The notes: a model not told the origin generated them from the letters alone. A DNA stretch of 64,000 nt from an uncultured Thermoanaerobaculia bacterium (GCA_964420405.1 CAYQTL010000003.1:73154-137153), one strand, 5' to 3'; shown: positions 1 through 64,000, counted from the first letter of the stretch. Translations and numbers: made by a program.

Positions 1-18
1 CCGGTATACTCGGGCGTC

Positions 19-687
19 GTGGACGCACCCCTGATCGAGATCCTGAGCTGGATGGAGCCCCACGCCCTGCTGCTGGCGATGGCGCTGCCGCCGGTGATCC
101 GGGTCGTCGGCCACTGGCTGCCGGAGGAGCTGTTCATGGTCGCGATGGGGGTGCTCGCCGCCCGGGCCGACTCCGGGCCGGAAGCCGCCGGCCTGCTCGC
201 GGCGGTGCTTTTCAGCCACATGGCGGCCGACCACGGGGTCTACGGTGGCGGCTGCTGGCTGCGCTCGCGGCTGGAGCGGTTCCCGCGGATCGCGCCCCGG
301 CTGGGCAGGGTCGCGGACTGGCTCTCCCGCTCCCCGGCAGCCCTGCTCGGCTTCGTCCCGGCGCGGGTGTTCCCGCTCGGCCGGGGAGCCTGGCTCGCCG
401 GATGCGGCGTCGCCGGCGTTCGCTGGAGAACCTTCGCCGCGGTCGACCTGCTCGCGCTGCTGGCCCACGTGGCGTTCTGGTGCGGCCTCGGCTGGTGGCT
501 CCACACTGATCTGCCGCGGCTGATGGCGTCGGTCCAGCTCGGCGGCGGCACCGCGATCGGCCTGGTCGTGGCCACCGCCGCCCTCGCGAGCGCGACCCTG
601 GCCTGGACGCGACGGAACGACTGGTGGCCCGCGACCGGCCGGGCGCTGCGGCGGGCGGGGGCCACCGTCCGGCGGCTGGACGGCTGA
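19..687 (+). CDS. Polytopic membrane protein (DedA/VTT-like, tentative)
   Basis: 222-aa ORF with several hydrophobic helices and normal residue composition, unlike the Arg/Pro/Gly-rich overlapping frames. GTG start 8 nt after TATACT (5-10). Family assignment is a guess. Confidence 0.55.
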   Translation: MDAPLIEILSWMEPHALLLAMALPPVIRVVGHWLPEELFMVAMGVLAARADSGPEAAGLLAAVLFSHMAADHGVYGGGCWLRSRLERFPRIAPRLGRVADWLSRSPAALLGFVPARVFPLGRGAWLAGCGVAGVRWRTFAAVDLLALLAHVAFWCGLGWWLHTDLPRLMASVQLGGGTAIGLVVATAALASATLAWTRRNDWWPATGRALRRAGATVRRLDG

Positions 688-726
688 GAGCACGCCGCGG
701 TCCGCCGACCGTAGAATTGGGTGACC

Positions 727-2199
727 ATGCGGACGACACTCGACCAGATCCGGATCGCACTCGCCTCGGCCTACCCGCTGACCCTGTTGGTGAGCCTGGA
801 GGAGGAGCGACTCGAACGCCTGCTGATGCGCTTCGGCAAGGCCGCCCGCCCCGAGCCGCTGCCGGTCGTGACCTGGAACTGCGTCGACGGCTTCGTCGAC
901 AGCGACGGCGACGTCCACACCGAGCCGATGGAGGCGCTGCGCTGGGTCGAGCGGGAGGCGCCCCGCGGCATCTACCTGTTCAAGGACCTCGGCGCGTTCA
1001 TCTCCGACCGGCGGCTGCTGCGGCGGCTGCGCGACACGGCGATGCACATCCGCAACAGCGGCCGGTACCTGTTCCTGCTCACCCACAGCGCCGAGCTTCC
1101 CGAGCCGCTGAAACCGCTGACCTACGTGGTGGTGTCGCTCTTCCCCGACGAGTCGGAGCTGCAGGCCCTGGTGACCGGGTTGACCCAGGGGAGGTCGCCG
1201 TCGCCCGACATGATGGAGCGGCTCGTCATCGCCCTCAAGGGGATGAGCCTGACCGAGGCCGAGCACCTGCTGCGCCGGCTGCTCGACCGCCACCGCACCC
1301 TCGACGAGGCGTTCCTGGGCGCGGTGCTCGAGGAGAAGGAGCAGGTCAGCCGCAAGGAGGGGATCCTCGAGTTCGTGCTGCCCGACGAGTCGGTGTCCGA
1401 GCTCGGCGGGCTCGACCAGCTCAAGGACTGGGTCTCGGAGCGACGGCCGCTGTTCGAGCCCGCCGCCCGCAGGGCCGACATGCCGGTGCCCAAAGGGGTG
1501 CTGCTGATGGGCATCTCAGGCTGCGGCAAGAGCCTGGCGGTGAAGGTGATCGCCCGGGAGTGGCGGCTGCCGCTGTTCCGGCTCGACATGAACCTGGTGT
1601 TCGCCGGCGTCCAGGGCTCGCCCGAGTGGGTGTTCCACCGGGCGCTGGCGGCGATGGAGGCGGTGGCGCCGGCGGTGCTGTGGATCGACGAGATCGAGAT
1701 GGGGGTCGCCGGCTACCACGAGGGCGAGTCCGGCTCGCTGACGCGGATCTTCTCGACCTTCCTGACCTGGATGCAGGAGCACCGCGCCGAGGTGTTCGTG
1801 GCGGCGACCGCCAACCGCATCAACCTGCTGCCGGCCGAGGTGCTGCGCAAGGGCCGGTTCGACCAGGTGTTCTTCGTCGACCTTCCCAACGACGAGGAGC
1901 GCAAGGAGATCCTCCAGATCCACCTCCGCCGCAACCAGCTCGACCCGGCCCGATACGACCTCATCCTGCTGGCGTCAGCGACCCGCGCCTGGAACGGCGC
2001 CGAGATCGAGCAGGCGGTCGCCCAGGCCAGGATCACCGCCCACGCCCGCGGCACCGAGGTGACCCAGAACGACCTCCTGGCCGCCTTCGGCAAGACGATC
2101 CCGCTGTCGCGGACGATGGAGGACCAGCTCAAGGCGATCCGGTCGTGGGCGCGGACACGGGCGCTGCCGGCGACGACCGCCCACGTGCCCGAGATGTGA
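727..2199 (+). CDS. AAA+ ATPase, Ycf46-like
   Basis: Walker A GISGCGKS and Walker B VLWIDEIE. N-terminal YPLTLLVSLEEERLERLL segment resembles Ycf46-type AAA proteins. ORF opens at GTG 721, but ATG 727 lies 9 nt after TAGAAT (712-717). Confidence 0.85.
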   Translation: MRTTLDQIRIALASAYPLTLLVSLEEERLERLLMRFGKAARPEPLPVVTWNCVDGFVDSDGDVHTEPMEALRWVEREAPRGIYLFKDLGAFISDRRLLRRLRDTAMHIRNSGRYLFLLTHSAELPEPLKPLTYVVVSLFPDESELQALVTGLTQGRSPSPDMMERLVIALKGMSLTEAEHLLRRLLDRHRTLDEAFLGAVLEEKEQVSRKEGILEFVLPDESVSELGGLDQLKDWVSERRPLFEPAARRADMPVPKGVLLMGISGCGKSLAVKVIAREWRLPLFRLDMNLVFAGVQGSPEWVFHRALAAMEAVAPAVLWIDEIEMGVAGYHEGESGSLTRIFSTFLTWMQEHRAEVFVAATANRINLLPAEVLRKGRFDQVFFVDLPNDEERKEILQIHLRRNQLDPARYDLILLASATRAWNGAEIEQAVAQARITAHARGTEVTQNDLLAAFGKTIPLSRTMEDQLKAIRSWARTRALPATTAHVPEM

Positions 2200-2206
2200 G
2201 GCTCCC

Positions 2207-2875
2207 ATGTCCGACACGCCCGATACCGAGTGGCTCGTCAACCAGGTCGCCCACGCGCTGCGCAACCCGATCTTCGCCGCCATGGTCCAGGCGGATGCGA
2301 TCGCGATGCGCGCCGCCTCCGACCCGACCCTGACCCGTCCGGCGGCGACCCTCGCGGGCCAGCTCGAACGGCTCGAGAGGATCCTCGAGGAGATGCTGCT
2401 GTTCGGTCGGCCGGCACGGCTCGCGCCGCGACGGGCGAGGGCCGCCTCCCTGGCGGAGGAGCTCGCCGCGTCCTACGCGGAGGGCGTCCGCGGCGAGGCT
2501 GCCGAGGTCACCCTCAGGCTCGCCGACCCGTCCCTCGAGGTCGAGTGGGACCCGGACGCCGTCCGGGCGGTGCTGGAGCGGCTGCTCGACAACGCCGTCC
2601 AGCACACCGAGCCGCCCCACCGGGTCGAGCTGCGACTCGCACACACCGACTCCACGGTCGTGCTCGAGGTCCACGACGAGGGCCACGGGATGCCGCCAGA
2701 GATCCTCGAGCGGGCGACGGTGCCGTTCTTCCCCCAGCACCGGGGCCGGCCCGGCCTCGGGCTCGCGGTGGCCCGCAAGCTCGCCACCGCCCACGGCGGC
2801 AGGCTCGAGATCGCCTCGACCCCGGAGGTCGGCACCACCGTCAGGATCACCCTGCCGCGGCGGGTGGACGCCTGA
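2207..2875 (+). CDS. Soluble histidine kinase (HisKA-like + HATPase_c, no sensor domain)
   Basis: H-box VAHALRNPI; ATP-binding boxes HDEGHGMP and GLGLAVARKLATAHGG. 222 aa, no TM segment. Starts 8 nt after the AAA gene stop. Confidence 0.85.
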   Translation: MSDTPDTEWLVNQVAHALRNPIFAAMVQADAIAMRAASDPTLTRPAATLAGQLERLERILEEMLLFGRPARLAPRRARAASLAEELAASYAEGVRGEAAEVTLRLADPSLEVEWDPDAVRAVLERLLDNAVQHTEPPHRVELRLAHTDSTVVLEVHDEGHGMPPEILERATVPFFPQHRGRPGLGLAVARKLATAHGGRLEIASTPEVGTTVRITLPRRVDA

Positions 2876-2877
2876 AG

Positions 2878-3840
2878 GTGGTGTCGCGGGAGCGTCGCCA
2901 GCCGGACGACGCGGCGCAGGCGGCGTCCGGCGCCGTCACGCGGCTGGTCGCCCGCCGGGCCGACCGCGGCGAGCGGCTGGACCGCTTCCTGGCCGCCTGC
3001 GTCGGCCTGTCGCGCCGGGGGTGTCGGCAGCTGGTCGCCGACGGCGAGGTATGGCTCAACGGACGGCCCGTACGGGTCCAGTCGCGGCCGGTCGAGCCGG
3101 GCGACGTCGTCGACGTGCTGCGGGATCCGGCCGGGCTCGAGCCCGCGACCCGGCCGCCCGTGCCGCGCCCCGACCTGCTGTACCTGGACCGCTGCCTGCT
3201 CGTCGCCGACAAGCCGGCGGGAATGCTGTCGCAGCCGGCGGAGGACACGCCGCCCGACGAGACGACGCTGGACGAGGCCGTGCTGGTCCGGCTCGCCGCG
3301 GACACCGGCCGCAGGCCGTTCCTGCGGCTCGTCCACCGGATCGACCGGCTCACCAGCGGCGCCGTGCTGCTCGCCCGGACCCCCCAGGTGCTGCCGGTGC
3401 TCGCCGCGGCGTGGCGGACGGGCGCCGTCGAGCGCCGGTACCTGGCCGTGGTCGAGGGGGTCCCGGGGTGGCGGGAGGTGACCCTCGAGCAGCCGATCTC
3501 GCGGGACCCCGGCCACCGGTGGCGGTTCCGGGCGGGCGACGGCGGCCGGCAGGCGACCACCGAGGTCCGCGTGCTGGCGGCGCTGGCGGGCGGTCGATGC
3601 GCGGTCGAGTGCCGCCTGGTCACCGGCCGCACCCACCAGGTCCGCGTCCACCTCGCCGCGGCGGGCCATCCGGTGCTCGGGGACCGGCTCTACGGCGGGC
3701 CCGAAAGCGACGACACCGGCCGTCCGCTGCTCCATGCCGCCTCGCTCGCTCTGCCCCACCCCGTGACCGGCGACCGCCTCGAGGTCACGAGCCCGCTGCC
3801 GGCGGACATCCGGGCTCTGTGGCCGGAGGGCGCGACCTGA
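2878..3840 (+). CDS. RluA-family pseudouridine synthase with S4 domain (RluD-like)
   Basis: S4-like N-terminus (RLDRFLA..LVADGEVWLNGRP), catalytic HRIDRLTSG, GRTHQVRVHLA. In-frame GTG 3 nt after the kinase stop. The upstream part of the 2230-3840 ORF is Arg/Pro-rich noise. Confidence 0.85.
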   Translation: MVSRERRQPDDAAQAASGAVTRLVARRADRGERLDRFLAACVGLSRRGCRQLVADGEVWLNGRPVRVQSRPVEPGDVVDVLRDPAGLEPATRPPVPRPDLLYLDRCLLVADKPAGMLSQPAEDTPPDETTLDEAVLVRLAADTGRRPFLRLVHRIDRLTSGAVLLARTPQVLPVLAAAWRTGAVERRYLAVVEGVPGWREVTLEQPISRDPGHRWRFRAGDGGRQATTEVRVLAALAGGRCAVECRLVTGRTHQVRVHLAAAGHPVLGDRLYGGPESDDTGRPLLHAASLALPHPVTGDRLEVTSPLPADIRALWPEGAT

Positions 3841-3875
3841 GGCCGACGCGGTCCGGGTCCGTCGTCACGTCCCAC

Positions 3876-3931
3876 GTCATCCTGAGCGACCGGAGCGCCC
3901 TTGGGGACGCGGAGGGAGTCGAAGGACCTCC
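3876..3931. repeat. Intergenic repeat module M1, copy 1 (GTCATCCTGAGCGACCGGAGCGCCC..GGAGGGAGTCGAAGGACCTCC)
   Basis: Near-identical second copy at 52269-52324. Contains a short GCGCCC/GGGCGC hairpin. Confidence 0.9.
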
Positions 3932-3962
3932 TCCGGGCTCCGCAGGCCGGATGCCACCGCCT

Positions 3963-3996
3963 CCGATCCCGATCCCGATCCCGATCCCGATCCCGA
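3963..3996. repeat. (CCGATC)n hexamer array, 5 perfect units
   Basis: Read directly: ccgatc x5 then ccgac. Intergenic between the RluD-like and NfeD-like genes. Confidence 0.95.
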
Positions 3997-4040
3997 CGAG
4001 AGCGGACAGCGACGGGGGCAGCGGACGCGGCAGCCCGCCG

Positions 4041-4089
4041 GCGACCGCGGTCGCCCCCCTCCCCCGGTCCGCGTCCGTGCCCGCGTCCG
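4041..4089. repeat. Intergenic repeat module M3 (GCGACCGCGGTCGCCCCCCTCCCCCGGTCCGCGTCCGTGCCCGCGTCCG)
   Basis: Near-identical copy at 57627-57675, reverse-complement copy at 39972-40010, partial copy at 40206-40231. Confidence 0.85.
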
Positions 4090-4191
4090 ACGGGCGGCGG
4101 CGGCGCCGTTTCATCTTCCTCTCCCCGCCCGCTCACACCGGGCCGGCATCGGCGCCGGGAACGCCCCGTCCGCTCCCCGTATAATGTCCAC

Positions 4192-4734
4192 ATGACCCTC
4201 GGGTTCATCTACCTGATCCTGTTCCTCGGCGGCTTCCTGCTCGCCCTGGTGACCGGCCTGGTGCGGCGGCTGCTCCACCCGACCGCCTTGTTCGGGGACG
4301 TGGTGGCGCCGTCCCACGAGCACTGGCGAGCCCACCGCGCCCCTCTCACCGACCTGCTGGTGTCGTTCGTCACGGTGTTCGGGCTCGTCACCCTGGTGGT
4401 GCACGGCCTCGCGACGCTCGGGCCCCTGCGCGAGGTCGCGATCGGCGTCGGCGCCGGGCTGCTCGGGGCGCTCGCCCTCCGGGCGGCGCTCGGACGGGGG
4501 CGCGGGCCGGACCGGGGCGAGAACGACGGTCCCACCCACGCCACGGTCGTCCGGGAGATCCCGGTCCTCGGCTTCGGTCAGATCGAGGTGCCGGTCAGCG
4601 GGCGCACGGTCAGGCTGGCCGCCCGGGGCGAGAGCGCGGCGCCGATCCCCGTCGGCGCGACGGTGAGGATCCTCGACCGCCGGGAGTCGGTGGTGGTGGT
4701 GGCGCCGGTGGACGTCCCGGACGTGCGGAGCTGA
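4192..4734 (+). CDS. NfeD-like membrane protein
   Basis: N-terminal TM helices (FIYLILFLGGFLLALV) and C-terminal OB-like segment (GQIEVPVSGRTVRLAARGE..GATVRILD). ATG 6 nt after TATAAT (4180-4185). Confidence 0.65.
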   Translation: MTLGFIYLILFLGGFLLALVTGLVRRLLHPTALFGDVVAPSHEHWRAHRAPLTDLLVSFVTVFGLVTLVVHGLATLGPLREVAIGVGAGLLGALALRAALGRGRGPDRGENDGPTHATVVREIPVLGFGQIEVPVSGRTVRLAARGESAAPIPVGATVRILDRRESVVVVAPVDVPDVRS

Positions 4735-4741
4735 CGGCGGC

Positions 4742-5344
4742 GTGACTCCCCGCGGCCGCATCGTCCTCGCCAGCCGCTCGCCTCGCCGCCGCGAGCTCCT
4801 GACAGTGCTCGGGCTCGCGCACCACGTGGTGCCCGCCGGCGTGGACGAGTCGCAGGGCGCGGACGAGAGCCCGGCCGACCACGCCGGCCGGGTGGCCCGC
4901 GACAAGGCCACGGCGGTCGCGCGTCTGCACGCGGAAGAGCCGGTCCTCGCGGCCGACACGGTGGTCGACATCGACGGCCGGTCGCTCGGCAAGCCCAGCT
5001 CGGCCGACGACGCGGCCGCCATGCTGCGGCACCTGTCCGGCCGCTGCCACCGGGTCCATACCGGCGTGGCCCTGGTCGCCGGCGGCCGCACCGCCTGCCT
5101 CGTGGACACGGCGGAGGTCTGGTTCCGCCCCCTCACAGAGGATGCCGTCAGATGGTACGTGGCCACCGGTGAGCCGATGGACAAGGCCGGCGCCTACGCG
5201 GTCCAGGGGGCCGGCGGAGTCCTCGTGAAGCGGGTCGACGGCTCGCCGCACACCGTCATCGGCCTGCCGCTGCAGCGCCTTCCCGAGCTGTTCGAGGCGG
5301 TCGGCCTCGATCTCTGGTCCCTGCTGAGGTCGGCGGGCTCGTGA
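4742..5344 (+). CDS. maf: Maf-like nucleoside-triphosphate pyrophosphatase
   Basis: IVLASRSPRRRELL, KAGAYAVQG and TVIGLPL motifs typical of Maf/YhdE. 200 aa. Confidence 0.9.
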   Translation: MTPRGRIVLASRSPRRRELLTVLGLAHHVVPAGVDESQGADESPADHAGRVARDKATAVARLHAEEPVLAADTVVDIDGRSLGKPSSADDAAAMLRHLSGRCHRVHTGVALVAGGRTACLVDTAEVWFRPLTEDAVRWYVATGEPMDKAGAYAVQGAGGVLVKRVDGSPHTVIGLPLQRLPELFEAVGLDLWSLLRSAGS

Positions 5345-5500
5345 GGGGCGCGATGGGTCCGCGCAGTCGCGGCACGGCTGGCTGACGTGGACCGGGTCCC
5401 GTCGCGGTCGGACCCGGGAGCAACGACGGGCGCCGCGGAAGCCGTCGACCGACGCAGCTCCCGACGACGCGGCGGATGCTCTCCTGCCGAGCCCGGCCGC

Positions 5501-5827
5501 TCAACGCCCCTCGGTTCCTCCCCCGGCTCCGGAGCTGCCGCTGCACACGTACGGCTCCCCCAGGTCCACCAGCGAGAACGAGGTGAAGATGTGGTGGCCG
5601 TTGAAGTCGAGCACGCGCACGTCCTCGCGGCCCTCCAGGTCGTCCGCCAGAACCTCGTACGGCACCCCGTACACCTGCCGCACACGCTCGAGCGGCGCCT
5701 CGTAGGCGAGGAACCGGTCGATCCCCATCTGGCCGAGCTTCGTCACCAGTCGCCGGTCGGCGATGTCGGGATACGTGGTCAGGAGCAGGATCGGCCCGTT
5801 TCCCGTGAAGACGATGAACGAGCGCAC
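5501..5827 (-). CDS. Small conserved hypothetical protein (paralog B of tandem pair)
   Basis: 108 aa from GTG 5827, 8 nt after the upstream stop. Clearly homologous to the upstream gene (MRSFIVFTGNGPILLLTT.. vs MRSYMVLTETGPMLVMTS..; VYGVPYEVLADDLE vs VYGRPYDVVAAELE). Confidence 0.7.
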   Translation of the reverse strand: MRSFIVFTGNGPILLLTTYPDIADRRLVTKLGQMGIDRFLAYEAPLERVRQVYGVPYEVLADDLEGREDVRVLDFNGHHIFTSFSLVDLGEPYVCSGSSGAGGGTEGR

Positions 5828-5835
5828 CTCCGACC

Positions 5836-6123
5836 TCAGTGCGTGACCGGCCGGCCGAGCCGCGCGAGCGGAAGCGACGCCAGCACGTGCGGGCCGTCCA
5901 GGTCCAGGATCCGCATCGGGACGCCGCTCTCGAGCTCCGCGGCGACCACGTCGTACGGCCTGCCGTACACCCTGCGCACCTCCTCGACCGGCACCTCGTG
6001 CGCGATGAACGCCTCGACGCCCCGCCGCGACAGCGTCTCCAGCACCCGCCGGTCGTCGATCGAGGGACACGACGTCATCACCAGCATGGGACCGGTCTCG
6101 GTCAGCACCATGTACGACCGCAT
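5836..6123 (-). CDS. Small conserved hypothetical protein (paralog A of tandem pair)
   Basis: 95 aa. ATG 6123 is preceded by GGGAGG. The longer 160-aa ORF extension is Arg/Pro-rich and discarded. Confidence 0.7.
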   Translation of the reverse strand: MRSYMVLTETGPMLVMTSCPSIDDRRVLETLSRRGVEAFIAHEVPVEEVRRVYGRPYDVVAAELESGVPMRILDLDGPHVLASLPLARLGRPVTH

Positions 6124-6342
6124 GGCCCACCTCCCGTCTCGGGCCGGTCGAGCCGCGGGGACCGGTCCGACGTCGCCCCGCGGGATCGCGCGCCCGGGTC
6201 CGTCAGGCCCGGGCGGCGCCGTCGTCCGGCGCGGGGCGTTGCACCGACACGCCCGATGGAGCGGGTCACGGCGTGTCGCGGACCCGAACGAACGCTTCCG
6301 GCCGGCTGTCATCTCCAATGTGTGGCCCGGCAGGGGGGTTCG

Positions 6343-8136
6343 TCAACCGCCTGCGCCGTCGTAGGCGGCCGAGATCCCCTCCACGACGCTGCGGGCGAAG
6401 CGCTCCCTCCAGGCGGCCTCGAGCAGCAGAGCGCGGTCGGCGTCGTTGGCCATGTTGCAGGCCTCCACCAGCACCGCGTGCTGGGCGGCCGTGTAGCGCA
6501 GCACGGCGGGCACGAAGCTCCGCCGGCCCCGCAGAATCCGGTCGCGCACCGGCTGGTAGGGATGGGTCTCGACGTCGTTGGCCTCGAAACGGTCGACCAG
6601 CCGCTCGGCGAGGTGGCGGGAGGACGCCTCGACCCGAGCCTTGAACGACGGACCGAGCCGCACGGTGGGATGGTTGCGGTACTCCTGGTAACGGCCGATC
6701 TGCGGATGGCGGACGGTGAACGTCGGCGGACGCATGTAGCGGGACGGAACGTACACCATCGCCCCACGTACGCTCGGATGCAGCGAGTCGGCGTGGATCG
6801 AGACGAACACCGTCTTCGACCGGGGCACGTCCTCTCCGAGCCGGTTGAGGATGATGTCGTTGGTCAGGTACCAGCGCAGGTGCACGCCGATGACGCTGTC
6901 CCGGAGATCGTAGGTCGGCCGCGTCAGGAGGTACTGGTCGCGACGGTTCTCGAGCCGGTCGCGGTCCGGGATCCGGTCGCCGAGGGTACGGTCGAGGCGG
7001 GTCATCCAGACCGTCGCCCGGGTGTGGCGCTCCAGGATCCGCTTCACGCGGCAGGTGAGGTCGTAGACGTAGGTGGCCTCCCACACCCCCGCCACCACCG
7101 ATCCCGGGTCCGCTCCGCCGTGCCCTGCGTCGAGGACGACGTGGACGCCGCCGAGGTCGGCGGCCCGCACGACCTCCAGGAAGCGGTCGAGCTCGCGCCG
7201 CTCCGCCTCCCACGCCACCCGGCGCGGATCGTCCGCCGGCAGGTGCTCCGGCAGCAGGAGCTCGACGGGGATCTTGACCGGAAAGCCGATCGGAATCGAC
7301 GTCACGTCGTGGATTCCGGACCGCCGGGCGATGGCCGCCGCGGTGGCGTTGACCTGGTCGGCCTCGAGCTGACCGGTGAACCGCACGACCACAGCCGAGT
7401 ACAGGGCCTCGCCGGCCCGCAGCCGGTAGACGGCGAACCGGCCGTCGTCGTCCCGGCCGAAGCTCAGCGGCCCGGCAGACCCCGCCGGCGACTCCTCCGC
7501 GGGTGTCGGCGGCGGCGCGGGTGCCGCGACGGGCGTCGGCGTCGCCGGCGGGCGGACCTCGCGGAACACCGGCATCAGCAGCGCCTCTGGGACGACCACC
7601 GGCCGCCCGCGCTGCGGCGCCCCGTCCGGGTGCCCGGGGTTGGCCCGCCGCAGCTCCTCCGCCGCGCCGGCCCGTCCGGCGAAGAGCCCTGCCAGCCATC
7701 CCCAGCTCTCCTCGCCGTCGCCGAAGGGGTCGAGCGGCCAGTGCCGCCACCCTTCCGGCACCCGCTCGTCCATCGGAAACAGCCGTCGTACCACACCGAG
7801 GCGCACGGTCGGCGCGAGGGCCGTCAGCGGAACCCGCACCTCGCGGTCCCGCATCGGATCCACGAGACGCGGGTTGGCGGCACGCAGGCCGGGCGCACCG
7901 TCGGCCCCCCCCGTCCAGGTCCGGGCCAGCGAGATCCAGCCCTCTCCCCCGGCGGGCCGGACGAGCAGCATCGGAGGCTCGCCGCGGCGCCATCGCAGCA
8001 GGCCGTATCCCTCGACCTCCGTCTCCAGCAGGGAAGGCCCCTCGACGGTCGCCGCCGCAGGGAGCACGACCGCGAGGACGAGCAGGGCCCAGATGACGAC
8101 GCCGTCACCGCGGCGCGGCGTGCGCCCGCTCGTCAC
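6343..8136 (-). CDS. N-acetylmuramoyl-L-alanine amidase (Amidase_3) with long N-terminal region
   Basis: VVLDAGHGGADPG, VFVSIHADS and LVEACNMAN motifs of AmiA/B/C-type amidases. Start placed at GTG 8136, giving a signal-like TSGRTPRRGDGVVIWALLVLAVVLPAAA. Start uncertain. Confidence 0.8.
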   Translation of the reverse strand: MTSGRTPRRGDGVVIWALLVLAVVLPAAATVEGPSLLETEVEGYGLLRWRRGEPPMLLVRPAGGEGWISLARTWTGGADGAPGLRAANPRLVDPMRDREVRVPLTALAPTVRLGVVRRLFPMDERVPEGWRHWPLDPFGDGEESWGWLAGLFAGRAGAAEELRRANPGHPDGAPQRGRPVVVPEALLMPVFREVRPPATPTPVAAPAPPPTPAEESPAGSAGPLSFGRDDDGRFAVYRLRAGEALYSAVVVRFTGQLEADQVNATAAAIARRSGIHDVTSIPIGFPVKIPVELLLPEHLPADDPRRVAWEAERRELDRFLEVVRAADLGGVHVVLDAGHGGADPGSVVAGVWEATYVYDLTCRVKRILERHTRATVWMTRLDRTLGDRIPDRDRLENRRDQYLLTRPTYDLRDSVIGVHLRWYLTNDIILNRLGEDVPRSKTVFVSIHADSLHPSVRGAMVYVPSRYMRPPTFTVRHPQIGRYQEYRNHPTVRLGPSFKARVEASSRHLAERLVDRFEANDVETHPYQPVRDRILRGRRSFVPAVLRYTAAQHAVLVEACNMANDADRALLLEAAWRERFARSVVEGISAAYDGAGG

Positions 8137-8194
8137 GCCGGCGTCGCCGGCCGTCGGGTCCCGTATACTCGTCGCCACATCGACGGGCGCACCG

Positions 8195-9868
8195 ATGGTA
8201 CCACGCCACACCCACCGGGCCGGAGGGCTTCCCGGGCGCCTCCTCGAGCAGCTCGACGAGCTGCTGCGGGCGGCGGCCGAGGACGAGTCAGGGCGACAGC
8301 AGTACCTGCTCCGAGCCTCGCGGCTGCTCGCCGAGCAGCTCGACGCCGACCGCGTCACGCTGCTGGTGCCCGCCGGAGCGGACACCTACCGGGTGGTGGC
8401 CGGGACGGAGGCCGAGTCGGTGGGCGACGTGCTCACCGCTGTCGACCGGTACCCCGAGCTCGAGCGCGTCCGCAGCACCGGCCTGCCGGTGCTGGTGGGT
8501 GACGTCGCCACCAGCGAGCTGTTGGCCCCGGTCCTGGCCGAGCGGCGCCGGGACGACGAGGCGAGCCTGATGGCCGCCCCGGTCCGGCTGCCCGCCGTCG
8601 CGGCCGTGCTGCGCGCGGCGTCGGGTCGCCGGTCGTTCGGGCGCGACGACCTGCGCCGGCTGATCGAGGTCGCCGCCCATCTCGAGCAGACCCTCGAGAG
8701 CGTAACCGCGCTCGAGTCCCGGCCGGGTGGGTGGGCGGTGGTCGCGAGGATGCTGGCCGACGCCGTCCTCGAGGTGGCGGTCGACGGCCGCATCACCGCC
8801 GTCCATCGCGGGCCGTCCAACCGTCTCCCCTGGCCGGCGGACATCGCGGGCTCGCTGGTCGGGCGGGCGCTGCACCATGCCGACGGCACCGGACGGCCGG
8901 TGCCGACGACCGACATCGTCACCGCGCCCGACCAGGCCGTGCTGACGCTCGCCGCCGTCCTGCCCGGGCGGGAACCGGTCCCGGTCCGGGCCATCGTCTC
9001 CCGCACCAGCGGCCTGCCGCCGCGGGTGCTGGTGGCGCTGACGACGGTGCCGGCGGCAGTGTCGGCGGTGCGCGACGCGCCCTCGGCCGAGGAGCGGGAG
9101 GCGGGCCTGCGCGCCCGCCTCGGGGAGACGCTCGCGGAGCTGGAGCGGCTCGAGCACCGCCTGTCGCAGGTGGAGACATCCCGCCACCGGTTCGTGTCGG
9201 CCTCGGCCCACGAGCTGAAGACGCCGATCACCGTCATCCAGAGCTACCTCGAGATCGTGCTCGACGACCTCGGTGAGGGCCTCGGCGAGGAGCAGCGCTC
9301 GTTCCTGACGATCGCTCACGAGAACGTGCTCCGCCTGCGCCGCCTGGTGACGGACCTGGTGGACCTGGCCGCGATGGACTCGGGCAGGATCCAGCTCCAG
9401 ATCGGGCGGGTCGAGGTCGGGCCGCTGCTGGAGAGGATCGCGGCCGAGCTGTCGCCCCTTTCCCGGCGTGCCGACATCGACCTCGCCGTCGAGATCGAGC
9501 CGCCGCCGCCGGTGGTGCGGGGATCGGAGGAGCGGATCGAGCAGATCCTCCGCGGCCTGCTCGACAACGCGCTCAAGTTCACGCCTCCCGGCGGCCTGGT
9601 GACGTTGCGCGGGCGCACCCGGGAGGACTCGGTGCTGCTCGAGGTGGCCGACACCGGGCAGGGCATCGCCGCGGAACGGCTCGACACCCTGTTCGACGAG
9701 TTCGTCCAGGCGGGGCCGTCGCTCGACCCCCGCCGCCGCGGCGCCGGGCTCGGCCTGTCGATCGCCAGGCGGGTGGCGCTCGCCCTGGGCGGCAAGATCA
9801 CCGTCGCGAGCCGCGAGGGCGAGGGCTCGACCTTCACGGTGTGGCTCCCCCGCTGGCCGGGAGAGTAG
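8195..9868 (+). CDS. GAF-containing sensor histidine kinase
   Basis: N-terminal GAF-like region, H-box FVSASAHELKTPITVI, HATPase_c boxes (LLDNALKFTPPGG, DTGQGI, GAGLGLSIARR). ATG 8195 is 25 nt after TATACT (8164-8169). Confidence 0.85.
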   Translation: MVPRHTHRAGGLPGRLLEQLDELLRAAAEDESGRQQYLLRASRLLAEQLDADRVTLLVPAGADTYRVVAGTEAESVGDVLTAVDRYPELERVRSTGLPVLVGDVATSELLAPVLAERRRDDEASLMAAPVRLPAVAAVLRAASGRRSFGRDDLRRLIEVAAHLEQTLESVTALESRPGGWAVVARMLADAVLEVAVDGRITAVHRGPSNRLPWPADIAGSLVGRALHHADGTGRPVPTTDIVTAPDQAVLTLAAVLPGREPVPVRAIVSRTSGLPPRVLVALTTVPAAVSAVRDAPSAEEREAGLRARLGETLAELERLEHRLSQVETSRHRFVSASAHELKTPITVIQSYLEIVLDDLGEGLGEEQRSFLTIAHENVLRLRRLVTDLVDLAAMDSGRIQLQIGRVEVGPLLERIAAELSPLSRRADIDLAVEIEPPPPVVRGSEERIEQILRGLLDNALKFTPPGGLVTLRGRTREDSVLLEVADTGQGIAAERLDTLFDEFVQAGPSLDPRRRGAGLGLSIARRVALALGGKITVASREGEGSTFTVWLPRWPGE

Positions 9869-10030
9869 CACCTTCGCGCCCGTACCCCCCGCTTCCCGAT
9901 CCCGACGGTGCCGCCGGCGATAGCCCCCACGAGCGGCGCCACCCACACGATCGACGACAGCGACCGGGGGCGGGTGCGGCGACGAGCCGCGGTCCCGGCG
10001 TGCGCTGCTCTCCGGCGGGACAGAGCACGC

Positions 10031-10053
10031 ATCGGGATCGGGATCGGGATCGG
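10031..10053. repeat. (GGGATC)n hexamer array, about 3.5 units
   Basis: atcgggatcgggatcgggatcgg, between convergent kinase and AI-2E genes. Confidence 0.9.
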
Positions 10054-10076
10054 AGGAGGCCTCGGTGCGGCCTCCT
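10054..10076. terminator. Hairpin between convergent genes (AGGAGGCC-tcggtgc-GGCCTCCT)
   Basis: 8-bp GC-rich stem overlapping the AI-2E stop codon. No U-tract, so function is inferred only from position. Confidence 0.35.
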
Positions 10077-11202
10077 AGACGAGCTCCCGGACGTACTTCT
10101 CGCGCGCCAGGCGCCAGAAGACCACCAGGAAGGCGGTCAGGGGGATCGCCAGGATCATGCCGAGGATGCCGGACAACGCCGTTCCCCAGAAGAAGATGGC
10201 GACGATGATCACCATCGGGTGCAGCCCCGTCCGGTCGCCCATGATCTTGGGCGTCAGCAGGTAGCCCTCGATCATCTGCACCGCCGCGAACACCGCCAGC
10301 ACCAGGGCGACCCGGAGCCAGCCGCCGCCGTCCTGGAGGAACGCCAGCGGCAGCGCCGTGCCGAGCCCGACGATGTTGCCGAGGTACGGGATGATGTTCA
10401 GGAAGCCCAGCACCAGGCCGATCACGAACCCGTACCGGAGCCCGACCACGCTGAACCCGATCGCGAACAGCAGCCCCTGCAGGAAGGCGATGATCAGCTG
10501 GCCGCGGAAGAACGCCACGATGATGGCGACGAACTCGCGCACCAGGTAGACGACGTCCTCGCGGGTGCTCTGCTTGAGAAACGGCAGGTAGTTCTCGAGC
10601 CTCTGGAAACGCGGCTCGACCAGCAGGAAGAACGCGAAGTAGACCGGAGTCACCGCCCACGCCAGCAGCGTCGCCACCGCCGACAGCACGTCCCTGCCCG
10701 CCGACAGGGCACGGGTCCCGAACTGCTGCAGCCCCTGCACCAGATTCCCCTGGCCGCCCTCCACCGCCCCCGTCAGGCTCTGCAGGATCGGGTGGCTGCG
10801 GATGAACTCGGCGACCTGCGGCGCGTGCTGCCGGACCGCCTCCACCGCCGACCGCCAGTAGCCGGGGATGCGCTCCACGAGGTCGCCCACCTGCTCGACG
10901 ATGATCGCGCCGAAGAACCAGCCGAACGCCGCCAGCGGGATCAGCACCGACAGGAACACCGCCACGATCGCCGCGACCCGGGGCAGCCGGGCGCGTTCGT
11001 GGAGCCAGTCGAAGTAGGGCTTGAAGACCAGCGCGGCCACCGCGGCGACGGCGAGCGGCAGGAACACGTTGGAGAACCGCCCCACGAACAGGCCCAGCAA
11101 CCAGAACAGCCCGCCGATGGCGAGCAGGATCACGAGAGCGGCGAGGATCGTCACCGCGGCGGCCACCGTCGCCCGCTGCCGTTCGCTGAGGTCGAGCTGC
11201 AT
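10075..11202 (-). CDS. AI-2E family transporter (PerM/UPF0118)
   Basis: 375 aa with about 8 TM helices. C-terminal FFWGTALSGILGMILAIPLTA is typical of the family. ATG 6 nt after TATCAT (11214-11209, minus strand). Confidence 0.85.
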   Translation of the reverse strand: MQLDLSERQRATVAAAVTILAALVILLAIGGLFWLLGLFVGRFSNVFLPLAVAAVAALVFKPYFDWLHERARLPRVAAIVAVFLSVLIPLAAFGWFFGAIIVEQVGDLVERIPGYWRSAVEAVRQHAPQVAEFIRSHPILQSLTGAVEGGQGNLVQGLQQFGTRALSAGRDVLSAVATLLAWAVTPVYFAFFLLVEPRFQRLENYLPFLKQSTREDVVYLVREFVAIIVAFFRGQLIIAFLQGLLFAIGFSVVGLRYGFVIGLVLGFLNIIPYLGNIVGLGTALPLAFLQDGGGWLRVALVLAVFAAVQMIEGYLLTPKIMGDRTGLHPMVIIVAIFFWGTALSGILGMILAIPLTAFLVVFWRLAREKYVRELV

Positions 11203-11384
11203 GGTCGAATGATACCGCGGCGCCGTTCCGTCCGAGCGTCACGGCGGCATCCCGTCGCCCGCAGTCGCCGGCGATCAACCGCAGAGGGCGCGGAGATCGC
11301 GGAGACGGGTCCCGCAGCTCGACCGGAAACCCCGTCCCTGCACACTCCGCGCTCCCTGCGGTGATCCCGGAGCAGCGGGCGGAC

Positions 11385-12257
11385 TCACCGCCCGGGCGAC
11401 GACGCCTCGGTCCTTGCGTCCGACGGGTCCGTCTCCGACGGGGCCACGGACGCGGCCTGGCGGATGGTGCCCTCCGGAGGCCACGACCCGCCCGGCCGCG
11501 GCGGCCCGGCCTCCGCGAGCTCGTCACGCAGCTCCCGAAGGAACCCACGGACCACGGCCGCCTGCGTCTCGCCCATCCGCACCAGATGCTGCTGGGCGAG
11601 CGACAGCCCCTCGAGACCGTCGTCGGCGAACGCCCACCGCCGCACACGGCTCTCCATCTCCACGTCACCATCCACCACCGGTGTCGCGAGGAGATGGTCG
11701 GCGGCCACGATCGCCCGGCCCACGAGCCCCGGGTCGGCCGCCTCGTCCGTCCGGAGCATCGCGGCCACGTCCGCGGCGGAGGTGCCGCGGACCGCCTCGG
11801 CGAGCGGCGTGTACCGCCGGAAGGTGCCGGCTGCGAGCACCAGCCGACCGTCGTCGGCACGGCGCACGAGCACCTCGTGGTCGGCCTCGACGAGCTCGGC
11901 GAGCTGCCGGGGCAGCCGCCCGGCAGCGAGGGCGCCGACCGTCGCCACGACGAGCTCGACCCGGTCGTCGGCGGGAGGAACCGCCGCCGTCTCGGCGACC
12001 CACGCCGGCCCGGGACCGGTGGCCGCCACGACCTCCTCCGACGGCAGCCGGCGGCCGGCCTCCGGGCGGTGGACGAGGTCCCGGGTGACCGCAGGGGAGC
12101 GGGGCGCGGCCGCCGCCGGCGGCGCCGGCCGGACGACCTCCCCGGCCACCCCGCGCCGCCCGAGTCCGATGTCCATCGTGGACACGGCCCAGCCGGCGGC
12201 CGCGAGCGCCAGCAGCCCGGTTCCGATCATCGCGAACAGCCTGTCATCCTCGTGCAT
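11385..12257 (-). CDS. Membrane-anchored hypothetical protein
   Basis: 290 aa. N-terminal anchor LFAMIGTGLLALAAAGWAV, normal composition, AAGGAGG 6 nt before ATG 12257. No recognised domain. Confidence 0.6.
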   Translation of the reverse strand: MHEDDRLFAMIGTGLLALAAAGWAVSTMDIGLGRRGVAGEVVRPAPPAAAAPRSPAVTRDLVHRPEAGRRLPSEEVVAATGPGPAWVAETAAVPPADDRVELVVATVGALAAGRLPRQLAELVEADHEVLVRRADDGRLVLAAGTFRRYTPLAEAVRGTSAADVAAMLRTDEAADPGLVGRAIVAADHLLATPVVDGDVEMESRVRRWAFADDGLEGLSLAQQHLVRMGETQAAVVRGFLRELRDELAEAGPPRPGGSWPPEGTIRQAASVAPSETDPSDARTEASSPGR

Positions 12258-12350
12258 GCTCGCCTCCTTTCACCACCGATCGTCGGCGCCGGGTGTGGCG
12301 ATCCGGCGCCGGAGGTGCGCCGGAGCCGTGACGATCCGGAGGCGGTTACG

Positions 12351-14120
12351 ATGGCAGTCGTGGCGACAGGACGACGGCGGGTGTGCGAGCTGCTCCGGGC
12401 GGGCGAACGCTGGTGGGCGTCGCCTCTGGGCGAGCCGACGGAACGCGAGCCGGCACCGGTCGACGTCGGCGCCGGGAGGGTGCGCGACGGCGACCTGGCG
12501 CTGTGCGCGGCCGACGGCGCCCGGCACCGCTGGCGCGTTGTCGGCGCACCGCTCGCCCGGGCCGGCGGGCTGCGCGCCGAGCTGTACCGGATCGCGATCG
12601 ACGCCGGCGCGGACCCGACCTACCCTCCGGCGGTCGTCGCCGAGGCGGCCGCGGCCCCGCACCGGATGGCGCTCGACGACCCCACGTTGGCGGATCTGCG
12701 ACAGCTCCCGTTCGTCACCGTCGACGCCTCCGACGCCCGCGACCTCGACCAGGCTCTCCACCTCGCGCGCGAGCCCGACGGCTTCGTCCTGCGCTACGCC
12801 GTCGCCGACGCCAGCCACTTCGTCCGTCCCGGCTCGGCGTTGCTCGAGGAGGCGCTGACCCGGGGCGCCTCCTACTACCTGCCCGGGCTGTCGGTGCCGA
12901 TGCTGCCCCGCACCCTCTCCGAGGGCGTCATCTCGCTCAACCCGGGGGTCGACCGGCGGGCGGTGGTGCTCGAGCTCCGGCTCGGCGAGGACGGCTCCTG
13001 CCGCTCGGCCCGCCTGGCGAGAGCGCGCATCCGCAGCGTCCGCAAGCTGTCGTACCGGCAGGTGCAGCGCCTCTGGGACGACCCCGGGGGCAGCCCGCTG
13101 GGCGCCGCGCCGTTCGCCGACTCCCTCCTCCTGCTGCGTGCCGTCGGCGAGCTGCGGCTCGCCGAGGCCCGCCGCCGCCACGTGGTGTCGTACCACCGCC
13201 GCGAAACCGAGATCCGGCTGGACGGCGACCGCGGCGGCTTCGTGGTGCTGGTCCGCGACCGGCTCCCGGTGGAGCGGTGCAACGAGCAGGTCTCCCTGCT
13301 GTGCAACGTCGAGTGCGCGCGCATGCTGCTGGCCAGCAGCCGACACAGCCACGTGCAGCCGGTGTTCCGGGTCCACCCCGCGCCGCCGCCCGCGGCGCTC
13401 GATCGGCTCGAGGCGATGATCGAGACGGTGGCGGCGGACCGCGCCCTGGACTGGCGGTGGCGGCGCGACCGCGGCGAGCCGCTCGCCGACTGGCTCGAGC
13501 GACTGCCCCGCGGCGGCCGCGACCGGGGCGTCGCCCTCGCCCTCGAGCGGCAGGCGTTGCTCGCCAACCGCCGCTCGACCTTCGAGACGACGCCCGCTCC
13601 GCACCACGGGGTCGGCGCCCCGGTCTACGCCCGCTTCACCGCTCCGATGCGGGAGGTTGTCGGGGTGTTCACCCACAAGGAGGCGCTGGAGGCGCTGGCC
13701 GGCGCCGACGCGGCGGCGCCGGACGTGGCCGATGTCGAGCTACGGGAGCGGGTGGTCGTCGCCGCGAACCGCGCCCGCGAGCGGCAGCGTTCGCTGACCA
13801 AGCGGGCCAACCGCGCCATCCTCGACCGGGTCTTCGGCGCCGACCTTGCGGCGGCGGACGGGCCCCCGGCGCGCCGCGGCACGGTCCTGGGAGTGACGGC
13901 CCGGCGGCTCTACGTCGGCCTCGACGAGCCACCGGTGGAGGTCAAGGTCGAGCTGGGACGGGACGGCGGCGGCTGGACGGTGGACGAGAACGAGGTCCAC
14001 GCCACGCCCCCGCCGGGCTCCGGTCTGGATCCGATCCGCCTCGGCGACCGCGTCGAGGTGGCCGTCGTCGGGCTCGACCGGGACCGGGACCGCTGGCGGT
14101 TCTCGGTGCGCCGGCCGTGA
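12351..14120 (+). CDS. RNB-domain exoribonuclease (RNase II/R family)
   Basis: RNB motif I FVTVDASDARDLDQAL (the last Asp of the usual DxDD is Gln here), YYLPGLSVPMLP, C-terminal S1-like segment. GGAGG 8 nt before ATG 12351. Confidence 0.85.
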   Translation: MAVVATGRRRVCELLRAGERWWASPLGEPTEREPAPVDVGAGRVRDGDLALCAADGARHRWRVVGAPLARAGGLRAELYRIAIDAGADPTYPPAVVAEAAAAPHRMALDDPTLADLRQLPFVTVDASDARDLDQALHLAREPDGFVLRYAVADASHFVRPGSALLEEALTRGASYYLPGLSVPMLPRTLSEGVISLNPGVDRRAVVLELRLGEDGSCRSARLARARIRSVRKLSYRQVQRLWDDPGGSPLGAAPFADSLLLLRAVGELRLAEARRRHVVSYHRRETEIRLDGDRGGFVVLVRDRLPVERCNEQVSLLCNVECARMLLASSRHSHVQPVFRVHPAPPPAALDRLEAMIETVAADRALDWRWRRDRGEPLADWLERLPRGGRDRGVALALERQALLANRRSTFETTPAPHHGVGAPVYARFTAPMREVVGVFTHKEALEALAGADAAAPDVADVELRERVVVAANRARERQRSLTKRANRAILDRVFGADLAAADGPPARRGTVLGVTARRLYVGLDEPPVEVKVELGRDGGGWTVDENEVHATPPPGSGLDPIRLGDRVEVAVVGLDRDRDRWRFSVRRP

Positions 14121-14192
14121 GCGGCGGCGGGAGGCGGCGGGGGCGCCACCCACGAGCCGCCCGCGGCTGACGCGGCCGCCCCCTCCGGGACG

Positions 14193-14651
14193 TCACTCGA
14201 TGACCGGTATCCGCAGCTTCTGGCCGACCCTGATCAGGTCGGGATCGTCGAGGATGTCGCGGTTGGCCTCGAAGATTCGCATGTACATGTTGGCGTTGCC
14301 GTAGTACCTCTTCGCCAGCGCGCCGAGCGTGTCGCCGCCCACGACCTCGTGGTAGCGCTCCTCCTCCTCGACGACCTCGGGCGGCACCGGCTCGGGCTCG
14401 CGGGCGGCCGCCGGCGGCGGCTGCACCAGGTCGACCCGGTTGATGATGTTGTCGGCCTCGATGCGGCGGTCGAGCTCGGCCATGACCCGCCGCTTGGCCT
14501 CCATGTCCACGGCGGTGCCGTGCAGCGTCACCGTCTTGCCCTCGACCTGCGCCCGCAGGTTCTCCACCCCGATCGGCATCGCCTCGACCTCGGCGACCGC
14601 CTCCTGGACCTTCTTCTCGAACGAGCCTCCGAACATGTCGAACAGACCCAT
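14193..14651 (-). CDS. ygaU: BON + LysM protein (Kbp/YgaU-like)
   Basis: MGLFDMFGG N-terminus, BON-like middle, and LysM end YYGNANMYMRIFEANRDIL..GQKLRIP closely resemble E. coli YgaU/Kbp. GGAGGA SD. Confidence 0.85.
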   Translation of the reverse strand: MGLFDMFGGSFEKKVQEAVAEVEAMPIGVENLRAQVEGKTVTLHGTAVDMEAKRRVMAELDRRIEADNIINRVDLVQPPPAAAREPEPVPPEVVEEEERYHEVVGGDTLGALAKRYYGNANMYMRIFEANRDILDDPDLIRVGQKLRIPVIE

Positions 14652-14777
14652 CTCGTCCTCCTTCCAGGCGTTCCTGTCGGACCCTGCAACGACGGTGTGG
14701 TCCGCTGCATTCTACCCGCGAAGCCCGGCGGCGCGGGAGGCGCGGCTATACTCGCCCAGCCGCGGACGGAGGACGGG

Positions 14778-17084
14778 ATGGGAGACGCAGGTCTGTACGT
14801 GGGCACGCCGCTCGAGGGGCCGGGCCGGACCCTCCTCGACGCCGACCACCTGACGACCCACGCGATCTGCCTGGGCATGACCGGCTCGGGCAAGACCGGT
14901 CTCGGCGTGGTCGTGCTCGAGGAGCTCGCCCGTCGGAGGGTCCCGCTGCTCGTGGTCGACCTCAAGGGGGACATGGTCAACCTCCTGCTGACGTTTCCCG
15001 GTCTCGACGGCGGCAGCTTCGCGCCGTGGGTCCCCGCCGAGGACATCGCCGGCGACGACCGCGGCGCCGCGGGCGAGGCGGTCGCCACGACCTGGCGGAC
15101 GGGTCTCGAGCGGTCGGGACTCGGACCCGCCGACGTCGCCGCGGTCCGCGACGGTGTCCGCTGGCGGCTCGTCACCCCCGGCGTCTCCGCCGCCGCCCCC
15201 CTCGACATCCTCCCCTCGCTCGCACCGCCGCCGGCCGGGCTCGACGAGGACGGCCGCCGCTCACGGGCCGACGGCACCGTGGGAGCGCTGCTGTCGCTGC
15301 TCGGCCGGGGCGGCGACCCGCTCACGGACCGCGACCACGTGTTGGTGTCGTCGCTGCTGCTGGAGCACTGGCGCCGCGGCGAGGCGCTCGACCTCGCCGG
15401 GCTCGTGCGGTCGACGGCCGACCCGCCGCTGGCGGCCCTCGGGGCGCTCCCGCTGGAGACGTTCTACCCGCGGGACGAGCGCATGAAGCTGGTGCTCGCC
15501 ATGAACACCCTGCTGGCGAGCCCGGCATTCGCCGCCTGGACCCGCGGCACGCCGCTGGACATGGACGTGCTCCTCGGCTCGCCGGCGGAGCCCGCCGCCA
15601 CGATCCTCACCCTCGCCCACCTCGACGAGCGCCAGCGTCTGTTCGTGCTGTCGCTGCTGCTCGCCGAGCTGCTCGCGTGGACCCGGCGCCAGCCCGCCTC
15701 CGGCGGCCTGCGCGCGCTGCTGTACCTCGATGAGATCCAGGGGATCCTGCCGCCCCATCCGGCGAACCCGCCCACCAAGGCACCGCTGCTGACGCTGCTC
15801 AAGCAGGGCCGCGCCTTCGGCGTCGGCGCCTGGCTGGCGACCCAGAACCCGGTCGACCTCGACTACAAGGCGGCCGGCAACGCCGGCGTGCAGGTGATCG
15901 GCCGCCTGATCACCGAGCGCGACCGCGACCGCGCCATGGACGGCCTCGGCCTGCGCCGGCTGCCGGACGGACGCGACGCCGACGAGGTCGTCGCCGGCCT
16001 CGGCAAGCGCCAGTTCGTGCTGGTGGACGTGCGCGCCTCCGAGCGCGTCCGGACGTTCGGATCGCGCTGGGCGATGAGCTACCTGCGGGGACCTGTCGCG
16101 TTGGCCGAGCTCGAGCCGTTGCTCGCGAACGGCGGCACCGGGTCCGCCGCCCCCCCGACGGCGCACGCGGACGACGCCGGCGCGGACCGCCCGCCCGTGA
16201 TCACGGCCGACGTGACGGCGGCGTTCGAGCCCGGCGCCACCGGCCGGCTGGTGCCGTGGCTGGCGGTGGGCTGCACCGTGCACCTGGAGCGGTCGAGCCT
16301 CGCTCTCGACCGGACGCTCGAGGAACGGTGGTGGGTCCCGCTGGACGGGGACGGCCGCGCCGACTGGGGGGCCGCGCACCCGGACGACGCGACCGCCGAC
16401 CTTCTCGACGACCCGCCGTCCGGGGCCCGGTTCCCGACCGCCGCGCCGGCGGGCCTCGCCGACACGGCCGCGGGGGCCGAGAAGGCGTTCGTCGACTGGC
16501 GGGCGACCCGCCCGACGGCGATCCTCGCCAACCCTGAGCTGCGGCTGTCGGCGGCGCCCGACGAGACCCGCGACGGGTTCCACGAGCGCTGCCTCGAGGC
16601 CGCCGACCGCGCCGACGACGCCCGCCAGGAGCGCGTCCGCTCGAGGTACGAGAAGCGGATGGACACCCTCCGACGCCGGCTCGAGCGCGAGCGGGACGAG
16701 CTCGACCGCGACCGGGCCCAGCTCGAGTCGCGCCAGGCGGAGGAGAAGCTGAGCGTCGTCGAGGGCCTCTTCTCGGTCCTGCTCGGCTCGCGCAGCCTGC
16801 GGTCGGCCGCCGGCAAGGCGACGTCCCGGGTCCGCTCCGCGGCCACCAAGCGGCGGATGCGGCAGCGGGCCGAGGGCGCGGTCGTCGAGTCCGAGAACGA
16901 GATCGAACGCCTCGACGCCGAGCTCGAGGACCTCGCCGAGGAGATGCAGGACGAGGTCGACCGCATCGCGCTCGAGTCCGAGGCTCTCGCCGACCGGATC
17001 GAGACCGTCGAGCTGCGGCCGCCGAAGACGCGCATCGCCGTCCGCTCCGTCCGCCTGGTGTGGCGCAGCCGGCTGCCGACATGA
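14778..17084 (+). CDS. HerA/FtsK-like P-loop ATPase with C-terminal coiled coil
   Basis: Walker A GMTGSGKTG, Walker B LLYLDEIQG, ATQNPVDLDYKA motif; Glu/Arg-rich coiled-coil tail. GGAGGA before ATG 14778; TATACT at 14747-14752. Confidence 0.8.
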   Translation: MGDAGLYVGTPLEGPGRTLLDADHLTTHAICLGMTGSGKTGLGVVVLEELARRRVPLLVVDLKGDMVNLLLTFPGLDGGSFAPWVPAEDIAGDDRGAAGEAVATTWRTGLERSGLGPADVAAVRDGVRWRLVTPGVSAAAPLDILPSLAPPPAGLDEDGRRSRADGTVGALLSLLGRGGDPLTDRDHVLVSSLLLEHWRRGEALDLAGLVRSTADPPLAALGALPLETFYPRDERMKLVLAMNTLLASPAFAAWTRGTPLDMDVLLGSPAEPAATILTLAHLDERQRLFVLSLLLAELLAWTRRQPASGGLRALLYLDEIQGILPPHPANPPTKAPLLTLLKQGRAFGVGAWLATQNPVDLDYKAAGNAGVQVIGRLITERDRDRAMDGLGLRRLPDGRDADEVVAGLGKRQFVLVDVRASERVRTFGSRWAMSYLRGPVALAELEPLLANGGTGSAAPPTAHADDAGADRPPVITADVTAAFEPGATGRLVPWLAVGCTVHLERSSLALDRTLEERWWVPLDGDGRADWGAAHPDDATADLLDDPPSGARFPTAAPAGLADTAAGAEKAFVDWRATRPTAILANPELRLSAAPDETRDGFHERCLEAADRADDARQERVRSRYEKRMDTLRRRLERERDELDRDRAQLESRQAEEKLSVVEGLFSVLLGSRSLRSAAGKATSRVRSAATKRRMRQRAEGAVVESENEIERLDAELEDLAEEMQDEVDRIALESEALADRIETVELRPPKTRIAVRSVRLVWRSRLPT

Positions 17085-17317
17085 GGGCGTGAAGGAGGGC
17101 CGGCGCTTCCGGTACCCGCCCTCGGCCGAGACGATGCCGGAGACGCAACGGTTCCCGGCCGCGTCACCTCCGGGGGAGCCGGCGGACGCCGGACCGTATC
17201 CGCACAGAGCCCTCGCACTCTCACACCTTCGCACCCTCGCGCTCTCGCCCGATCAGCGCGGGGACGGCCACGACGACGCCTCCGGCCGCCCGTGCGCCGG
17301 GCTTGCGGACGCCTTCC

Positions 17318-18208
17318 TCACAGCCCCCGCGCCCACTCGGGCACCAGGCGCGAGGCGTCGCGATCGGCGAGGGTGCGCTCCAGCAGCGCGAGCGCCGGCT
17401 CCCGGTCGCGCGGAAGCCGCAGCTTGAGCGGAAGGTGGTTGGAGGCGTGGTTGGCGTGGAACGGGCCACGGAAGCCCGCCATCTCCTCGAGCATGAAGGC
17501 GAGCTCCCGCAGCATCCCCCACCGGTCCGGCAGCTCGAGCCGGCCGGCGCCGACCGCGTCGTCCAGCTCGGTGCCCGCCACCGGCGTGACGGTCAAGGCC
17601 GCGGCGTAGGTCGGCGCCGAGTCCACCAGGAAGCGGCCGGTGGCGCGGGCGTGCCTCTCGGATCCCGCGATCCCGGCGAGGCCGAGCAGCACCATGGTCG
17701 ACAGCTTCAGGCCGGCCTCCCGGACCGCCCGACTCGCCTCGAGCTGACGCTCGACGGTGGCGCCCTTGCGGATCGCCCGCAGGGTCTCGGGATCGCCCGT
17801 CTCGGGGCCGAAGTAGACGATGCCGAGGCCATCCCGGCGCAGCCTCTCGAGGCCGTCGACGCCGTGGCGCAGGATCGAGCGGGAGTCGCCGTACAGCCCG
17901 ACGCGCTGCACGGAGGGCAGCGCGTCACGGATCGCGGCCAGGACCTCCGCGAGCACCTCAGGCGGTGCTGCGAGGGCGTCCCCGTCAGCCAGGAACACCC
18001 GCCGGGCGTGGGGCGCCAGGGTCGCCACCGCCCGGATCTCGCCGACGACGTCGGCCACCGGGCGGACGCGGTAGGCCTTGTCCCGGTACATCGCACAGTA
18101 GGTGCAGCGGTTCCAGGAGCAGCCCACAGTCAGCTGCACGATCAGCGACGCCGCCTCCGACGGCGGCCGGAACACGGGCTCCTCGTAGCGCAGGGGCCAG
18201 CCGGGCAC
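17318..18208 (-). CDS. Radical SAM protein
   Basis: Cys cluster GCSWNRCTYCAMY near the N-terminus, TIM-barrel-like remainder. Start moved to GTG 18208, 6 nt after TACGAT (18220-18215, minus), instead of ORF start 18286. Confidence 0.75.
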   Translation of the reverse strand: MPGWPLRYEEPVFRPPSEAASLIVQLTVGCSWNRCTYCAMYRDKAYRVRPVADVVGEIRAVATLAPHARRVFLADGDALAAPPEVLAEVLAAIRDALPSVQRVGLYGDSRSILRHGVDGLERLRRDGLGIVYFGPETGDPETLRAIRKGATVERQLEASRAVREAGLKLSTMVLLGLAGIAGSERHARATGRFLVDSAPTYAAALTVTPVAGTELDDAVGAGRLELPDRWGMLRELAFMLEEMAGFRGPFHANHASNHLPLKLRLPRDREPALALLERTLADRDASRLVPEWARGL

Positions 18209-18501
18209 GGGGATATCGTAACGCGGCGCGCCGGCGCGCTCCGATCCCGGGCTCGGCCCCGGGCATGTGTGACGGCACGGAGGCACGAGGGCATGGCGGC
18301 GGAGCGGGTCGCCCGGTGCCCGCCGACGGCCGAGATGCTGCCGCAGACGTGGCGACCCGTCGCCGCTTCGTCCTCGGGTGGCAACGGCCGCCGGCGCTCA
18401 CCCCAAGCGAACTTCGCACCTGCGCACCCTGCGGCTCACGGACACGCGATCCGCTCCGGCCCGTCACGACCGACGTCACCCCGGTGCTAGACTCGCCCGC
18501 C

Positions 18502-19680
18502 GTGACGTCGCCGCAGGAGGCCCGCGGCCGCCTCCCCCAGCTGCTTGAGGAGCTGAGGGAGCTGGTGGAGATCGAGTCGCCGACCGGCGACGAGGACGCG
18601 ATCGGCCGGATCGCGGACCTCCTCGCACGGCGGCTGGCAGCCGTCGCGGACGTGGGCACCGTCGAGCTCCCGCGGTGGGGGCCCGCGCTGTGCGCCCGTC
18701 GCGACGGCGCCGGCGCCCGCGTGCTGCTGCTGGCCCACGCCGACACGGTGTGGCGGAACGGATCGTGGCCGACCCTCTGGCGCCGCGGCGGTGACCGGGT
18801 GTCCGGTCCCGGCGTCTACGACATGAAGAGCGGCCTGCTGCTCGGGGTGTGGGCACTCGAGGCTCTCGCCACGTCGGAGGGGCCCGCGCCGACCGTCGAG
18901 CTGCTGGTGACTCCGGACGAGGAGGTCGGGTCGCCCGGCTCACGCCCCCTGATCGAGGACGCGGCGCGCCGGGCCGACTTCGTGCTGGTCCTCGAGCCGA
19001 CCGTCGCCGGGCAGCCCCTCAAGGTCGCCCGCAAGGGCTCGGGCGAGTACGTCGTCCGGATCCGCGGGCGCTCGGCGCACCAGGGGGTCGAGCCCGAGAA
19101 GGGCGTCAACGCGGTGGTCGAGGCGGCCCACCAGGTGCTCGCCCTGAAGCGGCTGGAGGACCTGGAGGCGGGCACCACGGTCGGTCCCAACGTCGTGCGG
19201 GGCGGAACCGCCAGCAATGTGGTCCCGGAGTTTGCCGAGCTGCGGGTCGACGTCCGCGCCTGGCGGGCCTCCGAGCAGAGGAGGATCGGTCACGACCTGG
19301 CCGCGCTGCGGCCGATGCTCGACGGTGCCGCGCTCGAGCTCGACGGGGGCTGGAACCGGCCCCCGATGGAGACGACGCCGCTGTCGATGGCCCTGTTCGA
19401 GCGCGCCCGCGGGATCGCCGGCGGGCTCGGCCTCGATGTCGCGCCGGTCGCCTGGGGCGGCTCGTCGGACGCGAACCTCGCGGCCGCCGTGGGCGCCCCG
19501 ACGGTCGACGGATTCGGCCCCGAGGGCGGCGGCGCCCACCAGCGTACCGAGCACGTGGTGGTCGACTCGATCCCGGCCCGCCTCGCCCTGCTCGTCCACC
19601 TGCTGCGTGCTCTGGCATCTCCTCCGGAGACCTGGCTCCCCCCCGACGCCCTCCACCTCCACCGCACGCGCACCCGGTAG
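18502..19680 (+). CDS. M20 family metallopeptidase (carboxypeptidase G2-like)
   Basis: LLAHADTV, GVYDMKSG, TPDEEVGSPGS, GRSAHQG and GGSSDAN motifs. GTG 8 nt after TAGACT (18488-18493). Confidence 0.85.
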   Translation: MTSPQEARGRLPQLLEELRELVEIESPTGDEDAIGRIADLLARRLAAVADVGTVELPRWGPALCARRDGAGARVLLLAHADTVWRNGSWPTLWRRGGDRVSGPGVYDMKSGLLLGVWALEALATSEGPAPTVELLVTPDEEVGSPGSRPLIEDAARRADFVLVLEPTVAGQPLKVARKGSGEYVVRIRGRSAHQGVEPEKGVNAVVEAAHQVLALKRLEDLEAGTTVGPNVVRGGTASNVVPEFAELRVDVRAWRASEQRRIGHDLAALRPMLDGAALELDGGWNRPPMETTPLSMALFERARGIAGGLGLDVAPVAWGGSSDANLAAAVGAPTVDGFGPEGGGAHQRTEHVVVDSIPARLALLVHLLRALASPPETWLPPDALHLHRTRTR

Positions 19681-19739
19681 AACCCTCGAGGCGGCGCCGG
19701 CCGGCGTCGCCTCGGCCCTCTCTCGCTGTCTGACATTGA

Positions 19740-19802
19740 ACGACATCCGGAGGACGAAACAAGGGGCTCGTCGAGCCCCTTGTTTCGTCCTCCGGATGTC
19801 GT
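19740..19802. terminator. 63-nt perfect palindrome (31-bp arms) between convergent genes
   Basis: Positions 19740-19770 pair perfectly with 19772-19802 (checked base by base). Overlaps the rpmB stop codon, 60 nt after the M20 stop. No U-tract. Confidence 0.55.
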
Positions 19803-20041
19803 CAGGTGACGTCCTTCAGCCGCAGCCCCTCCGACCGAAGGAACGCCATCAGCCCCTTCTTGTCGATCGTGCGCAGGGCGCGGGTGGACGCCTTCACCCG
19901 GACGCTGCGCCCGAGCTCCTGGACGAAGACCTTCTTCTTCTGGATGTTCGGGAGCTGGCGGCGCTTGGTCTTCCGGTTCGAGTGGGAGACCCGGTTGCCC
20001 ACCAGCGGGCCCTTGCCGGTCAGTCTGCAGCGACGTGCCAT
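19802..20041 (-). CDS. rpmB: 50S ribosomal protein L28
   Basis: MARRCRLTGKGPLVGNRVSHSNRKTKRR.. is unmistakably L28. GGAGGGAG SD. Confidence 0.95.
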   Translation of the reverse strand: MARRCRLTGKGPLVGNRVSHSNRKTKRRQLPNIQKKKVFVQELGRSVRVKASTRALRTIDKKGLMAFLRSEGLRLKDVT

Positions 20042-20055
20042 GATCGGTCTCCCTC

Positions 20056-20217
20056 CTACCGGGACTCTTTGAACACCACGTGCTTGCGCACGATCGGGTC
20101 GTACTTCTTCAGCTCGAGCCGATCGGGGTGGTTCTGCTTGTTCTTCTTCATGTGGTACATGTACGTGCTCTCGGTGCTCTTCATCTTGACCGTAACCCGG
20201 TGGCCCTTGCCTGCCAT
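20056..20217 (-). CDS. rpmG: 50S ribosomal protein L33
   Basis: MAGKGHRVTVKMKSTESTYMYHMKKNKQNHPDRLELKKYDPIVRKHVVFKESR. GGGAGG SD. The longer ORF start is discarded. Confidence 0.95.
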   Translation of the reverse strand: MAGKGHRVTVKMKSTESTYMYHMKKNKQNHPDRLELKKYDPIVRKHVVFKESR

Positions 20218-20301
20218 CGCGACCTCCCGTCGCCCCGTGTGAGCGCAGGAACTCCCTGCGCACAAGGGTCCGGGGATGATACACGCCGTCCGGAAAGAGT
20301 G

Positions 20302-21477
20302 TCAACTCCGCTCGATGGCGTCGAGCCCGGGCAGCTCCGCCCCGGCGATGAAGAGCAGCGCCGCGGCACCGCCGAGCGACACGTGGGAGACGTCGGCGGC
20401 GTGGGGCGTGGCGAACAGCGCGCGCAGGGTGGAGGCGCCGGCCACCACCGAGTAGCCGTCGATCCCGGCGATCGCCGCGGCGACGGCGTTCGAGCCAGCT
20501 CCCGCCCGGCCGTCCTCCGGCCGACCCATCGTCCCGTTCCAGAACAGGGTCGCCGCACCGGCCACGGCTCGCGCCACACCCTCCCGGCTGCGCGGACCGA
20601 TGTCGAGCATCAGTGCACCCTCGGGGAGGGCGTCCACGGCCGCCGTCCGGATGGAGCCGTCCGGCAGCTCCACCTCGAGGTCGACCGGGAGCACCAGCTC
20701 GACGCCCCGCTCCCGGACCTTCGCCAGCAGCGAGCCGGCCGCCTCGTCGCAGCGTCCGGTCATCGTCGGACACCTGATCGGCCGCCCGAGAGCCGTGAGG
20801 ACCGCCGCCGCCACCCCGCCGCCGAGGACGAGCCGCCCGGCCTTCAGCGCCAGCCCCTCGACCGCCAGCATCTTGTCGGCCAGGCAGCGGCCGCCGACGA
20901 CGCCGACGAACGGCTCGTCGGGTCGGTTCATCAGGCAGGCGAGCGCGTCGACCTCGTTCTGCATGTGGCGCCCGACCGCCCGCCCGCGGGGGCCGATCCG
21001 CACCGCGACCGCGTGCATCACCGGGTGACGGACTCCGGCCTCGGCGAAGGCGTCGTCCACGAAGTGGGTGAACGAGCCGGCGATCGAGTGCAGGTCGTCG
21101 TCGGTCAGAGGCCGGTCGCCGACCGCGCGGGACAGGTTCTCGAGCAGCACGACGGTGCCAGGCGCGGCGCGTTCGACGGCCGCGGTGGACGCCTCCAGAC
21201 CCGCCCCGCCCACGAACTCGACCGATCGGCCGAGCGAGGCCGCGAGGGTGGCGGCCGCCCCCGCCAGGGTGGGCCCGACACCGGCGTCCCCGGGGACGTC
21301 GACCGCCATCGCGACCACCGCGCCGCGGTCCGCGAGCCAGTCGACGGTGGAGGAGATGGCGGTCCGGTGGAGATCGGCCACCGGGTCGTCGCCGCGGGCG
21401 ACCGCCGCGCCCGGGATGCGGACCAGCACCCGGCCGCCGTCGAGCCCGTCGAGATCCTCCAGACAGGTGATGCTCAT
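20302..21477 (-). CDS. Phosphoglycerate-kinase-fold protein with divergent active-site motifs
   Basis: Collinear with PGK over its length (LENL.., FVDDAF, WNGTMG, LGGAAALLFIAGAELPG), but several canonical substrate/ATP motifs are replaced (see finding). GGAGG SD. Confidence 0.75.
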   Translation of the reverse strand: MSITCLEDLDGLDGGRVLVRIPGAAVARGDDPVADLHRTAISSTVDWLADRGAVVAMAVDVPGDAGVGPTLAGAAATLAASLGRSVEFVGGAGLEASTAAVERAAPGTVVLLENLSRAVGDRPLTDDDLHSIAGSFTHFVDDAFAEAGVRHPVMHAVAVRIGPRGRAVGRHMQNEVDALACLMNRPDEPFVGVVGGRCLADKMLAVEGLALKAGRLVLGGGVAAAVLTALGRPIRCPTMTGRCDEAAGSLLAKVRERGVELVLPVDLEVELPDGSIRTAAVDALPEGALMLDIGPRSREGVARAVAGAATLFWNGTMGRPEDGRAGAGSNAVAAAIAGIDGYSVVAGASTLRALFATPHAADVSHVSLGGAAALLFIAGAELPGLDAIERS

Positions 21478-21566
21478 CTCGCCTCCGCGTCGCCGCGTTC
21501 TGAAGCGGTCCCATCGTAGAGCACTCCGGGGCCGTCGTCAGCCGGGGGAGCCGAGCCCCCGGCCCG

Positions 21567-22217
21567 TCATCCGCCGGACGCCAGCCTCTCGCCCACCGCG
21601 CGGCGGAGCTCCGCCTCGAGGTCGACCGCCAGATGGGGCGCCTCGTGGACCGCAAGCACCCCCGCACCCCGCGGGAACGCCACGAAGCCCAGCGCCCCGG
21701 CGAGCAAGAGGGTCCGGTGGATCAGGCGGGCGGCCTCGTCGCGGTCGCCACCACGGCACCTCTTCAGGACCACCCCCGCCAGCGACCTCAGCCGCTCCTG
21801 GTACCAGCGGGAGAAGCCGAGCGCGGCGGTGATGTCGCCGCACCCCTCGACCATGGTGCCCATCACGCCGAGCAGCCGGACCAGCTCCGGGCGTGCCGCC
21901 AGGCTGGCGGCGAGGTCGTCGGCGACGCGCCCGGCGCCCCCCCGCCCCCCGACCTTCGCGAGGCGCGTCTCCAGGTCCTGCTGCCACGTCTCGAGGCGCC
22001 GGCGCAGCACCGCCATGTACAGCTCCTCGCGGCTGCCGAAGTACATCGACACGATCCCTGCCTTGACGTCGGCGCGGCGGCCGATCACGTCGAGGTCGAC
22101 ATCGGCCGGCGGCAGCTCCACGAAGCTCCGGTCCGCCTCGGTCAGGATCCGGCGCCTGCGCTCCTCGCGGACCTCGCGCGCCCGCCTGCGACGTTCCGGG
22201 TCGATCAACCGTCCCAC
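21567..22217 (-). CDS. TetR/AcrR family transcriptional regulator
   Basis: HTH region ILTEADRSFVE..VDLDVIGRRADVKAGIVSMYFGSREELY. GTG 22217 preceded by GGAGGAG. Divergent from the 22253 operon. Confidence 0.8.
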   Translation of the reverse strand: MGRLIDPERRRRAREVREERRRRILTEADRSFVELPPADVDLDVIGRRADVKAGIVSMYFGSREELYMAVLRRRLETWQQDLETRLAKVGGRGGAGRVADDLAASLAARPELVRLLGVMGTMVEGCGDITAALGFSRWYQERLRSLAGVVLKRCRGGDRDEAARLIHRTLLLAGALGFVAFPRGAGVLAVHEAPHLAVDLEAELRRAVGERLASGG

Positions 22218-22252
22218 TGTCTCCTCCGACCGACCATTGTAGAGTGACCCCG

Positions 22253-23581
22253 ATGCACCCTGACCAGGTCTCACCCGACGCCGACGTCGCGGTTCTCGGC
22301 GCCGGCCTCGCCGGCCTCGCGGCCGCCCGCGACCTGGCGGCCGCCGGCCTCCGGGTGGTCGTCCTCGAGGCGGCCGGTGGGCTCGGCGGCCTGGCTTCTT
22401 CGATCGAGGTGCACGGCGAACGGGTCGAGCGCTTCCACCATTTCGTCTGCCGCGGAGACCGGGACCTGGTGGAGCTCATCGAGGAGCTCGGCATCGGCGA
22501 CGCGCTCCGGTGGCGACCCAGCCGCACCAGCTTCTTCCACCAGGGACGGCTGTACCCGTTCGGCACCCCGCTCGACCTGCTCCGATTCGGTCCCGTGCCG
22601 CCGCTGCAGCGGCTGCGGTTCGGCCTCAACGTGATCCACAGCCGCCACCGCCGGCACTGGGAGGATCTCGACCGGGTGGCCGCGGCCGACTGGCTCGAGG
22701 AGCGGATCGGTCGCGAGGCCTACGAGGTCATCTGGGATCCGTTGCTGCGGATCAAGTTCGGCGACGCCCATCGCTCGGTCTCGGCGGCGTGGATCTGGCA
22801 TCGGATCCACCGCGTCGCCACGTCCCGCTCGAGGTCGTGGCGACCCGAGCTGCTCGGCGTCCTCGACGGCGGCTCGGCGACCGTGATCGACGCCCTGGCC
22901 GGGGACCTCGGCCGGCGGGAGGGCGCCGAGATCAGGACCGCGACGCCGGCCGAGGAGATCGAGACCGCCGACGGCCGGGTGGCGGCGGTCCGCCTGGCCG
23001 GCGGCGGCCGCGTGCGCTGCCGGGCGGTGCTGTCGACCGTGGCGCTGCCCGTGCTGCTGCGGCTGGCTCCCGAGCTGCCCGACGGGGAGCGGCGCCGGCT
23101 CGCCGAGATCGACTACCTGGGCGTGGTCTGCATCCTGCTCGTGCTGCGGCACTCCATCAGCCCGAGCTTCTGGGTCAACGTCAACGACCCCGCGATCCCG
23201 TTCAACGGCTTCATCGAGTACTCCAACCTGAGCCGGCGCATCGCCGACCGCGCCATCGTCTACGTCCCCCACTACCTGCCGACCACCCACAGCCGTTTCG
23301 GCGCCGACGACGAGCAGCTCGTCGCCGAGGCGGTGGCGGGCCTCGCGCGGATCCGGCCCGGGGTCGACCGCTGCTGGGTCGACGAGGCCCACGTCTCGCG
23401 AGCCCGCCACGCGCAGGCGATCTGCACCGTCGGGTTCTCGCGGCTGGTACCCGGTCACCGCAGCGGCCTGCCCGGCCTCTACCTGACGGACTCGGCCCAG
23501 TTCTACCCGGAGGACCGGACCATCAGCGCCGCCATCCGCCTCGGGCGGGTGGTGGCCGACATGATCCGGCGCGACCTGTGA
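22253..23581 (+). CDS. NAD(P)/FAD-dependent oxidoreductase (amine-oxidase/desaturase-like)
   Basis: Dinucleotide fold VAVLGAGLAGLAAARDLAAAGLRVVVLEA..GGLGG. ATG 22253 is 7 nt after TAGAGT (22240-22245). ORF formally opens at GTG 22244. Confidence 0.8.
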   Translation: MHPDQVSPDADVAVLGAGLAGLAAARDLAAAGLRVVVLEAAGGLGGLASSIEVHGERVERFHHFVCRGDRDLVELIEELGIGDALRWRPSRTSFFHQGRLYPFGTPLDLLRFGPVPPLQRLRFGLNVIHSRHRRHWEDLDRVAAADWLEERIGREAYEVIWDPLLRIKFGDAHRSVSAAWIWHRIHRVATSRSRSWRPELLGVLDGGSATVIDALAGDLGRREGAEIRTATPAEEIETADGRVAAVRLAGGGRVRCRAVLSTVALPVLLRLAPELPDGERRRLAEIDYLGVVCILLVLRHSISPSFWVNVNDPAIPFNGFIEYSNLSRRIADRAIVYVPHYLPTTHSRFGADDEQLVAEAVAGLARIRPGVDRCWVDEAHVSRARHAQAICTVGFSRLVPGHRSGLPGLYLTDSAQFYPEDRTISAAIRLGRVVADMIRRDL

Positions 23582-23630
23582 CCCCCGCGCCCGCCGCACA
23601 CGGCCGGATCGCAGCTACACTACGACCCCA

Positions 23631-24296
23631 GTGGACGCCGACCTCGACCTGAGCGACCTGTACGGGCGCCGCTTCGGCGCCGACGCCCTGCCGGCCAAGT
23701 ACCGCGTCTGGAGGGTGCTCAGCCGCCACTTCTTCCAGCGCTACGTCCGACCCACCGACACGGTCCTCGACCTCGGTGCCGGCTTCTGCGAGTTCGTCAA
23801 CACGATCCGTTGCGCGCGCAAGCTCGCGGTCGACCGCAACCCCGACGTCGCCCGCTGGGCCGGGCCCGGCGTCGAGGTCGTGGTGGCGGACAGCACCGCC
23901 ATGGAACCGGTCGGCGACACGACCGTGGACGTGGTGTTCGCGAGCAACTTCTTCGAGCACCTGCCGAGCGTCGCGGCGCTCCTCACCACCCTGCGGGAGG
24001 TCCGGCGGGTGCTGCGGCCGGGCGGGCTGCTGCTCGTGCTGCAGCCGAACATCGCCGCCGTCGGCGGACGGTACTGGGACTTCCTCGACCACCACATCCC
24101 GCTCACCGAGCGCACCCTGGTGGAGGCGCTCGGCGCGACCGGATTCGAGGTCCGCGAGGTTCGCGCCCGGTTCCTCCCCTACACCACCAAGAGCCGCCTG
24201 CCGCAGCACCCGTTGCTGGTGTGGGCGTACCTCCATGTGCGCCCCGCACACCGGCTCCTCGGGGGTCAGGCGTGGGTCGTCGGAGTGAAGCGGTGA
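23631..24296 (+). CDS. Class I SAM-dependent methyltransferase
   Basis: Motif I VLDLGAGFCEF, post-I/II VDVVFASNFFEHL, LRPGGLLLVLQP. GTG 9 nt after TACACT (23616-23621). Confidence 0.85.
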   Translation: MDADLDLSDLYGRRFGADALPAKYRVWRVLSRHFFQRYVRPTDTVLDLGAGFCEFVNTIRCARKLAVDRNPDVARWAGPGVEVVVADSTAMEPVGDTTVDVVFASNFFEHLPSVAALLTTLREVRRVLRPGGLLLVLQPNIAAVGGRYWDFLDHHIPLTERTLVEALGATGFEVREVRARFLPYTTKSRLPQHPLLVWAYLHVRPAHRLLGGQAWVVGVKR

Positions 24297-25342
24297 GCGG
24301 CGGCGACCGCGCCACCGTGGCGGTCCTGCCGACGCGTCCCGTCCGGGACCGCGTGCTCGCCGACGTCGCCGAGGCGATGGAGCGCGCCGCCTGGAGGACG
24401 CACATCACCCGCGGCGCCGCCGTCGCCCTCAAGCCGAACCTCGGCTGGGACAAGCTCGTCCCCGGCGCGATCAGCGCCCCCTGGGTGGTGGAGGCCGTCG
24501 TCCGCACGATCCGCGACCATGTCGGCTCCATCGCCCTCGTCGAGTCCGACCAGGTCGTGCTCGACATGGAGCGGGGCTTCCGGATCTCCGGGCTCGAGCG
24601 GGTCTGCCGGGAGCTCGACGTCCGCTGGGTCAACATGTCACGAGGCGAGTTCGTGACCGTCGCGAGCCCGGACCGGACGATCCTGCAGGAGGTCCGGCTG
24701 CCCGAGATCCTCACCCGCAGCGAGCTGATCACCCTGCCGGTGATGAAGACCCACAACAAGACCACGATCACCGGCGCCCTGAAGAACCAGTGGGGCTGCC
24801 TCGAGACCCTCCGCCACCACTACCACCTGGTGCTGTCCGACGCGATCACCGACGTCAACGCCATCGTCCGCCCGCGGTTCGCGGTGATGGACGGCACCGT
24901 GGCGCTGGAGGGCAACGGCCCCAAGTCTGGCACGCCGCGCGACGCCGACGTGGTGCTCGCGAGCGCCGATCCCGTCGGCCTGGACGCGACGGCGGCGCGG
25001 ATCATGGGCTTCGACCCGCACCGGATCGACCACCTCCGGCGGGCGGCCGCCGCAGGCCTCGGCTCGCTCGACCCTCCGGTGACGGGGGAGGTCCGGCCCG
25101 CCGATCCGCCGTTCGTCCCGGCACGGCACAACGCCGTGTCGTGGCTCGAGCTGGTGCTGCGACGCTCGACCCTCCGCCGACTGGCGTTCCACACCCCCCT
25201 GTTCGGCATGCTGTGCTGGGGCGCCCGCCGGTACTACGACCTGTGGGACCTGATGGCCGGCCGGAGGATCCGGGCCCGGTTCTTCGCCTCCTCGCCCTGG
25301 GCGCCCCAGTGGCGTGCGGCGCCATCCCCGGAGGGCCCGTGA
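24293..25342 (+). CDS. DUF362 domain protein
   Basis: ALKPNLG.., LPVMKTHNKTTITGALKNQWGC, VMDGTVALEGNGP, ASADPVGLDATAARIMGFDP match the DUF362 pattern. GTGA overlap with the methyltransferase stop. Confidence 0.8.
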   Translation: MSGGDRATVAVLPTRPVRDRVLADVAEAMERAAWRTHITRGAAVALKPNLGWDKLVPGAISAPWVVEAVVRTIRDHVGSIALVESDQVVLDMERGFRISGLERVCRELDVRWVNMSRGEFVTVASPDRTILQEVRLPEILTRSELITLPVMKTHNKTTITGALKNQWGCLETLRHHYHLVLSDAITDVNAIVRPRFAVMDGTVALEGNGPKSGTPRDADVVLASADPVGLDATAARIMGFDPHRIDHLRRAAAAGLGSLDPPVTGEVRPADPPFVPARHNAVSWLELVLRRSTLRRLAFHTPLFGMLCWGARRYYDLWDLMAGRRIRARFFASSPWAPQWRAAPSPEGP

Positions 25343-26109
25343 GCGTTCCGGTCGCTCGACATCACGAGCTGCGCCTGTACGCGCACCGGGGCGCCTCCGC
25401 CCACCTCGCCGAGAACACCGTCGGCGCCTTCCGGCGGGCACTGGAGGACGGCGCGGACGCCCTCGAGCTCGACGTCCACCGCACCGCCGACGGGGTATTC
25501 GTCGTCGCCCACGACCCCGACGCGCGGCGGGTCGCGGGCCTCGACCGCCGGATCCGGGACGCGACCCTCGACGAGGTCCGCGGTTGGCGGCTGGCCGGCA
25601 GCGGAGGTGACGGCATCCCGACCCTCGACGAGGTGCTCGGTGCGTTCCCAGGCGTCGCCATGAGCATCGACCTGAAGCCCCGCGACCCCTCGGCGGTGCG
25701 CCCGCTGGTCGAGCTGGTCACGTCCCACGGCGGCGAGCGCCGGGTCACCCTGGCGAGCTTCCACGGCCCACTGGTGCGGCGGATGCGGCGCCGTGGCTGG
25801 CGAGGGCGCACCGCGCTGACCCGCGCCGAGGTGGCCGCCCTGCGGCTGCTGCCGCTGCCGCTGGCGCGCCGTCTGGTGCGCGGCGACGCCGCCCAGGTGC
25901 CGCGCCGGGCCGGGCCGTTCCGGCTCGACGGCCGGCGCTTCATCGCCGCCTGCCGCCGCCTCGGCCTGCGGGTGGACTACTGGGTGGTCAACGACCCCGT
26001 GGAGGCGGCCGAGCTGCTCGCGCGGGGTGCCACGGGGGTGATGAGCGACGACCCCGGGGTGGTGGCGAAGGCGTTCCCGGCCGACCGGGCGGCGACACCC
26101 CCGCCGTGA
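25339..26109 (+). CDS. Glycerophosphodiester phosphodiesterase family protein
   Basis: LYAHRGASAHLAENTVGAFRRALEDGADALELDVHRTADGVFVVAHD is a canonical GDPD N-terminus. GTGA overlap with the DUF362 stop. Confidence 0.85.
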   Translation: MSVPVARHHELRLYAHRGASAHLAENTVGAFRRALEDGADALELDVHRTADGVFVVAHDPDARRVAGLDRRIRDATLDEVRGWRLAGSGGDGIPTLDEVLGAFPGVAMSIDLKPRDPSAVRPLVELVTSHGGERRVTLASFHGPLVRRMRRRGWRGRTALTRAEVAALRLLPLPLARRLVRGDAAQVPRRAGPFRLDGRRFIAACRRLGLRVDYWVVNDPVEAAELLARGATGVMSDDPGVVAKAFPADRAATPPP

Positions 26110-27578
26110 CCCGCCGCCGGCTCCTGGCGCGGCTCGCCCTCGCCGCGGCCCTGCTGTGGACCGGCGCCTGCCTGACGGTCGGCGCGGTCCACGTCGCCAA
26201 GCCGCTGCCGGCGGGCGTCCCGTTCGACGGCGAGCCGATCGCCGTTGCGGGCGCCCGCATCCGGTTCCTGGCCGACCTCAGCTACGTGACGACGTCGGGA
26301 GTGCCGGTCCGCGAGCAGGAGGTGTTCGACGCCGTCCTCGCGGCCGTCCGCGCCGCCCGTCGCCGGCTGGTGCTCGACCTGTTCCTCTTCAATCCCCACC
26401 GCGGTGCCGCCGGAGAGGTCCACCGCCCCCTCAGCGACGAGCTCACCGCCGCGCTGGTCGAAGCCCGGCGGGCCCATCCGGGCCTCCTCGCCACGCTCGT
26501 GACCGACCCGATCAACGACGTCTACGGCGGCGACCCGTCGCCGCAGCTGGCGACCCTCGCCGGCGCCGGAGTCACGGTGGTCCGCACCGACCTCGGCCGG
26601 CTGCGCGACTCGAACCCCGCCTGGTCGGCGACGTGGCGGCTCGCGATGAGCTGGCTCGGCAACGACGCGGAGGGCGGCTGGCTGCCCCACCCGTTCGCCG
26701 AGGACGGCCCACCGGTGACGCTGCGGACCTGGCTGCGGCTGCTGAACTTCAAGGCCAACCACCGCAAGGTGGTGGTGGCCGACGACGACGGCGGCGGCTG
26801 GCGCGTCCTCGTGACCTCCATGAACCCACACGACGCCTCGAGCGCCCACTCCAACGTCGCGCTCGAGGTGTCCGACCCCCGCCTCGCCGCCCAGGCGGTC
26901 GCCGCCGAGGCGGCGGTGGTCGCCTTCTCCAGCGCCCTCCCCCTGCTGCCGCCGTTGCCGGATCCCTCGGCCCCGGCCACCGGGGGAGACCACACCGTCC
27001 GGGTCGTCACCGAGACCGCCATCCGCGACGCCCTGTTGGAGGCGCTGACGGCGGCCGGCGACGGCGACGAGGTCGACGTGGCGGTCTTCTACCTGTCCCA
27101 CGACCGCGTCATCGACGGCCTCGTCGGGGCCGCGCTGCGGGGTGCGGCGGTGCGGGTGGTGCTCGACCCGGCCCGGGACGCGTTCGGCCACACCAAGAGC
27201 GGCGTCCCCAACCGACAGGCCGCGCGCCGGCTGCTCGCGGCGTCGGACGGGCGCATCGCGATCCGCTGGTACGCCACCCGCGGCGAGCAGTTCCACACCA
27301 AGCTGCTGACCGTCCGGGGACGCGCCAGCACCCGCCTGCTGCTGGGCTCGGCCAACTTCACCCGCCGCAACCTCGACGGGTACAACCTCGAGGCGAACCT
27401 GGACGTGAGGATGCCCCGGGGATCGGTGCTCGACCTCCAGATCGCGTCGTACATGGACCGCATCTGGAGCAACCGCGACGGGACCTACACCGTGGGCTAC
27501 GCCGCGCTCCACGATCCGAGCCTGCTGCGTCGCGCCCTCGCCCGCTGGCAGGAGGCGACGGGGATGGGGACCTTCTAG
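26106..27578 (+). CDS. Phospholipase D-like protein (two HKD motifs)
   Basis: NHRKVVVADD and FHTKLLTV..LLGSANFTRRN HKD motifs. N-terminal signal/anchor LLARLALAAALLWTGAC. GTGA overlap with the GDPD stop. Confidence 0.8.
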   Translation: MTRRRLLARLALAAALLWTGACLTVGAVHVAKPLPAGVPFDGEPIAVAGARIRFLADLSYVTTSGVPVREQEVFDAVLAAVRAARRRLVLDLFLFNPHRGAAGEVHRPLSDELTAALVEARRAHPGLLATLVTDPINDVYGGDPSPQLATLAGAGVTVVRTDLGRLRDSNPAWSATWRLAMSWLGNDAEGGWLPHPFAEDGPPVTLRTWLRLLNFKANHRKVVVADDDGGGWRVLVTSMNPHDASSAHSNVALEVSDPRLAAQAVAAEAAVVAFSSALPLLPPLPDPSAPATGGDHTVRVVTETAIRDALLEALTAAGDGDEVDVAVFYLSHDRVIDGLVGAALRGAAVRVVLDPARDAFGHTKSGVPNRQAARRLLAASDGRIAIRWYATRGEQFHTKLLTVRGRASTRLLLGSANFTRRNLDGYNLEANLDVRMPRGSVLDLQIASYMDRIWSNRDGTYTVGYAALHDPSLLRRALARWQEATGMGTF

Positions 27579-27787
27579 CGCGAGGGATGCCGATCCGACC
27601 CCGCCCGCCGGTGCCAGCGTCCACTCCCGCGCACGGCCCCGATGCCCGCGATCGCAGCCCGCGGCGACGCCCCGACTCCGGTGCCGGCGGCCCCCCGCCT
27701 CCGTCGCCGCCGCTGCCGCCGGACCGAGGGCAGGGACGCGGGCGCCGGCTCCGCCGTCGCCGACCGGCGGATGCTACCCTCCGGCCC

Positions 27788-28216
27788 GTGGCGCGACGCG
27801 GACCTCCCCCGCCGTCCGATCCCGACGCCGGCGTCTACCAGGGCAGGCCGGTGGCGCGCGTGGCGACCTCCCCGGACGGCCTCGTGATCCTGGTCGGGCG
27901 GACCGCCGCCGACAACGACGTCCTCACCTTCAAGCTCGCGAGCCAGAACGACTTCTGGTTGCACGTGGCGGGCGGCTCCGGGTCCCACGTCGTGGTCCGC
28001 AACCCCGACAACCTGGAGCGGCTGCCGCGCGACACCAGGCAGCTCGCCGCGGGCCTCGCCGCCGGCTACTCCAAGGCCCGGGCCGGGGGCCGCCTCGCGG
28101 TGCACCTGTGCCGCGTCCGGGACGTCTCCAAGCCGCGCGGCTTCCCTCCCGGCAAGGTGAGCATCGGCCGGTTCGAGAGCCTGCGGGCGGCGCCCAGACG
28201 TCTCGACGAGCCGTGA
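27788..28216 (+). CDS. DUF814 (NFACT-R_1) domain protein
   Basis: GRTAADNDVLTFKLASQNDFWLHVAGGSGSHVVVRNP matches the DUF814 core. GTG 7 nt after TACCCT (27775-27780). Confidence 0.75.
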   Translation: MARRGPPPPSDPDAGVYQGRPVARVATSPDGLVILVGRTAADNDVLTFKLASQNDFWLHVAGGSGSHVVVRNPDNLERLPRDTRQLAAGLAAGYSKARAGGRLAVHLCRVRDVSKPRGFPPGKVSIGRFESLRAAPRRLDEP

Positions 28217-28271
28217 ACGACGACCGGCGGTCCGGCGCCGGCGGTCCGGGCGGGGACGGGCCGTGCCGAGG

Positions 28272-28799
28272 TCAGCCCGGCCGGCTCGGCGGGGTCGTCG
28301 AGGAGGGGCCCGGAGCCGACGGCCGCAGCTCGGGCAGGGTCTCGACCGGGAACGCGTATCGGCTGGAGGACCTGATGCCGTCGGACCGCCGCTCGAGACT
28401 GACCTCGATCTCGTCGAGCCGCATCAGCGGCATCACCTCGCCGCCGACCCGCACCGCCAGCTGCCGCGCCCAGACCGCCGGATCGACATCCTCCGGCAGC
28501 ACCGGGTCCACCACGACGACCGTCAGCCGGCGGCCCCGCTGGTCGATGGTGGCGCCGAGCTGCAGCCCGCCGGCGTCGACCTCCGACGCCAGCTCGGCCT
28601 CGATCCGCTGCAGCTCGACGACGGTCCGTTTGCCCTCCTCGAAGGTCTCCCGTGCCGACCGCACGAGGTCGGACGACGCGATCCGCTCCAGGTTGGCCAC
28701 CACCAGCACCACCGCGAGCACGGCCACCAGCGCCACCGCGAGGCAGCTGCACCCGATCCACTTCCAGCACCCGCCGCCGCCCCGCTCGCCGTCGCCCAT
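28272..28799 (-). CDS. Membrane-anchored hypothetical protein
   Basis: 175 aa. Single TM helix CLAVALVAVLAVVLVVA, normal composition. GGAGGTG SD 5 nt before ATG 28799. Confidence 0.6.
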   Translation of the reverse strand: MGDGERGGGGCWKWIGCSCLAVALVAVLAVVLVVANLERIASSDLVRSARETFEEGKRTVVELQRIEAELASEVDAGGLQLGATIDQRGRRLTVVVVDPVLPEDVDPAVWARQLAVRVGGEVMPLMRLDEIEVSLERRSDGIRSSSRYAFPVETLPELRPSAPGPSSTTPPSRPG

Positions 28800-29033
28800 G
28801 TCGCACCTCCGCCGCGGTCCCGGTCGTCGCCAGCCTACACCCGCCGCCGCACCCCGCCTCCCCGAACGTGCCCGCGGCCGCGCCCGGGACGGACCCGGAG
28901 CGTCCGCGCCGCGACGGCACGCAGCCGCACCGGGAGCGAACGCCGGAGCCGGCGCGGACCGCGCTCAACCGCGCGATCCGGCTGCGATATCCTCGCCGCC
29001 GTCGCGGCGCCGCCGCCGATCCCGGAGGCAACC

Positions 29034-29861
29034 ATGACCGACAGCGAGTTTCTCGAGCACCGGCGGCGTCTCGCCGCGGCGTGGCCCCTGACGAGCGCCG
29101 CGCTGCTGGCGCTGCTGGGCGGCCTGGTCGCCTGGCTCCTGGTCCACAGCCCGAACCTCATCCACCCCGGCCACGTCATCGACGGCCTCGCCGCAGGCAC
29201 CCTCGAGCAGCCGACGATGCAGCTCGCGTCGGTGATGCTGCCGGTCGTCGTGATCGCGTTGCTGGCGGTGGTCCTGGTCGGGATCGTGTTCATCTACGTG
29301 ATGTTCGCCGTCGAACGGCGGTATCTCGGGATCATCGGCGGGGCGGAGGGCCGGACCGGCGCGGAGGTCGCCGGCCCAGCCGTGACGTACCGTCCCATCG
29401 GCGTCGTCCGGAGCCCGTTCCGGGAGGCGTCCGGCGCACCGATCCAGCCGTCGCGGGCCGCCGGCGCTCGCGGCAGGGTCGAGCTGCGGCCGGATCTCGC
29501 CGACGGCCTGCGGGACCTCGACGGCTTCTCCCACGTCGTCCTCCTGTGCCATCTCGACCGCGCCCGACCCCACCGGCTGCGGGTGGTGCCCTACCTCGAC
29601 ACCGTGCCGCGCGGCGTCTTCGCCACCCGCGCGCCGTCGCGACCGAACCCGATCGGGCTGTCGGTGGTGCGGCTGGTCGGAGTCGACGGCGCGACCCTCG
29701 ACGTCGAGGACGTCGACCTGCTCGACGGCACACCGGTGCTCGACGTCAAGCCCTACGTCGACGACTTCGACCGTCCCGCCGAGGTCCGCACCGGCTGGCT
29801 CGAAGACGCCCGCCGGCGGGACGTCCGGGCCGACGACCGATTCGAGAGTCCGCGGGACTGA
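29034..29861 (+). CDS. TrmO/TsaA-like tRNA methyltransferase with N-terminal two-helix membrane extension
   Basis: C-terminal 160 aa match TsaA (PIGVVRSPF, FSHVVLLCHL, GVFATRAPSRPNPIGLSVVRL, LDGTPVLDVKPY). About 115 N-terminal residues contain two hydrophobic helices. GGAGG SD before ATG 29034. Confidence 0.75.
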   Translation: MTDSEFLEHRRRLAAAWPLTSAALLALLGGLVAWLLVHSPNLIHPGHVIDGLAAGTLEQPTMQLASVMLPVVVIALLAVVLVGIVFIYVMFAVERRYLGIIGGAEGRTGAEVAGPAVTYRPIGVVRSPFREASGAPIQPSRAAGARGRVELRPDLADGLRDLDGFSHVVLLCHLDRARPHRLRVVPYLDTVPRGVFATRAPSRPNPIGLSVVRLVGVDGATLDVEDVDLLDGTPVLDVKPYVDDFDRPAEVRTGWLEDARRRDVRADDRFESPRD

Positions 29862-29890
29862 GACGCCCGGGCGCCGGCGCGGCGGCGGCC

Positions 29891-32203
29891 TCAGGTGGCC
29901 GAGGGTGCCGGCGTCCGCCGGAGCACCGCCGACAGCCGGTGGCGGTCGCCGAGGGCCGCCACCAGCCGCGGGGGGGTCATCGGAAGCCGGTCCACCTCGA
30001 CACCGAGAGCGTCCACCACGGCGTTGCGGACGGCGGCCGCGGTGGGGATGAACGACGGCTCGCCGATCCCCTTCGAGCCGAACGGACCGGCTCCTCCGCC
30101 GCCCTCCAGCACCGCGATCCGCACCACCGGCACGTCGGCCGCGGTCGGCACCAGGTAGTCGGTGAAGCTGGGGTTACGGAGCCGGCCGCCGTCGACGGCG
30201 AGCTCCTCGCTCACCGCCCACCCGACCGCCTGGGCGACGCCACCCTCGATCTGTCCCTCGAGAGCGTCGCGGTGCAGCACCGTGCCCACGTCGTGCACGG
30301 CGCACAGCTCGCGCACGGTGACCAGCCCGAGGTCCGGGTCGACGCGCACCCGCGCCACGTGGCACGCGAAGGCGTACGAGCCGTACGGCGAGCCGCGGCC
30401 GGTGGCCGGGTCGAAGTCCCGCTCCGGCGGGCGGTACCAGCCGGTGGCCACGGCCTCGATCCGCCGCACCGCCATCTCGCCGGCGACCCGCTCCAGCGGC
30501 ACCACCGCGCCACCCGCGGCGACCCGCGCGACGCCGCCGGCGAGCTCCACCTGGTCGGGGCGGCAGCCGAGCAGCGCCGCCGCGACCGGGTCGAGCCGCT
30601 CGCGCAGCCGGCGCACCGCGTCGAGAATCGCCATCCCGGAGGCGTGGGCGCCGCGCGACGCCACCGTCGGCCCCGAGTCCCCGACGGTGGTGGTGTCCGG
30701 CTGCCACACCTCGACCCGGGACGGGTCGATGCCGAGGGCGGCGGCGGCCACCGTCTGACACGCCACGAGATTGCCCTGCCCCAGCTCGGTCAGGCCGACC
30801 CGCACCACCAACGAGCCGTCTGGCTGGAGGATGACCATAGCCGACGACCGGTCGAGGTGCTCGCCGCCGTGGTGGAGGCTGCAGCCGTACATGACGAGCG
30901 CCACGCCGAGCCCCTCCCTGGCGTCGGCCGCGGGCGGGGCCGGGCCGTCCTGCCAGCGCGAGAGCTCCACCGCGCGGTCCAGGCAGCGGCGAGCCAGCAC
31001 CGGCTCGGGCAGCTCCTGGCCGGTACAGGTGATCCGACGGTCGTCGTCGAGCACGTTGCGGTGCCGTATCTGGACCGGGTCGAGGCCGAGCTCCCGGCCG
31101 AGGCGGTCCATGGTCGCCTCGGCCGCCCACGTCACCTGCGGTGCTCCGAAGCCGCGGAACGCGCCGCCGAAGAGGTTGTTGGTGTAGGCGACGCGGGTCA
31201 CCACCCGCACGGCCGACACGTCGTAGGGACCGATGGCGGACACGTTGGCGCGCTCGGCGACGACGGTCGACAGGCCTGCGTAGGCGCCGGCGTCGAGCAC
31301 CGTGTCCACCTCGGCGAACAGCAGGCGGCCGTCGTCGTCGGCGCCCCACCGGTGGTGCACCACCACGGCGTGCCGCTTGGTGGTGACCTCGAGGTCGAGC
31401 TCGCGGGGGTACACCAGCCGGACCGGGTGGCCGGTCGCCCACGCCAGCAGCGCCGCACACGCGGCCGGCTCGGACGGGTAGTCCTCCTTGCCGCCGAACG
31501 CGCCGCCGGTGGGTGCCTGCTCGACCCGCACGGCGGCCAGCGGCAGGCCGAGGACCCGCGCCACCGCGTGCTGGACGTAGAACGGGCACTGGCACGACGC
31601 GACCACCGTGAGACGACGGCCACCCTCGGGCACGACCACGCAGCCCTGCGGCTCCAGGTAGGCGTGGTCCTGGCCGCCGATCCGGTAGCTGGCCTCCACC
31701 ACCACCGCGGCTCCGGCCCGGGCCGCCCGGACGTCGCCTCGCACCACCCGGAGCTCTCCGACCAGGTTGCCGCCGGGGTGGACCGACGGCGAGCCGGGGG
31801 CGAGCGCCGTCTCCGGATCGTGCACCCCCGGCAGCGCCTCGTACCGGCCCTCGACCTCCCTGGCCGCGTCCCACGCCGCCTCGGGCGTCCACGCCGCCAC
31901 CACGGCGAGCCGGTCGCCGACCATGCGGATCCGGTCCACCGCCAGCAGCGGCTGGTCGGGAAGGACCGCGCCCACCTGGTTGACACCGGGCACGTCGGCG
32001 GCCGTCAGGACCGCCGCCACGCCCGGCCGCCGCCGGGCCGCCTCCACGTCCACTCCCGTCAGCCGCGCCGAGGGGATCGGGGCCACGGCCACCGCCGCGT
32101 GGAGCATCCCCGGCATCGACAGGTCGGCCACGTACCGGGTCTGGCCCGCGACCTTCGCCCACGCGTCCGGCCGCGGCTGGCGGCCACCGACCGGCGAGCT
32201 CAC
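29891..32203 (-). CDS. Xanthine dehydrogenase family, molybdopterin-binding large subunit
   Basis: GQTRYVADL, GGAFGGKE, GGAFRGFGAPQ and GIGEPSFIP motifs. GTGA overlap with the 2Fe-2S subunit stop. The 886-aa ORF N-terminus is Arg/Gly noise. Confidence 0.9.
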   Translation of the reverse strand: MSSPVGGRQPRPDAWAKVAGQTRYVADLSMPGMLHAAVAVAPIPSARLTGVDVEAARRRPGVAAVLTAADVPGVNQVGAVLPDQPLLAVDRIRMVGDRLAVVAAWTPEAAWDAAREVEGRYEALPGVHDPETALAPGSPSVHPGGNLVGELRVVRGDVRAARAGAAVVVEASYRIGGQDHAYLEPQGCVVVPEGGRRLTVVASCQCPFYVQHAVARVLGLPLAAVRVEQAPTGGAFGGKEDYPSEPAACAALLAWATGHPVRLVYPRELDLEVTTKRHAVVVHHRWGADDDGRLLFAEVDTVLDAGAYAGLSTVVAERANVSAIGPYDVSAVRVVTRVAYTNNLFGGAFRGFGAPQVTWAAEATMDRLGRELGLDPVQIRHRNVLDDDRRITCTGQELPEPVLARRCLDRAVELSRWQDGPAPPAADAREGLGVALVMYGCSLHHGGEHLDRSSAMVILQPDGSLVVRVGLTELGQGNLVACQTVAAAALGIDPSRVEVWQPDTTTVGDSGPTVASRGAHASGMAILDAVRRLRERLDPVAAALLGCRPDQVELAGGVARVAAGGAVVPLERVAGEMAVRRIEAVATGWYRPPERDFDPATGRGSPYGSYAFACHVARVRVDPDLGLVTVRELCAVHDVGTVLHRDALEGQIEGGVAQAVGWAVSEELAVDGGRLRNPSFTDYLVPTAADVPVVRIAVLEGGGGAGPFGSKGIGEPSFIPTAAAVRNAVVDALGVEVDRLPMTPPRLVAALGDRHRLSAVLRRTPAPSAT

Positions 32204-32676
32204 CGGCACTCCTGCTCGACTGCCGCGGCGAGGGCGTCGAGCACCCGGGCGTAACCGGTGCACCGGCACAGGTTGCCGGCCATCCTCCGGCGCTGCTCGG
32301 CCCCGTCGGCGACCCGGTCCGCCACCACCCCCGCGCCGGTCACCGCCAGGCCCGGAGTGCAGAAGCCGCACTGGACGCCACCGCGGGCGACCAGCTCCCG
32401 CTGGAACGGGTGCAGCTCGCCCGGCGCGGCCCCGAGCCCCTCCACCGTCGTCACCTCCATGCCGTCGCACGACACCGCCAGCACCAGGCAGGAGGTCACG
32501 GGGCGGGTGTCGAGCAGCACGACGCACGCACCGCACTCGCCGGAGCCGCATCCCTCCTTCGCACCGATCAGGCCGGCGTCGTCGCGCAGCAGGTCGAGCA
32601 GCCGCCGCCCGGGCGGAACCTCGAAGACTCGGTGCTCGCCGTTGAGACGCATCCGGACCCGGACCTTCTCAGGCAT
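32200..32676 (-). CDS. Xanthine dehydrogenase family, (2Fe-2S)-binding small subunit
   Basis: GCGSGECGACVV and QCGFCTPG..CRCTGY cluster motifs. 158 aa. Confidence 0.9.
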   Translation of the reverse strand: MPEKVRVRMRLNGEHRVFEVPPGRRLLDLLRDDAGLIGAKEGCGSGECGACVVLLDTRPVTSCLVLAVSCDGMEVTTVEGLGAAPGELHPFQRELVARGGVQCGFCTPGLAVTGAGVVADRVADGAEQRRRMAGNLCRCTGYARVLDALAAAVEQECR

Positions 32677-33526
32677 CGGTCGCCCCCCGCAGGAACCGGT
32701 CGAGCAGCACCCCCGCCGCGATCCGCCGGTAGTCGGCCGGGGCGCGGACGTCGTCGATCGGCGCGATGTCGAGCTGGAGCGCCTCGGCCGCCTCGAGCCG
32801 CACGCCGTCGGTGGGGACGCGACCTTCCAGCACACGCTCGGCGTGGCGCGCCCGCACCGGCCGCGGCGCCGACGAGCCCACCGCGACCCGGACGTCCGTC
32901 AGCTCGCCACGGGGGCCGACCGCCGCGCGCCCCGCCAGGCTGACGACGGAGATCACCTGCTCCCGGCGCGGTCCGACCTTGGAGAACCGCTCGACGGACC
33001 GCGGACCGAGGCACGGCACCGTCACGGACCGGATCAGCTCGCCCGGCGCGAGGGCCGTCGTCCCGGGCCCGACGATCAGCTCCTCCACCGGGACCTCCCG
33101 GGCGCCCTGCTCGGACACCAGCTCGGCGGTCGCCTCGGCCACCAGCAGCGGCGGCGCCGTGTCGGCCGCCGGCGACGCGTTGGCCAGGTTGCCTCCGAGC
33201 GTGGCCCGGCACTGGATCGGCCACGCGCCGACGAGACCGGCGGCGTCGGCGAGGCCCGGCGCGGCGGCACGGACGAGCGGCGACCGGGAGATCATCTCCA
33301 TGGGGGTCGCGGCGCCGATCTCGATGCCGGCCTCCGACTCCCGGATCCACGCCAGCCCGAGCCGACCCAGGTCCACCAGCACCGGCGCCCGACGGCGGCC
33401 CCCGCGCAGCTGGACGACGAGGTCGGTGCCCCCGGCGATCGGAACGGCGGCGGGCTCCCGTGCGAGCAGCGCCAGCGCCTCCTCGACGCTGCCCGGACGC
33501 TCGACACGCTCCACCGGCAGGTCCAC
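32669..33526 (-). CDS. Xanthine dehydrogenase family, FAD-binding medium subunit
   Basis: IAGGTDLVVQL, ATLGGNLANASPAAD and RAPADYRR motifs (CoxM/XdhB-like). 8-nt overlap with the downstream subunit. Confidence 0.88.
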   Translation of the reverse strand: MDLPVERVERPGSVEEALALLAREPAAVPIAGGTDLVVQLRGGRRRAPVLVDLGRLGLAWIRESEAGIEIGAATPMEMISRSPLVRAAAPGLADAAGLVGAWPIQCRATLGGNLANASPAADTAPPLLVAEATAELVSEQGAREVPVEELIVGPGTTALAPGELIRSVTVPCLGPRSVERFSKVGPRREQVISVVSLAGRAAVGPRGELTDVRVAVGSSAPRPVRARHAERVLEGRVPTDGVRLEAAEALQLDIAPIDDVRAPADYRRIAAGVLLDRFLRGATDA

Positions 33527-33736
33527 GTCAGCCCCGCGACCCGCGGCCGTCTCCAGCTGTCACGCAGGGCGGCATCCGATGCTCCATGCGGCTGTGCTCG
33601 ATGCCATCATACCGCCGGCCCCGGGAGCATCCGATCCCGCGCCCGTTCCCGATGCACCGGGGCAGCGCGCGGCGGCACGCCGAGCCGGTTTTGCCGGCGG
33701 CTCGGTGTCGCCGCGGCCATCAGGCGCACGACGTCC

Positions 33737-33760
33737 ATCGGGAACGGGATCGGGATCGGG
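33737..33760. repeat. (GGGATC)n-type hexamer array (atcgggaacgggatcgggatcggg)
   Basis: Read directly; intergenic. Confidence 0.85.
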
Positions 33761-33794
33761 CGAGGATCACGATCGACGGAGGTCGCCGTCCCGC

Positions 33795-34268
33795 TCAGGG
33801 CTCCGCGACGCGACCCTCGTGGGAACGCTTCCGCATCCAGATCTCGGTGCCGCCGCGTTCGTAGCGGACGTCGTCCATGAGGCGGTTGATCAGGAACACG
33901 CCGCGGCCGTGGAACGAGTACAGGTTGCGGCCGGTGAGCGGGCTCGGCACGCTCGAAGGGTCGAACCCGGTGCCCGGATCGCGGACCACGATCACCAGCG
34001 CCCGCTCCAGGTCGCAGGCGACCCACACCTCGACCCGCTTGGACGGGTCGCCGCCGCAGCCGTGGGTCACGGCGTTGGCCAGCGCCTCGGTGACGGCGAG
34101 CTCGATCTCGAACTCCTCGCTCCCGCCGCAGCCCGCATCGCGGACGACGTCCATGATCCGGTCGACGACGCGCGGCAGCCGCCCGACGTCCGCCGGGATG
34201 CTCTCCCGGAGCATGACGTCGAGGTCGTCGGGGTCGAGGTCGAGACGGTCGGGCACGGAGTCGTTCAC
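33795..34268 (-). CDS. RsbW/SpoIIAB-like anti-sigma serine kinase (HATPase_c)
   Basis: ELAVTEALANAVTHG, VRDPGTGFDP and GRGVFLINRLMDDV motifs. AGGAG SD. A TATACT box (34303-34298, minus) lies in the 52-nt gap upstream. Confidence 0.8.
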   Translation of the reverse strand: MNDSVPDRLDLDPDDLDVMLRESIPADVGRLPRVVDRIMDVVRDAGCGGSEEFEIELAVTEALANAVTHGCGGDPSKRVEVWVACDLERALVIVVRDPGTGFDPSSVPSPLTGRNLYSFHGRGVFLINRLMDDVRYERGGTEIWMRKRSHEGRVAEP

Positions 34269-34320
34269 CGGCGGCTCCTGTGGGGTCCGAAGGCCGGAGT
34301 ATACACGCGGGACCTCCGCT

Positions 34321-35973
34321 TCACCGTCCGCTCCGACGGCGCAGCAGGACCAGCGTCCGGTCGTCGACGAACGGCACGCCCTGTGCGAACCCGTGAAGGT
34401 CGGTCTCGACGGCGGCGGCCAGACCGACCAGCGGCAGCTCGCGCTGGCTGGCGGTCAGCCGACGCAGGCGTTCCGGGCCGTACTCCTCGTCACCGGCGTT
34501 CTCCGCCTCGGTGATGCCGTCGGTGTACACGGCGACCAGGTCGCCCGGCAGCAAGGTCGTCTCGGACTGGGCGAACGTCCCCTGCTCGAGAATCCCGATC
34601 GGCATTCCCGTCGACTCGAGCCACCCTGTGGTGCCGTCGGCCCGGACCACCAGGCCCGGGGTGTGGCCGGCGTTGGCGTAGCGCATCCGGCCCGACTCCA
34701 GGTCGACCACGGCCAGGAACATGGTGGCGTACTTCTCCACCGGGGTGCGCTCCCACAGCAGTCGGGACACCCGGCGACAGACCGCGTCCGGCTCGTCGCC
34801 GGTCTCGAGTGCCGCCGCCGTCAACGCCTCCAGCGCCCCGGTGAGCAGCGCCGCGCCGATCCCCTTGCCGGAGACATCCGCCACCAGCATCACCAGCTCG
34901 GATCCGGCGCGCTCGACGATCTTGTGGATGTCGCCCGACACCCCGCGGGAAGGTTCGGTGGTCGCGTGGATCTCCCACCCGGCGGGCGACGGCAGCCGGT
35001 CGGGCAGCAGCGCCACCTGGATCCGCCGCGCGAGCTGCACCTCCTGCTCGAGGCGACGGCGCTCGGCGGCCTCCTCCGCCAGCCGCACGTTGCGGATGCG
35101 CATCGCCGCCACCGAGGCCAGCGGCGCCAGCAGCTCGAGGTCGCCGGGCGTGAACTCCCGGGCGTTCAGGCGCGAGCCGACCACCAGCATCCCGAGGGCG
35201 CCGCTGGGCGCCAGCAGCGGTGCCGCGCACAGGCTGCGCACGCCCGCACTGAGGATGCTGACAGCCTCGCGGAACCGGTCGTCAGCCGTGGTGTCGATGA
35301 CCAGCGCGGCCTGGCCCTCCTCGACGACGCGCTTCGCCAGGCTGCGGGAGAACAGCCATGACGGGTCGGCACCGCGGACCGAGCGGGCGGCCGCCACCTG
35401 GTACCCACCGCTGGCGGTACGCAGCACCACCGCCGCCTCCTCGGGCCGCAGGTGGTCGAACAGCCCGTCGAGGATCAGCTCGAGCAGGTCGTCCAGGGTG
35501 ATGGAGGTGTCGAGGGCCCGGTGGATCTCGGTCAGCATCCGGAGCCGGTCGGCGTAGCTGCGCAGGGTGTCCGGGTCCGCCTCGGGTCCGGCGTGGGAGT
35601 CGAGCAGCTCGGAGGCCGGTCGCAGCATCGTGTGGCTGTCGAAGCCGTCGGTCGGCACGTCGGCGGTACCCGGCTGGTCGCCCATGCCGGTCACCTCCAG
35701 CACGCTCCCGCCGAGAGTGATCCGCGTGCCGACACCGACCCTCGAGCGGTCGCCGATGGCGGTGCCGTCGACCACCGTGCCGTTGCGGGACCCGAGGTCC
35801 TCGACCATCCACCCGCCGTCGGCGGCCGCCACCAGCCGCGCGTGACGGCGCGACATCGAGCGGTCGAGGATCGGCAGGTCGCACTGGGAGGAGCGGCCGA
35901 CGACGATCTCTTCGCCGTCGAAGCTCCGCTCGGCCACCACTCCGTCCGAGGACGTCACACGCAACGCGATCAT
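34321..35973 (-). CDS. FHA-GAF-PP2C (SpoIIE/RsbU-like) serine phosphatase
   Basis: FHA (VVGRSSQCDLPILDRSMSRRHARL..EDLGSRNGTVVDG), central GAF-like region, PP2C/SpoIIE end (GVSGDIH..LVADVSGKGIGAAL..YANAGHTPG..YTDGITEA). ATGA overlap with the upstream gene. Confidence 0.88.
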   Translation of the reverse strand: MIALRVTSSDGVVAERSFDGEEIVVGRSSQCDLPILDRSMSRRHARLVAAADGGWMVEDLGSRNGTVVDGTAIGDRSRVGVGTRITLGGSVLEVTGMGDQPGTADVPTDGFDSHTMLRPASELLDSHAGPEADPDTLRSYADRLRMLTEIHRALDTSITLDDLLELILDGLFDHLRPEEAAVVLRTASGGYQVAAARSVRGADPSWLFSRSLAKRVVEEGQAALVIDTTADDRFREAVSILSAGVRSLCAAPLLAPSGALGMLVVGSRLNAREFTPGDLELLAPLASVAAMRIRNVRLAEEAAERRRLEQEVQLARRIQVALLPDRLPSPAGWEIHATTEPSRGVSGDIHKIVERAGSELVMLVADVSGKGIGAALLTGALEALTAAALETGDEPDAVCRRVSRLLWERTPVEKYATMFLAVVDLESGRMRYANAGHTPGLVVRADGTTGWLESTGMPIGILEQGTFAQSETTLLPGDLVAVYTDGITEAENAGDEEYGPERLRRLTASQRELPLVGLAAAVETDLHGFAQGVPFVDDRTLVLLRRRSGR

Positions 35974-37259
35974 GCCGCCACCTCCTCTCCCGCCGCCGCC
36001 TCGGCGGCGAGCAGCGAGTGCCCCCTGCGCCGCGGCACCAGCGCGAGCCCGCCCTGCAGCGCCACGAACAGGTCGAGCAGCTTCAGCCGCCACCGCAGCG
36101 CGAACGCGGGCCGCGGGAACACGTGCCCGGCGAGCACGCCGACCGCCGCCCGGTGCACGCCGAGCGGCCCTTCCGCCTCGAGGAACAGGTCGCGGAACGG
36201 GCGGCGGTAGAAGTGGTCCACCAGCCGGAAGAACACCCGCGAGCCGCCGTCCACGAAGCGGACGTAGCGCCGTCGCTCGGCGCCGGGATCGGCGCCGTCG
36301 AGCAGCCTTCCGACCGCCGCCGCCGCCTCGACCGCCGACATCATCCCGAGGCACACCCCGGTCGAGAACACCGGATCCACGAACGCCGCCGCGTCGCCGA
36401 GCAGGAAGTACCCGGGGCCCGCGTACGGCCGGCAGAGGTAGGAGAAATCGGCCTCCACCCTGGCCGGAACCTCGACCTCGGCGTCACGACACCGTCGGGC
36501 CATGACCGGGCAGCGGGCGACGGCCCACGCCAGCAGCTCGCGGGTCGGGACGCCCGCCGCCGCCGCCGTGTCCCGGTCGAGCACCACCCCGACCGAGGTC
36601 GTGCGCTCGTCGAGCGGGATGACCCAGAACCAGCCCTCGTCGCACATCACGACGGTGATGAAGCCCTCGCGCTCACCGGGGTTGCGCCACACGCCGCCCA
36701 TGTGGGCGAAGACGGCGAGCTTGCGGTGGTGCTCCAGCACCCGGCGGATGCCCAGGTGCCGGCCGACCACCGCGGCCTGCCCGCTGGCGTCGAGCAGCCA
36801 CCGTCCGTCGAGCCCGCCGGCGTCGGTGTCGACGCGGACGTGGCCGTCCTCCAGGCGTTCGACCCGGCGCACGCGGACCCCCTCACGGACCTCGGCACCC
36901 GCGTCGACGGCCGCGTCGAGCAGCATCCGGTCGAACGGAGCCCGCGCCACGTTGAACGCGGTCCGCCCCGGCCGGCCGAGGGCATCCGCGAACCACACCT
37001 CCGACGGCGGGTCGTCGCCGTGCCCCATGACGAACTCGGCGCCCGGCTTGGCGACGCGGGGCAGCTCCGCCAACCTCTCGCCGAGCCCGAGCTCGTCCAC
37101 CAGCTCCGCGGTGCGCGGCAGGAACGACTCGCCGACGTGGAAGCGCGGGTGGACAGCGCCGTCGGCGAGCACCACCGAGCGGCCGGCGAGGGCCAGCTGG
37201 CGGGCGGCGGTCGCGCCGGCGGGACCGCCCCCGATCACCACGACGTCATGGCGGGTCAT
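35970..37259 (-). CDS. Flavin-dependent halogenase-like FAD enzyme
   Basis: VVVIGGGPAGATAA, HPRFHVGESFLP, AKPGAEF, GWFWVIPL (WxWxIP) and GDAAAFVDPVFSTGV, the motif set of flavin-dependent halogenases. GGAGG SD before ATG 37259. Confidence 0.75.
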   Translation of the reverse strand: MTRHDVVVIGGGPAGATAARQLALAGRSVVLADGAVHPRFHVGESFLPRTAELVDELGLGERLAELPRVAKPGAEFVMGHGDDPPSEVWFADALGRPGRTAFNVARAPFDRMLLDAAVDAGAEVREGVRVRRVERLEDGHVRVDTDAGGLDGRWLLDASGQAAVVGRHLGIRRVLEHHRKLAVFAHMGGVWRNPGEREGFITVVMCDEGWFWVIPLDERTTSVGVVLDRDTAAAAGVPTRELLAWAVARCPVMARRCRDAEVEVPARVEADFSYLCRPYAGPGYFLLGDAAAFVDPVFSTGVCLGMMSAVEAAAAVGRLLDGADPGAERRRYVRFVDGGSRVFFRLVDHFYRRPFRDLFLEAEGPLGVHRAAVGVLAGHVFPRPAFALRWRLKLLDLFVALQGGLALVPRRRGHSLLAAEAAAGEEVAA

Positions 37260-37447
37260 ATGGTCGCCTCCAGAGAACGCGGCTCAGTGTCGTTTCCGAC
37301 CCGTCCCTTGTCAAACCCCCCGGGGGGCGCCGTTCGTCCCGCACCCGCGGCACCCACGACGCCGACCCCGTCCGGAGTCGACGCCCGCCCCTCTCCTTGC
37401 CGACCGCCGGCCGCGTCGCTACGATGGCCGACGGTCGGGAGGGCGCG

Positions 37448-39868
37448 ATGCGAGCTGCGGGGATCTGGTTGGTTCTGCTGTCAGTGGCGTTCGCCGCGGC
37501 TCCGGCCGCCGGCGCGGACTGCCCCACCGTGGTGCGGGTGGCACTCGAGGGCCGGTCGCAGCTGGAGGCCCTCGCCGCCTGGACCGAGCCCTGGGAGGTG
37601 GGCGCCGACGGCCGTTCCGCCCTGATCGCGGTCGGCCCGGAGGGGCTCGAGCGGCTCAGCCGGGAGGGCCTCCGGTACGAGGTCGACCGGCGCCGGACCG
37701 CGCGCTACTGCTCCCCGCTCGAGCCCCTCGAGGGGCAGCGCAGCGGCATTCCCGGCTACCCCTGCTACCGCACCGTGGACGAGACCTTCGCCGCCGCCGC
37801 GGCCCTCGTGGCCGACCACCCCGATCTCGCCGAGTGGCTCGACGTCGGCGACTCGTGGGAGCGGACCTCCGGCCTCGCCGGCCACGACATGGCTGTGCTG
37901 CGGCTCGGCAACGCCGCCACCGCCGGAACGCCGACGGGAACCGACCCCCCCCACGGCAAGCCGCGCCTGTTCGTCACCTCCGCGATCCACGCCCGCGAGC
38001 TGGCCACCGCCGAGCTGATGACCCGCTTCGCCGAGGAGCTGCTGGACGGCTACGGCACCGACGCCGACGCCACCTGGCTGCTCGACGAGCACGAGATCCA
38101 CCTCATGCTGCAGGCCAACCCGGACGCCCGGGTGCAGGCCGAGGCGGGCCAGCTGTGGCGCAAGAACACCAACCAGAGCTACTGCGGGCCCACCTCGTCG
38201 TCCCGGGGCGCCGACCTCAACCGGAACTTCGCCTACCGTTTTGGTTGCTGCGGCGGATCGTCGGGGCTGCAGTGCTCGGAGACCTACCGCGGTGCGGGCC
38301 CGGCGTCGGAGCCCGAGACCCAGGCGGTGCAGTCGTGGGCGCGGGCGATCTTCCCGGACCAGCGGGGCGGCTCCGACGGTGACCCGGCGCCGGACGGCGC
38401 CACCGGGCTGTACATCGACGTGCACAGCTACGGCGGCCTGGTGCTGTGGCCGTGGGGGTTCACGCCGACGCCGCCGCCCAACGGCGACGGGCTCGAGGCG
38501 CTCGGCCGCCGCCTCGCCGCCCGCACCGGCTACTCTCCGTCCCAGTCGACCGGGCTGTACACGACCGACGGCACCACCTGCGACTTCGTCTACGGCGACC
38601 TCGGGGTCGCCGCCATCACCTTCGAGATCGGCACCGATTTCTTCCAGGACTGCAGCGCCTTCGAGAGCCGGATCCTGCCCGACAACCTCGAGGCCCTGCG
38701 CTACGCGGCGAAGGTGGCCCGCGCGCCCTACCTGCTGTCCCAGGGCCCCGACGCGGCCGGCGTCGCACCGTCCAGCGCGGTGGTCGCCCCCGGCGAGCCG
38801 GTGGAGATCGTCGCCACCCTCGACGACACGCGCTCGCGCGGAGGTCCTTCGACCGACGTGGTGGTGTCCGCCCGCCTCACCGTCGACGTCCCACCGTGGC
38901 GCGACCCGGCGCCCCCGGAGGTCGCCATGGTCGCCGCCGACGGCGCCTTCGACTCGCCGGTCGAGCCGGCGTCGGCGGTCCTCGACACCACCGGCCTGGC
39001 CGACGGACGCCACGTCGTCTTCGTGCGGGGGACCGACGCCACCGGCGCCGACGGCCCGGTCTCGGCCGCGTTCTTCTGGGTCCTCGACCCCGCCAGCGCT
39101 CCCCGGGTGGCGGGGACGGTACGGGACGCCGCCGACGGCACGCCGCTGGCGGCGACGATCTCCAGCGGGCCGTTCTCGGCCGCGACCGATCCCGCGACCG
39201 GGACGTTCGACCTGGTGCTGCCCGCCGGCGAGTGGCTGCTCGAGGTCACCGCCGACGGCTACGCGCCGGCGCGGACCGGACCGGTCGCGCTGGCGAACGG
39301 CCAGACCGTGGTCCGCAACCTCGCCCTCGCGCCATATCAGACCCGGCTCGCGGACGACGTCGAGAGCGGCAACATCGGCTGGACGGCGGCCGGCGGCTGG
39401 GCGATCACCGCCGCCCACTCGGCCAGCCCGACCCACTCCTGGACCGACTCGCCCGGCGGCGACTACCCAGCCAACTCCGGCGCCACCCTGACGTCGCCCG
39501 AGCTCGTCCTGACGGGCGTGGCGGACGTCGCTCTCGGCTTCGCCCACCGCCACTGGACCGAGGCCGGCTGGGACTACGCCCGGGTCGAGGTGTCCGCGGA
39601 CGGCGGTGCGAGCTGGAGCGAGGTCGCCACCTTCGACGGCGCAAGCAATGGCTGGGAGACCGTCGAGCTCCCCCTGCCCGCGCTCGACGGCGCCGCGTCG
39701 GCCAGGATCCGCTTCCGGATGGACGCCGACTCCTGGATCGAGGACGACGGCTGGTACGTCGACGACGTGGTGGTGCGGGGCGTCGACGAGGGCCTGCTGG
39801 GGCCGCTGTTCGGCGACGGCTTCGAGAGCGGCGACGCCGGTGCCTGGTCGTCCGTCGCCGGAGGCTGA
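37448..39868 (+). CDS. Secreted M14 zinc carboxypeptidase with C-terminal CarboxypepD_reg and beta-sandwich domains
   Basis: Signal MRAAGIWLVLLSVAFAAAPAAG. M14 motifs SAIHARELAT, WRKNTN, GADLNRNF, IDVHSYGG. Later GTVRDAADGTPLAATI..DGYAP regulatory-like domain. GGGAGGG SD. Confidence 0.85.
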   Translation: MRAAGIWLVLLSVAFAAAPAAGADCPTVVRVALEGRSQLEALAAWTEPWEVGADGRSALIAVGPEGLERLSREGLRYEVDRRRTARYCSPLEPLEGQRSGIPGYPCYRTVDETFAAAAALVADHPDLAEWLDVGDSWERTSGLAGHDMAVLRLGNAATAGTPTGTDPPHGKPRLFVTSAIHARELATAELMTRFAEELLDGYGTDADATWLLDEHEIHLMLQANPDARVQAEAGQLWRKNTNQSYCGPTSSSRGADLNRNFAYRFGCCGGSSGLQCSETYRGAGPASEPETQAVQSWARAIFPDQRGGSDGDPAPDGATGLYIDVHSYGGLVLWPWGFTPTPPPNGDGLEALGRRLAARTGYSPSQSTGLYTTDGTTCDFVYGDLGVAAITFEIGTDFFQDCSAFESRILPDNLEALRYAAKVARAPYLLSQGPDAAGVAPSSAVVAPGEPVEIVATLDDTRSRGGPSTDVVVSARLTVDVPPWRDPAPPEVAMVAADGAFDSPVEPASAVLDTTGLADGRHVVFVRGTDATGADGPVSAAFFWVLDPASAPRVAGTVRDAADGTPLAATISSGPFSAATDPATGTFDLVLPAGEWLLEVTADGYAPARTGPVALANGQTVVRNLALAPYQTRLADDVESGNIGWTAAGGWAITAAHSASPTHSWTDSPGGDYPANSGATLTSPELVLTGVADVALGFAHRHWTEAGWDYARVEVSADGGASWSEVATFDGASNGWETVELPLPALDGAASARIRFRMDADSWIEDDGWYVDDVVVRGVDEGLLGPLFGDGFESGDAGAWSSVAGG

Positions 39869-39971
39869 TCGAGCCCGACAACCGCCCCGAGCCGCAGCGC
39901 GCCGGTCGTCGCGGTGCTCCGCCGTCTCTTCGGCGCCCCTGCGGCGAGCGTCGCGACCGGCCGTTTCGAGG

Positions 39972-40010
39972 GCACGGACGCGGACGCGGGAGGGGGGCGG
40001 GCGCGGTCGC
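39972..40010. repeat. Repeat module M3, reverse-complement copy
   Basis: gcacggacgcggacgcgggaggggggcgggcgcggtcgc is the inverse of the 4041-4089 / 57627-57675 module. Confidence 0.8.
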
Positions 40011-40017
40011 CCAGGCG

Positions 40018-40088
40018 GTCGCTGTCGCTGTCGCTGACCCTGTACGCTGCCGCTGACCCTGTCGCTGCCGCTGAACGTGACCGCTGCC
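40018..40088. repeat. Repeat module M4 (GTCGCTG/ACCCTG-type degenerate short tandem units)
   Basis: gtcgctgtcgctgtcgctgaccctgtacgctgccgctgaccctgtcgctgccgctg. Inverse versions at 52377-52417, 56760-56813 and 57685-57742; short piece at 62229-62242. Confidence 0.8.
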
Positions 40089-40117
40089 ATCGGGATCGGG
40101 ATCGGGATCGGGATGGG
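40089..40117. repeat. (GGGATC)n hexamer array, about 4.5 units
   Basis: atcgggatcgggatcgggatcgggatggg, read directly; intergenic. Confidence 0.95.
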
Positions 40118-40284
40118 AGGCCGGGGCGGCCGGAGCTGCACGGGTCGTCGTGCTGGGGTCGAACGGATGCGTGCCGGCTGGAAGCCGGCGCTACGGGGTG
40201 GCGCGCGGACGCGGGCACGGACGCGGGAGGGCCGGCACCGACATCGTTCCGCCCGGATCGGGTCCTCCGGCCTACAATCGCACC

Positions 40285-42918
40285 GTGCGGATCATCACGA
40301 CCCACCTGTCGGCCGACTTCGACGCGTTCGCGGCGGCGGTGTGCGCGGTGCGGCTGGATCCCGGCGCCCGGGTGCTCTTCCCGGGCTCGCAGGAGGCGGC
40401 GGTGCGGCGGTTCGTGACCGCGACCAACCTGCCGTATCCCGAGCTCAAGCTCCGGCAGGCGCGCCGCGAGCGGCTCGAGCACGCGCTCGTTGTCGACACC
40501 CGCAGCCCGGCCCGGCTCGGCGAGGTGTGGCAGCTGATCGAGCGTGACGGCTGCCCGATCACCCTGATCGACCACCACGTCACCGAGGAGGACGGGCTCC
40601 GGGCGCGGGAGCTGCACTCGCGCCCGGTCGGCGCCACCTGCACCATCGTGGCCCAGCTGCTCGACGAGCGCGGCCTGGTCCCGAGCCCCGAGGAGGCGTC
40701 GCTGCTGCTGATGGGGATCTACGAGGACACCGGCGCCCTGTCGTACCGGGAGACCACCCCCGAGGACATGCGGACCGCCGCCTGGCTGCTGTCGAGCGGC
40801 GGCTCGCTGACCTGGGTCCGCCGCTGGGTGCTCAAGGCCCTCGAGCCCGACCAGCTGGCGCTGCTCAACCGGCTGGTGGAGGCGACCGACCGGATCGACG
40901 TGGCCGGCGTGCCGGTGTCGCTGGCGATGGTCGAGGTGGACCGCTACCACGAGGAGGCTGCGTACGTCGTCCACCGCTGGATCGAGACCTTCGAGATCGG
41001 CGTCGGCGTGGCGATGCTGGTGCGTCCTCCCCACGTCAACCTCATCCTGCGCTCGCGGTTGCCCGGGCTGCACGCCGGCAGGGTGGCGCAGCGCTTCGGC
41101 GGCGGCGGCCATGCCACCGCGGCGTCGGCGAGGGTGTCGGACCGGATGCCGGTGGAGGTCCGCGAGGAGCTTCTCGGGGCCCTCGCGGAGGCCATGCCAC
41201 CGGCGCCACGGGCGGTCGACATCGCCACCACCACCATCTTCTCGGTCGACGCCGACGTCACCGTCAGCGACGCCAAGCAGCGGCTCAACCAGCTCCGGGT
41301 CAACGCGCTGCCCATTCGCGACCCGTCGGACGGCGAGCTCGTCGGCATGGTGACGCGGCAGCTGCTCGACCGTGCGGTGGTCCACGACCTCGGGTCCCGG
41401 CCGGTCGGCGCCGTGATGCATCCCGACCTGCCCACGGTCGCCGCCGACACCCCGCTGGAGGAGCTCAAGGAGGTGTTCCTCGAGCGCTCGCACCGGTTCG
41501 TGGTGATAGCCGACCGGGGGCGTCCGGTCGGGATCGTCACCCGGATGGACCTGTTCCGCCGGATGTTCGAGGCCTCGAGCCGCTCGGGCACGACCCTCGA
41601 CCACCGCATGGCCGGGGTCCGACCCGTCAGCCAGCCGATCCCCCGCCTGCTTCGTGAGGGCTCGGCGGGCTGGGTCCGGCACCTGCTGGAGACCGCGAAG
41701 GCGGTGGCCGACACGGTCGGCATCCATGTCTACCTGGTCGGCGGCATGGTCCGTGACCTGCTCCTCGGACGGCCCAACGAGGACGTCGACCTGGTGGTCG
41801 AGGGCAGCGGCATCGACTTCGCCCACGCCCTCGCGGCCTACACCGGCGGACGGTGCCACCCCCACGAGCCGTTTCTGACCGCTGTCGTGACCCTGCCGGA
41901 CGGCCACCGGGCGGACGTGGCATCGGCCCGGACCGAGTTCTACCGCACGCCGGCGGCCCTGCCGGAGGTGGCGACATCGCTGATCCGGCAGGACCTGTAC
42001 CGGCGGGACTTCACCGTCAACGCCCTCGCCGTCGACCTGTCCGGCGACCGGTTCGGCCAGCTGGTGGACTTCTTCGGCGGGCGCAAGGACCTCCAGCGCG
42101 GCGAGATCCGGGTCCTCCACAGCCTCAGCTTCATCGACGACCCGACCCGCGCCATCCGCGCCGTCCGCTACTCCCGCCGGCTCGGCTTCTCGATCGCGCA
42201 GGACACCCGCAACCTGATCGCCACCGCCGTCGCCGAGGGTGTTCTCGAGCGACTGTCGGGCCAGCGGCTGCGCCGGGAGCTCGACCAGCTGCTGGCCGAG
42301 CCGCACCCGACGCCGTCGATCGCCATGCTCGCCGAGCTCGACCTGCTGCGGGCGATCTGCGCGGAGCTGCGCTGGAGCGAGGCGACCCGCGAGCTGCTGC
42401 TCGAGATCGAGGGCCAGCTGGCGTGGTACACCCTCGAGCAGCTGGGGGAGCCGCCTCCCGCGTGGCTGCTGTTCCTCGGCGCCCTCGCCGCCGAAAGCGG
42501 ACCCGACGCGGGCGCAGCCCTCGCCGATCGCCTCCAGCTGACCGGGGAGCTGCACCGGAGGCTGCGCGGGCTGCGGCCCGCCGTGGCCCGCCTGCGGGCG
42601 GCGGTGGACGAGCCGCGGCGCTCCCGCCGCGCACGGCTGGTGGGTGAGGCGCCCCCGGAGGTCGTGCTGCTCGCCATGGCCGGCCTCGAGCTCGAGCCCC
42701 GCCGGCTGCTGGCCGACGCCCTCGACGCGGCCGTCCATGTCCGGGCCCCGGTTCGGGGTGCCGACCTGGTGGCGGCCGGCGTCGAGCCGGGGAGATGGAT
42801 CGGACGGGCCATCGAGGCGACCCGCGACGCCCTCGTCGACGGCGAGATCGCGGCCGAAGCGGCGCTGTCCTTCGCGATCCGGACGGCCCGCACGAGCCGC
42901 GGGGAGGCCGGCCCGTGA
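40285..42918 (+). CDS. DHH/DHHA1-CBS-tRNA nucleotidyltransferase (CCA-adding/poly(A) polymerase family) fusion protein
   Basis: DHH (TTHLSADFDAF..LIDHH), GGGGHATAA (DHHA1), two CBS-like repeats, then YLVGGMVRDLLLGRPNEDVDLVVEG and RRDFTVNAL nucleotidyltransferase motifs. GTG 6 nt after TACAAT (40273-40278). Confidence 0.85.
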   Translation: MRIITTHLSADFDAFAAAVCAVRLDPGARVLFPGSQEAAVRRFVTATNLPYPELKLRQARRERLEHALVVDTRSPARLGEVWQLIERDGCPITLIDHHVTEEDGLRARELHSRPVGATCTIVAQLLDERGLVPSPEEASLLLMGIYEDTGALSYRETTPEDMRTAAWLLSSGGSLTWVRRWVLKALEPDQLALLNRLVEATDRIDVAGVPVSLAMVEVDRYHEEAAYVVHRWIETFEIGVGVAMLVRPPHVNLILRSRLPGLHAGRVAQRFGGGGHATAASARVSDRMPVEVREELLGALAEAMPPAPRAVDIATTTIFSVDADVTVSDAKQRLNQLRVNALPIRDPSDGELVGMVTRQLLDRAVVHDLGSRPVGAVMHPDLPTVAADTPLEELKEVFLERSHRFVVIADRGRPVGIVTRMDLFRRMFEASSRSGTTLDHRMAGVRPVSQPIPRLLREGSAGWVRHLLETAKAVADTVGIHVYLVGGMVRDLLLGRPNEDVDLVVEGSGIDFAHALAAYTGGRCHPHEPFLTAVVTLPDGHRADVASARTEFYRTPAALPEVATSLIRQDLYRRDFTVNALAVDLSGDRFGQLVDFFGGRKDLQRGEIRVLHSLSFIDDPTRAIRAVRYSRRLGFSIAQDTRNLIATAVAEGVLERLSGQRLRRELDQLLAEPHPTPSIAMLAELDLLRAICAELRWSEATRELLLEIEGQLAWYTLEQLGEPPPAWLLFLGALAAESGPDAGAALADRLQLTGELHRRLRGLRPAVARLRAAVDEPRRSRRARLVGEAPPEVVLLAMAGLELEPRRLLADALDAAVHVRAPVRGADLVAAGVEPGRWIGRAIEATRDALVDGEIAAEAALSFAIRTARTSRGEAGP

Positions 42919-43568
42919 TCGCGGCGCTGCTGGCTGCCACCATCGTCTCGACGGTTCCGGGGGCGACGCCGACCGCCGCCCCTCCGCCGTCGGCTCCGGA
43001 GGTCGTGGTCGAGCGGATCGTGCAGGTCACCGGACGGACCACGCGGCTGACCCTGTTCGACAACCGGATCGCGGTGGTGTCCCGGCGTGAGGGCCGGTCG
43101 CACGTGCTGCGCCGCCGGTTGCTCACACCGGCCGAGCACCAGGGGTACCGGGTCACGCTGGCGCGCGAGATGCCCCTCGTCGTCGAGGACGAGGTCGCCG
43201 CCCCGGAGCCCGGCGACCCGACCCGCGGCGTGCTCCGTCTCGGCGGATCCGGGACCGGGCCACGGACGGTCGTCTACTCGGTGCTCGCGGTGCAGCCGCT
43301 GCCCCTGGCGCGGCTGCTGCGGGCTCTCGACGGCCTCGAGTCCGAGGTCCTCGCCACGCCGCCCGCCCAGGTCGAGCTGGCGGCCTGGCGGCCGCGGGTC
43401 GGCGACCGGCTGGAGCTGGCCGGCGGGACCCGGGGGACGATCATCCGGATCACCGACTCGGGATCGCTGGTGGTCGAGCACGACCGCACGCACATCCGCG
43501 AGGTGATCCCGCCAGGCGGATGGGTGACCGTCATCCACCGCCTGCTCGACGAGCGGTCGCCGCCATGA
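42915..43568 (+). CDS. Hypothetical exported protein
   Basis: 217 aa. N-terminal IAALLAATIVSTVPGATP signal-like segment. GTGA overlap upstream and ATGA overlap downstream argue for real translation. No recognised domain. Confidence 0.6.
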   Translation: MIAALLAATIVSTVPGATPTAAPPPSAPEVVVERIVQVTGRTTRLTLFDNRIAVVSRREGRSHVLRRRLLTPAEHQGYRVTLAREMPLVVEDEVAAPEPGDPTRGVLRLGGSGTGPRTVVYSVLAVQPLPLARLLRALDGLESEVLATPPAQVELAAWRPRVGDRLELAGGTRGTIIRITDSGSLVVEHDRTHIREVIPPGGWVTVIHRLLDERSPP

Positions 43569-44125
43569 GGGTGACCGGCGGCGAGCTGGGCTCCCGCCGC
43601 CTGCGCGGACCGTCGCGCGGGATGCCCCTGCGCCCGACCCCGGATGCGGTCCGCGAGCGGCTGTTCGCGGTGCTGGGCGACCGCGTCGCAGGCTGCCGGA
43701 TGCTGGACCTGTACGCCGGAACCGGCGCTGTCGGCATCGAGGCCCTGTCCCGCGGCGCCGCCGCGGTGACGTTCGTGGAGGCCCACCGGGCAGCGACGCG
43801 GTTGATCGCCGCCAACCTGGCGGACCTCGGCGTCGGGGGCGACCGCACGCGGATCCTGACCGGGCCCGCCCGCCGCGCCGTCGCGCGGCTCGCCCGACGC
43901 GGCGAGCCCTTCGACCTCGCGTGGGCCGACCCGCCGTTCGCGATCTGGGCCGACGGCGCCGCCGCGCTCGCCGAGGCGTTCGTGGCCGGCGTGCTCGGCG
44001 AGACCGCCGTGGGCTGCCTCGAGTGCCCCCCGGAGGCCGACCCCCGTGCGCTGCCGGCCCCGCTGGAGGTCGTCCGCGACCTGGCGGGCGGCGCGAGCCG
44101 CGTGCTCATCGTGCGGCGGGGGTGA
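43565..44125 (+). CDS. rsmD: 16S rRNA (guanine966-N2)-methyltransferase RsmD
   Basis: LRPTPDAVRERLF, LDLYAGTGAVGIEALSRGA and ADPPF motifs. Confidence 0.88.
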   Translation: MRVTGGELGSRRLRGPSRGMPLRPTPDAVRERLFAVLGDRVAGCRMLDLYAGTGAVGIEALSRGAAAVTFVEAHRAATRLIAANLADLGVGGDRTRILTGPARRAVARLARRGEPFDLAWADPPFAIWADGAAALAEAFVAGVLGETAVGCLECPPEADPRALPAPLEVVRDLAGGASRVLIVRRG

Positions 44126-44139
44126 GCCGGGAGCCCGCA

Positions 44140-44181
44140 CGATCCCGCCGTCCCGATCCCGTTCCCGATCCCGTTTCCGAT
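44140..44181. repeat. Degenerate (CCCGAT)n-type hexamer array
   Basis: cgatcccgccgtcccgatcccgttcccgatcccgtttccgat. Inverted relative to the array at 44349-44387. Confidence 0.85.
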
Positions 44182-44348
44182 GGTCCGGAAGGACCGAACC
44201 CTCCAGGGCGCCCGGGTCGGCAGGCATCGTCACGACTCGGGTCGCCGGTGACGGAAGCGGGCGCTGCCGCCACCGCAGGGGAACGCTGCGGTCGGACATC
44301 GCGGGCGGCGAAGAGCACGATCAGGCGCTGGTCGGTCCGCGCGACAGC

Positions 44349-44387
44349 ATCGGGACGGATCGGGATCGGAGATCCGGGATCGGGACC
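44349..44387. repeat. Degenerate (GGGATC)n-type hexamer array
   Basis: atcgggacggatcgggatcggagatccgggatcgggacc. Inverted partner of 44140-44181. Confidence 0.85.
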
Positions 44388-44402
44388 CGAGGCGGGCCGC
44401 CG

Positions 44403-45704
44403 CTACAGGTGCGATACCCGGTGCGCGGCGAGGATCTCCCGCTGGATGGCGATGTTGTCGCGGTGGCCCGTGAGGCGGGCGGTGACGCGGCCGCGGACAG
44501 GGTAGCCGAGCAGGTACAGGTCGCCGATCACGTCGAGCACCTTGTGGCGCACGAACTCGTCGGGGAACCGCAGCTCGGTGTTGAGGACGTTGTCCTCGCC
44601 GACGAGGATGAAGTTGTCGAGCCGCCCCCCCGAGCCGAGGCCGAGCTCGTTGATCATCTTGAGGTCGCGCATGAAGCCGAAGGTCCGGGCCGGCGCCACC
44701 TCGCGCATGTAGTCCTCGAAGCTCGACAGCCGGAACTCGAAGTGCTGCTCGCCCACCGGCGGTGGGTAGCGCAGCTGGTACGACACCTCGAACCCGTCAC
44801 ACGGCTCGACGACCAGGCTCTTGTCGCGGCCGCCGCCGACCTCGTAGCGGCGGTCGACCACCAGCTCCCGGCGCGGGCGGTCCTGGTCGACGACGCCGAT
44901 CGACGCCAGGTGGCGGCAGAACTCGAGAGCCGAGCCGTCGAGCACAGGGATCTCGCCGTGGACCTTGACCAGGATGTTCGTGATGCCGGCCGCGTGCAGC
45001 GCCGACAGGAGGTGCTCGACGGTGCGGATGCTCTCCCCGCCCGCGGTGAGGGTGGTCGCGTAGTCCGTGTCGGCCACCGCGTCGACGTGGGCCGGGATCA
45101 CGGTCCCCCTGGGAACGGTGACGAAATGGATCCCGCTGTCCGGCGGCAGCGGCTGGATCGCCATCCCGGTCCGCCCCCCGGAGTGGAGGCCGAGGCCGTA
45201 CAGGACGCTGGAGGCGCGGATCGTGCGCTGCGGCAGATCGGAGGTGCGCAGCACGGACAGCTCGGGCGCCGCCCTGAGGTCGCGGTCGACGTCCACCCGT
45301 TCCCGGATCCGCTCGAGGACTCCGCCGCCGGCCCGGGGCCGCTTCGCCGCGAGGGCCGTCCGGACAGCGTCGACCGTCTGGTCGTAGGACAGGGGCTTCT
45401 CGAGGTAGTCGTACGCCCCCATCTTGATCGAGGTGACGGCGGTGGCCGAGGTCCCGTGGCCGGACATCATGATGACCGTCGCGTCGGGATCCAGCTCGAG
45501 GATCGCCTGCAGCGCCTCGAGCCCGTCCCGGTCGGGCAGCCAGATGTCCAGGAACACCACGTCCGGCCGGTCCCGGCGGTACAGCTCGAGAGCCTCCTCG
45601 CCGCTGGCGGTCGTCAGCGTCCGGTAGCCCTCGTCCTCGAGGATGTCCGACATCGCCGTCAGGATGCCGGCCTCGTCGTCGACGATCAGGACGAGCTCGC
45701 TCAC
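44403..45704 (-). CDS. lpxC: Response-regulator receiver domain fused to UDP-3-O-acyl-GlcNAc deacetylase (REC-LpxC)
   Basis: REC: LIVDDE, VVFLDIWLPDRDG, YDYLEKP. LpxC: GLGLHSGG, TVEHLLSAL, FVRHKVLDVIGDLYLLG, TGHRDN. One uninterrupted frame. Start at GTG 45704 or ORF start 45758. Confidence 0.85.
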   Translation of the reverse strand: MSELVLIVDDEAGILTAMSDILEDEGYRTLTTASGEEALELYRRDRPDVVFLDIWLPDRDGLEALQAILELDPDATVIMMSGHGTSATAVTSIKMGAYDYLEKPLSYDQTVDAVRTALAAKRPRAGGGVLERIRERVDVDRDLRAAPELSVLRTSDLPQRTIRASSVLYGLGLHSGGRTGMAIQPLPPDSGIHFVTVPRGTVIPAHVDAVADTDYATTLTAGGESIRTVEHLLSALHAAGITNILVKVHGEIPVLDGSALEFCRHLASIGVVDQDRPRRELVVDRRYEVGGGRDKSLVVEPCDGFEVSYQLRYPPPVGEQHFEFRLSSFEDYMREVAPARTFGFMRDLKMINELGLGSGGRLDNFILVGEDNVLNTELRFPDEFVRHKVLDVIGDLYLLGYPVRGRVTARLTGHRDNIAIQREILAAHRVSHL

Positions 45705-45808
45705 CGTGCCAGTGTGGTTCGGACCACCGGTCCGGTCAAGGCGTCTGGCGCGCCGCACACGTCCGCTACAATGCGCGGCATTCGGCCGACGAGGGGAGGA
45801 TGTCGGAC

Positions 45809-48061
45809 ATGGGCTCGAGCTCGGGGGAGCGGCGCAACCTGGCGGTGCTGACCAGCGGCGGCGACGCTCCCGGCATGAACCCGGCGGTCCGGGCGGTGGT
45901 GCGCAGCGCGCTGGACTCCGGTGTCGACGTATGGGCGGTCCGCGAGGGCTTCCGGGGGCTGGTCCGGGGCGGCGAGCACTTCGTCCCCATGAGCTGGGAG
46001 TCGGTCGGCGGAGTCCTGCACCGCGGCGGAACCGTCATCGGCACCGCCCGCGCGCCCGAGTTCCGTGAGCGCGACGGCCGCCAACGCGCGGTCGCCCACC
46101 TGGTGGCGCACGACATCTCGCGCCTGATCGTGATCGGCGGGGACGGCTCGCTGGTGGCGGCGGACCTGCTCCACCGGGAGTGGTCGGAGCTGCTGGGCGA
46201 GCTGGTGGCGCACGGCGAAATCCCGCAGGAGGACGCCGGGCGCCATCCCACCCTCGCCATCGCCGGCCTCGTCGGCTCGATCGACAACGACATGATCGGC
46301 ACCGACATGACGATCGGCGCCGACACGGCCCTGCACCGCATCACGGAGGCGGTGGACGCCATCTCCAGCACCGCCTCGAGCCACCAGCGCACCTTCGTGG
46401 TGGAGGTCATGGGACGCAACTGCGGCTACCTCGCACTGATGTCCGCTCTCGCCACCGGGGCCGACTGGGCGCTGGTCCCGGAGCGGCCGCCGTCCCGCGA
46501 CGACTGGCCCGAGCGGATGGCGGCGCGGCTGCGCGCCGGCCGGGAGGTCGGACGGCGCGACTCGATCGTGATCGTCGCCGAGGGTGCCCGCGACCGCCAC
46601 GGGAAGCCGATCACGTCCACCGTCGTCAAGGAGCACCTCGAGCGGCTGCTCGAGGAGGAGGTCCGGCTCACGATCCTGGGACACGTCCAGCGCGGCGGCG
46701 CGCCGTCGGCGTTCGACCGCTACATGTCCACCCTGCTCGGCCACGCCGCGGTCCGCGAGGTGCTCGAGGCGCGACCCGACGACGCACCACGGCTGATCGG
46801 CGTGCGCAACAACCGCATCACCCGGCTGCCGCTGGCCGAGTGCGTCCAGGCGACCCGGACCGCCGCCGAGGCGATCGCCTCGGGGGACTACGACCGCGCC
46901 CTCGAGATGCGCGGCGGCAGCTTCCGCGAGAACCTCGCGACCTTCCGGACCCTGGGCCGCGCGCTGCCCCATCCGCCGCAGCCGGACCGGCGACGGCTGC
47001 GACTGGCGGTCCTGACCGCGGGAGGCCCCGCCCCGGGCATGAACACCGCCGCGCGGGTCGCCGTCCGGCTGGGGCTGGACGGCGGCCATGTGATGCTCGG
47101 CGTGCGCAACGGCTTCGAGGGGCTCGCGGCCGGCGAGATCGAGGAGCTCGGCTGGATGAGCGTCCGCGGCTGGGCGACCGCCGGCGGCTCGGAGCTCGGC
47201 ACCAACCGGCGGGTCCCCGACGGCAAGGACCTGTACGCCATCGCGCGCACCATCGAGGAGCACGCCGTCGACGGCATCCTGGTGATCGGCGGCTGGGCCG
47301 CCTACACCGCCGCCCATCGCCTGCGCTCGCGGCGCGACGCCTACCCGGCGTTCGACCTGCCGATCGTCTGCCTGCCGGCGACCATCAACAACAACCTGCC
47401 GGGCTCGGAGATCTCCATCGGCGCCGACACGGCGCTGAACAGCATCGTCCACGCGGTGGACAAGATCAAGCAGTCGGCGGTGGCGTCCCGGCGCTGCTTC
47501 GTGGTCGAGGTGATGGGCCGCTACTGCGGCTTCCTGGCCCTGATGAGCGGCCTCGCCACCGGCGCCGAGCGCGTCTACCTGCACGAGGAGGGGGTCGCGC
47601 TGGCCGACCTGCAGCGGGACATCGACCACCTCGTCACCGGCTTTCGGCACGGCAAGCGGCTCGGCCTGATGATCCGCAACGAGAACGCCAACCCGTGCTA
47701 CTCGACGTCGTTCATGGTGACCCTGTTCGAGCAGGAGAGCGGCGACCTCTTCGAGGCCCGTCAGGCGATCCTCGGCCATCTCCAGCAGGGCGGCAGCCCG
47801 AGCCCGTTCGACCGCATCCAGGCGACCCGACTCGCCCGCCGCTGCCTCGAGCACCTCGCCGAGCAGGTAGGCGGGGGCACCTCCGGCGCCTGGGCCATCG
47901 GCCTCACCCAGGGCCGGGTCGAGATGCTCGACCTGGAGGACCTGCCGCGGCTGGTCGACGCCCCCCACCAGCGTCCCAAGACCCAGTGGTGGATGCAGCT
48001 GCGCGAGGTCGCGCGGCTCCTCGCCCAGCCCGGCCCCGGTCTTCCCCGCGACCCGGGCTAG
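45809..48061 (+). CDS. Tandem-domain (eukaryote-type) 6-phosphofructokinase
   Basis: Two PFK halves in one 750-aa frame: N-half GGDAPGMN/IGGDGS/GSIDNDM/MGRNCGY, C-half GGPAPGMN/IGGWAA/ATINNNL/MGRYCGF. GGGGAGG 9 nt before ATG 45809 (an alternative ATG at 45800 overlaps the SD). TACAAT at 45767-45772. Confidence 0.85.
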   Translation: MGSSSGERRNLAVLTSGGDAPGMNPAVRAVVRSALDSGVDVWAVREGFRGLVRGGEHFVPMSWESVGGVLHRGGTVIGTARAPEFRERDGRQRAVAHLVAHDISRLIVIGGDGSLVAADLLHREWSELLGELVAHGEIPQEDAGRHPTLAIAGLVGSIDNDMIGTDMTIGADTALHRITEAVDAISSTASSHQRTFVVEVMGRNCGYLALMSALATGADWALVPERPPSRDDWPERMAARLRAGREVGRRDSIVIVAEGARDRHGKPITSTVVKEHLERLLEEEVRLTILGHVQRGGAPSAFDRYMSTLLGHAAVREVLEARPDDAPRLIGVRNNRITRLPLAECVQATRTAAEAIASGDYDRALEMRGGSFRENLATFRTLGRALPHPPQPDRRRLRLAVLTAGGPAPGMNTAARVAVRLGLDGGHVMLGVRNGFEGLAAGEIEELGWMSVRGWATAGGSELGTNRRVPDGKDLYAIARTIEEHAVDGILVIGGWAAYTAAHRLRSRRDAYPAFDLPIVCLPATINNNLPGSEISIGADTALNSIVHAVDKIKQSAVASRRCFVVEVMGRYCGFLALMSGLATGAERVYLHEEGVALADLQRDIDHLVTGFRHGKRLGLMIRNENANPCYSTSFMVTLFEQESGDLFEARQAILGHLQQGGSPSPFDRIQATRLARRCLEHLAEQVGGGTSGAWAIGLTQGRVEMLDLEDLPRLVDAPHQRPKTQWWMQLREVARLLAQPGPGLPRDPG

Positions 48062-48074
48062 GTTCGGGCCGGCG

Positions 48075-48096
48075 TCCCGATCCCGATCCCGATCAC
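48075..48096. repeat. (CCCGAT)n hexamer array, 3 units
   Basis: tcccgatcccgatcccgatcac, 14 nt after the PFK stop. Confidence 0.9.
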
Positions 48097-48236
48097 GACG
48101 TCGCGGCCCGCCGTGAGCCGGCACCCAGGTTCCGGCCGCAGGCGGGCGCTCTCGCCGCAAGCGGGCCCGCCGGCCGCGCGGAGTTGACGCCGGCTTCAAC
48201 GCCGGTTCACCGACCGCTGCCACCGTCGGACCGGAG

Positions 48237-48905
48237 ATGGAGACTCGCAGCGCCCGCTCCCGGGCTCCACACCCGGCAGAGCCCCACCCGCCGACCCGCC
48301 GCCGTGTGCTGGGCTGGCTGCCGGCGTTGATGGCGCTGGCGGCGCTCGGCTCGCCCGACCGGGTGCGCGCGGCGCCGCCGGACGCCGTCACAGTGTCCGC
48401 GAGGATCCGGGTTCTTCGCCTGCCGGACGGCACGCTCGGAGCGCGGCTGTTTCCGGACGGCTTCGACACCGCGCTGGCGGGCCGGCTCGAGGGACCGGCC
48501 GTCGACCTCGAGATGCCCATGCCCGGGATCCTGCCGACCTACCGGATCGCCGGCACGGCCGACGGCAGCCGGGTCACGCTCCGGGTCGACCGCGGTCCGC
48601 TGTCGCCGCGTCTGCTGACGGCCCGCCGCCCGGCTCCCGGCGAGCCCTGGCAGGTGGGGATCCACGCCGTCGACCGCCACTGGAGCCCCCGGCGGCTGAC
48701 CAACGCCGGCCTCGCGGTGGTCGCCCCGGGCCCCTCCTGGCTGACGCTGGTGCCGCAGAAGGACGAGCCGCGCTACCGCCGCTACGAGCTGCGGGGCCGG
48801 CTCGACGGCGCGAGGGTCTCCGGCGGCCTCGAGGGGGTGCGCCACGGGGACGACGGCGAGCACCGCGACCTGCTCGCCACCGTCGACGGACGGTTCGGCG
48901 ACTGA
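48237..48905 (+). CDS. Hypothetical exported protein with Tat-like signal
   Basis: TRRRVLGWLPALMALAALGSPDRVRA resembles a twin-arginine signal. Normal composition afterwards, no recognised domain. Start context weak (GGAG abuts the ATG). Confidence 0.5.
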   Translation: METRSARSRAPHPAEPHPPTRRRVLGWLPALMALAALGSPDRVRAAPPDAVTVSARIRVLRLPDGTLGARLFPDGFDTALAGRLEGPAVDLEMPMPGILPTYRIAGTADGSRVTLRVDRGPLSPRLLTARRPAPGEPWQVGIHAVDRHWSPRRLTNAGLAVVAPGPSWLTLVPQKDEPRYRRYELRGRLDGARVSGGLEGVRHGDDGEHRDLLATVDGRFGD

Positions 48906-48947
48906 CCCGATCCCCCGCCGGCGGTGTCGTCGCAAGCCGGTCGCCCG

Positions 48948-48996
48948 CTCCGATCCCGCTCCCGATCCCGATCCCGATCCCGATCCCGATCCCGAC
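48948..48996. repeat. (CCCGAT)n hexamer array, about 7-8 units (longest in window)
   Basis: ctccgatcccgctcccgatcccgatcccgatcccgatcccgatcccgac, read directly; intergenic. Confidence 0.95.
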
Positions 48997-49150
48997 GAAC
49001 GGTGCTCCCCACACCTCGGACGCGCCACCCTCGTACCCTCCGCAGCCCGCCGCCTGGAGCCACCCGCGATTCCCCGCTGGGTGTCGCCCCGACCCGCGGC
49101 GGGAACGCCGGCGGCCCTCCGACCGATACATGCACCAGGAGGATGCTGCC

Positions 49151-49723
49151 ATGAGCCTCGACATCCGTGACACCGACGCCCTGCTGGTGGTCGACCCGCA
49201 GGTCGACTTCTTTCCAGGCGGCGCGCTGCCGGCGCCGGACGGCGACGGCATCCTGCCCACCGTGAACCGCTGCTTCGAGCGGTTCGGAGAGCGCGGCCTG
49301 CCGATCGTCGTGACCCGCGACTGGCATCCGCCCAACCACTGCTCGTTCCAGGAGCAGGGCGGGCCGTGGCCGGTCCACTGCGTCCAGGGCACCGCCGGCG
49401 CCGAGCTGCACCCGGGCCTCGAGCCGCCGCTGCTGTTCACCATGGTCCACAAGGCGACCTCCCCCGAACGGGAGGCCTACTCGGACTTCGAGGGCACGGG
49501 GCTCGAGGACCTGCTGAAGGGGCTGGGCGTCGAGCGGGTCGTCGTCACCGGTCTCGTGGTGGAGTACTGCATCCGGGCCGCCTGCCTCGACGGCCGCACG
49601 GCCGGTTTCGAGGTCGTGCTGCTGACCGACGGCACCCGCGCGGTCGACGCCGAGGACGGCCGCGAGGTCCTCGACGAGCTGCGGGACGCGGGCGTCGAGC
49701 TTCTCGACGGGATGCCGTCGTGA
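49151..49723 (+). CDS. pncA: Nicotinamidase/pyrazinamidase (isochorismatase family)
   Basis: LLVVDPQVDFFPGGALP, TRDWHPPNHCSF and VVVTGLVVEYCIRA (catalytic Cys) motifs. AGGAGG 8 nt before ATG 49151. Confidence 0.88.
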   Translation: MSLDIRDTDALLVVDPQVDFFPGGALPAPDGDGILPTVNRCFERFGERGLPIVVTRDWHPPNHCSFQEQGGPWPVHCVQGTAGAELHPGLEPPLLFTMVHKATSPEREAYSDFEGTGLEDLLKGLGVERVVVTGLVVEYCIRAACLDGRTAGFEVVLLTDGTRAVDAEDGREVLDELRDAGVELLDGMPS

Positions 49724-51078
49724 GCGACGCCTGGCTGCATCCGTCGGGCCTGTTCACGGACCTGTACGAGCTGACGATGATGCAGGCGTACCAGCGCCAC
49801 GGGCCGCACGGTACGGCCACCTTCGACCTGTTCGTGCGCGACCTGCCGGAGGGGCGCGGCTTTCTCGTCGCCGCCGGCCTGGCGACGGTGCTCGAGCAGA
49901 TCGAGGCGCTCGCCTTCTCCGACGACGACCTCGACTACCTCGAGGACCGCGGGATGTTCCGGCCCGAGTTCCTGGACCGCCTGCGACGCTACCGGTTCTC
50001 GGGCGAGGTGTGGGCGGTGCCCGAGGGGACCGCGGTGTTCCGCAACGAGCCGATCCTGCGCGTCACCGGACCGATCTTCGAGGCCCAGCTGCTCGAGACG
50101 CTGGTCATGAACCAGGTCCACCTACAGACCCTGATCGCGTCCAAGGCGGCCCGGATCGTGCTCGCCGCCGCCGGCCGCGCCGGGCTGGTGGACTTCGGCC
50201 TGCGCCGGATGCACGGCCTCGACGCCGGGATGATGGGCGCCCGCGGGCTGTGGATCGCCGGCTTCGACGGCACCTCGAACGTCGCCGCCGGCAAGCTGCT
50301 GGGGATCCCGATCTCGGGCACCATGGCGCACAGCTTCGTGCAGTGCCACTCGAGCGAGGAGCAGGCGTTCCGGGACTTTCTGGAGGCCTACCCGGAGACC
50401 GTGCTGCTGGTCGACACCTACGACACCGAGCGCGGCGTCGAGCGGGTCGTCGAGCTCGCCCGCGAGCTGGGCGACGACTTCCGCGCGCGCGGGATCCGGC
50501 TCGACTCGGGCGACCTGGTGGAGCTGGCGCGCTCCTCCCGGCGGAAGCTCGACGAGGCCGGGCTCGACGGCGTCAGGATCTTCGCCTCGGGCAACCTCGA
50601 CGAGCACCGCGTCGCGGAGCTGCTCGGCCGCGGCGCGCCGATCGACGCGTTCGGGGTCGGCACCCGCCTCGGCACCTCCCAGGACGAGCCCAACCTCGAC
50701 ATCGTCTACAAGCTCGCCCAGCTCGACGACCGGCCGCTGCTCAAGCTCTCCACCGACAAGGCGACCCTGCCCGGTGTCAAGCAGGTGTGGCGCCGGTCCG
50801 ACGACGGCGGGCGCTTCGACCGCGACGTCATCGGGCTCGCTGACGAGGAGCTCGACGGCGAGGCGCTGCTGCGCCCGGTGATGCGCGACGGCCGCCGCCT
50901 CGAGGACGCCCGCGAGGACCTCGACACGATCCGCCGGCGGGCCGCCGACCAGCTCCGGCGTCTGCCCGACGCGGTCCGCTCCCTCGAGCCGGCCGATCCT
51001 CCGTTCCCTGTCGAGGTGTCGGACCGTCTCCGCGGGCTGCGCGACGAGGTCGCGGCCGAGATCGCGGAGGGGCGGTGA
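49720..51078 (+). CDS. pncB: Nicotinate phosphoribosyltransferase
   Basis: FTDLYELTMMQAY, GTSNVAAG, GTMAHSF, RLDSGDL and FGVGTRL motifs. GTGA overlap with pncA. Confidence 0.9.
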   Translation: MSDAWLHPSGLFTDLYELTMMQAYQRHGPHGTATFDLFVRDLPEGRGFLVAAGLATVLEQIEALAFSDDDLDYLEDRGMFRPEFLDRLRRYRFSGEVWAVPEGTAVFRNEPILRVTGPIFEAQLLETLVMNQVHLQTLIASKAARIVLAAAGRAGLVDFGLRRMHGLDAGMMGARGLWIAGFDGTSNVAAGKLLGIPISGTMAHSFVQCHSSEEQAFRDFLEAYPETVLLVDTYDTERGVERVVELARELGDDFRARGIRLDSGDLVELARSSRRKLDEAGLDGVRIFASGNLDEHRVAELLGRGAPIDAFGVGTRLGTSQDEPNLDIVYKLAQLDDRPLLKLSTDKATLPGVKQVWRRSDDGGRFDRDVIGLADEELDGEALLRPVMRDGRRLEDAREDLDTIRRRAADQLRRLPDAVRSLEPADPPFPVEVSDRLRGLRDEVAAEIAEGR

Positions 51079-51136
51079 GGCGGCGCTTGCGGCGCCGCCC
51101 GGCGGGATCCACACTCCACATGGAGGGGGCGCGCCG

Positions 51137-52228
51137 GTGAGCGACACGGCGACCGCAGAGCGGCATCCCACCCGCCACTGGACCCGGCTGGAGGACGGCC
51201 GCGTGCTGTGCGAGGTGTGCCCGCGGCTGTGCCGGCTCCGCGACGGCCAGCGCGGCCTGTGCTTCGTCCGCATGGCGGCGGACGGCGAGATCGTGCTCGC
51301 CACCTACGGCCGCTCGTCGGGGTTCTGCATCGACCCGATCGAGAAGAAGCCCCTCAACCACTTTCTGCCGGGCACCCCGGTGCTGTCGTTCGGCACCGCC
51401 GGCTGCAACCTCGCGTGCCGGTTCTGCCAGAACTGGGACATCTCCAAGTCCCGCGAGATCGACACGCTGGCCGACGAGGCGTCGCCCGGCGCGATCGCGG
51501 CGGCAGCCGAGCGGACCGGCTGCCGGTCGGTGGCGTTCACGTACAACGACCCGGTGGTCTTCATGGAGTACGCGATCGACACCGCCGCCGCGTGCCACGC
51601 CCGGGGGATCGCGACCGTCGCCGTCACCGCCGGCGAGATCCTGCCCGAGCCGCGCCGCGAGCTGTTCGCCGCCATCGACGCCGCCAACGTCGACCTGAAG
51701 TCGTTCCGCGAGGAGTTCTACCGGAAGCTCACCGGCGGCGGCCGCCTGGAGCCGGTGCTCGACACGCTGCGGTACCTGCGGCACGAGACCGACGTCTGGT
51801 TCGAGCTGACGACCCTGCTGATCCCGGGTCACAACGACTCCGACGAGGAGCTCGACGAGATGACCCGGTGGGTGGTCGCCGAGCTGGGTCCCGACGTGCC
51901 GATGCACTTCACCGCGTTCCATCCGGACTACAAGATGCTCGACGTGGCGCCGACGCCCCCCGAGACCCTCCGTCGGGCGCGCCGGATCGCCATCGCCAAC
52001 GGGGTCCGCTACGCCTACACCGGAAACGTCCACGACGCCGACGGCGGCTCGACCCGCTGCCACCGCTGCGGCACGGTGCTCATCGGCCGCGACTGGTACC
52101 GGCTGAGCGACTGGCGGCTCGACGATGAGGGCGCCTGCCGTGAGTGCGGCGAGCCGCTTCCCGGCCGGTTCGAGCCACAGCCTGGCAGCTGGGGACCCCG
52201 CCGCCAGCCGGTACGGATCGGCCGGTAG
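51137..52228 (+). CDS. amrS: AmmeMemoRadiSam-system radical SAM enzyme (AmrS-like)
   Basis: CEVCPRLCRLRDGQRGLCFVR N-terminal Cys motif, IDPIEKKPLNHF, GCNLACRFCQNWDIS radical SAM cluster, C-terminal CHRCG..CRECG. GGAGGGGG SD. Confidence 0.85.
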   Translation: MSDTATAERHPTRHWTRLEDGRVLCEVCPRLCRLRDGQRGLCFVRMAADGEIVLATYGRSSGFCIDPIEKKPLNHFLPGTPVLSFGTAGCNLACRFCQNWDISKSREIDTLADEASPGAIAAAAERTGCRSVAFTYNDPVVFMEYAIDTAAACHARGIATVAVTAGEILPEPRRELFAAIDAANVDLKSFREEFYRKLTGGGRLEPVLDTLRYLRHETDVWFELTTLLIPGHNDSDEELDEMTRWVVAELGPDVPMHFTAFHPDYKMLDVAPTPPETLRRARRIAIANGVRYAYTGNVHDADGGSTRCHRCGTVLIGRDWYRLSDWRLDDEGACRECGEPLPGRFEPQPGSWGPRRQPVRIGR

Positions 52229-52268
52229 AACCGCCCCCCCCCGCACCCCCCCTCCCGATCCCGCTCCC

Positions 52269-52324
52269 GTCATCCTGAGCGACCGGAGCGCCCGTCAGGG
52301 CGCGGAGGGAGTCGAAGGACCTCC
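52269..52324. repeat. Intergenic repeat module M1, copy 2
   Basis: Matches 3876-3931 except for the central loop (cccgtcagggcgcgg vs cccttggggacgcgg). Confidence 0.9.
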
Positions 52325-52376
52325 ACACTCGCTGCGCCGCCGTTCACGGAGGTCGGAACAGCCACGGAGCCAGGAT

Positions 52377-52417
52377 CAGCGGCAGCGACAGGGTCAGCGA
52401 CAGGGTCAGCCGCAGCG
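52377..52417. repeat. Repeat module M4 (CAGCGACAGGGTCAGC units)
   Basis: cagcggcagcgacagggtcagcgacagggtcagccgcagcg. Runs into the 221-bp repeat. Confidence 0.8.
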
Positions 52418-52621
52418 TGCAGCCCCCGGGCGACCTCGGTCTCCCCTCTCTCGCGTCCTCTCCCCCGTCCGCACCGATGCGGCGGCAGGAGCAGCGGCAG
52501 CGACGACACCGGATCCCGAATCCCGCCGCCCGCCACCTGCCGCCCGGATCCCAAGCTCCGGGCGGCGGGTGGCCGGAATCGGGAGCCGGGCTTCGGGTTC
52601 CGGCGGTCGCGGCCCGGCTGC
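52401..52621. repeat. 221-bp perfect direct repeat, left copy
   Basis: Identical base for base to 56797-57017 (offset 4396, checked by eye). Contains a 16-bp-stem hairpin at 52533-52572. Confidence 0.95.
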
Positions 52622-52634
52622 TTGCGGGTTGCGG

Positions 52635-52813
52635 GTGCCCGGTCCGACGATTTGGCGATCTTGAAGTCTGCCTCCGCGCCGTGGTGACCCGCTCATCAAG
52701 CCGTCGAACTGCGTCGTGGCCTCGAAACGGTGGAGAGGAACCGGGACGAGCCCACGCTCGAGAGCCGACCCAGGAACCGTCCCAGGGAATCGCCAGATCG
52801 TCGGGCCCGGCAC
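52635..52813. mobile_element. MITE-like element, left copy (about 179 bp with about 26-bp terminal inverted repeats)
   Basis: Ends GTGCCCGGTCCGACGATTTGGCGATC and GAATCGCCAGATCGTCGGGCCCGGCAC are inverted repeats (about 22/26 match). Second copy at 56237-56422. No ORF inside. Confidence 0.55.
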
Positions 52814-52858
52814 CGCAAGCCACAAGCGTGGACACCATTACGAGGAAGCCCCCGAAGT

Positions 52859-52946
52859 GTCCGCGTTCGCTCGAATCACTGTCCGCGTTCCCTCGAGTTC
52901 GTGTCCACGTTCGCTCGGAACCCTGTCCGCGTTGCGTCGGCCTCCG
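52859..52946. repeat. Four direct repeats with exact 22-bp period (core GTCC[G/A]CGTT[C/G])
   Basis: Cores start at 52859, 52881, 52903 and 52925. The units share GTCCGCGTTCGCTCG-like heads and variable tails. Confidence 0.85.
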
Positions 52947-53124
52947 CAGTGAAGGACCTTGTGCCGACATGGCCGTGTTGTGAGGTTGTTATCAGTGGCA
53001 CCTTTGACTGGCACGGTTTCACCAACCGGCTATTGAAACCGGCGGACGGGTGCCTGGCATCCGCCGATCGCCATGGGGCGCGGGATGGCCGGTTCTGCTT
53101 CAGCGGTGCCCCACCTTCTGAGAA

Positions 53125-55563
53125 TCAACCCGCGGTGGCGTCGCTTTCCGAACCCTCCTCGAGTTCGAGGCGAAGCAGACCGCCTGGCGGGAGAAGGCCC
53201 TCTGCGCAGCGGGCATCTGGAGGAGTGGCGCCTAGGAGGGCTGCGACGGCTTCATCGGCGCTTGAGAACAGACACGCCCGGTAGTGTCCCGGGGCGAGCT
53301 GGGGGATCCTCGCCCGATCGCTCGTGGGGTTCAGCGTGGCGCCAACGTAACGCGCCCATCCAAGAAGCTCAATCATTGGCAGCGGGAGACCGTCGGCCCA
53401 CGCCAACCAGCCTCCTTGGGGTAGTCCAGTCCCCGCGTCCGTAGCTGGCGCCGCCCGTCGCACGTCTATCTCGAGGGTCCCCCCTGCGGCCGTGACCGGG
53501 AGGATGACGTCGGTCCCCTCGCCAAACTGCACCAAACGTACCGTGAGTGCATAGGGTGGAGGCGCCACAATAGCAAGGGCGCGGGTAGCGTGGCGCGGCA
53601 TTACGAGCCTGAACCTGCCGTTGGCATCGGTGACCGCAGACTCGGTGGCGGCCTGCGTCAGGTTGTCCCAATCGGTGGTCATCGTGACCCGTGCGCCGAC
53701 TACCGGCCGGCCCTCCCCGATCACAGTTCCGGTGACCTCACGCCGGTCAAGGAGCTTCAGCTCCACAGGGGCGGCCGCACCTCGTGTAGGGATTTCGACG
53801 TGGGTGTACTCCGACTGCCGGATTCCGTCGTCGAGGCCGCTGTGCGCGACGAGCCACACTGGACCGGGCGTAATGCCAACGAATTGAAAGCTCCCGTCGC
53901 CTTCGGACTGTCGGGACGTAAGCGGGACAAAATCGATGCCAAGCATGGTGACCATCGCCCCCTCAACCATCCGACCACCTTCATCGACTACCACGCCCCG
54001 AGCCCCACTGTCGGGAACGCGAAGCTCGACCTCGCTGCACTCACCTTCTCTTTCTTCAACCTCCACGTCGCGCAGGAGGGCGTCGAGGCCCGTTTCCGGG
54101 TCCCGCACTTGGACGGTCCATGACCCCGATCTGGGGAGCAGGCCAGCGAATCGCCCGTCCTCGTCAGCCTGAAGGTGCGCGCCAGGGCTGGCGCCGGCCC
54201 CGCCGAAGTGGACGAAGGCCTGCACAGGCAGGTCCCCGGAGAGCACCGTGCCGCACACCTCGACCGAAACGACCTCCAGCCGCACGAACGGCGAATCTGG
54301 CTGCACGTCGATCCCCACGGTCAGCATGACACCCTGGTCTGCCAGAAGGGTCACCTCGACCAGGCCAGGCGCCAGATTCGGAACCATCACCGTGCCGTCC
54401 AGCGGGACACTGAGGTCGAAGAGTACCGGTCGCTCGAGGGCGCCTCTGGGGGGATGGCCCTGGAGCCTCCAGGGCACACCCCCTGGCGCGGTGGGCGGGG
54501 CGATTTGCACCTCGAGTTCTACCGGTCTCTCCAGGACCACGAACTGGGTGATCTGGGTCTCGTCGCCCTCGTACACCGGCAGCGGCCCTATCCGGGTTGG
54601 CAGGAAGCCTGGCTGCTCCGCGGTCACGACGTAGCTGCCCGCACCGACGCCTTCAACGACGAAGTTGCCGCGATCGTCGGGACTCGTTGTTCGGCGCTGG
54701 GCCGCCCGTCGGGTCATCTCTTCCGCCGAGGGCGGCGCCGTTGCGGGTGATGGCGCGGGTTCAAGGGTGACAGCACACAACGAGGGCTCCGCCGGTCCCT
54801 CCGCCGTGCGTACCCGGCCGAGCACCGAGCCCCCCGGGACGAAGGTCACGGTTCCTATGTCTCGTGTCACACCGGACGTCAGCTCTTGCTGCAGCACAAG
54901 AACGGATGCGAAGCCCTGGGACCGCAGCCGGAGATCGAGAGTGGTGGCAGGGACACTACAGCGAAAGGCCAGGTCTTCCACCAGGCATCGGGTTTCCCCA
55001 CGCGGTTCCGTCTCCTCTACCACCTGTTCGAAGGTCTGGCCGTTTTCATCGCCAATCGCCTGACGTTTGACCACGGTCGCGCCACGAAATTCCACAAGGA
55101 TCTCCTGGGGAACGGGGGCTCGCGCCGGCGTCTCGATCCGCCCGGAGACCCCAGTCAGCGGCCAAGCGACCACCTCGGTCCGGCCGCTCTCGTCGCTTGC
55201 CATCACCGTCGTTGGCGCGGCCCACCACGATGGGTTGGTCAACGTCACTGTCCACAGGCTCCCGGTGGGAACCTCGACGGTGACCGAGCCGGGGATCGTC
55301 ACCTCGAGCGTCAGGTCCGCTTCTATTGCATCGCCGTGACCGCCCGCCCAGGACAGCACCAGGCTGGCCTGGGCGGGCTCAGTGTCCTCGGGCAGGCTCA
55401 GGCTCGTTGCCGCCGTCACGACGACCTCGACGCGACTGGCCTCGAATCCGTCGGCCCCAGCCGACATCCCCACCATCGCGAGCATCGCTGCAACCGCGGT
55501 GCTCCGCAGCCGACTCCGTCTCGTCCTCACCTTCCTGCGAACGGCAGCCATGAGCCCGCCCAT
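53125..55563 (-). CDS. Secreted 812-aa protein with multiple CarboxypepD_reg-like (Ig-like beta-sandwich) domains
   Basis: Signal-like RSTAVAAMLAMVGMSAGADG. At least four segments fit the regulatory-domain pattern (e.g. VTGTVIGEGRPVVGARVTMT..TDANGRFRLV; ARGVVVDEGGRMVEGAMVTM..GDGSFQFVGI). GC lower than neighbours. A start at 55551 is also possible. Confidence 0.8.
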   Translation of the reverse strand: MGGLMAAVRRKVRTRRSRLRSTAVAAMLAMVGMSAGADGFEASRVEVVVTAATSLSLPEDTEPAQASLVLSWAGGHGDAIEADLTLEVTIPGSVTVEVPTGSLWTVTLTNPSWWAAPTTVMASDESGRTEVVAWPLTGVSGRIETPARAPVPQEILVEFRGATVVKRQAIGDENGQTFEQVVEETEPRGETRCLVEDLAFRCSVPATTLDLRLRSQGFASVLVLQQELTSGVTRDIGTVTFVPGGSVLGRVRTAEGPAEPSLCAVTLEPAPSPATAPPSAEEMTRRAAQRRTTSPDDRGNFVVEGVGAGSYVVTAEQPGFLPTRIGPLPVYEGDETQITQFVVLERPVELEVQIAPPTAPGGVPWRLQGHPPRGALERPVLFDLSVPLDGTVMVPNLAPGLVEVTLLADQGVMLTVGIDVQPDSPFVRLEVVSVEVCGTVLSGDLPVQAFVHFGGAGASPGAHLQADEDGRFAGLLPRSGSWTVQVRDPETGLDALLRDVEVEEREGECSEVELRVPDSGARGVVVDEGGRMVEGAMVTMLGIDFVPLTSRQSEGDGSFQFVGITPGPVWLVAHSGLDDGIRQSEYTHVEIPTRGAAAPVELKLLDRREVTGTVIGEGRPVVGARVTMTTDWDNLTQAATESAVTDANGRFRLVMPRHATRALAIVAPPPYALTVRLVQFGEGTDVILPVTAAGGTLEIDVRRAAPATDAGTGLPQGGWLAWADGLPLPMIELLGWARYVGATLNPTSDRARIPQLAPGHYRACLFSSADEAVAALLGATPPDARCAEGLLPPGGLLRLELEEGSESDATAG

Positions 55564-55677
55564 GTCAGTCTTTCGCGGTCGGTAACGGAAGTACCCGGGT
55601 CGAAGCTGAGTCGGCTGGCTGCGGTTGAGGGAAGGCGGCGGCGCATCCAGCCTTATTGGTTGATCCCTCGATGATGA

Positions 55678-55962
55678 TCACCTCGCAGAACGACCCCCCA
55701 GAGTGCACATGGTGCCCATGGGGAAGATCTGGTCCTCGTCGCAATTGCATTTGCCCACGACTCCAGGCAAGGTCGTAATGCAGCGAGAACCGAACAGTGG
55801 TATGTACATACACTTATAGCAATCGTACGGCGGGCTCCAACAGGTATACGACCCTCCTTCGGCGTCAACCTGTCCTGTTCCCAGACACGCGGCTCCAAAA
55901 GCAAGCGTCAGGATCGTCACCTTCAGCGAAGTACGTAACCCAACAAAGGTCGTCGTTTTCAT
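55678..55962 (-). CDS. Cys-rich secreted mini-protein (94 aa), no recognised family
   Basis: AAAGGAGG 5 nt before ATG 55962. Signal MKTTTFVGLRTSLKVTILTLAFGAACLG. Remainder has Cys pattern C-x6-C-x2-C-x9-C-x10-C-x-C-x11-C. Directly upstream of, and co-oriented with, the 812-aa gene. Confidence 0.75.
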   Translation of the reverse strand: MKTTTFVGLRTSLKVTILTLAFGAACLGTGQVDAEGGSYTCWSPPYDCYKCMYIPLFGSRCITTLPGVVGKCNCDEDQIFPMGTMCTLGGRSAR

Positions 55963-55980
55963 CCGTGCCTCCTTTTCTGA

Positions 55981-56009
55981 ATTTTGGCGTTTCCCATTTT
56001 CGTGGTCAA
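55981..56009 (-). promoter_or_regulatory. Sigma70-like promoter for the Cys-rich gene (TTGACC-17 nt-CAAAAT)
   Basis: On the minus strand, TTGACC (56009-56004), a 17-nt spacer, then CAAAAT (55986-55981), about 18 nt before the ATG. A direct repeat CTAGAG-CG-CTAGAG (plus-strand reading) lies just upstream, at about 56029-56042. Confidence 0.4.
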
Positions 56010-56236
56010 CTGTTTTCTTGGCAACAGCTAGAGCGCTAGAGATAGTAAGTTCTTTTTCAGTCATCCTGCGGAGATTATTCCCAAGTCGGGATACACCTGC
56101 GTGAGCCGCGTGCTCGGGCCGTGTTGAGCGCCCGGACGGAGGCGTTCGACCGCGGCCGAGGCGCCTGGGGACTGGGGGCTCCCGCGATCGTGGGCGGACG
56201 AACACGGGAGCATTCAGCATTCCCTAAATGTTGCGG

Positions 56237-56422
56237 ATGCCTGGTCCGACGATTTGGCGATCTTGAAGTCTGCCTCCGCGCCGTGGTGACCCGCTCATCA
56301 AGCCGTCGAACTGCGTCGTGGCCTCGAAACGGTGGAGAGGAACCGGGACGAGCCCACGCTCGAGAGCCAACCCAGGAACCGTCCCCCGTCCCAGGGAATC
56401 GCCAAATCGTCGGGCCCGGCAC
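56237..56422. mobile_element. MITE-like element, right copy
   Basis: Collinear with 52635-52813 (same orientation). A few substitutions plus a 6-7 bp insertion (ccccgt) near the right end. Same inverted termini. Confidence 0.55.
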
Positions 56423-56453
56423 CGAAACCGAAACCCGAAACCCGGCACCGAAA

Positions 56454-56759
56454 ATGGCCATGTCAGGCAGAACGTCGGTCGGGCACTCCTCGCCCGGCGC
56501 CGGCTGCGGGTCAACGACCTCGGGGCCGGCCGGGATCCTCGCCGGCGCGGCGAGCGTGATCAGCAACGACACCGGCCCCGCCCACCTCGGCGCGGCGCTC
56601 GGCCGCCCGAGACTGACCCTCTTCGGCGACAAGGACCCGAACTGGCCCGCGGCGCGAGGGTCCCGGGCCGTGGCCCTCGGCGCTCTCGGAGCGCGGCCCT
56701 GCCTCGACGATGCCTGGGATGCCTGGCGCGGGCTCGCGACCCTTCCGATCCGTTCCTGA
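56454..56759 (+). pseudogene. 3-prime remnant of a GT9 (heptosyltransferase-like) glycosyltransferase
   Basis: ASVISNDTGPAHLGAALGRPRLTLFGDKDPNWP matches the conserved C-terminal GT9 block (..NDSGPMHLAAALG.P.V.LFG..). Only about 100 codons remain, and the upstream sequence is the MITE copy. Confidence 0.5.
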
Positions 56760-56813
56760 CAGCGGCAGCGGCAGGGACAGCGACAGGAGGCAGCGTCAGG
56801 GTCAGCCGCAGCG
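56760..56813. repeat. Repeat module M4
   Basis: cagcggcagcggcagggacagcgacaggaggcagcgtcagggtcagccgcagcg. Runs into the right 221-bp repeat. Confidence 0.8.
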
Positions 56814-57017
56814 TGCAGCCCCCGGGCGACCTCGGTCTCCCCTCTCTCGCGTCCTCTCCCCCGTCCGCACCGATGCGGCGGCAGGAGCAGCGGCAGCGAC
56901 GACACCGGATCCCGAATCCCGCCGCCCGCCACCTGCCGCCCGGATCCCAAGCTCCGGGCGGCGGGTGGCCGGAATCGGGAGCCGGGCTTCGGGTTCCGGC
57001 GGTCGCGGCCCGGCTGC
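56797..57017. repeat. 221-bp perfect direct repeat, right copy
   Basis: Identical to 52401-52621. Hairpin at 56929-56968. Confidence 0.95.
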
Positions 57018-57109
57018 GGCGCGCTGCGCCGGATGTGGACGCCTCATGCCGGCTCGACGACGGGACAGGGATCGGGAGACGCAGCCGCGGTCCGCGACCG
57101 CCCGGCCCC

Positions 57110-57520
57110 TCACTCCCCGACCCGGCCCTCCCCGGCCAGCTCCGCCTCGGCCTCGATCTCGACCCGCCAGGCGGGGTCGAGCAGCCCCCGGACGACGACC
57201 ATCGTCGCCGCCGGCCGGACCTCCCGGAACACCTCGCCGTGGGCGCGCCCGACCGCCTCCCAGTCGGCGGCGTCCACGAGGAACATGCGCGTGCGCACGA
57301 CGTCGGCGGCCGACCCGCCGAGCGCCTCGACGGCCTCCACGATGATCTCGAAGCAGCGCCGCGCCTGGGCGAAGGCGTCGCCGTCGACGGTGCGGCCGTC
57401 GCGACCGATCGGCGCGGTCCCCGCCACCACGATCCGCGAGCCGCGCCGCACCGCCCGCGAGAACCCGATCTCGGCCTCGTACGGCGACGCGGACCCCACG
57501 CGCCGGATGTCGTCGCTCAT
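57110..57520 (-). CDS. RidA/YjgF family protein
   Basis: SPYEAEIGFSRAVRRGSRIVVAGT.. and C-terminal WRVEIEAEA are typical of the family. GGAGGTG SD before ATG 57520. Confidence 0.8.
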   Translation of the reverse strand: MSDDIRRVGSASPYEAEIGFSRAVRRGSRIVVAGTAPIGRDGRTVDGDAFAQARRCFEIIVEAVEALGGSAADVVRTRMFLVDAADWEAVGRAHGEVFREVRPAATMVVVRGLLDPAWRVEIEAEAELAGEGRVGE

Positions 57521-57626
57521 CGCCCACCTCCGGACCCGATGGTGCGCCGTCCGCCCCGCCCTGTCCACGGTCGCTGCACCGTCGCGCCCGGCGGACGCAC
57601 TCCACAGCGACAGCCACGTCCCTCCA

Positions 57627-57675
57627 GCGACCGCGGTCGCCCCCCCTCCCCCGTCCGCGTCCGTGCCCGCGTCCG
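57627..57675. repeat. Repeat module M3
   Basis: gcgaccgcggtcgccccccctcccccgtccgcgtccgtgcccgcgtccg, near-identical to 4041-4089. Confidence 0.85.
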
Positions 57676-57684
57676 CGCCCGGTG

Positions 57685-57742
57685 CAGCGGCAGCGACAGG
57701 GCCAGCGGCAGATGGCAGGGACAGCGTCAGCGACGGTCAGCC
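57685..57742. repeat. Repeat module M4
   Basis: cagcggcagcgacagggccagcggcagatggcagggacagcgtcagcgacggtcagcc. Confidence 0.8.
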
Positions 57743-57872
57743 ACCCGCTCGCCGCGGGCGGACCTCCGCACCCATCGGGAGCGGATCGGGTTCGGAACGG
57801 AGGCGTCCGACGGAAGATCGCCCCCGGGAGGTGTCACGTCCCGGGGGCGACGGAGGCCGTCGCGGGCCGCTT

Positions 57873-59111
57873 TCAGCGCCCGAGGTCGATCCGGCGGATC
57901 TCCTTCCACGGCACGTAGGTCTCGCCGCCGTCGCCGAGCACGACGACGCCGGCGTTGCGGTCGGTCACGTCCTGTCCGTCCTCGAGCCGCAGCTCCTCTG
58001 CGGAGGTCAGCCTGACCACGGCGCCGCCGCGGCGGTCGGGCTCGATCGACGCCACCATCGCGAACGGGATCGCGTACTCGATCCCGTCGGCGCCGCCGTG
58101 CAGCATCTCCCAGCCCTCCGCCTCGTCGAGGTCGTAGACCAGCCGGCCCGAGTGGGTCGCGCCGTCGACCGTCGTCACCCGCCCCTCGATCGGACCGCCG
58201 CCGTCGAAGGCGTCGTACCCCCGGCCGGAGCCCGATGCCGGGCGCAGCTCGACACGACGGAAGCCGCCCCAGTCGAGCTCGACGCGGCCGAAGCGTGGAT
58301 CCTCCACGAAGATCCCCCGGATGGAGGAGTCCACGTCGTTGGTGCCGTCGAGGACCAGCTCGCGGCCGTCGGCGAGGGTCACCTTCGCGCTCGAGCGGCT
58401 GTGGCGCTCGATCACCGCGATCCGGCCCATCGGGATCGACATCCGGCCGTCCTCCGAGTCGCCGTCGAGCTCGTCGCTGGAGAGGCACTCCTGCGAGTCC
58501 CACATGACGAAGCCGTCGAAGGTGCCGTCGTCGCCGACCACCGTTCCCTCGAGCCTCCGGGCGGGTGCGGGGGTCCCCGCGGGTGCCGCCGAGAAACGGA
58601 TGCGCTCGATCTTGCCCCACGGCACCTCGATGGCGCCGAGGGTGGCGTCGGCGACGTGGATCGTCGCGGTGACGTCGTTGGCGTAGCCCTCGACCCGGTA
58701 GGTCGAACCGGTCTTCATCCGGACCTCGGCCTCGCCGTCGCCCGGCACCGCGATCTCGGCGATGTCGCCGAACCGCGCGGCGAAGATGCGCCCGCCGGCG
58801 CCGTCCTCCCACGACACCCGGAACCGCTTGCCGAAGAGGTCCCACCAGCGCTCCTGGCGGCCGCCGTCGCCAGCCGCCTCGTCCTCGTACCGCTCGAGGT
58901 ACTCCAGCCCCTGCTTGGCGGAGTGGAACACGTCGTCCCAGAACGCCTCCTCGTCGTCCCAGCGCAGCACTCCGGTGTACTCGCCGCCGCTGCGGGTGGT
59001 CACGGTGCCGTGGATGAAGCCCGCGGCGTCATCCGCCGCAGCCGGTGCCGCCGCGACGGCGAGCAGGCCGGCGACGATCGCGATCGGAATCCGTCTCGTG
59101 ATGGTGGTCAT
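57873..59111 (-). CDS. Secreted protein with three internal repeats, unknown function (ECF operon member)
   Basis: Signal MTTITRRIPIAIVAGLLAVAAAPAAA. The repeat G-x-V-x-T..G..-[YF]-x-G-x-[LV]-x-[WY]-D..E occurs three times (GFIHGTVTTRSGGEYTGVLRWDDEE; LEGTVVGDDGTFDGFVMWDSQE; IEGRVTTVDGATHSGRLVYDLDE). GGAGGA SD. Confidence 0.75.
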   Translation of the reverse strand: MTTITRRIPIAIVAGLLAVAAAPAAADDAAGFIHGTVTTRSGGEYTGVLRWDDEEAFWDDVFHSAKQGLEYLERYEDEAAGDGGRQERWWDLFGKRFRVSWEDGAGGRIFAARFGDIAEIAVPGDGEAEVRMKTGSTYRVEGYANDVTATIHVADATLGAIEVPWGKIERIRFSAAPAGTPAPARRLEGTVVGDDGTFDGFVMWDSQECLSSDELDGDSEDGRMSIPMGRIAVIERHSRSSAKVTLADGRELVLDGTNDVDSSIRGIFVEDPRFGRVELDWGGFRRVELRPASGSGRGYDAFDGGGPIEGRVTTVDGATHSGRLVYDLDEAEGWEMLHGGADGIEYAIPFAMVASIEPDRRGGAVVRLTSAEELRLEDGQDVTDRNAGVVVLGDGGETYVPWKEIRRIDLGR

Positions 59112-59128
59112 CGTGGTCCTCCGTTCCC

Positions 59129-59755
59129 TCAGTCCCAGGTCCGCGTGCCGCCGGCAGGGTCGTCCGCCCGGGCGCGCCGGAGCGCCGGGCCGTCGTCGAC
59201 CAGCGGCAGCGGGCCCTCGGCACTCCCCTCGAGGCTCGGACGATGCACGGCCTGGAGGATCTGGTACATCTGCCGGTGGAAGCTCCGGTCGGCCCGGAGC
59301 AGCTCGGTGGTGATCTCCAGGAAGCGGCGCTCGGTCATCCGGTCGGGCTCGCTGGCCAGCGCCACCGACACCACGTCGCTCCCGGCAAGGTCGAGCGGGC
59401 CGCCCGGGCGCTGGGCCGACGGCGCCAGCAGCCAGGTCGCGACGGCGACCAGCACCACCGCGGCGGCCTGCAGGGCCCATCGCCAGACGGGCGGCCGCGG
59501 TCGGGACGCGGCCGCCTTCCCACGGTCCGGCAGGGTGGCGGCGGCGGCGATCCGGCTCCACAGCTCGGACGGAGGAGCACCCTCCGCGTCGCCGCCGCGG
59601 AGCTCTCCGAGCGCCACGTCGAGCCGCCGGCCGGCACGGTAGAACCGCTGCAGCGCCGGCGATTCGAGCAGCTGGTCGACGACCGCCAGCGTCTCCTCCC
59701 GGCCGAGCTCGCCGTCGAGCAGGGCCGAGACCTGGATCTCGGGGATGTGGGTCAT
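59129..59755 (-). CDS. Membrane-spanning anti-sigma factor
   Basis: N-terminal anti-sigma-like helix (IQVSALLDGELGREE), central TM WRWALQAAAVVLVAVATWLL. ATGA overlap with the sigma-factor stop. Confidence 0.75.
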   Translation of the reverse strand: MTHIPEIQVSALLDGELGREETLAVVDQLLESPALQRFYRAGRRLDVALGELRGGDAEGAPPSELWSRIAAAATLPDRGKAAASRPRPPVWRWALQAAAVVLVAVATWLLAPSAQRPGGPLDLAGSDVVSVALASEPDRMTERRFLEITTELLRADRSFHRQMYQILQAVHRPSLEGSAEGPLPLVDDGPALRRARADDPAGGTRTWD

Positions 59756-60276
59756 GGGCGCGCCTCCGCTGCGAGCGCGTCGATCACCCGCCGACGCGCC
59801 CGGTAGACGTTGATCTTCACCTTCGACAGCGACCAGCCGGTACGCGACGCCACGTCGCGGTACGCCATCCGGTCGAGCACCGCGAGCTCGAACGCCTGAC
59901 GGTGCTCCACCGACAATGTCTCGAGCACGTCGCCGAGCCGCTCGACCAGCGCCCGCAGACGCGCGCGCCCGTCGGCCGCCTCGCCGTCGGCCGCCTCCTC
60001 GGGCATCTCGGCGGCCACCAACGGCGACACCGCCGACCGACGGTAGTGGTTGCGCACCAGGTTGTGGGCGACGGTGAACAGGTAGCTCCGCACCGACTCG
60101 ATGCCGTCGCCGTCGGAGCGCGTCCGGATCGCGCGCACGAAGGTCTCCTGGAGCAGCTCCTCGGCGTCCTCCACCGACCCGAGCCGGCTTCGCAGGAACG
60201 CCATGACCTCCGCGCCGTGGGTCCGATAGGCCTCGTGCCAGAACGCGGTCCCGTCAGTCATGGCGATGCTCATCAC
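59752..60276 (-). CDS. ECF-type RNA polymerase sigma factor
   Basis: Region 2 (EDAEELLQETFVRA..YLFTVAHNLVRNHYRR) and region 4 (AFELAVLDRMAYRDVASRTGWSLSKVKINVYRARRR). Exact start (GTG 60276 / ATG 60273 / ATG 60261) unresolved. Confidence 0.88.
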   Translation of the reverse strand: MMSIAMTDGTAFWHEAYRTHGAEVMAFLRSRLGSVEDAEELLQETFVRAIRTRSDGDGIESVRSYLFTVAHNLVRNHYRRSAVSPLVAAEMPEEAADGEAADGRARLRALVERLGDVLETLSVEHRQAFELAVLDRMAYRDVASRTGWSLSKVKINVYRARRRVIDALAAEARP

Positions 60277-60283
60277 CCTCTAG

Positions 60284-60308
60284 GACACTCGAGGTCCCGT
60301 TCGGTTAC
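60284..60308 (-). promoter_or_regulatory. Possible ECF-type autoregulated promoter (GTAACC-N16-GTC)
   Basis: Minus strand: GTAACC (60308-60303), 16 nt, GTC (60286-60284), ending 7 nt before the sigma ORF. Resembles the AAC..N16-17..GTC/CGT ECF pattern. Weak evidence. Confidence 0.3.
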
Positions 60309-60348
60309 AGCCGGCGAAGCTCCACGGGATCCGGGGCGAGTGACGGGG

Positions 60349-60951
60349 TCATCGGTCCGCCGAGAGGGTGAACGGGATCACGGCGTCGCTCTCCTCGAGC
60401 CCGATCTCGAGGCGCCAGCGGCCCGGCTGGACGCCGCCGGGCACCTCGAAGACCAGCGGGCCGGAGCAGGTACGGAACGGGCTCACGGCGACCCGGTCGT
60501 GGGCGAAGCCCTCGAACGGTCCGGCCAGGAACCAGCGGTCGCACGGCAGCTGGTCGGGCTCGGGCCAGGACGGCTCGGGCAGCTGGCCGATGGCGCGCTC
60601 GATCTGGAGCCGGTGGCGGCCGTAGCCTTCCCGGTAGGTCTCCTGGTCGACAAGGGGCAGTCGTCGGCCGTCGGGAGTGCTCACCGAGATCGCCGAGCGC
60701 TCCACCGCGACCACGCCGCCGGCGCTCGCGAGCTCGGCGGCGAGCACCAGCCACTCGTCGCCGAGCCCGCGCCGGGCGGCGACGGTCCCGACCATCACCA
60801 CCAGGTCGGGCCCGACGTACTCGACCGCCGAGCCGCCGAGCTGCCGGACTCCGTCGGGTCCGAGGACGGGCTGCCGGGCGCTGCCGCAGGCCGCCGCCGC
60901 CAGCAGCAGGGCTGCGGCCGCCGTGGACACGGTTGCCTTCCACCATCCCAT
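60349..60951 (-). CDS. Hypothetical lipoprotein
   Basis: MGWWKATVSTAAAALLLAAAACG signal with lipobox-like AAAC. ATG 6 nt after TAGCAT (60963-60958, minus). No recognised domain. Confidence 0.65.
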   Translation of the reverse strand: MGWWKATVSTAAAALLLAAAACGSARQPVLGPDGVRQLGGSAVEYVGPDLVVMVGTVAARRGLGDEWLVLAAELASAGGVVAVERSAISVSTPDGRRLPLVDQETYREGYGRHRLQIERAIGQLPEPSWPEPDQLPCDRWFLAGPFEGFAHDRVAVSPFRTCSGPLVFEVPGGVQPGRWRLEIGLEESDAVIPFTLSADR

Positions 60952-61214
60952 GGACGGATGCTACCAGGAGCCCCGGTCTCCGATCCCGTTCCCGACGCCC
61001 GACCCGCGGCGTGGTCCGCAGGTCGCGGAACCCGGCGCTGCGGCGCCCGACCTCCCGAAGCAGCAGGTCGCCACCTTCACACCCTCACACCGTCCCCACC
61101 GTGGCACTCGGACACATGTCCCGCGCCGGGATCGGGACGCCACGAAGAAGCCCCGCGGCGCGCACGCCGCGGGGCTCCGTCGCACGGGGGGTGAGCCCGT
61201 TCACACGCGGTCTG

Positions 61215-61982
61215 TCAGCCCTGGTTGATCCGGATCGACCCGTTGACGGTCTCGATCGAGATCTCGGCCCCGCCGCCGCCGACCGTGCCGCGGAGGTCGC
61301 GGCCGACGTACGTGCCCTTGTGGACCGGCAACCCGAAGTCGTTCCGGATCGAGCCGTTGACGGTCTCCACGTCGAGGTCGGCACCGACGCCCGGTGCCAG
61401 GAACAGCTCGATCCGGCCGTTGACGGAGTCGAGCTCCACCTCGTCTCCGGGAGCGAGCACATCGAGACGGACGTCGATCGTCCCGTTGACGGTCTCCAGG
61501 ACGATCGGCGGACGCACACCCTCCAGCTCGATGTCCCCGTTGACGCTGTCGACCTCGACGCCCCCTTCGACGCCGACCACCCGGAGGTTGCCGTTGATCA
61601 GGTCGAAGCCGTCGATCTCGGCGCCTCGCGGGACCGTCAGGCTGTACTCCACCTCGCTGTGGCCGCGCTCGCCGGCGCCGACACCGCGGGACGACGGGTA
61701 CTCGGTCCGGATGCGCAGGTCGCGGTCGCTCGCGTCGACCTCGATCCTGAGGTCCCGCAGTCGGTCGGCGTCGCTCGCCCGCTTGACCGCCCACACCCGC
61801 ACCTCGGCGTTGTCCCATACCTCGACGGTGACGTCGCCGTTGATGTTGTCCAGCGAGATCCGCCCGTCCCGCGCGAGCGGGTAGGTCCGGTCGAAGGTCT
61901 CCTCCACCTGGGCGAGGGCGATCCCCGCCGCGCCGATCACCAGCACCGCCACCGCGGCCGAGAGGCGACTCCTGAGGGTCAT
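61215..61982 (-). CDS. DUF4097-like repeat protein (putative adhesin fold)
   Basis: Signal LSAAVAVLVIGAAGIALA. Recurrent VNG[DS]I / NG[NR][IL] beta-strand repeats (INGDVTVEV, VNGDIELEG, VNGTIDVRL, VNGRIELFL, VNGSIRND, VNGSIRIN). AAGGAG 9 nt before ATG 61982. Confidence 0.75.
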   Translation of the reverse strand: MTLRSRLSAAVAVLVIGAAGIALAQVEETFDRTYPLARDGRISLDNINGDVTVEVWDNAEVRVWAVKRASDADRLRDLRIEVDASDRDLRIRTEYPSSRGVGAGERGHSEVEYSLTVPRGAEIDGFDLINGNLRVVGVEGGVEVDSVNGDIELEGVRPPIVLETVNGTIDVRLDVLAPGDEVELDSVNGRIELFLAPGVGADLDVETVNGSIRNDFGLPVHKGTYVGRDLRGTVGGGGAEISIETVNGSIRINQG

Positions 61983-62254
61983 GGTCGAGCTCCTTTCCGT
62001 CCTCATGCCCCTTCGATGCCGGAGACGAGCCCAGGGTTGAAAGGCGCCCGGCGCAGCCGAGAAACGGCATCGCTCCGACCCGCGGCAGGCGACCATCCGC
62101 CGCACCCGTCCCGTTCCCGAACCCGCGCCCGAGCGAGGTCCTCCAGTCGCGGCAGCTTCTCACCGCAGAGGCGGGGGTACTGAGGGGCCATGCGCCACGC
62201 CTGCCCGGCGACCCTGCCGCTGGGGCCTGTCGCTGTCGCTGACACACCGCCACC

Positions 62255-62283
62255 ATCGGGATCGGAATCGGGATCGGAATCGG
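62255..62283. repeat. (GGGATC/GGAATC)n hexamer array
   Basis: atcgggatcggaatcgggatcggaatcgg, in the divergent spacer between the DUF4097-like and FKBP genes. Confidence 0.9.
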
Positions 62284-62366
62284 AGGCGCGGAGACGGCGA
62301 CACGCGGCCCGGCCTCCGGTGGCCCCCGGTTGCGCGCCGACCGCCGTCGCGGTAGCCTCCGCAGCC

Positions 62367-63164
62367 ATGAGAAACCGCACTCTCGCGACGCTCGCCTGCC
62401 TGCTTCTCGCCACCGCCGCACTCGCCGGCGACCCGATCCCGGCGCCGGCCGACGTCGAAGCCCCGCCCGAGGACGCCGAGGTGACGGCCTCCGGCCTCGC
62501 CTCCAAGGTGCTCGAGGAGGGCGACGGCGACGTGCATCCCGGCCCGAGCGACGCCGTCACCGTCCACTACACGGGATGGACGACCGACGGGAAGATGTTC
62601 GACTCGTCCGTCCAGCGCGGGCAGCCCGCGACGTTTCCGCTCAACCGTGTCATCGCCGGCTGGACCGAGGGCCTCCAGCTGATGGTCGAGGGCGAGACGC
62701 GGCGGATCTGGATTCCCGAGGAGCTCGCCTACAAGGGCCAGCCGGGCCGGCCCGCCGGGATGCTGGTCTTCGACGTCGAGCTGCTCGAGATCCACACCGC
62801 ACCGAAGGCACCGGCCGACGTCGCCGCACCGCCGGAGGACGCCGCGGTCACGAAGAGCGGTCTCGCGTCGAAGGTGATCGCGAAGGGGACCGGCACCGGA
62901 CACCCGAAGGCGTCGAGCCGCGTCACCGTCCACTACACCGGCTGGACCACCGACGGCGAGATGTTCGACTCGTCGATCACCCGGGGCAAGCCTGCGACCT
63001 TCCCCCTCAACCGGGTGATCGCCGGCTGGACCGAGGGCCTGCAGCTGATGGTCGTCGGCGAGACGCGCCGCTTCTGGATCCCCGAGGAGCTCGCCTACGA
63101 AGGCCGACCCGGCGCACCGCAGGGAATGCTGGTGTTCGACGTCGAGCTGCTGTCGTTCGAGTAG
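62367..63164 (+). CDS. Secreted tandem-domain FKBP-type peptidyl-prolyl isomerase
   Basis: Two FKBP domains (VTVHYTGWTTDG[KE]MFDSS..FPLNRVIAGWTEGLQLM..LVFDVELL, twice). Signal MRNRTLATLACLLLATAALAG. ATG 8 nt after TAGCCT (62353-62358). Confidence 0.88.
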   Translation: MRNRTLATLACLLLATAALAGDPIPAPADVEAPPEDAEVTASGLASKVLEEGDGDVHPGPSDAVTVHYTGWTTDGKMFDSSVQRGQPATFPLNRVIAGWTEGLQLMVEGETRRIWIPEELAYKGQPGRPAGMLVFDVELLEIHTAPKAPADVAAPPEDAAVTKSGLASKVIAKGTGTGHPKASSRVTVHYTGWTTDGEMFDSSITRGKPATFPLNRVIAGWTEGLQLMVVGETRRFWIPEELAYEGRPGAPQGMLVFDVELLSFE

Positions 63165-63184
63165 CCGGCCCCGCCGGAACCGCC

Positions 63185-63574
63185 ATGGCCGACCTTGACG
63201 ACGTCCTGGTGGTGGAGGACAACCCGCAGAACCTCGAGCTGGTGACCTACCTGCTCGAAGAGGCCGGGATCCGCGTCCGTTCGGCGGGGGACGCGGGCAC
63301 GACCCATCTCGTCCTCGCCGCCGGCCTGCCCGATGCGGTCCTGATGGACATGCAGCTCCCGGGAACCGACGGCCTCGGGTTGGTGGCCCGGCTGCGGGCC
63401 GACCCACGGACCGCCCACCTGCCCATCATCGCGCTCACCGCCCACGCCATGCGCGGCGACCGCGAGCGCTTCCTCGCGGGCGGCTGCGACGGCTACCTCG
63501 CCAAGCCGATCGACACCGCCACCTTCGTCGACGACGTCCGCCGGCTCGTCGCCGAGGTGCGCCGCCGCCGCTGA
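63185..63574 (+). CDS. Single-domain response regulator (CheY-like)
   Basis: VLVVEDNPQN, AVLMDMQLPGTDG, IIALTAHAM and GYLAKPID receiver motifs. 129 aa. Confidence 0.88.
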   Translation: MADLDDVLVVEDNPQNLELVTYLLEEAGIRVRSAGDAGTTHLVLAAGLPDAVLMDMQLPGTDGLGLVARLRADPRTAHLPIIALTAHAMRGDRERFLAGGCDGYLAKPIDTATFVDDVRRLVAEVRRRR

Positions 63575-63601
63575 GCCCCGCGCTCCTGGTCACGATCGCG
63601 G

Positions 63602-63624
63602 CCCGTTCCGATCCCGATCCCGAG
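63602..63624. repeat. (CCCGAT)n hexamer array
   Basis: cccgttccgatcccgatcccgag. Inverted relative to 63710-63742. Confidence 0.9.
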
Positions 63625-63709
63625 GGGGACGATGTGATCGGCGACGGCGAACGGGCCGGTCAGCACTGTCCGACTCGAACCGCACCACCGGTGCGCATTC
63701 CTGCGCGGC

Positions 63710-63742
63710 ATCGGGATCGGGATCGGGATCGGGATCGGATCG
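63710..63742. repeat. (GGGATC)n hexamer array, about 5 units
   Basis: atcgggatcgggatcgggatcgggatcggatcg, read directly. Confidence 0.95.
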
Positions 63743-63812
63743 ACTGACCGGCCCGCCTCTCCGCGTGCGGTCGACCCGGCGTGCAGACGCGGTTCGGCTA
63801 GCATGGTTGGCG

Positions 63813-64000
63813 ATGGCCGAGCCCCGCGACCCCCCGCCGTCGTCCCGCCACGAGATGGTGCGGCTGCTGCGGTGGCCGCTGCTGCTGCTCGCCGTGGTCG
63901 TCCTCGCCGCGCTGCTGGCGATGCGGGCATGCTGGACCGTGGAGCGGGGCGGCGACGCCGCCGCGGGCGCGGTGGACGCCGCCGGCGCCAGGGTCGCCGA
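63813..64000 (+). CDS. Partial membrane protein (5-prime end only)
   Basis: ATG 63813 lies 8 nt after TAGCAT (63799-63804). Encodes MAEPRDPPPSSRHEMVRLLRWPLLLLAVVVLAALLAM.. and runs off the window. Not in the ORF track because it is open-ended. Confidence 0.4.
   Translation, partial: MAEPRDPPPSSRHEMVRLLRWPLLLLAVVVLAALLAMRACWTVERGGDAAAGAVDAAGARVA

Follow-up and report, generated by a model that had tools for sequence, protein, structure and literature searches.

A candidate two-gene operon for a rare secreted cysteine-rich mini-protein and its exported partner, with a poly-G frameshift in the copy studied

Simple-sequence contingency loci are known from the poly-G/C phase-variable genes of Neisseria, Haemophilus, Campylobacter and Helicobacter. 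The mini-gene described here, found in a window of 64,000 nucleotides (the whole stretch of DNA that was analysed) from an uncultured Thermoanaerobaculia bacterium, resembles them in having a homopolymeric G tract within its coding sequence, the gene being one for a secreted or surface-associated product, and in that related strains differ in tract length (here 6, 7 and 8) and hence in whether the reading frame is kept. Unlike those loci, however, the tract is short, is interrupted in two lineages and is known from consensus contigs, and the host is an environmental Acidobacteriota-like organism and not a host-adapted pathogen. A second point of reference is provided by translationally coupled two-gene operons, which are characterised by a stop/start junction and by termination-reinitiation. 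The junction between the mini-gene and the large gene behind it (TGAcATG) is likewise of the stop/start type, with a Shine-Dalgarno (SD) sequence inside the last codons of the upstream gene (GGAGGA in L002 and L006; for these handles see Table 1), but the coupling is here deduced from sequence and the helix predicted at the junction carries no informative covariation.

The two products also have described counterparts. With cysteine-rich, Sec-secreted mini-proteins of the knottin, defensin or Kazal type, the mini-protein shares a Sec-type signal, a short mature domain (~98 aa), fixed cysteine spacing and fast evolution between the cysteines; it differs from them in its odd number of cysteines (nine), in its conserved Pro-rich tail, in being obligately paired with a large partner gene and in having no Pfam, NCBIfam or PDB match even at E <= 1-10. 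The partner shares matches to PF13620, DUF6795 and DUF4198 with the CarboxypepD_reg (PF13620), or transthyretin-like, exported proteins of Acidobacteriota and Bacteroidota, but it has neither a TonB-dependent receptor barrel nor a catalytic domain, its family is very rare, and it contains seven invariant cysteines.

The reading that we regard as probable is that of a two-gene operon on a foreign cassette, encoding a secreted nine-cysteine protein and an exported partner, with the window copy out of frame. A sigma-70-like promoter and a strong ribosome-binding site would drive both genes, and a precursor of ~130 aa would be cut by signal peptidase I at Q-V-D-A to yield an acidic, extracytoplasmic nine-cysteine protein of ~98 aa. 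The second product would be an exported protein of ~80 kDa with transthyretin-like (CarboxypepD_reg) beta-sandwich domains and the seven invariant cysteines, and both proteins would act as a complex outside the cytoplasm. In the window, the G6 tract would end translation at 55678, so that the precursor has 94 aa (60 aa when mature) and ribosomes stop 115 nt short of the partner start.

The mini-gene and the length of its product

The original prediction had placed a strongly signalled gene in the most AT-rich stretch of the window, and the lowest-GC 500-nt bin is indeed 55501-56000 (0.570 against ~0.74). The promoter-like cassette that it described on the minus strand (TTGACC, a 17-nt spacer and CAAAAT) was recovered, as was the ribosome-binding site AAAGGAGG 5 nt from the ATG (Table 1). 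Between 52300 and 57100 there are three sigma-70-like promoter matches, all at 55981-56046, where 0.2 would be expected from shuffles. All lineages keep the start codon, the SD and the -35 TTGAC(A/C) hexamer of the mini-gene, the hexamer being present in L001, L006 and L004/L008 and the SD reading AAGGAGG in L006, GGGAGG in L004 and AAGAGG in L002. Translation of the ORF returns the 94 residues of the prediction exactly, with the cysteine spacing given there (C-x6-C-x2-C-x9-C-x10-C-x-C-x11-C). The start also stands: a longer ORF from an ATG at 56220 was considered and rejected because the third codon position has the lowest GC of the three in 55963-56220 but the highest in the mini-ORF, because L001, the 97% relative, lacks that ATG through a deletion, and because homology to the third lineage, L006, ends at 55975.

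Table 1. Features of the locus (window coordinates) and the contigs that carry the mini-gene, with their poly-G alleles
Feature	Position	Strand	Remark
Repeat block A	52377..52621	.	98-100% identical to A', start-to-start spacing 4396 nt
Repeat block B, MITE-like panhandle	52628..52818	.	downstream cassette flank
Partner gene, 812-aa exported protein	53125..55563	-	CarboxypepD_reg / DUF6795 / DUF4198 matches, RR-containing N-terminus
Conserved C-terminal extension	55565..55693	-	open in +1 frame (SFCEVIIIEGSTNKAGCAAAFPQPQPADSASTRVLPLPTAKD, then stop)
Mini-gene ORF, truncated allele, 94 aa	55678..55962	-	identical to NCBI protein P0001
Poly-G tract, G6	55694..55699	-	frameshift site
Signal peptide, 34 codons	55861..55962	-	heuristic analysis and alignment
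Shine-Dalgarno AAAGGAGG	55968..55975	-	read from sequence; 5 nt ahead of ATG 55962
-10-like hexamer CAAAAT	55981..55986	-	promoter scan; 17 nt past -35
-35-like hexamer TTGACC	56004..56009	-	promoter scan
Repeat block B'	56230..56427	.	94% identical to B; upstream flank; also in L001
Repeat block A'	56772..57017	.	
Window contig			reference; NCBI genome, 160,953-nt contig; G6, out of frame
L001			97% nt identity to window; JGI 3300017698; G7, in frame
L006			73% aa identity; Logan SRR22808029; G5-A-G, in frame, run interrupted, Gly to Glu
L002 = L003			~52-56% aa identity; 'uncultured Thermoanaerobaculia bacterium' MAG GCA_964512045.1; G6-A, in frame, synonymous G-to-A interrupts run
L004, L008			mutually 99.76% identical, 7 SNPs apart; Logan SRR12689834 and JGI 3300037504; G8, out of frame

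The Sec-type character of the N-terminus is borne out by heuristic criteria. The n-region contains two to four K/R residues and no acidic residue ahead of the core, the core reaches a 12-residue Kyte-Doolittle mean of 2.1-2.95, and every lineage has kept a cleavage motif, Q-[VL]-[DG]-A, ahead of the mature N-terminus. The weak lipobox (FGAAC) that had been pointed out has a Gly at -3, and its Cys, which had also been counted as a possible eighth, signal-proximal cysteine, is Ser in L002 and L004; since this residue is not conserved, the mini-protein is not a lipoprotein. Judged from its sequence, the mini-gene is real, looks expressed and encodes a small, cysteine-rich protein with Sec-type secretion.

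What had to be revised is the length of 94 aa. The stop at 55678 is due to a G-run that is 1 nt shorter than in the intact copies (L001, L002/L003 and L006), which encode 129-132 aa with nine cysteines. After ...CTLGG the intact copies continue as (S/P)FCE-x-IIIEGS-x-N-x-AGCAAAFPQPQ-x-AD..., an extension that is read in frame in L001, L002 and L006, in which FCE, IIIEGS, N and AGCAAAFPQPQ are invariant and which the alignment marks as the best-conserved segment of the whole mini-protein. The full-length mature protein (96-98 aa, acidic, net charge -3 to -5) has a Pro-rich tail and nine cysteines that are invariant in all lineages, spaced C-x6-C-x2-C-x9-C-x10-C-x-C-x11-C-x6-C-x13-C. Conservation of the cysteines had been set beforehand as a test of the gene, and the seven mature ones of the prediction are invariant across homologues; the window product retains these seven in a 60-aa mature chain and is devoid of Cys 8, Cys 9 and the tail. 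An AlphaFold run on the mini-protein with a 4-sequence alignment gave an unusable model (pLDDT 36).

That the 94-aa protein with seven or eight cysteines is itself the functional secreted product (a toxin, bacteriocin, signal or inhibitor), possibly a lipoprotein, is very improbable, and the homologue alignment largely refutes it: its ORF, SD and signal peptide are real and its seven cysteines conserved, but intact homologues from three lineages reach ~130 aa with two more invariant cysteines and the most conserved motif, the lipobox is degenerate as described above, and immunity, transporter and modification genes are absent from the cassette. The deposited 94-aa product would thus be best annotated as a truncated allele, and the ~130-aa form (L001, L002, L006) is the one to take for expression or structure work.

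Across all collections searched, homologues were found in six contigs only, which represent three lineages. A word-indexed search with the 94-aa product returned the self match alone; the 90% cluster of this protein includes a 132-aa member on the JGI contig; an exhaustive HMMER search yielded the true homologues P0004 and P0005 (129 and 142 aa, ~52% identity); and a profile search added the third lineage at 73% identity, P0005, P0004 and P0009 together spanning 52-73% identity to the mini-protein. Further HMMER matches (P0003 and P0006-P0008) were repetitive and of low complexity and were discarded on inspection. Scans of metagenomes and viruses with peptide patterns and with a fully degenerate back-translation of IIIEGSxNxAGCAAAFPQPQ gave no matches. 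The claim that the protein belongs to no recognisable family has therefore survived: there is no Pfam family at E <= 1, no meaningful NCBIfam family, no match of the family profile to PDB sequences at E <= 10 and none in PADLOC or PHROGs. Rfam found nothing over 52000-57500, and the literature yielded no description of the mini-gene/large-gene pair or of the samples behind the contigs. By these searches the mini-protein family is very rare and undescribed, and with three lineages only its conservation statistics are necessarily thin.

The partner, the junction and the cassette

The original prediction had noted that the mini-gene lies directly upstream of a gene for a large secreted beta-sandwich protein, and this pairing holds in every lineage, a mini-gene being followed by an ~800-aa CarboxypepD_reg gene in six of the six contigs. 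The match of the partner to PF13620 scores 77.5 bits against a cutoff of 32.3 (E 1e-21) and covers at least three stretches, next to the matches to DUF6795 and DUF4198. Its family counts 7 homologues among 5.8 billion clustered proteins, and in the genome collection the contig of L002 is the sole match to the large protein; the seven cysteines stay invariant among homologues as distant as 46% identity. At the N-terminus the sequence is TRRSRL in the window, ARRSWL in L002/L004 and CRRGIL in L007, in each case followed by an Ala-rich h-region; this R-R-x-[RWI]-L pattern resembles a Tat signal, with no Pfam or NCBIfam TAT-signal model reported at E <= 1. A single-sequence AlphaFold model of the large protein was again unusable (pLDDT 37).

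More distant relatives of the partner delimit the pairing. In L007, whose large protein is a 46% homologue, the upstream ORF has 35 codons only and weakly resembles the mini-protein tail, including its last cysteine (tblastn E = 0.047 in a small search); it may be a mini-gene remnant. In L009, a 30% homologue, an unrelated 273-aa gene lies upstream. These two loci indicate that the large protein does not universally need the mini-protein and that the mini-protein is limited to the closest partner clade. The L007 ORF (5890-6003; MLSSDGGGARAGCASEFLLSLPAVSAS...) overlaps the start of the large gene (TGATG). A second pair is found in L002, comprising a 78-aa secreted protein with 14 cysteines (4080-4361) and a 764-aa CarboxypepD_reg protein (4479-6773), with a G9 run ~40 nt upstream of the start of the small gene. 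No sequence homology between this pair and the one studied here was detectable; the two are at most analogous.

In all lineages the partner ATG begins 1 nt past the stop of the full-length mini-gene, whereas the truncated window ORF stops 115 nt upstream of the partner AUG. The SD in the last mini-gene codons of L002 and L006 is replaced by a weaker GAAAGA in the window. A junction that is fixed in this manner implies coupled translation in fixed proportion, from which we infer that the two proteins would form a complex outside the cytoplasm; on the sequence evidence, a co-translated secreted pair forming a complex is the most likely arrangement. Because each protein has an odd number of invariant cysteines (nine and seven), an intermolecular disulfide may join them. 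This argument is numerology as long as there is no structure, and in an anaerobe the cysteines could alternatively bind metal. If the complex is real, this would be a new family of bacterial mini-proteins, rich in disulfides and provided with a dedicated large partner, from a phylum that has been little studied.

RNAalifold and single-sequence folding both pair the partner AUG region with GAGCCUGAGCCUGCCC, ~170 nt downstream. The resulting AUG-sequestering helix is predicted in all lineages (fold z-score -1.69), but it is uninformative since its pairs are nearly invariant. Structure-gated coupling of the two genes is accordingly a weak inference from the modelled fold; if it does hold, the early stop in the window would also lower synthesis of the partner.

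The cassette had been called foreign-looking, and its composition and surroundings agree with this: the mini-gene has a GC3 of 0.62 and the large gene one of 0.75, compared with 0.86-0.98 for the host genes nearby, and repeats lie on both sides. In L002 the large gene, with a GC3 of 0.85, matches its host. A and A' are direct repeats of 245 nt, with 227 nt 100% identical, that bound a 4396-nt unit, and B and B' are direct copies of ~190 nt with terminal inverted repeats of ~36 nt and a DNA fold z of -4.5. The A/B layout is the same in L001; the other lineages are without these repeats, and there the pair adjoins a MipA gene. No recombinase was found inside the cassette, and the 4396-nt unit resembles a small element, integrated or mobilised, that lacks a recombinase of its own.

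Within the cassette only the mini-gene and the large gene are present, and no immunity, transporter or modification genes were found there. The prediction had preferred a disulfide-stabilised protein to a RiPP precursor, and that preference is sustained. The radical SAM gene nearby (51137-52228) is of the AmmeMemoRadiSam type (TIGR04337, 635 bits) and is absent from the L002, L004 and L008 loci; as it is not conserved with the pair, the RiPP reading is rejected. A RiPP precursor or bacteriocin was also rejected for the lack of a conserved modifying enzyme, of a leader peptidase or transporter and of an immunity gene, the PADLOC and PHROGs searches being empty. The neighbourhoods are not conserved as a set (MipA, peptidase S8, CHAT, M3 peptidase, cytochrome c and a DUF6036 insertion were encountered), and no functional theme emerged from them.

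The poly-G tract and its readings

The five tract alleles were read from consensus contigs (Table 1). With G6 in the window and G7 in the 97%-identical L001, the window ORF ends early because its run is one G shorter, and the window allele would have lost its function or have it reduced. The ancestral tract was probably G7, and the simplest history would be a G7 tract from which one G was lost in the window and to which one was added in L004/L008, with two interruptions elsewhere. Length differences toggle the frame among close relatives (G6/G7 at 97% identity, G6A/G8 at 97%), and the G8 allele, common to L004 and L008 despite their 7 SNPs, must be a real inherited one. As judged from these alleles, the G-run is a recurrent frameshift hotspot in the mini-gene family, and it may serve as an on/off switch.

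The substitution pattern is further evidence that the mini-gene codes for protein. In comparisons of lineages, the dN/dS ratio is 0.41-0.53 over the whole mini-gene, 0.23-0.50 over the extension when this is read in its extended frame, and 0.30 over the large gene, values of ~0.5 indicating, as far as such ratios go, no more than moderate constraint. The window and L001 are separated by 2 synonymous and 7 non-synonymous substitutions in the mini-gene and by 23 synonymous and 26 non-synonymous ones in the large gene (omega ~0.42); the two ratios are not significantly different (p = 0.27).

An obvious alternative is that G6 in the window is a sequencing or assembly error, in which case the organism has an intact gene of ~132 aa and the tract is biologically inert. 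No assembly error is commoner than a one-base difference in a homopolymer. In the window the +1 frame stays open through the whole extension, whose sequence is nearly the same as in L001. A frameshifting indel is also present in the large gene of L001, which shows that these assemblies do contain errors or lesions. However, the out-of-frame G8 allele in two assemblies 7 SNPs apart demonstrates that real frameshift alleles exist, and the deposited annotation has the 94-aa product. We consider this explanation possible though on balance unlikely. An error in the intact relatives instead of in the window is unlikely as well, because the extension is conserved at the protein level.

If the frameshift in the window is real, it could belong to a phase-variable contingency locus in which reversible poly-G slippage toggles the mini-protein and, through the lost coupling, lowers the partner, with both states being kept. 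This would agree with the occurrence of in-frame and out-of-frame alleles side by side in two lineages (G7/G6 and G6A/G8), with the inheritance of G8 across two assemblies, with out-of-frame copies whose downstream frame is still open and whose partner is intact under purifying selection, with the G9 run of the second L002 pair, and with the location of two of the three frameshifting indels in ~2.8 kb of coding sequence within this one tract of 6-8 nt. On the other hand, G6-G8 counts as short among known phase-variable tracts, the sample is limited to the five consensus-contig alleles, any homopolymer is a mutational and sequencing hotspot, and the 64-kb window contains 33 G/C runs of at least 6, hence a run such as this one is not special here. 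Moreover, two lineages are locked on by G-to-A interruption, which argues against selection for tract mutability. Phase variation is for these reasons rather unlikely. Were the switch nevertheless real, simple-sequence phase variation would extend past host-adapted pathogens to environmental Acidobacteriota. The fullest version of such a proposal, in which a nine-cysteine protein is disulfide-docked to a seven-cysteine, possibly Tat-exported scaffold, poly-G slippage acts as the switch that uncouples the partner, and the whole resides on a 4.4-kb MITE-bracketed mobile cassette of free-living, environmental Thermoanaerobaculia-like Acidobacteriota, is improbable when taken as a whole.

The frameshift could also be an early pseudogenising lesion, devoid of regulatory meaning, in a horizontally acquired cassette that is being lost. 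The foreign composition of the cassette would fit, as would the 7 non-synonymous against 2 synonymous changes in the mini-gene of the window lineage, the possible mini-gene remnant that is all L007 has of it, and the reciprocal state of the two closest contigs, with the mini-gene intact and the large gene broken in L001 and the reverse in the window. Yet dN/dS of the large gene is still 0.42 between window and L001, each copy carries a single lesion, and promoter, SD and junction are intact, so that we hold decay to be quite unlikely. The preferred reading, an operon for a secreted pair of which the window carries an out-of-frame copy, is the one that we retain.

Several smaller observations accompany the tract and the cassette. 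The lesion in the large gene of L001 is an extra A at ~2303 (window ~54842), which splits the gene into 263 and 530 aa. From 54973 to 55573, a stretch of ~600 nt that takes in the start of the large gene and the last part of the mini-gene, the window and L001 differ by 0 substitutions, while the remaining cassette is ~3% different; this identity suggests a recent recombination tract between strains. Right after the stop of the AmmeMemoRadiSam gene, a C9 and a C7 run lie 3 nt apart (52234-52252), where the repeat-rich region has its left edge. Just past the 3' end of the large gene, at 52857-52939, there are three to four tandem 22-nt units (core GTCCRCGTTCSCTCG), which could form an iteron-like or protein-binding array. 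Finally, L002 has a 1.1-kb insertion relative to L004 (8670-9769), located between the MipA gene and the mini-gene and flanked by direct repeats of ~100 nt; it contains a 150-aa gene of the DUF6036 nucleotidyltransferase-like type and a 56-aa gene, which together have a toxin-antitoxin-like look.
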